Below, one piece after another: positions 1 through 64,000 of a stretch of DNA of 64,000 nucleotides. The DNA is from Planctomycetota bacterium (GTDB taxonomy: Bacteria > Planctomycetota > UBA8108 > SXIK01), in the NCBI GenBank assembly GCA_965223845.1, contig CBDCXR010000004.1, positions 2,816,001 to 2,880,000 of the forward strand. Reading direction: 5' to 3'. Every line of letters starts with the position of its first letter. Positions within the stretch are counted from its first letter, which is position 1. Below the pieces are notes generated by a model that had not been told where the DNA came from, made no database searches, and saw nothing but the letters and a program-made list of their open reading frames with translations. The position numbers were made by a program, and so were the translations under genes.

Positions 1-452
1 GCGAGGCGGTCGTAGATGACGTCGATCGGATTCGCCGTCCCGCGAAAGAGCGTGCGAAACCTCCGCCGGGTCTCGTCCGCGTGCCGAAAGAATCCCTCCG
101 GATCGTCCCCGCGGTAGCCAAGGCTCGTCCCGATATCGATCCGTCGCTTCCGACCCGCGCGCGGAGCGGGACGACTCGGCGACGATCGATCTCCACTCAC
201 GCGGACGTATCCCTCCGGGATTCCCTCGCGCAGAAACCGGTCCGGCGTCGGCGCCGCAGGGTCGTACGCGAGATCGTTCGCGATGAGGCGCTCGACGAGC
301 TCGGCGCACGCGGGCTGCGGATACGCAGCACGAAAGACGACCGCCGGAACCTCCGCGCGCGCGAGGGAGCGCAGGTGGTCCGTGCCGCCGCGACGCGATG
401 GACGGGGCGACAGCTCGACGGGGATCCAGGCGGATCGACTGGACGGGCGCAT
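1..452 (-). CDS. Hypothetical protein, N-terminal part (runs off the left edge)
   Basis: Manual translation from ATG at 452 (MRPSSRSAWIPVEL...RRIDIGTSLGYRGDDPEGFF...) stays open to position 1 with typical high-GC codon usage. Not in the ORF track because it has no stop in the window. Confidence 0.6.
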   Translation of the reverse strand, partial: MRPSSRSAWIPVELSPRPSRRGGTDHLRSLARAEVPAVVFRAAYPQPACAELVERLIANDLAYDPAAPTPDRFLREGIPEGYVRVSGDRSSPSRPAPRAGRKRRIDIGTSLGYRGDDPEGFFRHADETRRRFRTLFRGTANPIDVIYDRL

Positions 453-672
453 GTGGAGTTTTCCGACAGACCTTCTCGACATTCGCCACACGACGTCCGC
501 GCCGGCCGAATGCGTCGAACTCTTCTATTTGTTCTAACGAATCTCGGAGGCTCAACTCAACTGTTCCGGCCGACCGGCGGCGGCCTCGCTGAAACGTGGA
601 GGCTGAAGGCGAACCGCCGACCGCTGTCTTCCCACCTACCACACACTTTTTCCGTTCGCCGATCCTCGCGGG

Positions 673-1995
673 TTGGTACTCTGGCCGCCCGCGCGAGGGA
701 TCGCGGAGACTCACTCGGTCTCCGCGCAGTGGACGAGGATTGGGTCGACCGGCCGGTCGCGACGATCGGCCGCGGGAAAACGAGGTGGCTTCGTGGTCGG
801 CACGGTCGTCGGCGCGATTCTTCTCTTCGTCGTGTACGTTGCCGTCGAGTGGCTCACCCGCCGCTCGCTCGCGCGTCGCTACGGCTTCGCGGTCGCCGGG
901 GTTCTCGACGACGTGCGCGGCGTGCGGTGTGCGTTCGCTTCTTGGCGCCGCGCGCCGAGAGTCTTCGGACGATCGCTGCGAACACTCCCGGTTCCAGCGC
1001 TTGCATTCGTCTTCGTCGCGTGCGTAGCCGCCGGCGTTGCGGCCGACTCGGAAACCGCGATCAGCGGGGCGCTCGGACTCGCCGCGCTCTTCGTCGCGGC
1101 TGCGCTCGACGCCGCGCCTTTCCTCGAATCGAGCTCGAATCCCGCAGACTTCGCTCCTCGACGCGCGCGCGTCGTCCTCGTGCGAGTCGGTTGGGTGCTC
1201 GTCGCGGCGGTTTCGCTCATCGGAGTCGTTCGTCTCGCGGCGACGTGGAACCTCTCGACGATTTCTCCGCGAAGCGACGCGATCGGTGCGTGGCACTTTG
1301 TGCAGCAGCCGCTCGGTGCGCTGCTCCTCGTCGCGAGCGTCGTCGCGCTTCGCGAACGCCACGCCCTCACGGCGCTCGAGGCCGTCGAACGCGATCGTAC
1401 CCTCGGGTCCCTCGCGCTGCGCTGCGCCTGGGCGACGGCCCTCGCGCAGTTGTTCTTCGGCGGCGTGAGTCCGGGCTTCGCGCTCCCCGCCGGGCGAGGC
1501 GGCGCGGTCCTTGCACTTCTCGTTCTCGCGACGAAGCTCGGCCTCGTGGCCATCGTCTCGACGTGGTTCCGGATGCGCGGACCGCGCTGGCGTGCACACC
1601 AGTCTGCCCGCGCGCTCGAAATCGCACTTCCGCTCGCTGCGCTCCATCTCGCGTTGGCTAGCCCCACGGCCCCTTGGCCAGCGGTAGGGTTCGCGACCGG
1701 CATCGAGGTGCTCGTCGCCGGGTTGGTTTTGTTCGCGGCCTGGTGGGCACCCAAGTTCTCCGCGAATGCGGCCGCGCTCGCCGTTCGCATCGGCTCGGGG
1801 ATCGCGGCACCCGTCCGCGCCGTCGCGCTCGTCGCGCGAGTCGTCGTCGACGACGTCCTCGCCGGGGCGCTGGAATGGATCGCGGCATTCGCAGTTCGGG
1901 GCTTCACGCGATTGCTCGCATCGCGGCGCGCGCTCGCGGCCGCACTGGCGATCGCGTTCGTGAGCTCCCTCGTTCTGTATTTGGCCGTGCGATGA
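673..1995 (+). CDS. Polytopic membrane protein, degenerate NuoH/ND1-like
   Basis: Many hydrophobic helices. WHFVQQPLG, LFFGG and K..L...W.R...PR.R..Q resemble NuoH motifs. The acidic E..R.PFD..E.E loop is absent. Start uncertain. Confidence 0.55.
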   Translation: MVLWPPARGIAETHSVSAQWTRIGSTGRSRRSAAGKRGGFVVGTVVGAILLFVVYVAVEWLTRRSLARRYGFAVAGVLDDVRGVRCAFASWRRAPRVFGRSLRTLPVPALAFVFVACVAAGVAADSETAISGALGLAALFVAAALDAAPFLESSSNPADFAPRRARVVLVRVGWVLVAAVSLIGVVRLAATWNLSTISPRSDAIGAWHFVQQPLGALLLVASVVALRERHALTALEAVERDRTLGSLALRCAWATALAQLFFGGVSPGFALPAGRGGAVLALLVLATKLGLVAIVSTWFRMRGPRWRAHQSARALEIALPLAALHLALASPTAPWPAVGFATGIEVLVAGLVLFAAWWAPKFSANAAALAVRIGSGIAAPVRAVALVARVVVDDVLAGALEWIAAFAVRGFTRLLASRRALAAALAIAFVSSLVLYLAVR

Positions 1996-3254
1996 TCGAG
2001 TCGCTCTTCGCCATCAGCCTCTCGCTCCCCTTCGCGACCGCGGTGTGGATCGCGACGCGATCGGCTCCGGCGCCGTCGGACGAGTCAGTCCGCAGAGCGG
2101 CGCTCGCCGGAAGCGCGGCGAGCCTCGCGTTTCTGATTCCACTCCTTTCCGGGCTCGGCGCAGAGACACCGCAGGTGAGGCTCGATGGCTTCGCCGGAGT
2201 GTTCGCTCCCCTCGGCGCGGCGATCGTGATGGCTGCGATCGCCGCCCTTCCGCGGGACCCAAACGCGCGCGGTAGCTACGTCGCGGCGCTCGGAATCCAG
2301 AGTAGCCTCCTCGCCGCACTCGCGACGGCGGACGGAGCGACGTTTCTCGCGAGCTGGATCCTCGCAGGCTTCTTTCTCCGCGCGCTTCTTCCCCCCGCGC
2401 AGTCCTCGTCCGCGCGACGGGCGCGCCTTTATGTCACGTTTGGATTCCCTGCCGCGGGCGTCGCATTGCTTCCCGCCGCGAGTGAAGCGGGAGGCGAGGC
2501 GTGGGTTGCGATCGCTACCAGCCTCGCGGCCGGCATGGTGCTCCCTCTCCTTCCGTTTCAACGCGGGTACCTGGAAGCGGGAGAGAGCGTCGCGTCGCCG
2601 GCGCGAGCTCTGTTGGTGTCGGCATCCGTACTTCTCTCCGTAACCGCCCTCCTTAGGTTCGCGGGAAGCGGACTCGACGGTCTGGGGCACGTGTTCACCG
2701 TCTGGGCGATCGCGAGTCTCGTTTACGCAGCTCTGACCGCGACGCTCGAGACCAGGCTCGAGCGTTCGATCACTCTCGTAGCGACAGGGCACGCTGCGCT
2801 CGCGGCGGCGGGCATTGGCACCGGCGACGTCACCGCGATCTCCGGCGCGGTCCTCCTCGTCGCCGCGACGCTAGCGAGCGCTACGCTCCTTCTCGTGACG
2901 GCGGACTCGGTCGCGCACGGACGGGCGACTCGCGGTGTCCGCGCCGGCTTCGCCGTCACCGCCGCGCTCTGGATCGGACTGGGGCCGAGTCCGTTCATCG
3001 CCGGGGCCACGCCGATCGTGCGCGCTCTAGGCGCGAACCAACTTGGAGCGCCCGCCGCCGCGATCACCGCACTCGTTGTACTCCACGTCGCACTCGCCGC
3101 CCGCTGCATCCGCGCACTCGTCGCCGGCGCGGCCGACCGCGTCTCGGTGGTCGAGTCGCGCGGGCGCATCGAAAGCGCGATCGCAATCGCTCTCCTCGCG
3201 CTCCTCCTCGCGCTCGGCTGGATGCCCGATCTCGTCCCGGCATCGCTTCGTTAG
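1992..3254 (+). CDS. Polytopic membrane protein, degenerate NuoM/MrpD antiporter-like
   Basis: ATG at 1992 overlaps the upstream stop (ATGA). RLDGF, D...FL..W, LPLLPF, LLRF, GHAAL and SGAVL align with NuoM segments. Confidence 0.55.
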   Translation: MIESLFAISLSLPFATAVWIATRSAPAPSDESVRRAALAGSAASLAFLIPLLSGLGAETPQVRLDGFAGVFAPLGAAIVMAAIAALPRDPNARGSYVAALGIQSSLLAALATADGATFLASWILAGFFLRALLPPAQSSSARRARLYVTFGFPAAGVALLPAASEAGGEAWVAIATSLAAGMVLPLLPFQRGYLEAGESVASPARALLVSASVLLSVTALLRFAGSGLDGLGHVFTVWAIASLVYAALTATLETRLERSITLVATGHAALAAAGIGTGDVTAISGAVLLVAATLASATLLLVTADSVAHGRATRGVRAGFAVTAALWIGLGPSPFIAGATPIVRALGANQLGAPAAAITALVVLHVALAARCIRALVAGAADRVSVVESRGRIESAIAIALLALLLALGWMPDLVPASLR

Positions 3255-3799
3255 CGAGTGCTCCGGTCAGCTGACGCACGGGTCGAGTCGGGACCGGCAG
3301 AGATTCTGCACCGATCTTGGACGCGCACGAGTTGACGGACTCCGGCGTGCCATCGTAGTGTTCACGACGGAGCGCGCGGACCAACCTCTGCGGGACCGTC
3401 GGCGCGCCGAACCCACCTCGTCTTGGGAGGGACGAGAGGCAGTTCGGAGTGCTCTTCGCCACCGCCTCGCCGGTAGCGAAAGCACCCACTTGGAGAGGGA
3501 TCGCGAGGCGCATTGCGGCACCGCCTCGCCGGCAGCCGGATCGAAGGGAAGCCCCGTTCGCCGCGGCGTCCGTCGCACATGGACGCCGCAGCGCGGAAAG
3601 CTCCTCGAAAGCGCTGTCGAGCACGAATCGGCTGCGTTCACCCGAGCGCAGCCGGAATGAGGTTTCACGCATCGCGGCTGCGCGCTAGCGATCGCCCGCG
3701 TGCCGAGCGAGCCGAGATCGGCTCAGCTTCACTCTCGGCACGCTTGCGGTCGATCTCGGCGGGAGCCGCGGCGGAACACCGCCGCCCGGAGGAAATCCG

Positions 3800-5872
3800 T
3801 TGAACGGACGATGGTACATCGCAGTCGCCGGAATGGGTCTTTGGTGGACGACTGCCTCGCACGCTCAGCATCCGGTCAAAGGCTATCCCACCATGCTCGC
3901 GCTCGACGGCCCCATCGCCCCGGGAACTGGGCAGAGGATCTCGGGTTCGGGAGCTCCGCGCGAATTTGGTATTTGGGTCGAGCTATGGCGCGTCCGCCAA
4001 GGAGCTCGTGCGGCGGAGTCGGTAGCATCCGTTCCTGCGGCACCGGACGGGACGTTTGTTGTCGATCCGGTCGACGTCGGGGCCGGCGATGCCTTTTACG
4101 CCACACTCTCGCGTAGTTGGCAGTTCGATCGACCCGCGGACCTCGAAGGGTGGACGGGCTCCTCGGACGGAACTTTGCAGGTTTCCGGCGGAGTTCTTCG
4201 CGTTACGGTCGGTGACGGCAACGGCGACGGATTCCGCGACCCGTCCACCACGCTCTTCTTCACGTACAACCCGGCGTACTACCGCGTGATCGAGATTCGG
4301 CTGAGGAATCCGGCGCCGGCGAACGCCGCGAGTCGACACCTCGGCGTTCATTGGGGCGCCGGGTATCCGAACGACGTCCACCGTCACCTCGTGGCGATGC
4401 CGGAGGCGATGAGCGAGTTCGAAACCCTCCTCATCCCGATGGGACTCGGCCACACTCGTCTCGTACCGGGTCCCGTAACGGTCGATCTCGACGGTCTCTG
4501 GAACCAGGGCACAACGAACAACGCACTCCGGCTCGACCCCTGGTGCGGCATCCCGCGCGACGACGGCTCGCTCGACGGTCTCGAATTCGAAATCGACACG
4601 ATTCGCATCCGCGAGGACATGCGCTGGGACTTCCACCGCACAGGCGACGCGATGGGGATCGGTCGCGCCACCAATCTGAGCGGCTTCGCGATCGTCGACG
4701 GCGCACTCTCGTTCGCCGCCGACGGCGCCCCCACGATCGAATTTGACGTCGATACCGGCATCGTCGACCCGGCGCATTTCGCTCACTTCGCCATCGGCAC
4801 GGACAACGATCGCGTCGGCGTTTCCGACAACGCGATCGGAATGCGCTGCCGAGACATTCTCGGGACGCCGCTCGCCGTCGATTTCCTCCTCAGTGCGATC
4901 GGACGACAAGACGAGTTCTTTGCCATCGACGGCTCGGGGATGGGGTGGTCAGCCGCCGGACGCATCGCGGCCGCCGGGATCGAGTTCGACATTCCGCGGG
5001 ACGCGACTCCGGGTGATCAGCTTCGTATCGACTACCTAGGATTCATTCCGGCGCAGCCGTACGGCCCGAGCGATGCGATCGTCGCTCAGCCCGCGAACAA
5101 TCCGCCGGTCGCGGTCGCGACGAGCTCGGCGGTGAACGGTGAGGTGGAGCTCGACGCGCTCGGCATCGCCAGCGTCGAGCTCGACGCGTCGCCGTCCCAC
5201 GACGGTGACAACGGAACCCAGGGTCTTTCGTACTCCTGGGAGCAGGTGCTGGGACCGCCTGCGAGGATCGCGTCCCCGGCTGGTGTGATCACGGCGGTCG
5301 AGTTCGATGCCGCCGGCGACTACGCGTTTCGCGTCACCGTCGACGACGGGCAAGCCGTCGACGCGCTCGCGTCGGCCGAGGTCGAGGTCACAGTCCTCGA
5401 AGCCGCGCCCACCGATCCACCCGAGCCGCCGGAGCCGACCGCCCTCTTTGTTCGGGGCGAGGTCGACGGAAACGGCGTCGCGCTCGAAGTTCGCGACGGC
5501 CTCGCGATCCTGCGCGGACTCTTTCGGTCGTCGCGAACGGGAGCGATCGACTTCGCGTGTCCCGATGCAGCCGACGTGAACGACGACGGCCGCATCGATC
5601 TTGCCGACGGGATCGCGATCTTTCGGCACCATCGGGGCGCCGATCTCCCGCCGCCCGCACCCTATCCCGAGTGCGGCGCGGACCCGACGGACGATGCGCT
5701 CGGAGTCTGCACCTACGACGAGACGCAGTGCGCATCGACCGCGACCGCCGGCGACCGACAGCAGGAGAAACGCTTTCGACGGATGCTGAAGAAAAAGCGC
5801 GACCAAATGCGCGAAGGCAAGCGACGCGACACTCGGCGCCGCCCGTGCCGAGAGAAGCGGACTCGACGCTAA
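3800..5872 (+). CDS. Secreted protein with PKD/Ig-like domain and C-terminal dockerin-like domain
   Basis: Signal peptide (..ASHA-Q). NNPPVA...LDASPSHD...LSYSWEQV.GP...YAFRVTVDDG is PKD-like. FVRGEVDGNG...CPDAADVNDDGRIDLAD is dockerin-like. Confidence 0.75.
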   Translation: MNGRWYIAVAGMGLWWTTASHAQHPVKGYPTMLALDGPIAPGTGQRISGSGAPREFGIWVELWRVRQGARAAESVASVPAAPDGTFVVDPVDVGAGDAFYATLSRSWQFDRPADLEGWTGSSDGTLQVSGGVLRVTVGDGNGDGFRDPSTTLFFTYNPAYYRVIEIRLRNPAPANAASRHLGVHWGAGYPNDVHRHLVAMPEAMSEFETLLIPMGLGHTRLVPGPVTVDLDGLWNQGTTNNALRLDPWCGIPRDDGSLDGLEFEIDTIRIREDMRWDFHRTGDAMGIGRATNLSGFAIVDGALSFAADGAPTIEFDVDTGIVDPAHFAHFAIGTDNDRVGVSDNAIGMRCRDILGTPLAVDFLLSAIGRQDEFFAIDGSGMGWSAAGRIAAAGIEFDIPRDATPGDQLRIDYLGFIPAQPYGPSDAIVAQPANNPPVAVATSSAVNGEVELDALGIASVELDASPSHDGDNGTQGLSYSWEQVLGPPARIASPAGVITAVEFDAAGDYAFRVTVDDGQAVDALASAEVEVTVLEAAPTDPPEPPEPTALFVRGEVDGNGVALEVRDGLAILRGLFRSSRTGAIDFACPDAADVNDDGRIDLADGIAIFRHHRGADLPPPAPYPECGADPTDDALGVCTYDETQCASTATAGDRQQEKRFRRMLKKKRDQMREGKRRDTRRRPCREKRTRR

Positions 5873-6046
5873 CCGATCCGCCACCGACCGCGTTCCCGTC
5901 GCGCGTTCGGGAACCGAGGCGCCGGGAGCGAGCACCGAGAATCTCGACGACAGACGCGATCCGCGCGTAGATTCACCGGGACCATCCGGGGTAGTCTGCC
6001 GGGAACCCCTCCTCGGTTTCCTCGGCTCGACTCCGCGAGAGGCCCC

Positions 6047-7570
6047 ATGACCGACTTCTCGAAGCGCAGCCTCTCGGGCGCGATGGTTCTCGCGCTTGGC
6101 TGCGCCGTGATCCTCTACTCCGCAGACGGCGACTCGCCCGCGCCGTCCGCCTCGTGGCCACAGTTTCGCGGCGTGAACTCGAGCGGCCTCTCCCGCGGAG
6201 CATCGACGCCGACCGAGTTCGGCCCCGGAAAGAACGAGCTTTGGCGGCTTCCGATCGGGCTCGGCCACAGCTCGCCGTGCATCGCCGGCGACGCGATCTT
6301 CGCGACGACGTGGGATCCCGAAACGAAGAAACTCGCCGTCGTATGCGTCGATCGAACGACGGGAACGATCCGCTGGGAACGGACCGTTCCTGCGACGGCG
6401 ATCGAAAAGGGACATCCGTCGTTCAATCCGGCGAGCAGCTCGCCGGCAACCGACGGCGAGCGCGTTGTCGCGTACTTCGGCTCCTTCGGGCTCATTTGTT
6501 TCGATCGCGACGGGACGAAGCAGTGGGATCTCCCGATGCCGCTCGCAAGAACCTTTGGAGGAAACGCCGCGTCACCGGCGATCTTCGGGGATCGAGTCAT
6601 CCTCTATCGCGCGACCTACGTCGACCACTTCCTCCTCGCCGTCGACAAACGAACGGGAAACCAGCTCTGGCGAATTCCTCAAGCTGAGCCCTTCACGGGG
6701 GAGATGGCCGGCACGGCCTGCCCGATCGTCGCCGGGAAGCGATTGATCGTGCACACGGCGCGATCGATGCAGGCGTTCGATATCACAAGCGGCGAGCGCA
6801 TCTGGGTGGCGAAGTGCGCGACGACTGGAACCAGCACGCCGGTGCTCGCCGGAGACGAGGTGCTCGTCGCCGCGTGGAACAAGATGGGAGAGCCCGCGCT
6901 CCGCCCTGCGTTCCCGACGTTCGAGGAGCTCGTCGCCAAGCACGATCGCGACGCCGACAAGACGATCAGCCGGGACGAGCTGCCGACGATCTGGATTTTC
7001 CATCGTCCCGACGGTGCGGAGGCTCCGCTGAACGGCGGGACGATCCGATTTCGCAGCGCCGATCGCGACCAGAGCGGCGAGATCACTCGCGATGAGTGGG
7101 CCGCGCGAGTTCGCGATATCGATAAGTTCCGGGCCGGCTACAAGACGCACGGCATCCTCGCGATCCCGATCACAAGCGAAGGAGTCGTCGGCGACGATGG
7201 TGTCCGCACCCTCGAGAAGCAGGGGATCCCGGAGGTTCCGTCTCCGCTTTGCGACGGGACCTACGTCTACTTCGTCAAGAACGGCGGCGTCCTCACCTGT
7301 CTCGACCTAAAGACGGGAAAGCGCATGTACCGGATGCGCACGCGGGGACGCGGGACGCACTACGCATCCCCGATCATCGCCGGCGGTAAGTTGTACACCG
7401 TCTCCGGAGCAGGCCAGATCACCGTCCTCTCGCTCGGGCCGAAGCCCGAGCTTCTGGCCGTGAACGAGATGGGCGAGAGCGTGTATGCAACTCCCGCGGT
7501 CGTCGACGACACGCTCTACGTTCGAACTCACTCGACGCTCTTCGCCTTTCGCGAACGCGACGCCGACTGA
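6047..7570 (+). CDS. PQQ-like beta-propeller (BamB-like, planctomycete type) with EF-hand insert
   Basis: Signal peptide, WPQFRG, repeated SSP/ASP/ATP blade motifs, EF-hand loops DRDADKTISRDE and DRDQSGEITRDE. Confidence 0.85.
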   Translation: MTDFSKRSLSGAMVLALGCAVILYSADGDSPAPSASWPQFRGVNSSGLSRGASTPTEFGPGKNELWRLPIGLGHSSPCIAGDAIFATTWDPETKKLAVVCVDRTTGTIRWERTVPATAIEKGHPSFNPASSSPATDGERVVAYFGSFGLICFDRDGTKQWDLPMPLARTFGGNAASPAIFGDRVILYRATYVDHFLLAVDKRTGNQLWRIPQAEPFTGEMAGTACPIVAGKRLIVHTARSMQAFDITSGERIWVAKCATTGTSTPVLAGDEVLVAAWNKMGEPALRPAFPTFEELVAKHDRDADKTISRDELPTIWIFHRPDGAEAPLNGGTIRFRSADRDQSGEITRDEWAARVRDIDKFRAGYKTHGILAIPITSEGVVGDDGVRTLEKQGIPEVPSPLCDGTYVYFVKNGGVLTCLDLKTGKRMYRMRTRGRGTHYASPIIAGGKLYTVSGAGQITVLSLGPKPELLAVNEMGESVYATPAVVDDTLYVRTHSTLFAFRERDAD

Positions 7571-7624
7571 CCCGGCGAGCGATCACAGCGTCGATTCGAC
7601 CACCATCCACTCGAGAGATGCGCC

Positions 7625-9469
7625 ATGCCGAGGAAGCACCCACGATCGATTCGTTCTGCCCTAGCGCTAGCGGCTCTCCTAGTCGTAACCGGAGTCCCGG
7701 CGCGCGCGGTTGATCCACCGCCGTTTCGCTGGACGGGCGTCACGATCGACGAGATCGACATCGGCTACGGAATCCAGCTCAGCGACGTCGACGGCGACGG
7801 CGCGACCGACATCGTACTCGCCGACAAGAAGACGATTCAGTGGTACCGGAATCCGACCTGGGAGAAATACGTCATCGCGAAGGATCTTACCGAGCGCGAC
7901 AACGTCTGCGTCACCGCGCGCGATCTCGATGGCGACGGCAAGTGCGAGATCGCGGTCGGCGGTCAGTGGAACTTTCGCGAATCGCGAAAGGATGGCGCCG
8001 TCTTCTACTTGATTCCGGGTGAAGATCGCACGAAGCCATGGACCCCGGTCAAGCTCTACAACGACCCGAGCACGCACCGGATGCACTGGGTGAAGACACC
8101 GGACGGAGGCTACTCGCTCCTCGTCAAGCCGCTCCGCGGACGAGGGAGTGACAACGGCGACGGTCCGGGTCTCCGCATCCTCGAGTACGTGCGGCCGGCC
8201 GATCCGCGGGCGGAGTGGACGACGCACGTGGTGAGCGACTTTCTCCATCTCTCGCACAACTTCCACCCGGTGAACTGGGACGACGATGTCGAGGAGGAGA
8301 TCATCGTCGCGGCGAAAGAAGGAGTCTGGCACTTCGACCGCCAGGGAAGCGAATGGAAGGCGACGCAACTCACGAAGGACTTCGCCGGCGAAATCCGTGA
8401 CGGCGTCCTGCCGAGCGGAAAGCGATTCATCGTGACCGTCGAGCCGATGCACGGAAACAAATCGGCGGTCTATGTCGAGCCGGACGACGAAGGTGGAACG
8501 TGGAAGCTCGCCGCCGTGCTCGATCCTGCGCTCATCGACGGACACGCGCTCGCGTGCGCCGACTACCTGGGGGTCGGATACGACCAGGTCGTCGTCGGCT
8601 GGCGCGCCATGCACCCGAAGGGAACGCCGGGGATCAAGTTCTTCACTCCGATGAGTCCGGACGGGACCGAGTGGCGCGAGCAGCACGTCTCCGGGGCGGA
8701 GCTCGCGGTCGAGGACATCAAGGCCGGGGATCTGAACGGCGACGGCCGCCCGGACATCGTCGCGGCCGCACGGCAGACGAAGAACCTGAAGATCTTCTTT
8801 TCCGGGTCGTTCACTGCGACGCCGATCTACCAGAACGCCGAGTGGACGCGCGGCTGGTGGATGCCGCGCCACCGGCAAAAGCTCGCCGACTTGAAGAAGC
8901 AGGGTGAGGTCGACGTCCTCATGATCGGCGACTCCATCACGCACGGGTGGGAACGCGCGGGGCGCGCGACGTGGGAAAAGTACTACGCGAAACGAAAAGC
9001 GTTCAACATCGGGTACAGCGGAGACCGCACGGAGCACGTTCTCTGGCGCCTCGCACACGGCGAGGTCGACGGGATCTCACCGAAGCTCGCCGTCGTCATG
9101 ATCGGGACGAACAACACGGGGCAGCGAAAGGATCCCGCCGAGGCGACCGCCGAAGGCATCCGGGCGATCGTCGACGACCTACGCCGGCGACTGCCGAAGA
9201 CGAAAATCCTCCTCCTCGCGATCTTCCCTCGGGAGCCGCACGCAAACGGGGATCAGCGCCGGCTGAACGAGGCGATCAACGCACGCATCGCGAAGCTTGC
9301 GGATGGCGACTTCGTTCACTTCCTCGACATCAACGCGTCGTTCCTCACGGAGGACGGACGGTTGACGAAGGAGGTGATGCCGGACTTTCTCCACCCGAAT
9401 GAGAAGGGGTATGCGATCTGGGCGGAGGCTATGGAGCCGGCGATTCGGCGTCTTCTGGGGGAGGAGTGA
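7625..9469 (+). CDS. Secreted FG-GAP/VCBS beta-propeller fused to SGNH (GDSL) hydrolase
   Basis: DVDGDG, DLDGDG and DLNGDG repeats. C-terminal GDSIT, G.SGD, GTNN and DFLHP catalytic blocks (PAF-acetylhydrolase-like). Confidence 0.88.
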   Translation: MPRKHPRSIRSALALAALLVVTGVPARAVDPPPFRWTGVTIDEIDIGYGIQLSDVDGDGATDIVLADKKTIQWYRNPTWEKYVIAKDLTERDNVCVTARDLDGDGKCEIAVGGQWNFRESRKDGAVFYLIPGEDRTKPWTPVKLYNDPSTHRMHWVKTPDGGYSLLVKPLRGRGSDNGDGPGLRILEYVRPADPRAEWTTHVVSDFLHLSHNFHPVNWDDDVEEEIIVAAKEGVWHFDRQGSEWKATQLTKDFAGEIRDGVLPSGKRFIVTVEPMHGNKSAVYVEPDDEGGTWKLAAVLDPALIDGHALACADYLGVGYDQVVVGWRAMHPKGTPGIKFFTPMSPDGTEWREQHVSGAELAVEDIKAGDLNGDGRPDIVAAARQTKNLKIFFSGSFTATPIYQNAEWTRGWWMPRHRQKLADLKKQGEVDVLMIGDSITHGWERAGRATWEKYYAKRKAFNIGYSGDRTEHVLWRLAHGEVDGISPKLAVVMIGTNNTGQRKDPAEATAEGIRAIVDDLRRRLPKTKILLLAIFPREPHANGDQRRLNEAINARIAKLADGDFVHFLDINASFLTEDGRLTKEVMPDFLHPNEKGYAIWAEAMEPAIRRLLGEE

Positions 9470-9514
9470 GAGGTTTACACGAAGGGCGCGAAGGGGACGC
9501 GAAGGGAGACGAAG
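9469..9514 (+). repeat. Dispersed CGAAG-phased element, copy A
   Basis: AGAGGTTTACACGAAGGGCGCGAAGGGGACGCGAAGGGAGACGAAG, similar to copies at 10468, 33186 and 41062. Confidence 0.7.
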
Positions 9515-9517
9515 CAA

Positions 9518-9635
<118 letters not shown>

Positions 9636-9686
9636 ATGTGCGTGGGAGGGAGTGAAGAAAAGAGTCTTTGGGGCTTTTCGTGGAGT

Positions 9687-10385
9687 TCAATCCGGATAGT
9701 AGAGCCAGCGGCCGTTGCCGACGTACCAGTGAGACGTGTTCGGCGTCCAGACATGATACGAGACGTAGTAGCCGGCTCTACCGCTTGTGCGCGAAGGGTC
9801 GTAGTGGATTCGATCGCGCAGCTCCTTTCGAGTCGCCGGGAACCCGGATAGGTCTTCCGGGTAGTTTCCGGTCTTTGCGCTCGTGTCTTCCACGTATTCG
9901 ACTACGCGTTCTGCTTCCGCGTAGACCATCGCCCACTGGACCGCGAGATAGCCCGGCCATAGGATCGAAACGGACGCGACGGCGACGGCCGCTACGGCTC
10001 CGATCACACGGGTCGACCGCATCGGAGTGGCGAGCAGGAGTCCCGCGGGCAGGTTCGCAAAGAGACCGTTCGCGAGAAACCCGAGGGAAGCGACTGAGCT
10101 AACCGCGTGGTAGACGATCAGTCCGCCCGCTGCTTCCACCGGCACGATCACCGCGAAGGCGATTGTCAGAGGCGTTCGCGCGCAAGCGAGCGCGATGGCC
10201 GCGGGGAGACTCGGCACGAACCAGAGCCACGGTAGTGCATCCTCGCCCACCACGTCCTGCCGCGTCGCCTCGTCGAGCATTGCGAGGGCGCCTCCGCAGA
10301 CCGCGAAGTAGATCGACGCAACGGCGACTCGCCCGACAAAGAGGACCAGGTGCGGAGTTTCCTGACTGCCTCTGGTGTCACTCAT
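9687..10385 (-). CDS. Hypothetical membrane protein
   Basis: About 5 hydrophobic segments, then a soluble C-terminus (GNYPEDL...YYPD). No family recognised. Confidence 0.65.
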   Translation of the reverse strand: MSDTRGSQETPHLVLFVGRVAVASIYFAVCGGALAMLDEATRQDVVGEDALPWLWFVPSLPAAIALACARTPLTIAFAVIVPVEAAGGLIVYHAVSSVASLGFLANGLFANLPAGLLLATPMRSTRVIGAVAAVAVASVSILWPGYLAVQWAMVYAEAERVVEYVEDTSAKTGNYPEDLSGFPATRKELRDRIHYDPSRTSGRAGYYVSYHVWTPNTSHWYVGNGRWLYYPD

Positions 10386-10467
10386 CGCGACCCCCGCCGG
10401 CTTTGGAAGACGTCTCCGGGCTCACGAGCTGAGAAACGGCGCCTGCGGCCGCACATCTCAACTCCCT

Positions 10468-10499
10468 TGTTCCTTCGTGCCCTTCGTGGTGAATTCTCT
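10468..10499 (-). repeat. Dispersed CGAAG-phased element, copy B (short)
   Basis: The reverse complement reads AGAGAATTCACCACGAAGGGCACGAAGGAACA. Confidence 0.55.
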
Positions 10500-10550
10500 T
10501 ACGAGCAATTCACCGCCGCCGAAGAACCAAAACGCGCACGGCACCGCAAC

Positions 10551-11783
10551 TCAGACCAGCCCGAGCCACCCATCCCAGCGCGCGATCGCCGCGAGTGCGA
10601 CGTGTGGATCCCCCACGTCCTCCGGCTCTAGGCGCTCGGTGAGCTCGACGACCACCGAGAGCGCGCCGTCGTAATCGAGATCGTCGTCGAACGCCGCCCG
10701 GACTCGTTCGTCCGCTTCGGCGATCCACTCCGGCTTCGCCGCGCTCTCGTCCGCGGGCGCCTTCTTCGCCTCGTCGAGGAGATACTCGCGAAAACCGAGA
10801 ACCGCGTTGACCCGGTCGCGCGAGCGGTCGAGGCACGCGTCGCCGAAGTCGATCGTGTCTCGATAGTGAGCCGAGAGCAGTGCGGCGCGAATCACGGCGC
10901 CGCGGAAGCCGTCATTGAGAAGCTCTCTCACCGTGACGACGTTGCGCGCGACGAGGCTCATCGGCTCGCCTTCGACGTAGACCTCGCCGGAATGGAGCCA
11001 GTAGCGCGCGAGCGGCTTGCCGGTGAGCGATTCGGCCTGCGCCGCTTCGCACTCGTGGTGCGGGAAGAGGTTGTCGTGCGCTCCCGTGTGAATGTCGAAC
11101 GCTCCCCCGAGATACTTCCGTCCCATGGCGACGCACTCGACGTGCCAGCCGGGGAAGCCGCGACCCCACGGGCTCGGCCAGTGCCGCTGGTGCTCGACAT
11201 CCGTCCTCCAGAGGTCGATATCGAGAACGTGTCGCTTCTCGGGATGCGCCGGGTTCCTCGATCCGCCGAGGATCGTCTCCAGCTCCGCGCGGCTCTTTCC
11301 CGTCAGGTGGCCGAACTGCGGCGCCTTGTCGACATCGAAGTAGACGTTTCCTCCTGCGGAGTACGTCAACCGTTTTTCCTCGAGCTGCTCGACGAGCGCG
11401 ATCATGTCGTCGATGTGCTCCCGCGCGCGCGGGTAGACCGTCGCGTCGAGGATGTGGAGCGCGCGCCGCTCCTCGTGGAACTTTCGCTCTTCGTCCTCGA
11501 TGAGCTCGGACGCGTGAAGACCCGTTCGCGCCGCGGCGATCTCGGTGAAGTCTTCCTCGAACTCGTTCAGGTGCCCGACGTCGGTGATGTTCATCACCTG
11601 CGTGACCTCGAGGCCATTCGCCTCGAGCGTTCGCCGGAGGACGTCGCCGAGGAGATACGAGCGAAACTTGCTCAGGTCGAGCGCCGCCTTCACGGTCGGC
11701 CCGCAGTGGTAGAGTCCCGCCCGTCCGGGCTCGAGCGGCGTGAACTCGCGCTTCGCTCCGGTTCGATCACTGAGCTTCAGCAT
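10551..11783 (-). CDS. Cysteinyl-tRNA synthetase paralog (degenerate HIGH/KMSKS, no anticodon-binding domain)
   Basis: CGPTV, NITDVGH, SPWGRGFPGWHVEC, DIH and FPHHECE are CysRS motifs, followed by a DALR-like helix. HIGH position = DLSK, KMSKS position = PMSLV. ATG at 11783 has a GGAGG RBS. Confidence 0.85.
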   Translation of the reverse strand: MLKLSDRTGAKREFTPLEPGRAGLYHCGPTVKAALDLSKFRSYLLGDVLRRTLEANGLEVTQVMNITDVGHLNEFEEDFTEIAAARTGLHASELIEDEERKFHEERRALHILDATVYPRAREHIDDMIALVEQLEEKRLTYSAGGNVYFDVDKAPQFGHLTGKSRAELETILGGSRNPAHPEKRHVLDIDLWRTDVEHQRHWPSPWGRGFPGWHVECVAMGRKYLGGAFDIHTGAHDNLFPHHECEAAQAESLTGKPLARYWLHSGEVYVEGEPMSLVARNVVTVRELLNDGFRGAVIRAALLSAHYRDTIDFGDACLDRSRDRVNAVLGFREYLLDEAKKAPADESAAKPEWIAEADERVRAAFDDDLDYDGALSVVVELTERLEPEDVGDPHVALAAIARWDGWLGLV

Positions 11784-11905
11784 CTCATCCCTCCTCCGGT
11801 CGTGCGCCTCCACCGCGACGACGCTCGCGACGTTTCTCCTCCCCCGCCCCCCGAAGATTCTGACGGTTTCCCGAGCGGACGGAAAGTCCCCGCCGACATC
11901 GGCTT

Positions 11906-13195
11906 TTACTCGGGCACGATCTTCATGTGTCGCTTCTTCCCCCGCCGGAGGAGGATCTCTCCGTCAACGAGATCCGCGGCCGTCACGACTCGATCCTCGT
12001 CCACCGACTCTCCGTTCAAGTAGAGCCCGCCCTGACGAGCCTGTCGACGCGCGTCGTTTCTCGAATCGCAGAGCTTCGAGCTCGCGCTCAAATCGACGAC
12101 GGAGATTCCTGACTCGAGATCGGCGCGCGGTACGGCGTAGGTCGGAACGGAGTCACCGCCTCCGGTCTTTCCGCCGCCGAAGAGCGCCCTCGCACCCTTT
12201 TGCGCGGCCTTCGCCTCCTCCTCGCCGTGCGTGAGACGCGTCGCCTCGAACGCGAGCACTTCCTTCGCCTTCCGGATGTCCGCGCCTTCGAGTCGATCGA
12301 GAGCTTCGATTTCCCCAAGGTCGAGAAACGTAAAGACACGCAGGTACCGCCCCGCGTCGCGGTCGTCGGTGTTGACCCAGAACTGGTAGTAGTCGTACGG
12401 GCTCGTACGCTCGGCGTCGAGCCAGATCGCCCCCTTCTCCGTCTTCCCCATCTTCTGACCGCTGGCGGTCGTGATGAGGGGCGTGGTGAGAGCGTGGGCG
12501 CGTCGACTGTCGGCGCGGCGAATGAGCTCGAGGCCCGCGACGATGTTCCCCCACTGATCACTCCCGCCCATCTGGAGCGCGCAGCCGTACTTCCTCGAGA
12601 GGACGAGGTAATCGTAGGCCTGGAGGAGGCTGTAGTTGAATTCGAGAAAGGACAGCCCCGCCGGCGACGCGAGTCGCAGCTTCACGCCCTCGGCCGCAAG
12701 CATGCGGTTCACGCTGAAGTGGCGTCCGACGTCGCGGAGGAAGTCGAGGTAGTGAAGGTCGAGCAGCCAGTCCGCGTTGTTGAGCACGATTCCGCGCTCT
12801 TCCTTCGGATCGTCGCTCGGCGCGAGGTCGAGGTAGCGCGAGATCTGCTCCCGCTGCGCGGCGAGATTCGCGGCGACGGCACCCTCGTCGAGGAGCTTTC
12901 GCATCTCCGTCTTGCCGCTCGGGTCGCCAACGAGACCCGTGCCGCCGCCCATGAGGACGATGGGGCGATGGCCTGATCGCTGGAGGTGAGCGAGAAGGAT
13001 GACCTGCACCAGGTTTCCGACGGTGAGGCTCGGCGCGGTCGGATCGAAGCCGATATAGGCCGTGACGCGCTCCTCCGCGAGCAGCTTCTCGAGCGGTCGC
13101 TGATCGGTCTCGTCGTCGCTCGTCTGATGGATGAGTCCGCGCTCGCGGAGAGCGCTCAGGAAATCGCTCACGGACTTCGCCTCGTTCGTGCTCAA
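11906..13195 (-). CDS. tyrS: Tyrosyl-tRNA synthetase
   Basis: YIGFDPTAPSL, GDPSGK, LLQAYD, GGSDQWGNI, KMGKT and a C-terminal S4 domain (RRGKK). Confidence 0.97.
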   Translation of the reverse strand: MSTNEAKSVSDFLSALRERGLIHQTSDDETDQRPLEKLLAEERVTAYIGFDPTAPSLTVGNLVQVILLAHLQRSGHRPIVLMGGGTGLVGDPSGKTEMRKLLDEGAVAANLAAQREQISRYLDLAPSDDPKEERGIVLNNADWLLDLHYLDFLRDVGRHFSVNRMLAAEGVKLRLASPAGLSFLEFNYSLLQAYDYLVLSRKYGCALQMGGSDQWGNIVAGLELIRRADSRRAHALTTPLITTASGQKMGKTEKGAIWLDAERTSPYDYYQFWVNTDDRDAGRYLRVFTFLDLGEIEALDRLEGADIRKAKEVLAFEATRLTHGEEEAKAAQKGARALFGGGKTGGGDSVPTYAVPRADLESGISVVDLSASSKLCDSRNDARRQARQGGLYLNGESVDEDRVVTAADLVDGEILLRRGKKRHMKIVPE

Positions 13196-13596
13196 ACTAG
13201 TTCACTCCCGGATCCGCGCGACTCGGGCCACACTTGCGCGAGCTCTTCGAGCGCGCCGCAGACGAGCTCGGCCGCGTGAACCGAGTCGTCGTCGAGCCCG
13301 CCGGCGCGCGACGAGAGCTCTTCGACGTCGAGCGCGGCGCACTCGGCTCTGGTCCGTCCCACCAACCAGTCGGCGAGGATCGAACCGCAGACGATCGACG
13401 CAGCGCAGCCGTAGACCTGGTAGCGACAGTCCGCGACCTCGCCGCTCGGCCCCCACTGAACGTAGAGATCGATCAGGTCCCCACACCGATCACCCTCGAC
13501 GCGGATCTTGGCGTCCGGATCCGAAAGCACGCCGGCGCGCCTCGGACACGTAAGGTGTTCGTCGAAAGGATTCTTCTCGGGGTCGAGCGGGTCCAT
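13192..13596 (-). CDS. IscU/NifU N-terminal-like scaffold protein
   Basis: EH...PR..G, CGD.I.LY, GCAASI..GS motifs. The stop overlaps the tyrS start. Confidence 0.82.
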   Translation of the reverse strand: MDPLDPEKNPFDEHLTCPRRAGVLSDPDAKIRVEGDRCGDLIDLYVQWGPSGEVADCRYQVYGCAASIVCGSILADWLVGRTRAECAALDVEELSSRAGGLDDDSVHAAELVCGALEELAQVWPESRGSGSELV

Positions 13597-13617
13597 CGCA
13601 CGAGCAACGGACCGAGC

Positions 13618-13935
13618 CTAAAGAAGCTCGTCGAGCTTGCTCTTATACTGCGACTTCGGATAGAGGCCGACGAGCTGATCGACGACCTCACCGCCCTTGA
13701 AGAGAAGCACGGTCGGAACGCTCATGATGCCGTACTTTCCGGCGGTGTCCTGCGCCTTGTCGATGTCGACCTTGCCGACCTTCGCCTTGCCGTTGTACTC
13801 GTCGGCCAGCTCGTCGACGATCGGGGAGAGCTGCTGACACGGCGGGCACCAAGTCGCGCCGAAATCTACGAGAACCGGCTGCTCCGCCTGGAGGACTTCC
13901 GTCTCGAAGTTGGTGTCGTCGAAATCGAGCGCCAT
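13618..13935 (-). CDS. trxA: Thioredoxin
   Basis: VLVDFGATWCPPC, SVPT cis-Pro motif, 105 aa. Confidence 0.95.
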   Translation of the reverse strand: MALDFDDTNFETEVLQAEQPVLVDFGATWCPPCQQLSPIVDELADEYNGKAKVGKVDIDKAQDTAGKYGIMSVPTVLLFKGGEVVDQLVGLYPKSQYKSKLDELL

Positions 13936-14266
13936 CGCTCGCGCCTCCTAACGGGATACAGAAACTCGCTGAACTCGTCCGGCCGGATCCGTCATCGCTG
14001 CCGCGGCCGGTCGGGCGCCGCCCGAGAGGTCCGCAGGGGCCGGAAACGGGGGAGTCTACAACAAAACGCGGCCGCCGCCAAACGCCCTAAAGCCCAGGAT
14101 CGATTCCCGAAAGTCGGCCGCATCCGGGAACTCCTGAAGGTGAGACGCCGCGGACCTGGACGGTCTTACTGAAGCGCTTACAATCGTCCCCTCGGCACGC
14201 TGGTCGTACTCGGACCACCGCTAGAGCCGCCGGAACTCTGCCTCGCCCCTTCTCGTTGGAAGGATC

Positions 14267-16879
14267 ATGAATCACGCCCGCGTCGATCGACCTCTCGCGT
14301 CCCGTCTCCGCTCCCTCCGCCGCAGGCCGAATCAGCCGGCCGCACGTTCGTTCGTGTTCCCTGCCATCGCAATCGTCGCGCTGGCGATCGGGACGGGCGG
14401 CGGCGGGCTCGAGGCCGGGCAAGACATCTTGGGGCTGGGCGGCGGGGCGTCGTCGTCGAAGGTGAAATGGACGTTGTCGGTCGAGCCGACGACCGCGGCT
14501 CCGGGGGACGAGGTGACCGTGAAGGCGGCGTATGATGTCCAGGCGAACTGGTACCTCTATGCCCCAGATCACGATCCAGAGAAGGGGCCGGGTCGCCCCC
14601 TCAGCTTTGCGGCCGGGCACACGTCGTTGTCGCCCGTCGGGGCCGTCCGGTTCCCGAGTCCAGGCGTCAAGCGTCAGGAGGACCTCGGCTGGGAGTTTCG
14701 AATTCTCTCCGGCGAAGGCGCCCTCGAGCAGACGTTTCGCGTGAACTCAGATGCGAGCCCCGGGGACGTCGCGATCGCGGTCAAGATCGAAGGACAGGCC
14801 TGCGACCCATCTCTCTGTATCGACCAATCTTTCGCTGATTCGGTAACTCTTGCCATCGCGACGGCGTCGACGACTTCCGACTCGGCGGCAGCCAGCGTAG
14901 TAGGTACGACGGGCGGTGACGAGAACGAAGGCACGCCGCCCGGTACGCCATCCGTTCTCGAGAGCCCACAAGGCTTGTTCCGTGGAGCCGATTCCACCAA
15001 GTCGCGCGCCTCGTGGCGCTTCGAGGTCGAACCCGCGACGGTGAATCGCGGCGAGACAATTACGATCGCCGCGCACTACAAGCTCGACCACGGTTGGCAT
15101 ATCTACTCGCCGGACTACAAGGGAATCGGAATTCCGACGGCGATCGGTGTCGCGAGCGATCCCACACTCGCGCGCTTCGGTAAGCCCACGTTTCCGCCCC
15201 CGAAGCTCGGAATGATGGCCGGCATGACGGAGCCTCAGCGATGGCTCGAAGGCGAGGGAACGATCCGGCAACGATTTACGGTGCCGCCCGCCGCGAGTCC
15301 CGGCCCGCTCGAGCTTTCCGTGAAAGTCGATTTCCTGACCTGCACGGAAACCCAGTGCCTCCTTCCAGAGGCGGCGTCGGACAGGCTGTCGGTCACCGTA
15401 TCGGACGCACCGCCGGTGCGAGTTCGCGGACTTCCGGCCGGCGACGACCTCGGGCCGGAAGACGCGCCCGCTCCTCCGCGGGCCGAGCCAGACGATGACG
15501 CGGACGAGGTGCCTCTCGGCGATCAGCCGCTCTGGCCATTCATGCTCGTCATGATCGGCGGCGGGCTGTTTACGCTCGTCATGCCGTGCACGTACCCCAT
15601 GATCCCGATCACGATTTCGTACTTTACGAAGCAGGCGGAAGCGAGAAGCGGATCCGTGCTCCCGCTCGCGCTCACGTACGGCGCGGGCATCGTCGTGATC
15701 TTCAGCGTCATCGGAGTGGCATTCGGAGAATCGATCATTCCGTTTGCTCAGTCGTGGCAGCTCAATTTCCTCTTCTTCCTGCTCTTCGTCGTGTTCGCGC
15801 TCGCGCTCTTCGGCATGATCAATCTCCGCCTCCCGGCGTCGTTTTCTAAGCTTGCGGGTCAAGCGTCTCAAAGACAGGGATATCTCGGCGTTTTCATCCT
15901 CGGCACGCTCCTCGTCGTAACGTCGTTCACGTGTACCGCGCCGATTCTCGGTGGACTGCTCTTCGGTGCCGCGGCGGGAGACGTGTCGACGGGTAGACTC
16001 CTCATGGGAATGAGCGTTTTCGGCGGAACCGTTGCCGCTCCGTTCGTGCTCCTCGCACTCTTTCCCGGTCGCGTTCAGAACTTGCCGAAAGCGGGCGAGT
16101 GGATGAACGTTCTCAAAGTGTCGCTCGGCTTCATTGAGCTCGCCGCCGCCGTAAAGTTTCTGTCGACGGCAGACCTGGGCCTCAAGCTCGGCCTTCTCCC
16201 GCGCGAGCTCTTCCTCGTGATCTGGGCCGCGATCGCCGCGGTCCTCGGCTTCTACTTGCTCAATTTCTTCCGCATGAAGACCGACAAGACGGAGTCCATC
16301 GGAGCGATCCGCATGCTGTCGGGGCTCGCGGCGCTCACGCTCTGCTTTTACTTCCTCGTCTGGCCGGTCGCGGGATTCAAGTTCGGCTGGGTCATGGCTT
16401 CGATTCTGCCTCCCTATTCCGCCGAGAAGCGGATCGACCTCGGTGGTGATGCTCCCGCGCCTGCGGGTGTTGACGCCGCGGCGAAAGAAGGGACGCCGTG
16501 GCCGATCGTGAAGGACGACCTCGCCGCAGGGCTCGAGCTCGCGAAGACGCTGGGAAAACCTGCTCTCATCAATTTCACGGGGCACACATGAACGAACTGC
16601 CGACTGATGGAAGTTTCCGTCTTCACGAAACCTGAGATCACGGCGCTTCTCGCGCAGTACGTCGAGGTTCGTCTCCACGTCGACGACCCCGATTCACCGG
16701 AAAAGACGAAGCGGCACCTCGCCTACCGGAATCGACTCGTACAGTCCGTGGCGCTCCCGATCTACGCGATCGTCGAGCCCGACGAACCCGAGACGCTCCT
16801 CAAGCGGTTCGACGGCGCGGACATTTCGGGCAAACGGTTCGGCGCGTTTCTGGAGAACTACCTTCGGAAGCGTGGTTAG
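14267..16879 (+). CDS. dsbD: DsbD-family thiol:disulfide interchange protein, probable selenoprotein (Sec at TGA 16589-16591)
   Basis: Signal peptide; two DsbD-alpha-like domains (CDPSLC, CTETQC); TM domain with MPCTYP and FTCTAP. The thioredoxin domain reads INFTGHT-TGA-TNCRLME and continues in frame into ORF 16607..16879 (ALPIY cis-Pro motif). Confidence 0.85.
16606..16621 (+). promoter_or_regulatory. Candidate bacterial SECIS hairpin
   Basis: GATGGA-AGTT-TCCGTC, a 6-bp stem with one G-U pair and a GU-containing tetraloop starting ~21 nt after the UGA. Confidence 0.5.
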
Positions 16880-17156
16880 GTGTGCGTTCGGCGGCGGCAG
16901 CTCGTCCCGCCGCGCGACCGGCGCCGGCCGCTCCGGTCTGCGCGCGGAGTCTCAGATTCCGGCCGCGTCACGCGGCCCACCCGTCCCCCAAAGCCCTTGC
17001 CCCCGGCTCCAGATCCCTTTAAGCTCGGAACTTAGGCTTTCTCCCCACTCCCACCAGCCTTCCGAGCGATTCCCCCCTTTCGGGTGGGGGCGAAGGAGAT
17101 CTCGTTTGGTTTCGAACCATTCCCCCGATCCCGCACCGCGCGGCGCTCGCCCCTCC

Positions 17157-18665
17157 GTGCCCAGGCCTCGGGTCGCCCGCTCCGCCGTTTCCGTCGCGGC
17201 AGCGCTTCTCCTCGCGGCGATCTTCGCCGGCGGACGAAACGAAGCGTCGGAGACGGCGCCGGCCGGTCATGTGCGCTGCACGGAGTGCGATTCGAAAGGC
17301 CGGGAGAAGTGTCCCGACTGCGCGGGAAAAGGGATGCTCGCCCGAACCTGTCCCGATTGCGGCGGATCCGGCGAGCGCTCCTGCGTCACCTGTTCGGAGG
17401 GTGAGAACGCCGCTGGCGCGGGTCGTGTGCACTGCTCCTACTGCGGAGGCTCGGGGACGACGGGCTCGGACGAGACGCGGGTCTGTCCTCGGTGTAAGGG
17501 GCAGCAGACTCTAGCCTGCCCGTCCTGTTTCGGTCGGGGTCACAAGAACTGCCGGAAGGTCATTCGCGACAAGGTCTGCCCGAGGTGCCGGTTCTCGGGG
17601 CGGATCACGTGCCGGACCTGCGAGGGGAAACGTTGGCTCAATCCAGCCGTGCTGCGGGCGCGGAAGGCGGCGCCGCTCAAGGCGACGAGTACCGCGACGC
17701 CGTCGAGCGCGACTACGCGCGGCGCTAGCGAGACGCTCGACGTCCGCCGAACGATCCGCGACGAATCGGACGATGCGAAGCCCGAGCTCGCTCCGATCCC
17801 CGAGCTCCGCACTCGGTTCGCGAAGCTCGCCCCACGGCTCGACTTGCATTTCGAGCTCTTCGCCAACGACCTCCGGCTCGACGCACGCGACTTCGCCGAT
17901 GATGCGCGCGTGCTCGAGCGCCAAGTTCGGCGCGAATCGTCCGTGGCCCTCGCGAAGATTTCCGAAGAGCTCGAATCCGTGATCGAGTCGTCGCAGCGAT
18001 TCGTTCGGCGGTGGAGCGAGCTGCAGCCCTTGTTCGTACGCGAGTACAAGGCGCACGAAAACGCGACCCGTACCTGGGAGACCTACGACAAGCGATCGCG
18101 CGGACTCACCGGATCCCGCCTCGCCCGCCTCGAGAAGGAATACCACGGGCGCCTGTCGACGACGACCCGCATCGCCGAGTCGCGCACGCGAGAGCTCAGC
18201 GAGAAGAATCCCGAGGGACTCCAAGCCGATTTGAAGGCGATGCGTCTCACCGTGGCCGAGCTCGCGAAGCGGTCGAAGCGCGAACTCAAACTCGCGGCGG
18301 CGGAACGGAAAGCGGCCGAGGCCGCCGCCGAGACCGACGCCCGATCGCGCGACCCCGCTCCCGACTCGGGATCAGCGAAGCGGCAGAACCGACGCTCGTC
18401 CGCCACCGGACGGTCGAACGGGACAAAGTCGCGCGCCGCGTGGATCACGTCGGCGAATCGGTCATCGCAGCGCGACGAAGACTCCGGCGCGCGGGCGGAA
18501 TCTCGCCGAGATCGCTCCGATCGAGCGGCGCCGAAACGCAAGGACGACGAAGCCGACGGCGGTGGAGGCTCGTTCGGCCCGGTAGTCGCGGCCGTCGTCG
18601 GCTTCCTCGTCGCGTGCGGAGTGTTCCTTCTTCGCGGGTTTTTCCGCGGGCGGTTGACGGGTTGA
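17157..18665 (+). CDS. Exported protein with CxxCxGxG (DnaJ-type zinc finger) repeats, coiled coil and GlyGly-CTERM-like anchor
   Basis: N-terminal hydrophobic signal; 9 CxxC motifs; C-terminus GGGGSFG + TM + Arg-rich tail. Start inferred (GTG 17157). Confidence 0.7.
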   Translation: MPRPRVARSAVSVAAALLLAAIFAGGRNEASETAPAGHVRCTECDSKGREKCPDCAGKGMLARTCPDCGGSGERSCVTCSEGENAAGAGRVHCSYCGGSGTTGSDETRVCPRCKGQQTLACPSCFGRGHKNCRKVIRDKVCPRCRFSGRITCRTCEGKRWLNPAVLRARKAAPLKATSTATPSSATTRGASETLDVRRTIRDESDDAKPELAPIPELRTRFAKLAPRLDLHFELFANDLRLDARDFADDARVLERQVRRESSVALAKISEELESVIESSQRFVRRWSELQPLFVREYKAHENATRTWETYDKRSRGLTGSRLARLEKEYHGRLSTTTRIAESRTRELSEKNPEGLQADLKAMRLTVAELAKRSKRELKLAAAERKAAEAAAETDARSRDPAPDSGSAKRQNRRSSATGRSNGTKSRAAWITSANRSSQRDEDSGARAESRRDRSDRAAPKRKDDEADGGGGSFGPVVAAVVGFLVACGVFLLRGFFRGRLTG

Positions 18666-18898
18666 GGCTAAGAACCGTCGCGTGAGTTCGCGCGGCAGGT
18701 GCGCTGCGGCCGACCCGCATCCTTCGCCAGAGCCTCCTTCGGGGCCGTGCGGCGGGTAGTGGACATCGGAAGCGTCGGCGCCCCGATCCTGGGCGTGGCG
18801 GGAACGCGCTTTCGGTTAGTGCGCGGCGAGTGTCTCGCGCGCTCTCGCCGATGCCCATGGCAGCGCTCCGCTCACCGGTGCGGACCGCGGGCTCACGA

Positions 18899-19477
18899 TC
18901 ACTCGTCCAGATAAATCTGCTTCAGCTTGACGAGTGCGCGGCGGCAGTGCATCTGCGCTGCTTCGGGCGTGCGGCCACCCAGTCGCTCCCCCACCTCCTT
19001 CCACGGCAGGCGGAGATAGTATCGGAGGATGATCACTTCGCGGTAGTCGCGAGAGAGCCCGTCCATCGCCGCTTCGAGTCGGCCGCGGTCCTCCATGTCG
19101 ACGACGCGACTCGCGGGCGACGGAGTCTCGCCCGGAACGTTGGCGCCTTCGAGCGCGACTTCGCGCCGCATGTCGCGTCTCTGCGCGCGAAAGAACTGCA
19201 GGCGACCGCGGATCTTGTGCTCGATGATCCCCATGAGCCAGCGGCGAAAGGACCCCTTCCCGCAGTAGGTGTACTTCGGGAGATCGCGGTAGGCCTCGTA
19301 GTACGCCGACTGCGCGAGGTCCAGCGTATCCAGTCGTCCGCGTAGAGCCGGTCCGAGTCGAAATCGCACGGCCTGGAGCACGTCGGGATACGACTTTTCG
19401 AAGAGAGCTTCGGCGGCGCGACGATCGCCGTCTTGGGCGCGGCGCACCAGCTCGCGTGTCGTCGGAGGTTCTAGCAT
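18899..19477 (-). CDS. ECF RNA polymerase sigma factor (planctomycete type)
   Basis: ELVRRAQDGD, DLAQ, SFRRWL (region 2); L..DYREVIILRYY...EVGERLG (region 4). Confidence 0.9.
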   Translation of the reverse strand: MLEPPTTRELVRRAQDGDRRAAEALFEKSYPDVLQAVRFRLGPALRGRLDTLDLAQSAYYEAYRDLPKYTYCGKGSFRRWLMGIIEHKIRGRLQFFRAQRRDMRREVALEGANVPGETPSPASRVVDMEDRGRLEAAMDGLSRDYREVIILRYYLRLPWKEVGERLGGRTPEAAQMHCRRALVKLKQIYLDE

Positions 19478-19949
19478 CGATCGATCGTCTCTCGTCGTCG
19501 CATGTCTTCTCGCGCTCTAGGCCCGATTATAGAAACTTGCTCGGCGAGAGGACCAGATCGAACTCGGTGCGGAGCCGGTGCGCGGCTCTCCCGTCGCGGG
19601 CTAGCTCGACGGGACGCGCAGCGCCGAGGAGTGGCGTGTCGGCCGAGAGTACGGGGCAGCGGGGCCGGATGTTCGGTGGAATGACGCGGCGAGCCTCGAG
19701 GGACGCCGCGAACCGCACCGCGGGAACGCTGCACATCGATCCCGACCTTCGCCGGACGGGCCAGATTCGCCCGGATCACGGCACCGGCGGAGTTTCGAGT
19801 CGCGAAATCGACCAGTAAGATGGAAGCGTACGAAAACGGGCGGCGTTGGCATCGCATCCGCACGCCCCTCTCGCCTGAGGAGGGCGCCGCTCCGGCCCTA
19901 ACGACGGCCGTCGCGGCGCGGAAACGGGTGGAAGGGGGACGTCGGCGCG

Positions 19950-22900
19950 ATGAGCCGTTCGAGTCGCGTCCGGGGTCGGCGCCTTCCGCTTCTCGCCATC
20001 CGGAGCCATCGGTCCGGGATCGGCGTGGCCCGAGCCTCGGATCCGGGGCGAGCGCGGCCTCGCGCGGGCGCCGCGGCGCTGCTGCCCTCCCCCCGAGACC
20101 GAGGATCGCCCCAGATCGAGGACTCCCTCCCGAGGCAGACATCATCGACATCGACGGCCAGTAGGGACGCATTCGTGGACGGCGAAGACCAGCGTTGGAC
20201 ACCGGCGATCGCCCGAGCGCACTCCGGCGACGCGCGACGCGCGCGTGCGGAGTCCGCGGGCTTGCCGTCGCGGCTGCGCGCGTGCGGTTCGGTGGGACGC
20301 GCGATCGCGGCGGACCGGCTCGCGCGAGTCAGTGTCGTCGCCCTCCTCCCGTTTCTCCTCGCCGGCTGCGGTCTCGGCGGACTGATCGCGGGCGCCGTCG
20401 GAATCATCGCCGAGTCGAGCGGCAGTTCCTCCGGGTCGTCCGGCCCTCCGTCCGCGGTCACTTTCGCTGTCGTTGCTCCGCGAGAGGAACTGCGCGCTTC
20501 CGGTCTCGCGGACGTCGTTCCGATCTGCGTCGGCACGAGCGGCCGAGTCGAGCTCGACGATCTCGTCGTCGAATTCACGCTCGAAACGGACGACTCGACG
20601 GGGAACGACGGCTGGCTTCGCGCGAGTCCCGCCCGACCGCCGGATCCGTCATCCTGCGCGGGACTCCAGTTCTGGTGGGACGCGAGCTCCGACCTCGACC
20701 TCGAGTCGCGCTCGGAACGAGTACGCGTCCGCGCGTCGCTCCGCGGCGACGTGGCGACCGCGGTCGAGACGGGGAGCTTCGTCGTCGGGAACACTCCCCC
20801 TGAGCTCTTCTTGGTGCCCGAGCCGCCCGGCAACTTCGGCACCGAGACGATCTCCTTCCGGGCGCGCGACGCGGAGAGCGACCCGCTCGTCGACTTCGCA
20901 GTCGACTACCGTCTGCCGGCGGACATCGCGGCGAGCTTCTGCGACGAGATCGACGAGGAGGGAAGCTGCTGGCTGCCCTACTGCTCGCCCGACCAGGACA
21001 CGAGCGGCGAGTGCGCGCCCTGCGACGGCGCCGATCCACTGCCGTCCCGGCTCCTCGTCGACTCCGACTCCTCGACGCGCAGCTCGCACCGCTGGCGGAC
21101 GGCCTGCGCGCGGGGAATCGGACGCCGCAACATCAGCGTCACGGTCCGAGTCCGCGCGCGCGACGAGTTCGGCACGGTCGTCGAGGATGCCCTCCCGCTT
21201 CGAATCGAGAACAACACCGCGCCTCGGGTCGACTTCATCGGGATTCCCGGCGAGCGCGACGCGAGCTTCGAGATTCCCATCTTCTTCGAAGCGTTCGAGG
21301 AAGACTGTGTCGATTTCCAAGAGGTCGGTTGCGAGGACTCCTTTCAGTCCGTCGACGTCATCGTCCAGTACGGTCTTCGCGGCGAGGCAGATGTTCCTCC
21401 TCTCGACGAACGCTTTTCCGACCCGCAGTTCCGCCGCCGCGCGCTCGGCGTCGAGCCGTCAACGGACGGCGGCGCTGCGCTCCGAGCAGAGTTTCAAATC
21501 GCGACTCCCGCCTCGAGCGCCGCGGACACGCGTGCGCCGATCGATCTCGCGGCATCTCCCGACGGCGTCGCGCACGTCTTTGTCTGGAACAGCGGCCGCG
21601 ATCTCGACCCTCTTTCGACGCGCGTCGCGCGCATCCGCCTGACGCCGTTCGACCAAGGGCAGGGCATTTCGAGCACGCGCGAGTTCACCGTCGACAACGA
21701 CGCGTTTCCGCGCCAGGAGGCGCTCCACCCCTTGCGCGGTGTGGTGAGTGGGGTCGCCAGCGGCGACATCAACGGGGACGGCCGCACCGACATCGTCTGC
21801 AGCTTTGCCGACGAGCGCCGGCTCGAACTCTACCTCCGCGACGGGGACGGCGCGCTCCCGGAGTCCCCCACCCAGGTCCTCCTCGACGGCCCCTCTGTGT
21901 TCACGGATGTCGTGATCGAAGACCTCGACGGGAACGGGCACGCCGACGTCGTTGCGCTCGGGCGCGAATGCGAACTCGTCGGCTGCGTCCGGCGCGGCGT
22001 CGTCTACGTCTTCTACGGCGATGCGGTCGGCGAGGAATCGCGGCTCAGCGGATCTCCGCTCGCCCTCGGCGCGGGTCGCGATCCGCGCTCGATCGCGACC
22101 GGCAACTTCGACGGCGAAAGCGACCGGGACATCGCGATCGCCGACCACGCCGGTCGGGCGATCGGTGTCCTTCTCGCGAGCGCGCCGCGTTCGTATTTTC
22201 CGCTCTCGACGGTCGTGCTCGGGCTCGAGCAGGACGATCGACCGGACGTCGTGGTCGCCGCCGACCTGGCCGGAGACGACCGCGACGAGATTCTCACTCA
22301 ACAGCGGAACCGATCGAGTGTCCCGATCCTCGCCTGGGAGAACGGAGAGCTCGCGCCCGTCACGACTCTCACCACCCTGAGCGTCGGCTCGCTCCTCGAG
22401 CTGCCGACCTCGCTGGCGGTCGCCGATCTGACGGGCGACGGCGCCGTCGATCTCGTCGTCGGAAGTGCACGGAACGCCGAAGCGCTCGTTTTGAGGAACA
22501 CGACGGGAACGGTGTCCGGAAACGAGCCGATTTCGTTCGCTCTCTGCGCGACGATCCCGCTCGGCACGACGCCCGAACGACTCGCCATGGTTCCGGCCGG
22601 AGGCGGAGCGAGGCCCGAGTTCGTCATCGGAGCGCTCGGGTACGAGCGCGGTGGCACGCTCGAGCTCGTTCACGTTCGCCCGGGCGCGGCGGCGCGTCTT
22701 CCGGGCGCCGATCTCGGCGCGACATCGGTCGACCCTTGCGCCGAGCTCTCCGTCCATTCGTTCAAGACGCTCCGCGTGCCGCAGCCAAACCCCGACGCGG
22801 AGATTCTCGGCGCACTCGCACTCGACGATTTCGACGACGACCGCGTGACCGATCTCCTCGTCGGCGGATCGAACGGCGCTCGCCGACTCGTCGGGGAGAC

Positions 22901-24077
22901 CGCCGGAAGCCTCACGCCGGAGCTCCTCCGGCGGTTCGACCAAGCATCGACCTACGACGCGACCTTCGCCGACTTCGGCTGCACGCTGATGCGCGGCGTC
23001 GCGACGCTCCGTCTCAGCACCACCCTGGGCGCGGACGGCGCTGCGACGCGGTATCAACTGCGTCTCTTTCTGCAGGACGCTCTCGTCGAATTCGGTCCGA
23101 CGCCCGACTGGGAGAGTCCCCTCCTGCCGCTCGCGCAAGCCGAAGCGCGCATCACCGGTCTCGCACTCTCGAACCCGTGCGATGCGACGATCGCCGTCAG
23201 CCGAGACGGAGGAGTCGATGTCCACCGAATCGACCTGAGGGAAAGCGAGATCGCGCCCTACCAACTCGACGATCCCGACTCGCCGACAGGCCCGATCGTT
23301 CTCGGATCGTTCTTCGGGAGCAGCGCGACCGGACTGGTTCGACTCGGCAGCAACGCACAGGGGGAAGGGCGACTGAGTTTCTTCCGCATCGACCTGCTGC
23401 CGCTCCGGCCCGCGCCTCCGGCGGCGATCCAGCCCGACGCCGTCCTTCCGACCGGCGACGTCTTTCCGTCGGGGCTCCTCGGCGCCGATCTCGATCGCGA
23501 CGGTTTCCCCGACCTCGTCGTCCTCCACAAAGACCTCCGCGCCGAGACCGAGCGCGTGCAGACGCGTCTGCAGCGAGTTCCCGAGCCTTGGCCGGACCGG
23601 CTCGCGGAAGTCGATCAGGAGTTCGATATCGGGTATCTCCTCGAGCGCGGGGATCACGTGCAGGTGGTCGACGTCGACGCGGACGGTAATCTCGACCTGG
23701 CGTTCGTGCTACGCTCGACGGGTCGGTTCGTCGCGTTTCGCGGACTCTCCGATCCCGCCGGGTCATTCGAGCCGTTCCCTGCGATCGAGACCTCGATCCC
23801 CCCGGCGTTTCACGGTGCCGTCCTCTCGGACACGACCGGAGACGGACGCCCGGATCTCGTCGTCTCGACGCGCCGCGCCGCCGCGGCCATCGTTCACGTT
23901 TTTCACCAACAGCCCGGCTCGACGTTCCCCGCCCTGCCGTCGCGCGCGATCGTCGTCGACGATTTCGGCTCCGGCTTCGTCGAGCTGCGCGCGACCGACT
24001 TGACGAGTGACGGGCGGGACGAGCTCGTCCTTTTCGGCCCCGAATCAAACGACACCTGGATCATCCGGACGCGCTGA
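19950..24077 (+). CDS. Large FG-GAP/VCBS-repeat lipoprotein
   Basis: Lipobox LLAGC (true start probably ~20290); many D.[ND]GDG..D repeats. Confidence 0.75.
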   Translation: MSRSSRVRGRRLPLLAIRSHRSGIGVARASDPGRARPRAGAAALLPSPRDRGSPQIEDSLPRQTSSTSTASRDAFVDGEDQRWTPAIARAHSGDARRARAESAGLPSRLRACGSVGRAIAADRLARVSVVALLPFLLAGCGLGGLIAGAVGIIAESSGSSSGSSGPPSAVTFAVVAPREELRASGLADVVPICVGTSGRVELDDLVVEFTLETDDSTGNDGWLRASPARPPDPSSCAGLQFWWDASSDLDLESRSERVRVRASLRGDVATAVETGSFVVGNTPPELFLVPEPPGNFGTETISFRARDAESDPLVDFAVDYRLPADIAASFCDEIDEEGSCWLPYCSPDQDTSGECAPCDGADPLPSRLLVDSDSSTRSSHRWRTACARGIGRRNISVTVRVRARDEFGTVVEDALPLRIENNTAPRVDFIGIPGERDASFEIPIFFEAFEEDCVDFQEVGCEDSFQSVDVIVQYGLRGEADVPPLDERFSDPQFRRRALGVEPSTDGGAALRAEFQIATPASSAADTRAPIDLAASPDGVAHVFVWNSGRDLDPLSTRVARIRLTPFDQGQGISSTREFTVDNDAFPRQEALHPLRGVVSGVASGDINGDGRTDIVCSFADERRLELYLRDGDGALPESPTQVLLDGPSVFTDVVIEDLDGNGHADVVALGRECELVGCVRRGVVYVFYGDAVGEESRLSGSPLALGAGRDPRSIATGNFDGESDRDIAIADHAGRAIGVLLASAPRSYFPLSTVVLGLEQDDRPDVVVAADLAGDDRDEILTQQRNRSSVPILAWENGELAPVTTLTTLSVGSLLELPTSLAVADLTGDGAVDLVVGSARNAEALVLRNTTGTVSGNEPISFALCATIPLGTTPERLAMVPAGGGARPEFVIGALGYERGGTLELVHVRPGAAARLPGADLGATSVDPCAELSVHSFKTLRVPQPNPDAEILGALALDDFDDDRVTDLLVGGSNGARRLVGETAGSLTPELLRRFDQASTYDATFADFGCTLMRGVATLRLSTTLGADGAATRYQLRLFLQDALVEFGPTPDWESPLLPLAQAEARITGLALSNPCDATIAVSRDGGVDVHRIDLRESEIAPYQLDDPDSPTGPIVLGSFFGSSATGLVRLGSNAQGEGRLSFFRIDLLPLRPAPPAAIQPDAVLPTGDVFPSGLLGADLDRDGFPDLVVLHKDLRAETERVQTRLQRVPEPWPDRLAEVDQEFDIGYLLERGDHVQVVDVDADGNLDLAFVLRSTGRFVAFRGLSDPAGSFEPFPAIETSIPPAFHGAVLSDTTGDGRPDLVVSTRRAAAAIVHVFHQQPGSTFPALPSRAIVVDDFGSGFVELRATDLTSDGRDELVLFGPESNDTWIIRTR

Positions 24078-24078
24078 T

Positions 24079-26835
24079 ATGACGCGACGCAACTCGAGCC
24101 TATCCTCAGCGAGAACCACCGCCGTGCTCGCGGCCATCCTTCTCGCCGCCCACGCGGGAACGATGTCCGCGCAACCGACGGATCTCGTCTTGAGCGAGAT
24201 CGATCCGGCCGGCGACGTTCAATGGGTCGAGCTCTTCAACCAGAGCGCCGACGAGACGGTGACACTCGCCGGCTACTCGATCCAAATCTTCGACATCGAT
24301 GGCGCGAGGAGCGCTGTCAGCACGCTCCCGGAAACGGTCGCGGTCGCACCCGGCGGGCACGCGCTTGTCTACCTCGAAGGGAGCTGCGCCTCGACGCCTC
24401 CGGTCCCGAACGCGATCTGCCACCCGTTTCTCGGCAAGGGGCGCTGCCTCTTCGATATGGATCGCGACGGCGGGCTCGTCTCGCTCGTCTGGGATCCGCT
24501 CGCGACCGAGGTCGACCGCGTTCGTTATCCCCCGCTTCCGAAGGACTCGACGTACGCACGCGTCGAGAACACATGGTGCGTCGCGGCCGGCAGAACCCCC
24601 GGAACCGCGAACGAGAGCGCCGACGGGGTGTGTTGGCCGACGGGCGCCGTCCGACTCGGTGAAGTCTCGACGGCGGAAGACCTCGGCGTTCCGGATCAGT
24701 GTCTCTTCCAGACTTGTCCGGACTGGGTCGAGCTCGTCTACGACGGACCGGAGGACGAGATCATCGATCTTCGCCTCTACACCATCGAGACGCGGACCGG
24801 TTCGACGTACCGGTTTCACGACGCGTTTCGGTTCGGTGACGAACCCGCACCCGTTCTGAGCGCCGAACGTCCCCGAGCGGTGATCATCTTCTCGACCGGC
24901 CCGCGCGATCCGAGCTGGCCAACGACGTTCTTTCACGCCGAGATCGAGCTTCAGGCCTCGGGCGACAGTCTCCGGCTGTCGCGCGATGACGAATGGGACG
25001 CGGTGACGATCCCGCGGCTCCTTCCGGGCGAATGCTACTCGCGTCTCGAGTCGGACGAGTGGCAGATCACCTCCCAGTGCACTCCGAACGAGCCCAATCC
25101 CATCGCGGACGCACTCACCCGGAACCATCCGCCTTCCGCGGAGATCATCGATCGATTCCCGCTCCGCGTCGTTCCCAGCACGGCCGACGCCCCCGTCCGC
25201 ATCGAGGTGTTCGCTGAGGTCGTGGATCCGGACGACGACCTCCAGCGCGTCGAGCTCGAGCTCATCACCCCGGATTCGCTCCGCACGTCGTTTCCGATGC
25301 GTTCGGGAAAACTCGTCTCCTGCCGGCGATCGAGCAATGACAGCCGCGTCTTCGTCGGTGAGTTCGACGCGCCGCTCGACGCGGAGCTCGATCTCGCGGT
25401 GCGTGTCATCGCGAGCGATCGCCGCGGCAATCAGATCACGAGTGCGCCTCACGCGTTTTTCGTCCAGGATCCCGACTGGCGCGCGCCGGACCGAAATCCG
25501 ACGGACGCGATCCGGATCAACGAAGTCGCCGCGCACGAACCGTCCGGGCCGGGCGATTGGGTCGAGCTCCACAACACCGCGAATCAGACGGTCCTCGTCG
25601 GCTCGCTTTTTCTAACGAACGACATCCGCCGACTGCGCGGCGTGCGCCTCCCGAGCGGTCTCCTCATGCGTGCGGGACAGTACCTCCGCGTGTGGTGCGA
25701 CAATCGGTCGATCGCGTCCGACGCGAACGGGGAACCGCATCTTCCCTTTGAGCTCGAGCCCTGCCGAGATGAGATCGTGCTCCTCCACACCGACGGCAAG
25801 CACGTCATCGATTCTCTCCGCTTCCACGAAGAGAAGGCGGACATCACCCTCGGCCGATTGCCGAGCGAGCATACGCTCCCCGAAGCAGAACACTTTGGCC
25901 TGATGACGCCGACGCCCAACCAGCCGAACGTCACGCAAGCCTGTTTTCAGCTCCGCGAGTTCGATCTCGGACCGCGCCCGGTGATCAACGAAATCCTCGT
26001 CGACAACTGGGAGACGATCGGCGACGCCGGCGATGAGTTCGGCGACTGGATCGAGCTCTACAATCCCTACGACAGCCCCGTCGATCTCACCGGTTGGGGT
26101 CTCCGCGACGGCGATGGCGCCGAGAATTTCGAGGATCCGTGGCTCTTTCCGCCCGGGATCGTGCTCGAGCCGGGGTGCTTTCTCACCGTGTGGTGCGACA
26201 ACGACGAGCAGTGCGAAAACAATCTCGACGTCGCGACGGCCTGCTCGGACGAACCGATCGGCGAGCTCCACACGACGTTCGAGCTCAATCGACTGCGCGA
26301 AATGGTCCAGCTCGTCGATCCTTGCTCGCGCGTCGTCGAGTGCATCACTCTCAAGTTCCAAACACGCGACGTCGCCCTCGGTCGTATTCCCGACGGCGGC
26401 GCGCAGATGGAGTTCCTGGTGCCGACCCCCGCGGGACCGAATCTCTCCCTCGACGGTGCGATCGCACCCATGGAGTGCGGTCTCACCAACGGCCCGCCGG
26501 ACGACTTCCCCACCGATGTCACGTGTGGTGTGCTGGGCCCGCCGACCGACTGCGCAGTGACGTTTCGTCGCGGCGATTCCGACCAGAGCTGCTCGGTGAA
26601 TCTCGCGGACGCCGTGTTCACGCTGGAGGCTCTGTTCGTCCGTGCGATCCCGCTTCCCTGCCCGGACGCGGCCGACGCGGACGACACGGGTTCGATCTCG
26701 ATCACCGACCCGATCTGGACGCTCAACTATCTCTTCGGTACGGGAGATCCGCCGCCGTCTCCCGGCCCGCACCGACCGGGCGCCGATCCGACGGAGGACG
26801 ACCTCGGCGCCTGCGGCCAAGCTCCGTGCAACTGA
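24079..26835 (+). CDS. Secreted protein with multiple lamin-tail domains and a C-terminal dockerin-like domain
   Basis: LSEI/INEV/INEI...[DQ]W[VI]EL.N repeated about 4 times; FRRGDSD...CPDAADADDTG...LNYLFG. Confidence 0.82.
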   Translation: MTRRNSSLSSARTTAVLAAILLAAHAGTMSAQPTDLVLSEIDPAGDVQWVELFNQSADETVTLAGYSIQIFDIDGARSAVSTLPETVAVAPGGHALVYLEGSCASTPPVPNAICHPFLGKGRCLFDMDRDGGLVSLVWDPLATEVDRVRYPPLPKDSTYARVENTWCVAAGRTPGTANESADGVCWPTGAVRLGEVSTAEDLGVPDQCLFQTCPDWVELVYDGPEDEIIDLRLYTIETRTGSTYRFHDAFRFGDEPAPVLSAERPRAVIIFSTGPRDPSWPTTFFHAEIELQASGDSLRLSRDDEWDAVTIPRLLPGECYSRLESDEWQITSQCTPNEPNPIADALTRNHPPSAEIIDRFPLRVVPSTADAPVRIEVFAEVVDPDDDLQRVELELITPDSLRTSFPMRSGKLVSCRRSSNDSRVFVGEFDAPLDAELDLAVRVIASDRRGNQITSAPHAFFVQDPDWRAPDRNPTDAIRINEVAAHEPSGPGDWVELHNTANQTVLVGSLFLTNDIRRLRGVRLPSGLLMRAGQYLRVWCDNRSIASDANGEPHLPFELEPCRDEIVLLHTDGKHVIDSLRFHEEKADITLGRLPSEHTLPEAEHFGLMTPTPNQPNVTQACFQLREFDLGPRPVINEILVDNWETIGDAGDEFGDWIELYNPYDSPVDLTGWGLRDGDGAENFEDPWLFPPGIVLEPGCFLTVWCDNDEQCENNLDVATACSDEPIGELHTTFELNRLREMVQLVDPCSRVVECITLKFQTRDVALGRIPDGGAQMEFLVPTPAGPNLSLDGAIAPMECGLTNGPPDDFPTDVTCGVLGPPTDCAVTFRRGDSDQSCSVNLADAVFTLEALFVRAIPLPCPDAADADDTGSISITDPIWTLNYLFGTGDPPPSPGPHRPGADPTEDDLGACGQAPCN

Positions 26836-26891
26836 CGCGCGGAAACGACGACAACGGTCGCCGGCCCCCGACCGTCCCATCGAGCTCGAGC

Positions 26892-29789
26892 ATGTCCAAC
26901 CCCGATCCCAACGAAACCGATCCCGCCACCGAGCCGGCCGGCGCCGAACCGCGTCCGCCGCTCGACGCATCGGCGGCGTCGCGTCTCTTCAGCGACATGT
27001 TCCGGGCGCTCGACGATTCCGACGCGACGCTCTCGTTCGAAGTCGATCCGCCGTCGAGACGCCTCGGTCGCCGACTCGCCGAACGCGAGGACGACTATCG
27101 CTCCTACCTCGAGCGACGAGTGGAATCGCTGCGGGACCAACTGCTCGGCGCACGTGTAGGGAGCTGCGACATCCTGGAGGAGATCGGTCGCGGCGGAATG
27201 GGAATCGTGTTCAAGGCGCGCCAGGAATCGCCGATGTTCACGCGTGAGATCGCGATGAAGTTCATGCTGTCGAACCCCGACGCGCGGAGCGACGATCGCG
27301 AACGCTTCATGAACGAAGTGAAGGGTCTCGCGCGGCTGAGCCATCCCTCGCTCGTACCGCTCTTTGACTCGGGGATTGAACGAGATCTCTACTACTTCTC
27401 GATGGAGCTCGTCGACGGTCACGCTCTCACAGACCGAGACGCGCTCGAGCCGCTGTCGCTCGACGATCGCCTCCGCATCGTCCGAGACATCGCCCTCGCC
27501 CTCGAGTACCTCCACACGGAAGGAGTGATCCACCGGGACGTGAAGCCCGGGAACATCATGATCGATCGGAGCGGGAACGCGCGACTCCTCGATTTCGGGA
27601 TCGCGCAGTTCTCGACCGAGGCGCGACGCCGCGTCGCCCAAGCGGGATCTCCGTTCTACATGGCGCCCGAGGTGATCGACCCGCGAGGATCGTACGGTCC
27701 GATCGGTCCCGGCACGGACATCTACGCGCTCGGCGCCGTCCTCTACCGACTTCTCGTCGGACGCGAAGTCTTCGGCGGTGACGGTGATATCTCGCGCATC
27801 TTTGCGGACACTCTGTCGGCGCCCCCGGAGTTTCCGCAGGAGCGCTCGAAGCGCATTCCGGCCGGCGTCGAAACGATCATCCGACGCTGCCTGCGAAAGC
27901 GCGTCGACGAACGCTACGCGAGCGCCGCGGAGCTCGCCGACGACATCGCTGCGTTTCTCGACCGCGGTCGGCAGCGGCCGGCGCGCCGCCTCACCGCCGC
28001 CACTCTCGTTCTCGGTTGCGCGACCGTGCTCGGCGTGACGCTCCAGCACGGCGAATCCGACGGTCGCGCGCCGCGAGAAAACGCTCCCGATCCCGCGGCG
28101 ATCGTTCGCAGCGAGCTCGACGAGATCCAGCTCGACGATCTTCTCGGCGCCCACCTAAGCGAGGAGGATCTCGCCGCCGTCGAGCAGCGGTTCGGCGCGA
28201 CGCGCGAAGCGATCCTCGCCGTCGAAGGGCCGGAAGCTCTCTCCGCCTACCGGCGCGCGATCGACCAGTTTTGGGCCGACGAGGTGGACCGCGCGCGGGA
28301 TCGAGCCGAAGCGGCCCGCGCGAAAGCGAAAGAAGAAGGTGCAGACCTCGTCGAGAGCTCAGCCGCCGAGTGGAAATCGGGGGCTACGCTGCTCGCGAAC
28401 GCGTCGCATCGCGGTTGGCGCGACGACGTCGCGCTCCTTCAGGTGGTTCGCGCCGAGGCATCGTTTCGCGCCGCGACGGACGAGGCGCGACGGCAGATCG
28501 AACGGGAGCGGGAAGAGCGCGCGGCGTCTCGGGCCGAAGCGGCCGCTCTGCGCTCGCAGGGTCGCGTGAACGCGGACCTTCTTCGCTTCTCGCCCGAGGC
28601 AGAGTCGACGTTCGCCGACGCGGAACGGGCGCTCGAGGAAGGCCAGGCCGCCGCTCGCCGAGGGAGCAGCGAAGAGGCGGTGAAGCTCTTCGTGCGCGCA
28701 GAGGGAGCTTACGACGCCGCGAGCGATCTCGGTGTCGCCGCGGAGCGACGGTTTCGGACGGAACGCTCCGCGCTCGCAGAGCGGCTCTTCCGCTGGACTT
28801 CGGCCGTCCGCCGCGCGCGCGAGCACCTCTCGCTCAACTTCGAGGCGCGACTCGAAGAGTTCGACCGCGAGGAGAAGGGCATGCTCGAATTGTCGGATCA
28901 GCTCGATTCGACGCCGCGTGCGGATCTCCTCACCGAGCTCGCGACGCGCGTAAGTGACGCCGAAGAGGCGCTCGGCGAAGCGAAGAGCACCCTCGCCCGT
29001 TTGCGCGAAGAAGCGGACGCGGCGCGCACACGAAACGAACATGATTCCCGTTTTTCGGCTCGGTACCCCGCCGAGCCCGCGATCGCCCGCGAGCATCTTC
29101 GCCGCGCGCGGAGCGCACGCACCCAGTCCGAGGAGTACTGGAGCGCGGGGGCGTTTCGACGCTCGCTCGCGTCGGCGGCGCTCGCGCGCTCGAGTCTCGA
29201 TGAAGCGTGGAGGCTCCGAGCGACCGCGCTCGAAGGAATGATCTGGATCGACGGCGGAGAGAGCGGCGGACAACGCATCGACGGATTTTGGATCGACGCC
29301 GCTGAGGTCACCGTGGCCGACGTGCTCGCTTGGATCGAGCGCGAACCGACCGGGGCGGAGGGCCGGTCTCCCCGAGGCTGGAAGGAGCAAACCGGAACGC
29401 CGAGGCGGCCGGTCGTCGGAGTTCCGTACGAATACGCCCTCGCCTTCGCCGCGGCACACGGGAAATCGCTCCCCACGCTGCGCGAGTGGCGCCGGGCGGT
29501 GGGAGTCTGGGGACCGACTGAGCCCTGGCGCGATCGCCTCGTCGCGGTTCGCCCCGCACGCCGGCCCAAGCGATGCGTGTTCCTGATCGGGAACGCCGCC
29601 GAATGGGTTCGGCCGGAGGACGGACGCAGCGAGCCGCGCCTCGTCGGAGGCAGTTACCTCACTGCCGAGCGTCGATTCCTGCGCGCGGACGATCCCGGCG
29701 TGCCCGCAAGCGAGGTGACGGACGCAACACTGCGCGCGGTCGCCGGGTTTCGCTGCCTGCTCCGGCCCGCCGAGGAGACGGCGCCGTGA
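26892..29789 (+). CDS. Membrane Ser/Thr protein kinase with coiled coil and C-terminal FGE-sulfatase-like domain
   Basis: IGRGGMGIV, IAMK, HRDVKPGN, DFG, YMAPE; TM segment; GNAAEWV...GFRC. ATG at 26892. Confidence 0.9.
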   Translation: MSNPDPNETDPATEPAGAEPRPPLDASAASRLFSDMFRALDDSDATLSFEVDPPSRRLGRRLAEREDDYRSYLERRVESLRDQLLGARVGSCDILEEIGRGGMGIVFKARQESPMFTREIAMKFMLSNPDARSDDRERFMNEVKGLARLSHPSLVPLFDSGIERDLYYFSMELVDGHALTDRDALEPLSLDDRLRIVRDIALALEYLHTEGVIHRDVKPGNIMIDRSGNARLLDFGIAQFSTEARRRVAQAGSPFYMAPEVIDPRGSYGPIGPGTDIYALGAVLYRLLVGREVFGGDGDISRIFADTLSAPPEFPQERSKRIPAGVETIIRRCLRKRVDERYASAAELADDIAAFLDRGRQRPARRLTAATLVLGCATVLGVTLQHGESDGRAPRENAPDPAAIVRSELDEIQLDDLLGAHLSEEDLAAVEQRFGATREAILAVEGPEALSAYRRAIDQFWADEVDRARDRAEAARAKAKEEGADLVESSAAEWKSGATLLANASHRGWRDDVALLQVVRAEASFRAATDEARRQIEREREERAASRAEAAALRSQGRVNADLLRFSPEAESTFADAERALEEGQAAARRGSSEEAVKLFVRAEGAYDAASDLGVAAERRFRTERSALAERLFRWTSAVRRAREHLSLNFEARLEEFDREEKGMLELSDQLDSTPRADLLTELATRVSDAEEALGEAKSTLARLREEADAARTRNEHDSRFSARYPAEPAIAREHLRRARSARTQSEEYWSAGAFRRSLASAALARSSLDEAWRLRATALEGMIWIDGGESGGQRIDGFWIDAAEVTVADVLAWIEREPTGAEGRSPRGWKEQTGTPRRPVVGVPYEYALAFAAAHGKSLPTLREWRRAVGVWGPTEPWRDRLVAVRPARRPKRCVFLIGNAAEWVRPEDGRSEPRLVGGSYLTAERRFLRADDPGVPASEVTDATLRAVAGFRCLLRPAEETAP

Positions 29790-30850
29790 ATCGATGGCCG
29801 CTCGCCGCGATCAGTCTCGCTGTTGCGTGCGGCTGCGGCGCGGTTCCCGAGTACGAGCTCGACGGTGATCGCCGCGACGCGCCGCTTCCCTACTCGGTCT
29901 ACGTCTATATCGAATCGGCACCGGCGGACGACGATCCGCAGGCGACGACGCGGGATCTCCCGCTCAACCCCACGCGTCTCTCGGATCGAATTCTAGCGGC
30001 GCAAGACGAGCTCAATCTCGTCGCCTCGCTCACGGTCGCGCCGCCGGAGGTCGCGACGCTCGAATCCGCGCGCGTCGACGCACTTCGCGTGGGCGCCGAC
30101 GTGTTCCTCCGCTGGGAATCGCCACAGCCGGCCGCGTACCGTTTCTCGCATCGGAGTGCGTGGTTCCTTCCGAACACGGCGCTCTGGTTCATCGCCGGAT
30201 TTCCGAGCTTTTGGGTGCGAGATCGCATCTACGAAATCGAATGGCGGGGCGAGTGGGTCCTCGAGTCCCTCCTGAGCGGCCGCGAGGAGCGGGCCGCGAG
30301 GGAGCTCAGCGCGGAAGTCCCGCTCCACCTTTCGGAGCGAGGATTCAGCGCCGCGGCGCTCTACACGCCGCCCGGCTTCTACGAGGGTCCGGACGTCGGA
30401 CGCCTTCTCGCACCGGTGGCCGAGTCGTGGCTGACGCGTGAGCTCGCGACCGCTCTCCGCGATACGCTCGAGCGGGCCGGAGGAAATGCGGGAATCGAAG
30501 TCCAGCTCGCACGAAACGGAGACCGCTTCGAGCTCGCGATCGCGAGCTCGAGCCCTCTCCGCCGGCTCCGCCTCGACGAAGCCGGCCGGACACTCGCGGA
30601 GTGGGACGCGATCAACATGCCGCGACCAAAGACGAGTGGAGGTGACGGCTCGCGCCGCTACTCCCTCCGGATCGATGCGCAGAAACTCGCCGCGGCCACC
30701 GCCGCAGGCGGCCGGAGAGCAACCGCGCGCGTCCGCTGGGATACCTCGCGGACGTTTCGGCTGCGGCTGAACGGCGGGCGCGATCTTCTCCTCCGCGTTC
30801 TCGCCGCGCGCACGCGCGGGAGAGCGGCCGCTGGCGGTGGGCGGAACTGA
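29786..30850 (+). CDS. Hypothetical lipoprotein
   Basis: GTG overlaps the kinase stop (GTGA). Signal peptide ending AVACGC. Confidence 0.65.
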   Translation: MNRWPLAAISLAVACGCGAVPEYELDGDRRDAPLPYSVYVYIESAPADDDPQATTRDLPLNPTRLSDRILAAQDELNLVASLTVAPPEVATLESARVDALRVGADVFLRWESPQPAAYRFSHRSAWFLPNTALWFIAGFPSFWVRDRIYEIEWRGEWVLESLLSGREERAARELSAEVPLHLSERGFSAAALYTPPGFYEGPDVGRLLAPVAESWLTRELATALRDTLERAGGNAGIEVQLARNGDRFELAIASSSPLRRLRLDEAGRTLAEWDAINMPRPKTSGGDGSRRYSLRIDAQKLAAATAAGGRRATARVRWDTSRTFRLRLNGGRDLLLRVLAARTRGRAAAGGGRN

Positions 30851-30868
30851 TTGGCCGTACCGATACCG

Positions 30869-31020
30869 TTTCGGCCGTACCGGTACCGCGTTCGTTTCGC
30901 GATGACCGCGGCTCTTCTTGAAATTAGTAGTTATAACGAACTATTTCGGCCGTACCGGTACCGCGTTCGTTTCGCGATGACCGCGGCTCTTCTTGAAATT
31001 AGTAGTTATAACGAACTATT
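30869..31020. repeat. Two exact 75-bp tandem copies with an AT-rich palindrome
   Basis: The unit starts recur at 30871 and 30946 and contain TAGTT-ATAACG-AACTA. There is a partial third head at 30853. Confidence 0.92.
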
Positions 31021-31197
31021 GTTGAGTTGACCGCCGAGCGCGTTGCGAGTCCGACTCGTGCGCCGCGGCCCAAAATCAACCGAAGTTCGCCGTTCCTATC
31101 AGGTTTTCAAGCGATCGCGAGGATCTCCGGGCAGATCTTCCTCCGCGGGTGCGCCTTGTGTTGGCGCTTCGGCGCTTCGGATTCTGAGAGGTCGACT

Positions 31198-32112
31198 CTA
31201 AGGCGCCGCCGGCACCGCTCCTGAGATCAGCGGCTCGCAGATCTGGCGGTGAAACACCCGCATCCAGTACGTCCCGGCAGGGAAGACCACACCCTTCACG
31301 CCTTCCCGATACTGCTCGAGCGCCGCGCGGTAGCGTGTTCGAAAGTCGACGAGCGCGCGGAGCTCTCCTTGTCTGGGGCAGGGACGCCTCGCCTGAATCG
31401 TCGGCGAGAGCTTCCACCTCTTCTCGTAGCTCTGGGGTGAATCGGTCGGACGTTGACTTCGGGCTCGCCGCGCTCCGAGAAAGCCAGTGCCCGATTGCTC
31501 GATCTCCGCTCGGCACTCGGCCTCTCGCTCTTCGACGGCCCGCTCGACTTCCGCGACAAACTCTGAGAGATTCCGTTCCGCGAAGCATGGCGGTGGCACG
31601 ATCTCGAGCGGAACCTCCTCCGGCATCTGGTCCGAGAAGAACCAATCCGGCTTCTCGGCGTGGATGGTCGTTCCGAACTGCCTCGGCTCGCTCCCGACGC
31701 CCGGCCACTCCCCCGCGTCGGGAACGAGCCCGGACGAGACAGGATTGCAGTACGTGTAGACCAACTGGCGGAGAACGTCCTCGGATTCGACCGCCCGCAC
31801 GCAGTTCGCCCGCGAGCAATCGAAGAGACAGTCGAACCGAGCCCGAAGCGCATTCAAGCAGCGAGCGAGGAGCCCGTTGAACCGATGGAGGAACGGCGAA
31901 AGCTGATAGCCAGGATCCGTGATCACCAGGTGATAGTGATTCGAGAGGGCCACGAACGCGTGGATCTCGACGCCAGTTTCTACCGCCGCGTAGGCGAGGC
32001 AGTAGAGCACGGCGCCATTGACCTTATCGTCGGGGCGAAGGAGAAACTGCCTCTGAATGCAGCGCCGAGTGACGAGATAGGTGGCCCCGGGGAGAATTCG
32101 ACGCGGTAACAA
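31198..32112 (-). mobile_element. HUH (Y1) tyrosine transposase, REP-associated/IS200-like
   Basis: PR...PG.TYLVTRR, HUH motif in SNHYH, Y...NPV.SGLV.....WP. Confidence 0.85.
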
Positions 32113-32480
32113 TGCGATGCCGTCCGAACGGGCAAAGCGACGTTCGGTTCTGCGACCCGCCGCTGGTTCGAGTCGCGGCGGGGGTTGGGCCGGGCACGGG
32201 TATCATGGGACGCGGCGGCCGGTCTGCAACCTTGGGATTCCTGGGTGGCATCTCATTTCGTCCGCACCCGTCCGCCTCCGCGCGAAGCTCAAACTCGGCG
32301 ATCCGCCGGTTAGCGCGCCGGCGTAAACCTCGTTCCAGAACAACGGAGACGGCGATGATGCGGATAGCCGCCGCTCGATGGCGGAACGTCGGAACACGTG
32401 GCTCGGATTCTTCCTAGAACCACTCCATGCCCGAGGGCGCTCGACGCACCAGACTTAGCCGAAATCACGGTCACTCGCGG

Positions 32481-33107
32481 TCACTCGACGCTACGGGTAC
32501 TCGACCCGGGCTCGGTTCGGCTCTCGCTTTGATCGAAGTCAGCGGAATCTTCTTCATCACCGATCAGCTTGCTTCTACCACGCCAGATCTCGGACTCCCC
32601 GTCCGTTCGTTCGCCAAGATGATAGTCGTCTCCCACCAAGTCGAATCCGAAGACACCGACTACGAAGTCCGCCAGTTCCACCACGTCGAATCGCGCAGAG
32701 AGTCCGGCGAGTACTGACAACTCGAATCCAACCGAACCCCACGCGGGGACTCGTTCGTACTATTTCGCTCGCGGAAATCGCCGTATTCCGGCGTAGCCGG
32801 AATGCCTCATGGAGGATACCGGTGCCACGAGACCTAACGTCGTACCCGCCACACCGTCGAGCGGAACCAACCCTCCACCACCGATTCGAGTTTCGAACCG
32901 CTGATCCCCCATGTGAGGTAAGAAATCCCATACCGTCGACGCCCCTAAGGACAGTGGCCCGACGTTAGCCACTACGCCCGCAGAATTCGACAGCAGACCG
33001 ATGTGCGCCACGTCGGTCAAGTCCGCTGCGCGATCTGCCATATATGGGTAGGCACAACCTATCGACGACAACGGAATCACTAGAACAGCGAGTCGCATAT
33101 ACATCAT
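32481..33107 (-). pseudogene. Lipoprotein gene interrupted by one in-frame TAG (32760-32762)
   Basis: The signal peptide and lipobox (SIGC) ORF ends at TAG; the same frame continues YERVPAWGSVGFELSVLAG...ELADFVVGVFGFDLVGDD to TGA at 32481. AGGGG RBS upstream. Confidence 0.65.
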
Positions 33108-33185
33108 CGAGTTTTCCCCTCGGTGGTGGTCGCGGAACAGTTCTGCCCGTCCGCAGGCCGCGTTCACCTCCTCAAGCACGCTTCT

Positions 33186-33231
33186 CTTCGTCCGCCTTCG
33201 CGGCCCTTCGCGCTCTTCGTGTGAATCTCTC
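33186..33231 (-). repeat. Dispersed CGAAG-phased element, copy C
   Basis: The reverse complement reads GAGAGATTCACACGAAGAGCGCGAAGGGCCGCGAAGGCGGACGAAG. Confidence 0.7.
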
Positions 33232-33245
33232 ATTCAGGCGGGTAG

Positions 33246-34055
33246 CTAAGGCCACTCCGTGACCCGAATCCCGAGTTCCTCCAGCGAGCGAACAGGCGAC
33301 GACGAACCCGCACGCTCTCGAAGCAACAGTCCCGGCGGGAGCCCGCTTTGATTCTCGAGCCAGTGCTTCACGATCTGCGCGTCGCGCGGACGGAACGTCG
33401 CGCGGTACAGAATCCGGTCGCGCGTGGCGCGTTGGCGATGCACCGCCACGAGGAGCTCGGGGGGAAGCGGGTGATCCCAGAAGGGAGTCCCGGTAGGAGC
33501 ACGCGCCGCCTCCCCCGCCGACGTCGCGTGAATCTTGGCGTCGAGATCCACCACGAGCGCGTCGAAGGGGTTCGCGCGCAACTCGTCGCGATCCGTCGAG
33601 AGGGTGATCACGTCGACGACGGCGACACTCTCGCTCGCCTCATCCCGCCACGGTGTCGCGAGGACGAACCGTTCGATCGGGGCTACGGACACGAAGTAGC
33701 GTTCGGTGCCCGGGGGGCCCGCGGGAAAGGAGAACGTGACCGTGCCGTCGGCGGCCGTGGTCCCGGCGTGGACGACGGCCGGGTCGCTCCCACTCGGAGC
33801 ATCGAGCGCGGTCGCGCGGATCCGAGTTCGCGACGACGCGCCTCGAGCACGGACGCGAGCGTCGAGACTCGCGACCGGCGCTCCGGTCGCGAGATCTGTG
33901 AAGCGAGCGTGAAGCTCGACCGGCCCGAACGCCGGCACGACCGCGTCCGCGACGCCGACGACAACGACGGTGGGCGTTGCGCCACCGGTGACCCACAGAG
34001 CGCCGACGAGCACGAAGTAGGACGCAAGCGCGAAAACGAGGACGAGCGACCGCAC
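33246..34055 (-). CDS. Hypothetical exported/membrane-anchored protein
   Basis: N-terminal hydrophobic helix and typical codon usage. Confidence 0.6.
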   Translation of the reverse strand: MRSLVLVFALASYFVLVGALWVTGGATPTVVVVGVADAVVPAFGPVELHARFTDLATGAPVASLDARVRARGASSRTRIRATALDAPSGSDPAVVHAGTTAADGTVTFSFPAGPPGTERYFVSVAPIERFVLATPWRDEASESVAVVDVITLSTDRDELRANPFDALVVDLDAKIHATSAGEAARAPTGTPFWDHPLPPELLVAVHRQRATRDRILYRATFRPRDAQIVKHWLENQSGLPPGLLLRERAGSSSPVRSLEELGIRVTEWP

Positions 34056-34262
34056 GAGGCCAATCTCCGAGGGATTTCATCGGCACCGAAACGGTCCCCG
34101 AACGCCGAAGCCCGGAGGGCCACCCAACACCATTGGGTTCGGGGGCCGATGCGCCTGATGACCATGGTACCGTGTCGCCGCTTCGGCGGACGCCCGACGG
34201 CCCGCCGGCCGCGGGCCCAGACCGAGCTCAGCAAGACCCATAACACCGAAAGGTAAAGAGAG

Positions 34263-37200
34263 ATGCGACTCCGATCCGCCGCAATCGCGACCGTCTCGAT
34301 TTGGGCCGTTCTCGTCCCGGGATCACTCTTCGCGCAGCTGTTCGAGAATCTCGAAGGCTTCGGTCGCCGCCTCGACGTCGGTGATCCGGAAACGGTCTCC
34401 GAGTGGGGACGCGAAGGGCCGAAGGGGATCGCGAGCGACGATTTCGACGGGAACGGCCGCGCGGATTTCGCAACGAGCAACCTCGACGGCACGGTCACCG
34501 TGTATCTCAACAAGGGGGACGGGCGGTTTCACGCTCCCCTTCACCTCGCGACCGGATCGAAGACACTCCGCGGAATCGACACCGCCGATTTCAACGGCGA
34601 CGGCGCGATCGACATCGCGACGGCCGCTCCGCTCGAAGGACGCGTCCACATCTTCGACGGCGACGGCCAGGGCGCGTTCGAGTCCTCCCGCGTCCTCTCC
34701 ACATGGGAGTTCGCCCGTGATCTCACGGCGGGCGACTTCGACGGGGACGGAACGACCGACCTTCTCGTCGCGGGCGGTGGACATCGCGGCGCGGTTCAGT
34801 TTCGCGGCACCGGCGACGGACAGTTCGAAGGAGTCGCACAACTGAACGAGCTCGTGTCGAACGGCTACACGCGTCCGGTCTACTCGTTCGCGACGTATCG
34901 GCGCGATGGCGACATGCGCGATTCAGTCGCCGTCACGAGCGTCTGGCACCTCCTCACATTCCTTTACGAGCCGGATGACAACGGCGAGCTCGAGCTAAGC
35001 GGCGCCGTTTCGACGACCCGAGGCGTCTACGATCTCGAGATCGGGACGATCACGAACCCGGCGGAATCGGGGCAGCTCGATCTTCTGAGCGCCTCGCGCG
35101 ACACAGGACTTCTGCAGGTGTTTCACACGGAAACGGGGGACCTCGCCGACGCGCGCATCCGCCAGGTCGTGCCCGTTCCCGGGGGACTTCGCGACGCGCG
35201 CATCGTCGACGTCGACGGCGACGGCTGGAACGATGTCGTCGTCGTGCTGCGGTGTTTCGACCGAGTGATCACGTACGAGAACCAGGAAGGCACGCTCGTT
35301 CCCGTGACGGAGCTCCCGGTGGGCCGGAGTCCGCGCCAGCTCGCAGCGGCGGACTACAACGTCGACGGCCTCGTCGACTTCGCGGTGATCAATCGCATCT
35401 CGAGCGACGTAAACATCCTCCATGCATTTCCGGGGAAGGCCGCGTTTGGTGCCTCGGACCAGATCTACGCGGTCGACGGAGGTGTGACCGATCTTCAGGT
35501 CATCGATGCAAACGGCGACGGCCGCGACGACGTGATCCAGCTTCACCGCGCATCGAGCGATCTCACGATCCGTTACACGAGCGAGGACGGTTCACTCGGG
35601 TCGCCCGTCTATCTCCCCGTTGCGGCGCTTCCGAGCGCCGAGCGAGTGATCGACGTCAACTCGGACGGACTTCCCGATCTGGTGGTCGCGAGCCTCGGAC
35701 GAAATGAAGGCGACGGCTCGATCAATGTTCTCCTCGGCCAAAGCTCCGGTGAGTTCAGCGAGCCGACTTCGGTCTCGCCTCCCACGGAGGTCGGCGGCCG
35801 ACTCTTCGGCGTCGAGGTCGCGGACTTCGACGGGGATGGTACCCCCGACATCGCCGCGGGGTTCTTCGACTGCCGGCTCGCGTTCTTTCGCGGGGTCGGG
35901 GACGGCACCTTCGAGTTCGCCGCGGTGCACTTCTTCGCGTACGAATCCCGCGCGCTCGTGAGCGGAGATTTCGATGGCGACGGAGACATCGATCTCGCCG
36001 GTGGTTCCCGTACCGGGCTCGTCGTCGTCGTCGAGAACACCGGCAAACTTCTGACCACGGCGGAGCTCACGCGGACTGACTACGAGCCGACGACGTCGGG
36101 CAAGTTCGGGACGCGAGACATGACGGCCACGGACGTCAACTCGGACGGCGACCTCGACCTCATCGTCTCCAGCGGAAAAGGCGTCATGCTGTTCGTCGGC
36201 GGGGATGGAATGAGCTTCAGCCGGAAGCACGACGCGCTCCCGGGGACGAATTTCCCCGCGTCGTCGGTCACGACGGGCGACTTCGACGGAGACGGTGAAA
36301 CGGACGTCGCCGTCGCGTGCCGAGTCCTCTCGTGCATCGTGATTCTCACGCGGAACGACGAAGGAGATTTCGTCCCGGCGCTCTCCGTCGACGTTCCGTC
36401 CGGTCACTTCCTCGCCGCCGGCGATCTCGACGGCGATGGCCACGCGGATCTCGTCGGGTCCGGCGGAGCCCTTTGGACCGCGCTCAGCAGCCGCGAGTCG
36501 TCGATCGTCGCGGTCGACTCGGTCGTCGAGGAGCCGCGCCCGCGCGCTCCCGGTCCCGTGATCAACGAGATCCTCGCGAGCAACAACCAGATCGAGCTCG
36601 AGTTCGACTCGAACAAGCGGCCGGACTGGATCGAGCTCTACAACGGCGCTGACGAAGACGTCTCCCTCGCCGGATGGCGTCTCGTCCGAGTCAAGCTGAG
36701 CGACCCCGACAACGACCCCCCGGCTATTTTCAACTTTCCGGACTCGGCGACGATGAAGGGCCGCGGGCATCTCGTCGTCGTCTGTTCGAAGACGCTCCGC
36801 TCGGACCTTCACACCGGATTCCGTCTCTCCGGTCGACAGGGAGCGATCGTGAGTCTCTTTAACGCAGAGAACGAAGAGGTCGACCGCGTCCACTTCCCGC
36901 CACAGCGACCGAACATCTCCTACGCTCGATACGAGGACGGCTCCGCCGGCTTCACCTTCAACAACTATCCCAACCCTCTCGAGGCCAACGTCGACAACGG
37001 CCCCGTGCCTCCGATCGTTCGGCTCGAAAGTGTCCACTCTCGGGTGGGCGGCCAAGTCGTTCCGCCCACTCCCGGTGCTCCGATCCGCTTCGTCGCTCGT
37101 GGGGAAGACGACGAAGGGATCGTGAGCATTCGGGTTTTCTACGAGCGAATCGACGGACCGGCACAAGGTCAGCGAAGCTTCATCCTCTACGACGACGGCA

Positions 37201-38054
37201 TGCACGACGACGGCGGAATGCAGGACGGGATCTACGCCGGCGAGAGCGACGTGACTTTCCCCGCGGGTGCCGCGATTCGCTACCGTCTCGTCGTCGAAGA
37301 TCTCGGCGACAACGTGACCATCTTCCCCGATAGCGATGCGCCGTCGGGGGCGAGCGGCATGGTCGGATACTACACGCTCGCAATCGGAGACAGCACGGAG
37401 TCGACGCTTCAGATCTCCGAGATCGTGCCGCGAAACGATTCCGGTCTCGAGGACGAGCACGCCGGTCGACCGGACTGGGTCGAGATTCGCAATTGCGGCG
37501 ACGAGCCCGTGTCCCTCGACGGAATTCACCTCGGCCCCGCGTTCCCGGCGAGTGACGACTGGTACTCGTTCCCGCGCGGACTGACTCTCGCGCCCGGAGA
37601 GCACAAGATCGTCTACTGCGACGGCAATCGGGTTGAGGGTGAACTTCACGCACCGTTCAAGCTCGAGCCGGCCGCGGGTCGGATCGCCCTCATCGGGACG
37701 AACCCCTTGGGTGCGCACGTTCTCCTCGACACCGTCGAGTACGAGAACATCGCGATCGACGAAGCCTACGCTCGAATCGGCTGCGACGGAGAGTGGGTGC
37801 GCACGATGCCGTCACCGGGCGCCGAGAACCACTACCTTCCCGGCGACTTGAGCGGCGATCGCCGAGTCAATCTGATCGATCCCGTGGGAATCCTCTCTCT
37901 CCTCTTCGGCGGTGCCGCGAACCCCGCGTGCCCGGCCGCCGGAGACGCGAACGCCGACGCGAGCCTCGATCTGAGCGACGCGATCTATCTCCTCAACTAC
38001 CTCTTCGGCGGCGGTCCCGCACCGGTGAACCGCCCGCGGAGCTGTACGTTGTAG
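34263..38054 (+). CDS. Secreted FG-GAP-repeat protein with lamin-tail domains and a dockerin-like C-terminus
   Basis: More than 10 DFDGDG-type repeats; INEILA...DWIELYN and ISEI...DWVEIRN; LYDDG.HDDG..DG.Y; GDANADA..DLSDAIYLLNYLF. Confidence 0.88.
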   Translation: MRLRSAAIATVSIWAVLVPGSLFAQLFENLEGFGRRLDVGDPETVSEWGREGPKGIASDDFDGNGRADFATSNLDGTVTVYLNKGDGRFHAPLHLATGSKTLRGIDTADFNGDGAIDIATAAPLEGRVHIFDGDGQGAFESSRVLSTWEFARDLTAGDFDGDGTTDLLVAGGGHRGAVQFRGTGDGQFEGVAQLNELVSNGYTRPVYSFATYRRDGDMRDSVAVTSVWHLLTFLYEPDDNGELELSGAVSTTRGVYDLEIGTITNPAESGQLDLLSASRDTGLLQVFHTETGDLADARIRQVVPVPGGLRDARIVDVDGDGWNDVVVVLRCFDRVITYENQEGTLVPVTELPVGRSPRQLAAADYNVDGLVDFAVINRISSDVNILHAFPGKAAFGASDQIYAVDGGVTDLQVIDANGDGRDDVIQLHRASSDLTIRYTSEDGSLGSPVYLPVAALPSAERVIDVNSDGLPDLVVASLGRNEGDGSINVLLGQSSGEFSEPTSVSPPTEVGGRLFGVEVADFDGDGTPDIAAGFFDCRLAFFRGVGDGTFEFAAVHFFAYESRALVSGDFDGDGDIDLAGGSRTGLVVVVENTGKLLTTAELTRTDYEPTTSGKFGTRDMTATDVNSDGDLDLIVSSGKGVMLFVGGDGMSFSRKHDALPGTNFPASSVTTGDFDGDGETDVAVACRVLSCIVILTRNDEGDFVPALSVDVPSGHFLAAGDLDGDGHADLVGSGGALWTALSSRESSIVAVDSVVEEPRPRAPGPVINEILASNNQIELEFDSNKRPDWIELYNGADEDVSLAGWRLVRVKLSDPDNDPPAIFNFPDSATMKGRGHLVVVCSKTLRSDLHTGFRLSGRQGAIVSLFNAENEEVDRVHFPPQRPNISYARYEDGSAGFTFNNYPNPLEANVDNGPVPPIVRLESVHSRVGGQVVPPTPGAPIRFVARGEDDEGIVSIRVFYERIDGPAQGQRSFILYDDGMHDDGGMQDGIYAGESDVTFPAGAAIRYRLVVEDLGDNVTIFPDSDAPSGASGMVGYYTLAIGDSTESTLQISEIVPRNDSGLEDEHAGRPDWVEIRNCGDEPVSLDGIHLGPAFPASDDWYSFPRGLTLAPGEHKIVYCDGNRVEGELHAPFKLEPAAGRIALIGTNPLGAHVLLDTVEYENIAIDEAYARIGCDGEWVRTMPSPGAENHYLPGDLSGDRRVNLIDPVGILSLLFGGAANPACPAAGDANADASLDLSDAIYLLNYLFGGGPAPVNRPRSCTL

Positions 38055-38124
38055 CCGATCTCCGCCGTGGTCGATGGCTCGCTCGGCCGTTCGTCTCCGG
38101 CGCGCGCGAGTGGAGCGGCATGCT

Positions 38125-39525
38125 TCACTCGCGCGCGTCGCTTTCTTGGGACGGTGTAGCCCGTGCTTCGTCGCGGCCCTCAGTCTCTTGGGGCGGCGTA
38201 TCCGGTGCTTCGTCGCGGCCTTCGATCAGCGCGGGGAGCTTCGGTAGAACGAGCTCGAACTCGAGTTTTTCGCCGTCTCGCTCGACGACGAGGCGAACGC
38301 TCGTTCCCGGCTCCCCCGCGAGGAACCGACTCGGTCGGACACGCTCGTCCTGACGCCAGCGCGTCGCGTCGAGTCCGTTCACGCGAAGGAGCTTGTCGCC
38401 CGACCGGAGCCCGGCGTGCGCGGCAAAGCCGTCCGGAACGACGTGGGCGAACGAGAAGGTTCCGGCGAGATTCTTCGGAATGAACGTCGCCTGGATGGGA
38501 TTGAGGGGCATGAGGAACGACCGCTCTCGACCGGCCGGCCCAACGTAGACGCGAAGCCCCGGGCCGTCGATCCAGATCGTTCGTCCCGAGAACGTGCTGA
38601 GGCCGAGGTTCATGTTCAGCTTTAGCGGTCGCCCCAGCACGTCTTGCTCCGCGACACTTCGTCCCACGAGACACGGAGCGAGGTCCACCGCTCCGAGCCG
38701 AAACGTCGGCGCGATGGCTACCGGTGCCGCGGTAAACCCGCCCGCGGCGGGACTGTAGACACCGCCGACCGTCATCCACGCGTCCGGATTCTGCTCGCGC
38801 CACGCCATCCACGCCGGCCCGTCGAGTCCGACCCCGGAATCGGCTCCGGTATCGAAGCAAACCGACTTTGGCTCGTGGTTCGGCCCGCGTTCGGTCGCGC
38901 CCTCGAGGAGGAGCACGGACACCTTCGGCCGGATCGCGAACGATGGCCACTCCGCTTGCACATCCGGTGGAATCCGAGGCGTCACCGCTTGCGTGCCGCC
39001 CCCGAGATCGAGCCGCCATCGAATCTGGCGCAGAATGGGCCAACCGATCGCGCCTTCAAAAGAGGCCGGCGGCGCCGGGACGACGAGGGCGCGCGCCGGC
39101 AATTCGCGGTCCGTGCCGTGAACGCCGAGCTGAACGCTCGTCGACCAAAGATTCTTGGCTCTCGGCTCGAGCTTCAGCCCGAGCCGCCGGGCCGCGCCCT
39201 CAACCAGGACGAGCGGAAACGCGGACCCGGTGTCGAGGATGACTCGAAGCGGCTTTCCCTGAACCACGAGGTCACCGAAAAACTTCCCCCGATCGACGGA
39301 CGGAACGAGTCGGATGACCGGGTTGGTTCCGGCTCGATCAGCATCTCGAGCCCCCGAGTCTTTGTCCTCTCGAGCTCCGGGAGCGAATCGATCGTCGGTC
39401 GCGGCGAGATCGACTCCGAGCGCGATGAGAAAGCTGATCCCGATCGCGGCGCAGAACGGAGATCGAGCCGCTACGAGATGCCGACCGGTTCGCGAAAGCG
39501 TGTTCGCCACTCTCGACCGAGTCAC
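38125..39525 (-). CDS. Aspartyl protease (two DTG motifs) with C-terminal PDZ domain
   Basis: VILDTGS and CFDTGA; AGLRSGDKLLRVNG. GTG at 39525 overlaps the upstream stop. Confidence 0.8.
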   Translation of the reverse strand: MTRSRVANTLSRTGRHLVAARSPFCAAIGISFLIALGVDLAATDDRFAPGAREDKDSGARDADRAGTNPVIRLVPSVDRGKFFGDLVVQGKPLRVILDTGSAFPLVLVEGAARRLGLKLEPRAKNLWSTSVQLGVHGTDRELPARALVVPAPPASFEGAIGWPILRQIRWRLDLGGGTQAVTPRIPPDVQAEWPSFAIRPKVSVLLLEGATERGPNHEPKSVCFDTGADSGVGLDGPAWMAWREQNPDAWMTVGGVYSPAAGGFTAAPVAIAPTFRLGAVDLAPCLVGRSVAEQDVLGRPLKLNMNLGLSTFSGRTIWIDGPGLRVYVGPAGRERSFLMPLNPIQATFIPKNLAGTFSFAHVVPDGFAAHAGLRSGDKLLRVNGLDATRWRQDERVRPSRFLAGEPGTSVRLVVERDGEKLEFELVLPKLPALIEGRDEAPDTPPQETEGRDEARATPSQESDARE

Positions 39526-40334
39526 CGCGCTGCCCTCACGCCGCCGAGAGTTCCGCCGCGGATGCGGGCGATCTCGCTCTCGCGAAATCGCAGCGCGGCG
39601 CGCGGGAGCGCTTCTCCAAGCGCGCCGCCTACGCGATCGATCAATTCGGAGTCTGAGATCAGCCCCTCGGCGGCGAGCGCGACGCGGAGCTCGGTCTTCG
39701 CGGCGACGGCGATCGCGGCCTCGAGGTCCGTCGCGAGGTCGAGAACGCTCGGCGCCGCGTGGGTCGACTCGAGAAACGGACGGATCGCCCCGAATGCGTC
39801 CACGAGCGCGCCGCGCGAGAACGTCTCGCGCGCGCGTTCGATCGTTGTCCGGTCCTCGTCGCGTCGACGACGGTAGATCGCGTCCGTCTTTCGAACGCGC
39901 GTCCAGAGCGATTTTACCGCGAGGGATCCTTCTCGCTTCCACGCGACGTTTTCGCGCGCGTCGAGCAGCGCGACCGCGGGAAGCGTTGCGATGCCGAGCC
40001 GCTCTCGGAGCGCGACGACTTCCGCGGCACTGACGCGGAGCCCGACGACCCGCGCCCGAAGCTCGGCGAGTCGAGGTCCTCGGGTGATGGCCGGCGAGCC
40101 CGAGCCGGACGCCGGACGGAAGTACACGAAAACGAGTCGATCTTCGTCGCGCGCGAGCTCGAGCGCCGTCTCGAGCTCGGTCTGCCACTCCCACGCGGCG
40201 ATTGCGTCACCGGACTGCCCCTCGACCGGCCCGCCCCACCGAACCGAGACCGCGCCGATGGCGATGGCCGCACCCGCGAGGAACCATGTCGCCGGATCGA
40301 AAGCGAGCCGCGAAACGGGAGAAGGACGCGCCAT
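39522..40334 (-). CDS. Membrane-anchored thioredoxin-like fold protein lacking CxxC
   Basis: W...LETALELA....RLVFVYF and LPAVALLD match the thioredoxin-like fold; no Cys at the active site. Confidence 0.6.
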   Translation of the reverse strand: MARPSPVSRLAFDPATWFLAGAAIAIGAVSVRWGGPVEGQSGDAIAAWEWQTELETALELARDEDRLVFVYFRPASGSGSPAITRGPRLAELRARVVGLRVSAAEVVALRERLGIATLPAVALLDARENVAWKREGSLAVKSLWTRVRKTDAIYRRRRDEDRTTIERARETFSRGALVDAFGAIRPFLESTHAAPSVLDLATDLEAAIAVAAKTELRVALAAEGLISDSELIDRVGGALGEALPRAALRFRESEIARIRGGTLGGVRAAR

Positions 40335-40448
40335 GCGGGTTTCCTCGGCTTCTCTTCGGATCCCGAAGCGACCCGGACTCGGGATCGGACGACGTCGTTC
40401 GGCCCGCGGCGCTTTCCGCTCGCCGAACGGAACGGTAGACTCCCTCTC

Positions 40449-41051
40449 ATGATACCCAAATCGATCGGCATCCTCATTTTTCCCGACGCGGAAGTACTCG
40501 ATGTCTGCGGACCGTTCGAAGTGCTCTCGACCGCGGAATCGACGAACGACGGTGAATCGCTCTTCCGTGTGAACCTCATCGCCGAGTCATCGGAGCCACT
40601 CGATCTCCTCGGTGGACTCACGGTTACACCGCAGGCGACTCTCGCAAACTGTCCGCCGCTCGACCTTCTTCTCGTCCCCGGAGGTCAAGGCCGACGACGG
40701 ATTTCCGATGGGGTCGTCGAGTGGGTGCGCGCCCGCGCGAAGACGGTCGAGCGGATGACCTCCGTGTGCACCGGAGCCTTCGTGCTCGCTCGCGCCGGAC
40801 TGCTCGACGGGAGGCGCGCGACGACCCACTGGACGGCGCTCGAGGAGCTGCGCGAGAGTTTTCCGTCGGTGATCGTCGTCGACGATCTTCACGTCGCCGA
40901 TGAAGACGACCTCATCACGTCCGCCGGAATCTCCGCCGGGATCGATCTCGCGCTTCGACTCGTCGAGATCTACGGCGGTAAAGACGCGGCCGTCGCGACG
41001 GCGCGGAACATGGAGTACCGGTATCCTGAAGACAACTCTCGGCGGGTGTGA
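40449..41051 (+). CDS. DJ-1/PfpI family protein
   Basis: EVLDVCGPFEV, LLVPGG, SVCTGA, ATTHW, TSAGISAGID. Confidence 0.92.
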   Translation: MIPKSIGILIFPDAEVLDVCGPFEVLSTAESTNDGESLFRVNLIAESSEPLDLLGGLTVTPQATLANCPPLDLLLVPGGQGRRRISDGVVEWVRARAKTVERMTSVCTGAFVLARAGLLDGRRATTHWTALEELRESFPSVIVVDDLHVADEDDLITSAGISAGIDLALRLVEIYGGKDAAVATARNMEYRYPEDNSRRV

Positions 41052-41061
41052 AGCGGCCGAC

Positions 41062-41105
41062 GAGATTCACACGAAGAACGCGAAGGTGCGCGAAGAAAGA
41101 CGAAG
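41062..41105 (+). repeat. Dispersed CGAAG-phased element, copy D
   Basis: GAGATTCACACGAAGAACGCGAAGGTGCGCGAAGAAAGACGAAG. Confidence 0.7.
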
Positions 41106-41219
41106 GGGGGAGGAAAGGAGTCGAGAGAAGAGTGTAAGAACGGTCGGCCAGGAACGAGATCAATTTTCGCAGCGAGACGAGACCCTCGCTCGGAATCTAG
41201 GTGCGACCGTGGCGAGCCA

Positions 41220-41646
41220 GCCGCGAGCCAAAAGCGAGCCTCGTTGGGGTGAATTCGGTCCGGCTCCGCCGGAACGAAGAGGGGGCTTCGCGAAAGCCCC
41301 CTAAAAAAAACTCCACCCAACCCGAGCCCACCGGCCGCGAGCCAAAAGCGAGCCTCGTTGGGGTGAATTCGGTCCGGCCCTGCCGGAACGAAGAGGGGGC
41401 TTCGCGAAAGCCCCCTAAGAAAACTCCACCCAATCCGAGCCCGCCGGCCGCGAGCCAAAGGCGAGCCTCGTTGGGGTGATTTCGGTCCGGCCCTGCCGGA
41501 ACGAAGAGGGGGCTTCGCGAAAGCCCCCTAAGAAAACTCCACCCAATCCGAGCCCGCCGGCCGCGAGCCAAAGGCGAGCCTCGTTGGGGTGAATTCGGTC
41601 TGGCCCTGCCGGAACGAAGAGGGGGCTTCGCGAAAGCCCCCTAAAA
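41220..41646. repeat. Tandem array of ~3.8 near-identical 113-114-bp units with hairpins (REP/BIME-like)
   Basis: Unit starts at 41220, 41334, 41447 and 41560. Each has AGGGGGCTT-CGCGA-AAGCCCCCT. Confidence 0.93.
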
Positions 41647-41650
41647 GAAT

Positions 41651-41692
41651 ACATGATTGAAGAAGGGCGCGCCTACGCGCGCCCTTCTTCAA

Positions 41693-41698
<6 letters not shown>
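41651..41698 (-). terminator. Perfect 22-bp-stem hairpin overlapping the pnp stop; likely terminator
   Basis: ACATGATTGAAGAAGGGCGCGC-CTAC-GCGCGCCCTTCTTCAATCATGT, followed by ATTCTTTT on the minus strand. Confidence 0.75.
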
Positions 41699-43807
<2,109 letters not shown>

Positions 43808-44163
43808 TCCTTGTCTTTCCGAGACCAGCGTCGGTCTCGCTTCAGCGCCCTTCGAGGCGCCTCGTCTTCTACGGAGTGATTGGTCTCCTCTTTCGAGCGC
43901 GTTCCCCGCCGAGACTTCGGCGGTCCCACTCGAATTCTTCTTTCCGGACGTCACTCCGCGTCGCGGGATCTGATTCGACCGACTCCGGTCGAGCGACTCC
44001 TGCGACTTGAACCTCTCGGTCTCTCTCTTCGAAGGCGAGAGACCACCTCTTCGCCGTCAAGCCAACGTCGGGACGGCGAACCTCGAATGGGTCCTCCTCT
44101 TTCCTCTTCCCTTCGATTCGACTCACTGCCCGCCCCGGGCGAGTCGGCCGGATCGCAACACCC

Positions 44164-44433
44164 CTAGCGGCGGAGACCGAGTGATGCGATCAGCGCCTGG
44201 TACCGGTCGTAATCTTTTCGCGACAGATACTTGAGCAGCTTTGCGCGTCGGCCGACGAGCAGTCGGAGGCCGCGTCGCGACGCGTGGTCCTTCTTGTTCG
44301 CCTTCAGATGCTCAGTGATGTTGCGAATCCGCGCGCTGAGGAGCGCGACCTGGACTTCCGGAGAACCCGTGTCTCCGGTCTTTCGTTCGTACTTGCCACA
44401 GATCCCTCGCCGATCTTCCGCGGTCACAGCCAT
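44164..44433 (-). CDS. rpsO: 30S ribosomal protein S15
   Basis: [25 protein letters not shown]; 89 aa from ATG 44433; upstream of pnp. Confidence 0.97.
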
Positions 44434-44815
44434 CGCTGGCCCTCGCTTTCTTGAAACCCGGCCGTTCCTCGATGGCGTGCGTCGCTTCGCTGGCCACGCC
44501 GAAGCGCGACGCTCGGACGCACGATTCGCTGAATCGTTCCGGAAGACTGGATCGCCAGTCCACTCTGATTCGGATACGCCCAGCCGACGGAGGCACACGT
44601 CTTCGCGTGCGTCCCGAGACTGATGCGGACCCAAGCCAACAACTCCGCGGCGAGAAACGGACGGCGACGCGATTCCTTCTCGCTCGCGCTTCCGCCCACA
44701 CCTCGGAGTTGACACAAGCCGCGTATCCTACCACTGCCCGTGGGACGGGGGAACCACCAAGTCCCCTCGGTAGGCCGAGTTCGGACGCCCTTCGCGCGAC
44801 GGTCCGAAGCGACGA

Positions 44816-45265
44816 TCAAGTGGCATCCGAGCCCGCATCGGGCTCGGCCGCGGTCGCGCCGGCTGCGCGATCGAGGTAGGACTGGAGGAGGATCTGAGCC
44901 GCGACCTTGTCGATGCGCTCGGCGCGCTGGTGAAACGAGAATCCCGCCTCTCGGAGTAGATCCTCCGCCTGAACCGTCGTCAGACGCTCATCGTAGGTAT
45001 CGACCGGGAGCTCGAGCGACCTTGCGAGACGGTCACGGAAAGCGAGGACTTCCTTCGCCTTACGTCCGACGCTGCCGTCCATATTGAGCGGGAGCCCCAC
45101 GACGACCCGATCGACCTCTTCAGTCTCGATGAGGCGATCGAGCTCTCGGCGAAGCGCCGCTTCTCCGTGGAGGACCGCGACCGGCGAGGCGAGCGTCCGT
45201 CCGGTGTCACTGAGCGCGAGCCCGAAGCGTTTCGTACCGTAGTCGATTCCGATAACGCGCCCCAC
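44816..45265 (-). CDS. yqgF: YqgF/RuvX pre-16S rRNA nuclease
   Basis: GIDYGTKRFGLA, VGLPLNMDG, DERLTT, IDKVAAQILLQ. Confidence 0.93.
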   Translation of the reverse strand: MGRVIGIDYGTKRFGLALSDTGRTLASPVAVLHGEAALRRELDRLIETEEVDRVVVGLPLNMDGSVGRKAKEVLAFRDRLARSLELPVDTYDERLTTVQAEDLLREAGFSFHQRAERIDKVAAQILLQSYLDRAAGATAAEPDAGSDAT

Positions 45266-45266
45266 T

Positions 45267-46097
45267 TCAGGCCCCGCGCGCGATCATCGCCTCGATCGAC
45301 GCGTTTTCCTTCGCGTTCGGATAGCTCGCCCGCGCCGCTTCGAGCACCGATCGAGCGAAATCCGCGCGCCCGGACCGCAGGTACGCCTCCGCCCGCCGTA
45401 CGAACCGCAGGCGGTCCTCCGCCGGCGAAAACTCGAGCTCATCGATCTCCGCCAAGTACTCGAGCACGTCCTCCGGCTCGACGAAGCGCGGGAGCTTTCG
45501 CAGGTAGAGATCCTTGAGGTAGCGCGCCGCTTGGTCGAAGTAGTGCCGGCGGTGGCGCCGACCGCGCTCGGCGAAATAGAACTCGCGAAAGCGCAGCGCG
45601 GCTTCGCGAAACTGCTTCCGCTCGAGATGGTGCTCGCCGAGGAGGAAGAGGCAGTCGAGATAGTCCTTCCGGTCGAGAGACTCGGCCAGGAATCGACGCC
45701 CCCAGCGGAGCTCCATCTCCCAGAGAATCTCCACCGCCTTTTCGGGTTCGCAGTGAGTCAAGTGGTGAAGGATGAGGAGCGCGCGCGCCTCGGGGTCGGT
45801 CTTGTAGAAGAAGAAGGGACGAGAGCGCTTCACCGGCGGTGGCCGCACCGCGCGCCGGTACGCCCGAAACGCGTGATCGAATTCCGCACGTCGGGTCGGG
45901 TCGCCGATCGCCTCGTACGCCTCGACGACCTCGCGCATCCGCCGCTCAGACCACTCGCGCCGCTCGGGATTCTTGTCCGGATGCGTCGCCATGACCTGCC
46001 GCTTGAACGCCGAGCGGATCTGCTCGGCGCTCGAGTCGGGCGAGACGTCGAGCACCTCGTAGTAGTTGATTACCTTGCGGGGCTTGATCGTGCGCAT
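45267..46097 (-). CDS. J-domain protein with helical/TPR-like C-terminus
   Basis: NYYEVLDV, HPDKN, EAYE...D...RAEFD. Confidence 0.85.
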   Translation of the reverse strand: MRTIKPRKVINYYEVLDVSPDSSAEQIRSAFKRQVMATHPDKNPERREWSERRMREVVEAYEAIGDPTRRAEFDHAFRAYRRAVRPPPVKRSRPFFFYKTDPEARALLILHHLTHCEPEKAVEILWEMELRWGRRFLAESLDRKDYLDCLFLLGEHHLERKQFREAALRFREFYFAERGRRHRRHYFDQAARYLKDLYLRKLPRFVEPEDVLEYLAEIDELEFSPAEDRLRFVRRAEAYLRSGRADFARSVLEAARASYPNAKENASIEAMIARGA

Positions 46098-46132
46098 GGT
46101 CTCATGGGCGTCGAATGCAGTTCCGCAGACGA

Positions 46133-46582
46133 CTACAGTTTTCTCTCACTGTCGAGGAGGAGGGTCACCGGTCCGTCATTCTCGAGCTCGACCTGCATGT
46201 TCGCCCTGAACCGACCCTCCGCCGGCGGGAAGCCCAACTCCGCTAGACGCTCCGCAAACGAGCGGTAGAGCGCCTCCGCCGGGCCTGGATCTCCGGCACG
46301 ATCAAAGCTCGGCCGCCGCCCGCGACGGCAGTCGCCGTAGAGAGTGAACTGCGACACGAGAAGAATCGCGCCGCCGGCCTCTCGCAGGTCGACGTTCATC
46401 GAGCGATCGCCGTCCGGGAAGACTCGGAGCCCAACGATCTTGTCGGCCAGATAGCGAACGTCCTCGGCCCCGTCCTCACGGGCGACGCCGAGAAAGACGA
46501 CGAGTCCCCGCTCGATTTCCCCGCAGATCTCGCCGCCGACGCGGACCGCCGCTCGACGGACCCTCTGGACTACGGCTCGCAC
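46133..46582 (-). CDS. dtd: D-aminoacyl-tRNA deacylase
   Basis: RAVVQRV, SQFTL, RRPSF, NDGPVT. Confidence 0.95.
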   Translation of the reverse strand: MRAVVQRVRRAAVRVGGEICGEIERGLVVFLGVAREDGAEDVRYLADKIVGLRVFPDGDRSMNVDLREAGGAILLVSQFTLYGDCRRGRRPSFDRAGDPGPAEALYRSFAERLAELGFPPAEGRFRANMQVELENDGPVTLLLDSERKL

Positions 46583-46720
46583 GGCGAGACTCTCATCGGC
46601 ATCCGGACGAAACCGGTAGTCTACCATCGGACCGACGCGGAGAGGGAGAACGATCTCTCAGCTCTCGCCGAAGCCCAAACCGCACCTTCGGCGCGCTCCG
46701 AAGGGACGCACGCAGCAGGG

Positions 46721-48706
46721 TCAACTCACCGTCGAGGTGCGACTGCGGGACCGGGAACGCTCGGCGATCGAGTCGGCCGGCTCGGCGTGGACGGTCGACT
46801 TCGATGCCACTCCGTTCGCCGCCAGCGCCGCCGCCGTCTGAACGACCTTCTCGACGGTGAGACCGCAGTCGGCGAGAAGGCGATCACGGGAACCGATCCC
46901 CTGGAAGGAGTCCGGCACACCGAAGCGGGCGACGCGGGAGAAGGAGAGCCCCTCGTCGACGATGGCCTCGAGGACGGCGCTGCCGAATCCGCCGCTGAGC
47001 GCATGCTCCTCGAGCGTGACCAGGCTGTGGTGGCGCTCCGCCAGAGCATGGAGGAGGCCGGTGTCGAAGGGCTTCGCGAAGCGCGCGTTGACAACGGTGA
47101 CGTCGCGGCCCTCCCGCCGAAGCTCGTCGCTCGCCGAGAAGGCGAGCTCGACCATCGCACCGTAAGCGATGAGGGCGACCCCCTGCCCCTCGACCATGAC
47201 CTCTGCCTTCCCGAGCTCGAGCGGTGAGGCCGTCACGGACGGGAAGGACGGGACGGCCGCCTTCGGGTATCGGATCGCGACCACTCGATTCGTCTGCTCG
47301 AGTCCGAGCTGGAACATACGGACGAACTCCTCACCGTCGCGAGGAGCCATCAGAATGCAGTTCGGAATGCACCGCATGTAGGCGATGTCGAAGACTCCGT
47401 GGTGCGTCCATCCGTCCTCGACGAGCCCGCCGCGGTCGAGGCAGAGAAGAACCGTATTTTCCTGGATGCAGAGGTCGTGCACGAACTGATCGTAAGCGCG
47501 CTGGCAGAAGGTCGAATAGACGCCGAAGACGGGCTTTAGGCCGCCGAAGGCCATTCCCGAAGACACCGCCATGCCGTGCTGCTCAGCGATCCCGACATCG
47601 AAGTAGCGATCCGGAAACTCCTTTCCGAACGCTCCGAGTCCCGTGCCGCCGGGCATGCCGGCGGTGATCGCGACGACGCGTCGATCCTTGCGCGCGGCCT
47701 CGATCACGGTCTCCCTGAAGACGTCCGTGTACATCACCGACTTCGCCTTCGGTTGAGACGGGATCTTCGGGGGCTCGCTGTCACCTTCCGCCCGGGGGAG
47801 GAAGTTCTTCGACGCGTGGTACTTGATCGGATCGTCGGTCGCCGGCTCCCAGCCCTGACCCTTGTTGGTGAGGAGGTGGAGGAGGATCGGCCCGTCCTGA
47901 CTCTTCAGATCACGCAGAATCTCGATCAGCCCGTGGAGATTGTGACCGTCGACGGGCCCGTAGTAATTGAATCCGAGCTCCTGAAAGAGGAGCCCCGGAA
48001 CGAGAGAGTGCTTCATCCCCTCGCGGACGTGCTCGAGCGTCTCTTCCATCTTCTTCCCGACGACGGGAATGCGCGCGAGCAGATCGTGCACCTCTTTCTT
48101 GATCTCGTGGTACTTCGGCTTCGTTCGAATCTTGTTGAAGTATCGCGAGAGCGCCCCCACCGAAACGTCGATCGACATGCGGTTGTCGTTCAGGATGACG
48201 AGGAAATCGCGCCCGATTTCCCCCGCGTGATTCAGCCCTTCGATCGCCATCCCGGCGGCGATCGCCGCGTCCCCGACCACTGCGATCGTTTTCGTGCTTC
48301 GGCCGTGGAGGTGATCGGCGACCGAAACGCCGAGCGCGAGCGAGACCGCCGTGCCGGCGTGCCCGGCGTCGAAGAGATCGAAGACGCTCTCCCGCTTGTT
48401 GCAGAAACCGCTGATTCCGCCGTACTTGCGGATCGAGTCGAAGCGGTCCTTGCGGCCGGTGACGAGCTTGTGCGGATACGTCTGGTGGCTGACATCCCAG
48501 ACGAGCCGATCGCGCGGAAAGTCGAAGACACGATGGAGCGCTAGCGTCAGCTCGACCGTGCCCAGATTGGAAGCGAGGTGCCCCCCATTGGCGTTGACCA
48601 CTTCGATGATGCGCTGGCGAATCTCACCGCCGAGCTGCTCGAGCTCCTCGACGCTGAGCGTCTGGAGATCGTGCGGGTGGTCGACCCGGGAAAGGACGTC
48701 CGACAT
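46721..48706 (-). CDS. dxs: 1-deoxy-D-xylulose-5-phosphate synthase
   Basis: GGHLASNLG, DVSHQTYPHK, DVGIAEQH, RAYDQ, IRYP. Confidence 0.97.
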   Translation of the reverse strand: MSDVLSRVDHPHDLQTLSVEELEQLGGEIRQRIIEVVNANGGHLASNLGTVELTLALHRVFDFPRDRLVWDVSHQTYPHKLVTGRKDRFDSIRKYGGISGFCNKRESVFDLFDAGHAGTAVSLALGVSVADHLHGRSTKTIAVVGDAAIAAGMAIEGLNHAGEIGRDFLVILNDNRMSIDVSVGALSRYFNKIRTKPKYHEIKKEVHDLLARIPVVGKKMEETLEHVREGMKHSLVPGLLFQELGFNYYGPVDGHNLHGLIEILRDLKSQDGPILLHLLTNKGQGWEPATDDPIKYHASKNFLPRAEGDSEPPKIPSQPKAKSVMYTDVFRETVIEAARKDRRVVAITAGMPGGTGLGAFGKEFPDRYFDVGIAEQHGMAVSSGMAFGGLKPVFGVYSTFCQRAYDQFVHDLCIQENTVLLCLDRGGLVEDGWTHHGVFDIAYMRCIPNCILMAPRDGEEFVRMFQLGLEQTNRVVAIRYPKAAVPSFPSVTASPLELGKAEVMVEGQGVALIAYGAMVELAFSASDELRREGRDVTVVNARFAKPFDTGLLHALAERHHSLVTLEEHALSGGFGSAVLEAIVDEGLSFSRVARFGVPDSFQGIGSRDRLLADCGLTVEKVVQTAAALAANGVASKSTVHAEPADSIAERSRSRSRTSTVS

Positions 48707-49291
48707 GAATGGCTCCTCTTGGAGTCCGTTGAACTCGCGCTTCGAATCGAGAAGGTCGGCCTTACGTCGATCCGCGCGCCGCCGGCGGCGGTCGCCGCTC
48801 GGGCGCACCGCGAGAGACGGCGTCGATTCGACCGAAAGTGGCCAGCGATCTCGACAAGACGACGTGTTCCAACGGGCTGTTCGGCGCCCAGCCCCCGGGG
48901 CTTTCTCTACTGACGGGATCGGTCAGGCCGCAGCAGGCCCTCCGCGCGGGGGGAGGCGCCCGATCCGGTGCTCGCGTCGCAGGGTGCGGCGATGAAGCGT
49001 ACTCTGCGGTGAACGGTTCGCGCGCGCGTCAGCGCCAAGTGGGTATCGGGCGCCGGGGCCGAGCGGCCTCGGGAGCGCCTCTCCGCGCGTCGACTCCGCT
49101 CGATGCTCGTCGTTCCTGACCGAAGCGAAGGGGATATTAATAGCGAGAGCGGCGGGGAGAGGACAGGAAAAACCGCGCGGTCGAGGGTGGACTTCACCCA
49201 TCGACGGGAGGCTCGATGTTAGCCTTGATTTCTCACCGGAAGCGGCGAGCGAACCCCGGGACAGAGACGCGGAATCGCGGGCGAGCGACCG

Positions 49292-49675
49292 CTACGCGGG
49301 TGGAGCGGCGTCCTCGCCCGAGTCGGCGTCCTCGTCGACTCGCCGAAGGAGCTCGGCGAGGGGCCCGGCCGCTTCGGCAGCGCGCCACGGCCGGCTCCCG
49401 TCGCCGTCCGCGTCGGTCGCGTCCGCCCCGCTCAGCACCTCGAGCCTCCGCTCGGCGTCCTGGAGGATCCGATAACATTCGCTGAGCGCCTTCGCCCCTT
49501 GCTGGTATTCGTCGAGGCTCTGCTCGAGAGACAGCTCACCGCGCTCGAGACGATCGGCCGCGCGCTCGGCCGTCGCGAACGCGTCTTCGAACGACAGAGA
49601 GTCCCCGGCACTTCCGTCATCGTCCGAGGGAGAGGGCTCCGACTCGGGTTTCGGTTTTCGGCTGCGGGGACTCAT
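49292..49675 (-). CDS. xseB: Exodeoxyribonuclease VII small subunit
   Basis: SFEDA...LERGELSLEQSL..YQQG...C...L..AE; downstream of xseA. Confidence 0.88.
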   Translation of the reverse strand: MSPRSRKPKPESEPSPSDDDGSAGDSLSFEDAFATAERAADRLERGELSLEQSLDEYQQGAKALSECYRILQDAERRLEVLSGADATDADGDGSRPWRAAEAAGPLAELLRRVDEDADSGEDAAPPA

Positions 49676-49716
49676 GCGGAATCGTCTCTCCGGAGGAATC
49701 GAACCTCACGCAGGCG

Positions 49717-51048
49717 TCACTCGGTGTCTCCCGCGCCGGAGCGGTCCGGCGCATCGACCCGAGCCCCGAAGCGACCGCGGGCGACGACGATCTCGATGCG
49801 CTCGCCCGGAGTGACCTGAGCGGGATCGCGAATCGCAGATCGTCCGTCCGCCCCCTCCGCACCGTCCGCGAGCGCGATGGCGTAGCCGCGCGCGAGAACT
49901 CGGAGCGGACTGAGCGCCTCGAGGCGACCAGCGAGCCCGAGGACGGCATCTTGGCCGCGGTCGAGACGCGAGTAAAGACGATTTCGAAGCGCGAGGACGG
50001 CATCGTCGACGCGCGCCCGGCGCTCTTCGATAGCGACCGCCGGCTCCGTGAGCGGTCGCCGCCGCGCCAGGACTTCAAGACGCTCGCCCGCCCGCCGCAG
50101 CGCAGATCGCGTCGCGCGGGTAACGCGTCGTGCGAGCCCCCCGAGGCCGTCGAGGAGATCATCGACGGGGGGAACGACGAGCTCGGCCGCGTGGGTCGGC
50201 GTCTGCGCTCTCGCATCCGCGACGAAATCGGCGATCGTGAAGTCGACCTCGTGTCCGATCGCCGACACGACCGGCACGGCCGCGTCGGCGATCGCGCGTG
50301 CGACCGCTTCCTCGTTGAACGACCATAGATCCTCGAGGCTGCCGCCGCCGCGGGTGAGCACGATGACGTCGACCTCCCCGGTGCGCTCGAGCTCGGCGAG
50401 AGCGCGGACGATCTCTTCGTCGGCGCCGTCCCCTTGGACGCGGACGGGGATCATGCGGACGTGCGCCGACGGGAATCGACGGAACAAGATGCGCAAGAAA
50501 TCCTGCACCGCCGCACCGCGCGGCGAGGTGATCAATCCGATGCGAAGCGGAAGAAACGGCAGCGGGCGCTTTCGCGCGGCGGCGAAGAGCCCCTCGTCGC
50601 GCAGTCGCTCCTTCAGTGCCTCGAACCTTCGCTGCAGATCGCCGACGCCGACCGGGTCGAGACCGTCGACGATGAGCTGGTACGTCCCCCGCGGCTCGTA
50701 GACGGCGATGCGGCCGGAGAGGACGACGCGCTCTCCGTTTTGTGGCGGGTGGCGAAGTCTCGCAGCAGAAGATCGCCAGACCACACACGGAAGCTGCGCC
50801 GACGAGTGCCGCGAACCCGATGCCGCCGCCGCATCGTCGACGAGCGAGAAGTAGAAGTGTCCGGACTGCGGGCGGCTGACGTTCGAGACCTCCCCCTCGA
50901 CGCGAAGGCGCGGGAAGGACGACTCGAGGAGCTCGCGGATGGCGGCCGCCACCTCCGCAACGCGATAGATCGCCAAGCCGTCGTCCGGCGCCGGCGCGCC
51001 GCTCCCGGCTCGCGGCGGAGGTTCGAAGGAGAACTCGGACTGCTTCAT
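49717..51048 (-). CDS. xseA: Exodeoxyribonuclease VII large subunit
   Basis: GEVSN, SGHFYFSL, RGGGSLEDLWSFNEE, GHEVD, TPT, LSPL.VLARGY. Confidence 0.96.
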   Translation of the reverse strand: MKQSEFSFEPPPRAGSGAPAPDDGLAIYRVAEVAAAIRELLESSFPRLRVEGEVSNVSRPQSGHFYFSLVDDAAAASGSRHSSAQLPCVVWRSSAARLRHPPQNGERVVLSGRIAVYEPRGTYQLIVDGLDPVGVGDLQRRFEALKERLRDEGLFAAARKRPLPFLPLRIGLITSPRGAAVQDFLRILFRRFPSAHVRMIPVRVQGDGADEEIVRALAELERTGEVDVIVLTRGGGSLEDLWSFNEEAVARAIADAAVPVVSAIGHEVDFTIADFVADARAQTPTHAAELVVPPVDDLLDGLGGLARRVTRATRSALRRAGERLEVLARRRPLTEPAVAIEERRARVDDAVLALRNRLYSRLDRGQDAVLGLAGRLEALSPLRVLARGYAIALADGAEGADGRSAIRDPAQVTPGERIEIVVARGRFGARVDAPDRSGAGDTE

Positions 51049-51111
51049 GGTCGGTGGCTAGCTTGCGGCGGATCGGAACGCAGCGCGGTGAGCGTCACCG
51101 CCGCGGCACAC

Positions 51112-51921
51112 TCAACTCGCGGCGCCTCCGCGCGACTCCTGCGGCAGCTCCACGCGCTCGATGCTTTGGGCCTTTCCGGTCGCCGAATCGACTTCGACCA
51201 GAGCGCCGCACAATCGGACGTCTCCGCTCGCGACGTTGAACGTCGCGTGCATGCTCGTCTCGAACTTGTGGATCACCGCGTCCTTTTCCCGCCCGATGAC
51301 AGAGTCGTACGGGCCGGTCATCCCGATGTCGGTGATGTACGCAGTCCCGCCGGGAAGCACTCGTGCGTCCGCGGTCGGAATGTGGGTGTGCGTACCGAAG
51401 ATCAACGACGCGGCTCCGTCGAACCTCCAGGCGAGGGCGAGCTTTTCGCTCGTCGCCTCGGCGTGGATCTCTACGACGATCACGTCGCACTCGGGCCGCA
51501 GTCGCTCGAGCGCTCGCTCGACGGCTTCGAACGGACAACTCGCCGGCCCCATAAAGATGCGACCGGCGACGGTGACGACGCCGATGCGCGCCCCGCTTCG
51601 CGACGCGAGGACTGTCGATCCACGGCCCGCGGCCTTCGCGGGATAGTTGATGGGCCGGATGAGACGGTCATCCGACTCGAGGACCGGCTTGATCTCCATG
51701 CGGCGCCAGACGTGGTCGCCACAGGTCACGCAGTCGACGCCGGCGCCGACGATCTCCTTGAAAAGGTTTCGCGTGATGCCGCTTCCTTGCGCGGCGTTCT
51801 CCCCGTTCGCGATGATGAAATCGATCGATCGCTCCGCGACGAACGCGGGGAGTCGTTCCTTCAGTACCGTTCGGCCCGGCTTTCCCACAATATCCCCGAC
51901 GACGAGGATGCGGATGATCAC
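51112..51921 (-). CDS. ymdB: YmdB/TIGR00282 metallophosphoesterase
   Basis: GDIVGKPG, NGEN, HAEATSEK, GTHTH, DIGMTGP; follows rny. Confidence 0.93.
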   Translation of the reverse strand: MIIRILVVGDIVGKPGRTVLKERLPAFVAERSIDFIIANGENAAQGSGITRNLFKEIVGAGVDCVTCGDHVWRRMEIKPVLESDDRLIRPINYPAKAAGRGSTVLASRSGARIGVVTVAGRIFMGPASCPFEAVERALERLRPECDVIVVEIHAEATSEKLALAWRFDGAASLIFGTHTHIPTADARVLPGGTAYITDIGMTGPYDSVIGREKDAVIHKFETSMHATFNVASGDVRLCGALVEVDSATGKAQSIERVELPQESRGGAAS

Positions 51922-52043
51922 GCGTAGACCTTTCGAGAAATCGGGCTCAGGGAACGCCGGACCGCGCACGCGACGGCAGGACGGAGCGCGCGAGCCGGAT
52001 TCATGACCGCGACGTCACGGCGACGTGCCCGCCGCCGTCGCCG

Positions 52044-53579
52044 TCAGCGAGCGTACTCCACAACACGAGTTTCGCGCAGCAGAGTCACCTTGATCTCGCC
52101 GGGATACGTAAGCTGGTTCTCGATCTCTTGCGCGATCTCGCGGCAGAGCTTGAGCGCCTTCTTGTCGCTCACCTTCTGCGAGTTGACGAAGACGCGCACC
52201 TCGCGCCCAGCCTGGATCGCGTTTGCCGCCTTGACGCCGGCGAAGCTCGTCACGACGGCCTCGAGCTTCTCAAGTCTCTTGATGTACCGCTCGAGTGTCT
52301 CGCCGCGGGCACCTGGACGCGACCCCGAGATCGAGTCCGCCACCTGAGTCATGACGGCGTAGATGCTCTCCTGCGGCACATCGTTGTGATGGGACGCGAT
52401 CGAGTTGACGACCTCGGCCGGCTCGTCGTAACGGCGGGCGATGTTCGCGCCGATCTCGGGGTGCCCTCCCTCCACTTCGTGGTCGACCGCCTTCCCGATG
52501 TCGTGCATGAGCGCGCAGCGCTTCGCGAGAGCCACGTCGAGCCCCATCTCTCCGGCGAGCATGCCGCAGAGGTGCGCGCACTCGCGCGAGTGGGAGAGCA
52601 CGTTTTGTCCGTAACTCGTTCGAAACTTGAGCCGACCGAGCAGCGTGATCATCTTTGGATGCACCCCGGGAAGATCGAGGTCGTAGACGACCTGCTTCCC
52701 CTCCTGCTGGATGAGCTCGTTCATCTCCTTCTTCGTCTCTTCGACGATTTCCTCGATGCGCGCCGGATGAATTCGTCCGTCCGCGATGAGCTTCTCCATG
52801 GAGCGCCGCGCCATCTCCCGCCGAATGCTGTCGAAACACGAGAGAATGATGACGCCCGGAGTGTCGTCGACGATGACGTCGACCCCGGTCGCCTGCTCGA
52901 AGGCGCGGATATTGCGGCCCTCGCGCCCGATGACCCGGCCCTTCATCTCGTCATTCGGGATTTCGATCGTCGACGTCGTGATTTCCTGGCAGTACCCGGA
53001 CGCAACGCGCTGCATCGTCGTCGCGAGGATATCGCGAGCCCGGGCCTCGGCGGTCTCCTTCACTCGCTCTACCGTCCGCGCGACGAGAGTCTCCTTCTCG
53101 TGCTCGAACTCGCGCTCGAGCTTCTGGAGGAGAAGCCGCTCGGCCTCGTCGCGACTGAGCTCGGTGATGCGAAAGAGGGCCTGCTTCTCCTCGTCGATCG
53201 TGCGCTCGAGCTCCTGCTCGCGCTGCTCGAACAGGTTCGAGCGCTTCTCGAGACTGTTCTCGCGCCGTTCGAGGTCGCTCTCCTTCTGATTGAGGAGGTC
53301 GAATCGCCGGTCGAGATTGTCCTCTTTCCGTTTTAGACGGCGCTCTTGGCCTTCGAACTCGCCCCGACGCTTCTGAAGTTCCTTGTCGGCCTTCGATCGC
53401 GACTCGCCGAGCTCGAGCTCGAGTTGCCGCTGAGCGTCCGAACGAACCTGGTCCGACTCGTCCTTGGCGAGGTCGACGAGATCCTGCGCCGTGCGATTCG
53501 CGCGGCGGTGCTGGAGCACGTACACCCCGAGGGGGAGGAGCCCGACGCCAAATCCGATCAATCCGTACACGAATTCCAT
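52044..53579 (-). CDS. rny: Ribonuclease Y
   Basis: N-terminal TM, coiled coil, KGRVIGREGRNIR (KH), RTSYGQN, HDIGK (HD). Confidence 0.97.
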   Translation of the reverse strand: MEFVYGLIGFGVGLLPLGVYVLQHRRANRTAQDLVDLAKDESDQVRSDAQRQLELELGESRSKADKELQKRRGEFEGQERRLKRKEDNLDRRFDLLNQKESDLERRENSLEKRSNLFEQREQELERTIDEEKQALFRITELSRDEAERLLLQKLEREFEHEKETLVARTVERVKETAEARARDILATTMQRVASGYCQEITTSTIEIPNDEMKGRVIGREGRNIRAFEQATGVDVIVDDTPGVIILSCFDSIRREMARRSMEKLIADGRIHPARIEEIVEETKKEMNELIQQEGKQVVYDLDLPGVHPKMITLLGRLKFRTSYGQNVLSHSRECAHLCGMLAGEMGLDVALAKRCALMHDIGKAVDHEVEGGHPEIGANIARRYDEPAEVVNSIASHHNDVPQESIYAVMTQVADSISGSRPGARGETLERYIKRLEKLEAVVTSFAGVKAANAIQAGREVRVFVNSQKVSDKKALKLCREIAQEIENQLTYPGEIKVTLLRETRVVEYAR

Positions 53580-53761
53580 GATTGCGCACCTCGTCCTCTG
53601 CGCACGGTTTCCGGCCGCCCCGCGGACGCGGAGGCCCACGAGACGCGGTCCGTCTCCGAGGCGAGGGACGCGATGAGCCGAACTCCTGCGATCTCGCAGC
53701 GCTCCCAGTGGGACAAACGCCGCGCTCGCAGCTCAAATTCGAGAGGCGGATCAACGAGTGA

Positions 53762-64000: not shown

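What the first reader, a model, noticed from the sequence alone, without database searches (positions are those of the whole stretch)
14267..16879. DsbD-like protein with a UxxC thioredoxin motif: probable unannotated selenoprotein
Seen: the 774-aa ORF stops at TGA 16589-16591 inside NFTGHT*, and the same frame continues T-N-C-R-L-M-E into ORF 16607..16879, completing a thioredoxin fold. The TGA sits exactly where the first Cys of the DsbD-gamma CxxC belongs. A GATGGA-AGTT-TCCGTC hairpin follows at SECIS-like distance. Known: in-frame UGA aligned to a catalytic Cys (UxxC) is the hallmark of bacterial selenoproteins. Inferred: an 870-aa periplasm-facing electron relay with Sec775. It also has two DsbD-alpha-like domains instead of one.
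Basis: partly seen in the sequence, partly recalled or inferred. Interest (0 to 1): 0.85.

Follow-up and report, generated by a model that had tools for sequence, protein, structure and literature searches.

The report
DsbD-type membrane reductase with selenocysteine
This gene encodes a membrane protein that carries reducing power out of the cell interior and almost certainly uses selenocysteine, written as a TGA "stop", at its active site; it is a real but mis-annotated member of a kind of selenoprotein already catalogued.

Summary
The 774-codon frame from 14267 stops at TGA 16589-16591 and continues in frame to TAG 16877-16879, giving 870 residues.

The protein has a signal anchor, two DsbD_N (alpha) domains, a DsbD transmembrane domain and a thioredoxin-fold gamma domain. 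The TGA lies at the first Cys of its CxxC (FTGHT-U-TNC).

The selenoprotein reading is strongly supported:
- The TGA sits in the same column in 42 of 42 checked TGA-bearing loci, at 30-55% identity.
- The column is TGT or TGC in 98 of 98 Cys forms.
- The genome has selA, selB, selD and tRNA-Sec, and neighbouring genes use TGA as an ordinary stop.
- Stems of 6 bp or more start 12-24 nt after the codon in 35 of 41 Sec loci, against 8 of 21 and 10 of 77 Cys loci.

The window's own hairpin is weak when judged alone.

The Sec form is widespread in the phylum, probably Planctomycetota. This gene is the only DsbD_TM match found in its genome.

UxxC "thiol:disulfide interchange" selenoproteins were catalogued in 2004-2008, so this is a new member of a known kind. 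Reads could not be checked.

The parts
14267..16879 (+). Full coding sequence of the DsbD-family selenoprotein: 870 residues, with TGA at codon 775 read as Sec and a true stop at TAG 16877-16879.
   Evidence: The public protein on record for this gene is the 774-aa truncation (P0003).
14348..14404 (+). N-terminal hydrophobic signal or anchor segment (about residues 28-46), preceded by an Arg-rich stretch.
   Evidence: Hydropathy scan and translation. Its role as a signal or anchor is inferred.
14492..14824 (+). Alpha-like domain 1 (DsbD_N, about residues 76-186) with the Cys pair C179/C184 (C-x4-C).
   Evidence: Pfam PF11412 scores 26.8 bits when this half is scanned alone.
15038..15382 (+). 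Alpha-like domain 2 (DsbD_N, about residues 258-372) with the Cys pair C359/C364.
   Evidence: Pfam PF11412 scores 35.0 bits alone, with the best stretch at 259-371.
15533..16369 (+). Transmembrane beta domain (DsbD_TM 423-633 plus two further hydrophobic segments to about residue 701). It carries the conserved C441 (PCTYP, first TM) and C556 (SFTCTAP, fourth TM).
   Evidence: Pfam PF02683 scores 92.9 bits. Both Cys are invariant in the alignment with 11 Cys homologues.
16454..16876 (+). Gamma domain (residues 730-870), a thioredoxin fold with the active site U775-T-N-C778 and the conserved cis-Pro-type 'LPxY'.
   Evidence: Pfam Thioredoxin_7 scores 33.1 bits against a cut-off of 27. PDB sequence match is 3f9u at E 2.6e-9. 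The AlphaFold2 model has pLDDT 93.5, with the Sec position just before helix 47-56. Foldseek finds 3f9u and the E. coli DsbD gamma entries 1vrs, 2fwf and 1uc7.
16589..16591 (+). TGA codon 775, read as selenocysteine, at the first position of the CxxC.
16606..16621 (+). SECIS-like hairpin GAUGGA-AGUU-UCCGUC: 6 bp including one G-U, G at the second loop position, 5' arm starting 14 nt after the UGA. The 5' arm lies on the Met-Glu codons.
   Evidence: for the window. Searches give the comparative support.
17244..18665 (+). Conserved downstream neighbour and possible client (inferred): an exported protein with Cys-rich CxxCxGxG-like repeats, a long helical region and a C-terminal hydrophobic anchor. 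Its true start lies inside the listed ORF 16872..18665.
   Evidence: Translation is. tblastn finds it just downstream of the gene in 9 of the 21 other Sec loci L021-L041. The only Pfam match is a weak DnaJ_CXXCXGXG hit, 15.5 bits against a cut-off of 32.7.

Best explanation
The gene encodes one 870-residue inner-membrane protein of the DsbD family, and UGA-775 is decoded as selenocysteine by SelB and tRNA-Sec. Decoding is helped by a small hairpin that starts 14 nt downstream.

The layout is: signal anchor; two periplasmic alpha (DsbD_N) domains, each with a C-x4-C pair; an eight-helix beta domain with one Cys in helix 1 and one in helix 4; and a periplasmic thioredoxin-fold gamma domain with U775-x-x-C778.

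By analogy with DsbD (inferred), electrons from cytoplasmic thioredoxin pass through the two membrane cysteines to the gamma U/C pair. From there they go to an alpha-domain disulfide, and then to periplasmic clients such as cytochrome c maturation and disulfide isomerisation or repair. Sec occupies the exposed, attacking position of the gamma motif. There a selenolate would be a faster nucleophile and leaving group than a thiolate (established selenium chemistry, not tested here).

Shown here: the sequence features, the conservation of the TGA, the Cys/Sec alignment, the Sec machinery, the hairpin enrichment and the fold. Inferred: actual Se insertion, the direction of electron flow and the clients.
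For: (1) The TGA is in frame, and protein-level conservation continues across it. The gamma domains of 23 other Sec forms are 25-44% identical to the window's, with an invariant second Cys and Pro.

(2) The column is the same in every case. TGA sits at the first CxxC position in 42 of 42 TGA-bearing loci inspected, and Cys is there in 98 of 98 others. Eleven of 11 database Cys homologues have Cys at both positions.

(3) The Sec form is widespread. By my count of the table, 48 of 61 relatives have a match holding exactly one TGA. In a 301-genome sample of the phylum, 86 of the 150 listed rows have one TGA, against 35 rows without a stop that span the site; 122 further rows were not listed.

(4) The Sec machinery is present in the genome:
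- selD, 307.8 bits
- selA, 536.2 bits
- selB, 320 bits, or 352.7 with its C-terminal piece
- tRNA-Sec, 68.1 bits, called tRNA-SeC (tca) by ARAGORN

(5) TGA is an ordinary stop for six neighbouring ORFs, among them CysRS.

(6) A contiguous stem of at least 6 bp starting 12-24 nt after the codon occurs in 35 of 41 Sec loci. It occurs in 8 of 21 same-phylum Cys loci and 10 of 77 other Cys loci. Mean MFE is -12.4 kcal/mol (z -1.68) for 22 Sec loci against -7.4 (z +0.11) for 78 Cys loci (mononucleotide shuffles). In the longer register, pairs 18-40 and 25-33 show changes on both sides, and 0 of 500 shuffles reach the observed covariation score.

(7) The window protein sits in a clade of 26 rows that are all Sec (SH-aLRT 100).

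(8) Domains and fold are supported.

(9) Further Thioredoxin_7 matches with in-frame TGA at CxxC-type motifs exist in the same genome. Sec use in such domains is therefore not isolated.
Against: No direct evidence of selenium insertion or of the full-length product exists. The window's own hairpin is short and not distinguishable from shuffled sequence. In the short register there is no compensatory change at all. The 5' arm is the conserved Met-Glu codons, so part of the 'conservation' of the hairpin comes from protein constraint. Reads covering the TGA could not be inspected because the tool was unreachable. The protein does not reach NCBIfam's DsbD cut-off (135.4 against 330 bits), so transferring the mechanism from E. 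coli DsbD is by analogy. Relatives are kin, so counts across genomes are not independent events.
Confidence: 0.88

Rival explanations
1. The TGA is a true stop. It would arise from a nonsense mutation, a pseudogene or a sequencing error, leaving a truncated alpha-beta protein without its gamma domain.
For: Public annotation treats it this way: the record's product is 774 aa. Reads were not inspected.
Against: The same codon sits at the same column in 41 other independently assembled loci at 30-55% identity, and the downstream thioredoxin domain is conserved as protein. A dead tail would not keep its fold (pLDDT 93.5) or its invariant second Cys and cis-Pro.
Confidence: 0.02
2. Termination at UGA is the main outcome, and Sec insertion is only a minor or conditional read-through. 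The cell would mostly make a 774-residue alpha-beta protein, with the full-length form appearing only when selenium is plentiful, as a selenium-dependent switch.
For: The window's SECIS-like hairpin is weak. Competition between release factor and SelB at UGA is general knowledge.
Against: This is the only DsbD_TM match in the genome. A gamma-less product would lack the relay step seen in the disulfide-linked alpha-gamma complex of DsbD (title of 1vrs). The UGA has been kept across a 26-row all-Sec clade.
Confidence: 0.06
3. UGA here is read as another residue (Cys or Trp) by near-cognate suppression or local recoding, not as Sec.
For: None specific. A Cys at this site would be functional, since Cys forms exist.
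Against: A complete Sec machinery is present. TGA is the normal stop of neighbouring genes. A structure is enriched at SECIS distance only in TGA forms. Position-specific TGA aligned to a redox Cys is the recognised signature of Sec (reviews seen).
Confidence: 0.03

Closest known systems
E. coli-type DsbD (protein-disulfide reductase; alpha, beta and gamma domains)
   Same: The order of domains is the same: a periplasmic DsbD_N domain, a DsbD_TM domain with one Cys in TM1 and one in TM4, and a C-terminal thioredoxin-fold domain with a dithiol motif. The gamma model matches solved DsbD gamma structures.
   Different: The first residue of the gamma motif is Sec, not Cys. There are two alpha domains instead of one. 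The score is below NCBIfam's DsbD cut-off (135.4 against 330). The gamma domain is best described by Thioredoxin_7 and is closest to the Bacteroides entry 3f9u.
[quoted passage not shown]
   Same: Both have a UxxC motif in a thioredoxin-like domain of a thiol:disulfide interchange protein, with many Cys homologues. The tables in PMC13188914, PMC9312934, PMC1794560 and PMC2398784 were seen as passages. That cd02953 is the DsbD-gamma model is my recollection, not a call.
   Different: The reviews label the exemplar (WP_011366075.1) with PF13098, which this protein misses (20.1 against 27 bits). None of the passages I saw describes a full-length alpha-alpha-beta-gamma membrane protein. I could not obtain the exemplar sequence or the 2004 paper, so identity of the families is untested.
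TsoB, rhodanese/DsbD fusion-like selenoprotein (NF045694)
   Same: It is a selenoprotein that contains a DsbD-type transmembrane domain. The shared region gives 130.2 bits.
   Different: The cut-off is 805 bits. The Sec motif listed in the review is UxxxxU, tied to a rhodanese-like domain. Here Sec is in the gamma thioredoxin domain and there is no rhodanese domain.
ScsB-type reductases with an enlarged N-terminal domain (recalled, not tested)
   Same: They are DsbD relatives whose periplasmic N-terminal part is about twice as long as that of DsbD.
   Different: This comparison is recalled from the literature only. No ScsB model or sequence was compared here, and known ScsB proteins use Cys.

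Membership tests
Bacterial selenoprotein (UGA decoded by SelB/tRNA-Sec) | In-frame UGA aligned with a Cys in homologues | tested here: met
   Among 140 loci, 98 have TGT or TGC and 42 have TGA at one column. Eleven of 11 database homologues have Cys there.
Bacterial selenoprotein (UGA decoded by SelB/tRNA-Sec) | UGA conserved in orthologues, with coding conservation continuing downstream | tested here: met
   Searches cover the UGA. The gamma-domain alignment A3 and a high-confidence fold of the read-through tail cover the downstream sequence.
Bacterial selenoprotein (UGA decoded by SelB/tRNA-Sec) | Stem-loop shortly downstream of the UGA with G in the apical loop (bacterial SECIS) | tested here: met
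   The window has a 6-bp stem 14 nt after the UGA with loop AGUU. Stems of at least 6 bp occur in 35 of 41 Sec loci, against 8 of 21 and 10 of 77 Cys loci. The distance and loop rule is recalled from bSECISearch descriptions, not run here.
Bacterial selenoprotein (UGA decoded by SelB/tRNA-Sec) | The hairpin of this particular gene is more stable than chance | tested here: inconclusive
   z is -0.72, and 50 of 200 shuffles fold as well. For the 65-nt stretch z is -0.96.
Bacterial selenoprotein (UGA decoded by SelB/tRNA-Sec) | selA, selB, selC and selD in the genome | tested here: met
   all over the curated cut-offs.
Bacterial selenoprotein (UGA decoded by SelB/tRNA-Sec) | Selenium actually incorporated into the protein | not testable with these tools
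   This needs 75Se labelling or mass spectrometry.
DsbD family (alpha-beta-gamma protein-disulfide reductase) | N-terminal DsbD_N domain with a redox Cys pair | tested here: met
   There are two such domains, at 26.8 and 35.0 bits against a cut-off of 25. The pairs are C179/C184 and C359/C364.
DsbD family (alpha-beta-gamma protein-disulfide reductase) | DsbD_TM domain with one conserved Cys in TM1 and one in TM4 | tested here: met
   PF02683 scores 92.9 bits. C441 and C556 are invariant in alignment A1.
DsbD family (alpha-beta-gamma protein-disulfide reductase) | C-terminal thioredoxin-fold domain with CxxC | tested here: met
   It is present as UxxC. Support comes from Pfam, 3f9u, the model and the DsbD gamma structures found by Foldseek.
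DsbD family (alpha-beta-gamma protein-disulfide reductase) | Score over NCBIfam NF001419 (DsbD subfamily) cut-off | tested here: not met
   135.4 bits against 330. It is a DsbD-family relative, not an E. coli-type DsbD.
Published 'thiol:disulfide interchange protein' selenoprotein family | UxxC in a thioredoxin-like domain | tested here: met
   The family motif is as listed in the tables seen.
Published 'thiol:disulfide interchange protein' selenoprotein family | Homology to the exemplar WP_011366075.1, or the PF13098 label | tested here: inconclusive
   PF13098 scores 20.1 bits, below its cut-off of 27.
TsoB (NF045694) | Score over cut-off and a UxxxxU motif | tested here: not met
   130.2 bits against 805. 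The motif here is UxxC.
Trx7/PDZ selenoprotein (NF041199) | Score over cut-off and a CxxU motif | tested here: not met
   24.6 bits against 300. Sec is in the first position of the motif here, not the last.

The most novel reading that the evidence does not exclude
In a large part of this phylum (probably Planctomycetota), the only DsbD-type conduit of reducing power into the periplasm has selenocysteine at the attacking position of its gamma domain. Cytochrome c maturation and periplasmic thiol homeostasis would then depend on selenium supply. The Sec form would be old, with one deep all-Sec clade, and would have reverted to Cys several times. It has also been circularly permuted in one genus without losing the Sec.
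Probability: 0.35. Interest if true: 0.6.

Novelty: new member of a known kind. Interest (0 to 1): 0.45.

Why it matters
Annotation pipelines cut this gene at codon 774, as the public product shows, and so hide the catalytic gamma domain of what seems to be the genome's only DsbD-type reductase. The same truncation probably affects many related genomes: 86 of the 150 listed rows in a 301-genome sample of the phylum have one TGA. No NCBIfam model reaches its cut-off on this protein.

It is also a natural pair of Sec and Cys versions of one membrane electron relay. That makes it a convenient system for asking what selenium buys in thiol-disulfide exchange outside the cytoplasm, and whether selenium limits respiration-related maturation in these bacteria.

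Tried and rejected
- Single-sequence folding of the region after the TGA gave nothing significant.
- An Rfam scan of 16450-16800 at E up to 10 gave only a chance lncRNA hit at 13.5 bits. As far as I recall, Rfam holds no bacterial SECIS family, so this says little.
- My first script picked the longest open frame per locus and failed in these GC-rich loci. It was replaced by tblastn-anchored extraction.
- The short-register hairpin shows no compensatory change.
- Pfam on eight neighbouring ORFs found no redox partner: TyrRS, CysRS, FG-GAP/GDSL proteins and three ORFs without hits.
- An ESM Atlas look-up of the downstream Cys-rich protein gave only a 0.87 hit to an unnamed cluster.
- The look-up of sequencing runs was unreachable six times, so read laying was never used and the TGA was not checked in reads.
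- The 2004 'prokaryotic selenoproteome' paper is not held.
- Table S9 of PMC4807772 lists selenoprotein candidates of two planctomycetes and might name this family. It is a supplement and could not be seen.
- Literature searches: 'selenoprotein' + 'DsbD' gave 9 papers, and I opened only the 2026 review among them, where the sole DsbD mention is TsoB. 'selenocysteine' + 'protein-disulfide reductase' + 'DsbD' gave 0 papers.
- I rejected a global reassignment of TGA, because six neighbouring ORFs end in TGA.
- I rejected a split gene, because the 90-aa ORF begins at the conserved Met of the RxME motif and lacks the first active-site residue.
Full report
**Observation.** The ORF 14267..16591 (774 aa) ends at TGA 16589-16591, and the ORF 16607..16879 lies in the same frame. 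The sequence reads ...ggg cac aca TGA acg aac tgc cga ctg atg gaa.... Translated with TGA=U, the frame is open from 14267 to TAG 16877-16879. It gives 870 residues with ...LINFTGHT-U-TNCRLMEVSVF....

**Anatomy.**
- Pfam finds DsbD_TM (residues 423-633, 92.9 bits), DsbD_N in two stretches, and Thioredoxin_7 (749-838, 33.1 bits against a cut-off of 27).
- Scanned separately, the two N-terminal halves each pass the DsbD_N cut-off, at 26.8 and 35.0 bits against 25.
- The protein has only nine Cys/Sec positions. Eight are in canonical redox places: C179/C184 and C359/C364 (a C-x4-C in each alpha domain), C441 (first TM), C556 (fourth TM), and U775/C778.
- Hydropathy gives an N-terminal anchor and seven clear hydrophobic segments between residues 421 and 701. 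I read an eighth, less hydrophobic helix at about 610-635 by eye from the sequence; it did not reach the scan's threshold. Eight helices would place both the alpha domains and the gamma domain on the same, periplasmic side, as in DsbD (topology inferred).
- An AlphaFold2 model of residues 730-870, built on 46 aligned gamma domains, has mean pLDDT 93.5. It has a thioredoxin-type strand/helix order, with the Sec position just before a helix.
- Foldseek's best solved matches are the C-terminal domain of a Bacteroides 'cytochrome c biogenesis-related' protein (3f9u) and several E. coli DsbD gamma entries. One of these is 1vrs, the disulfide-linked alpha-gamma complex.
- phmmer against PDB sequences aligns the CVNC of 3f9u to U-TNC.

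**Is the TGA a selenocysteine codon?**
- A search of 61 related genomes with the C-terminal 470 residues found matches holding exactly one TGA in 48 of 61 genomes. That is my count of the table. Identities range from 57% down to 31%, across several families of the class.
- In all 20 loci returned, tblastn places the stop at the same column, FTGxT-*-xNC.
- Eleven database homologues that are full length through this domain all have Cys at both positions (DFTGxTCxNCR).
- A pattern scan of one genome per species returned 80 further loci. Two of them, named Planctomycetota MAGs, have TGA at the column. The other 78, mostly Bacteroidota, Acidobacteriota and others, have TGT or TGC.
- A 301-genome sample of the window's phylum listed 150 rows. 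By my count, 86 hold one TGA and 35 span the site without a stop. A further 122 rows were not listed.
- I fetched 20 rows of each kind. All 20 'TGA' rows have the TGA at the CxxC column, and all 20 'none' rows have Cys there.
- In total, 140 loci gave 42 TGA and 98 Cys, and nothing else.
- The gamma domain beyond the TGA is conserved as protein in the Sec forms, including the second Cys and the Pro of 'LPxY'.

**Machinery and code.** The genome (7.93 Mb in 4 contigs) has selD, selA, selB and a tRNA-Sec with anticodon TCA, all over the curated cut-offs. Six neighbouring ORFs, among them the Pfam-supported CysRS and two FG-GAP proteins, end in TGA; TyrRS ends in TAA. TGA is therefore the ordinary stop here and is recoded only locally.

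**SECIS.**
- The window's hairpin is GAUGGA/AGUU/UCCGUC, starting 14 nt after the UGA with G at loop position 2. It is the predicted fold but is not distinguishable from shuffles (z -0.72). On its own it proves nothing.
- Every relative has a hairpin whose 5' arm uses the same AUGGA (the Met-Glu codons). These fall into two registers: a short one with loops such as GGUC and GGGC, and a longer one of 9-12 bp with z -2.9 to -4.3.
- The short register shows no compensatory change.
- The long register has three pairs with changes on both sides, and 0 of 500 shuffles reach its covariation score.
- As a control against protein constraint, I compared Sec and Cys genes at the same position:

| Measure | Sec loci | Same-phylum Cys loci | Other Cys loci |
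|---|---|---|---|
| Contiguous stem of at least 6 bp starting 12-24 nt after the codon | 35 of 41 | 8 of 21 | 10 of 77 |
| Mean MFE of +9..+50, kcal/mol (z) | -12.4 (z -1.68), 22 loci | -7.4 (z +0.11), 78 Cys loci pooled | pooled with previous column |

- In one search, one Sec locus holding N was dropped. The shuffles were mononucleotide shuffles.
- The Sec forms of the short register carry Ser (UCC) where Cys forms carry Asn, Val, Thr or Asp. This is what the stem requires.

**Evolution.** A maximum-likelihood tree was built from 91 rows: 42 Sec, 20 same-phylum Cys and 29 Cys rows from L042-L070. The 49 loci L071-L119 were left out for speed, and the Sec site was coded the same in all rows. 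The tree puts the window's protein in a clade of 26 rows that are all Sec (SH-aLRT 100). It needs at least 5 Sec/Cys changes, 3 of them forced by well-supported branches. No direction of change is claimed, because the root is only a midpoint.

**Two alpha domains.** By phmmer with the window's two alpha domains, 18 of the 22 Sec loci L020-L041 show two or more alpha-like regions. Only 1 of the 78 Cys loci does, although six more have long N-termini with two C-x4-C pairs. Several Sec relatives keep the Cys pair in only one of the two domains. A close Cys form with two alpha domains also exists (P0005, 925 aa). The doubling is therefore a trait of this lineage, not of the Sec forms as such.

**Function and context.**
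- PF02683 matches only this gene in the genome, which is 91.7% complete.
- A CcsA-type cytochrome c synthase is present, with a weak ResB match in the same 730-aa open frame. A reductant route to the periplasm is therefore needed, and this protein is the only candidate of its family found (inference).
- Directly downstream lies an exported protein that is conserved in 9 of the 21 other Sec loci. It has five or six CxxCxGxG-like repeats, a helical region and a C-terminal anchor. It is a plausible client, but nothing tests that.
- The mechanism in the best explanation is transferred from DsbD. The direct alpha-gamma disulfide is documented by the title of 1vrs. The roles of individual residues are recalled knowledge.

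**What is known.**
- The tables of the 2026 and 2022 reviews list a 'Thiol:disulfide interchange protein' selenoprotein (UxxC, PF13098, exemplar WP_011366075.1) attributed to the 2004 survey.
- The 2006 survey lists it in three genomes, including Geobacter and Syntrophus.
[quoted passage not shown] I recall cd02953 as the DsbD-gamma model.
- I saw passages of these papers, not the whole texts.
- The only DsbD mention in the 2026 review is TsoB, a different protein.
- NCBIfam has no model that this protein passes.
- The public product of this gene is the 774-aa truncation.

I therefore file it as a new, mis-annotated member of a known kind of selenoprotein. The full-length architecture, the phylum-wide spread and the sole-copy status are not stated in what I could read.

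**Not done.** Reads were not checked because the tool was unreachable. The 2004 paper is not held. Supplementary Table S9 of PMC4807772 could not be seen.

Noticed in passing
L172:1031-3553 (-) = G004:C1; the same arrangement in G006, G010 and G018, and in pieces in G013: In one related genus the Sec-DsbD is circularly permuted within a single 840-aa frame: alpha1-alpha2, then TM5-8, then the gamma domain with UxxC, then TM1-4 at the C-terminus. Window residues 577-864 match its residues 402-669, and window residues 422-572 match its residues 681-831. The 4+4 helix split keeps the topology. Other genomes of the same genus have the usual order.
   Followed up: partly
window 17244-18665 (+), inside the listed ORF 16872..18665: An exported Cys-rich protein with repeated CxxCxGxG-like motifs, a long helical region and a C-terminal hydrophobic anchor. 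It is conserved directly downstream of the reductase gene in 9 of 21 related Sec loci. It has no Pfam family over cut-off, and the only Atlas hit is an unnamed, mainly planctomycete cluster at 0.87.
   Followed up: partly
own genome outside the window: G000:C4:2162695-2162940 (-), C4:862897-863145 (-), C4:5876514-5876705 (-); loci L163, L165, L166: Three more Thioredoxin_7 matches hold in-frame TGA at redox motifs. One is a small exported protein with W-U-PAC. Two are proteins with FR-U-xP-U-xxC (two TGA each), which have a Cys paralogue (FRCVPCDAC) at C4:325631-325825. They are likely further unannotated selenoproteins.
   Followed up: partly
L001 = G000:C4:5315741-5319661: The selD match lies in an open frame of 809 aa, far longer than the 311-position selD model. 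This suggests a fusion with another domain. SelD fusions are mentioned in the GOS paper passage seen.
   Followed up: no
L033-L039 (families f6 and f4 of the class): These Sec forms carry about 100 extra residues after the thioredoxin domain: 239-243 codons from 45 residues before the Sec to the stop, against 131-153 in the others.
   Followed up: no
window 58817-59085 (-): tRNA-Ala (TGC) and tRNA-Ile (GAT) lie side by side, the usual spacer pair of a ribosomal RNA operon.
   Followed up: no
window 13234-14172 (+): This 312-aa ORF upstream of the gene has no Pfam hit and a composition that looks like the reverse reading of a gene on the other strand. Even so, tblastn finds about 40% identity to two related loci. 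The true gene in this interval was not resolved.
   Followed up: no
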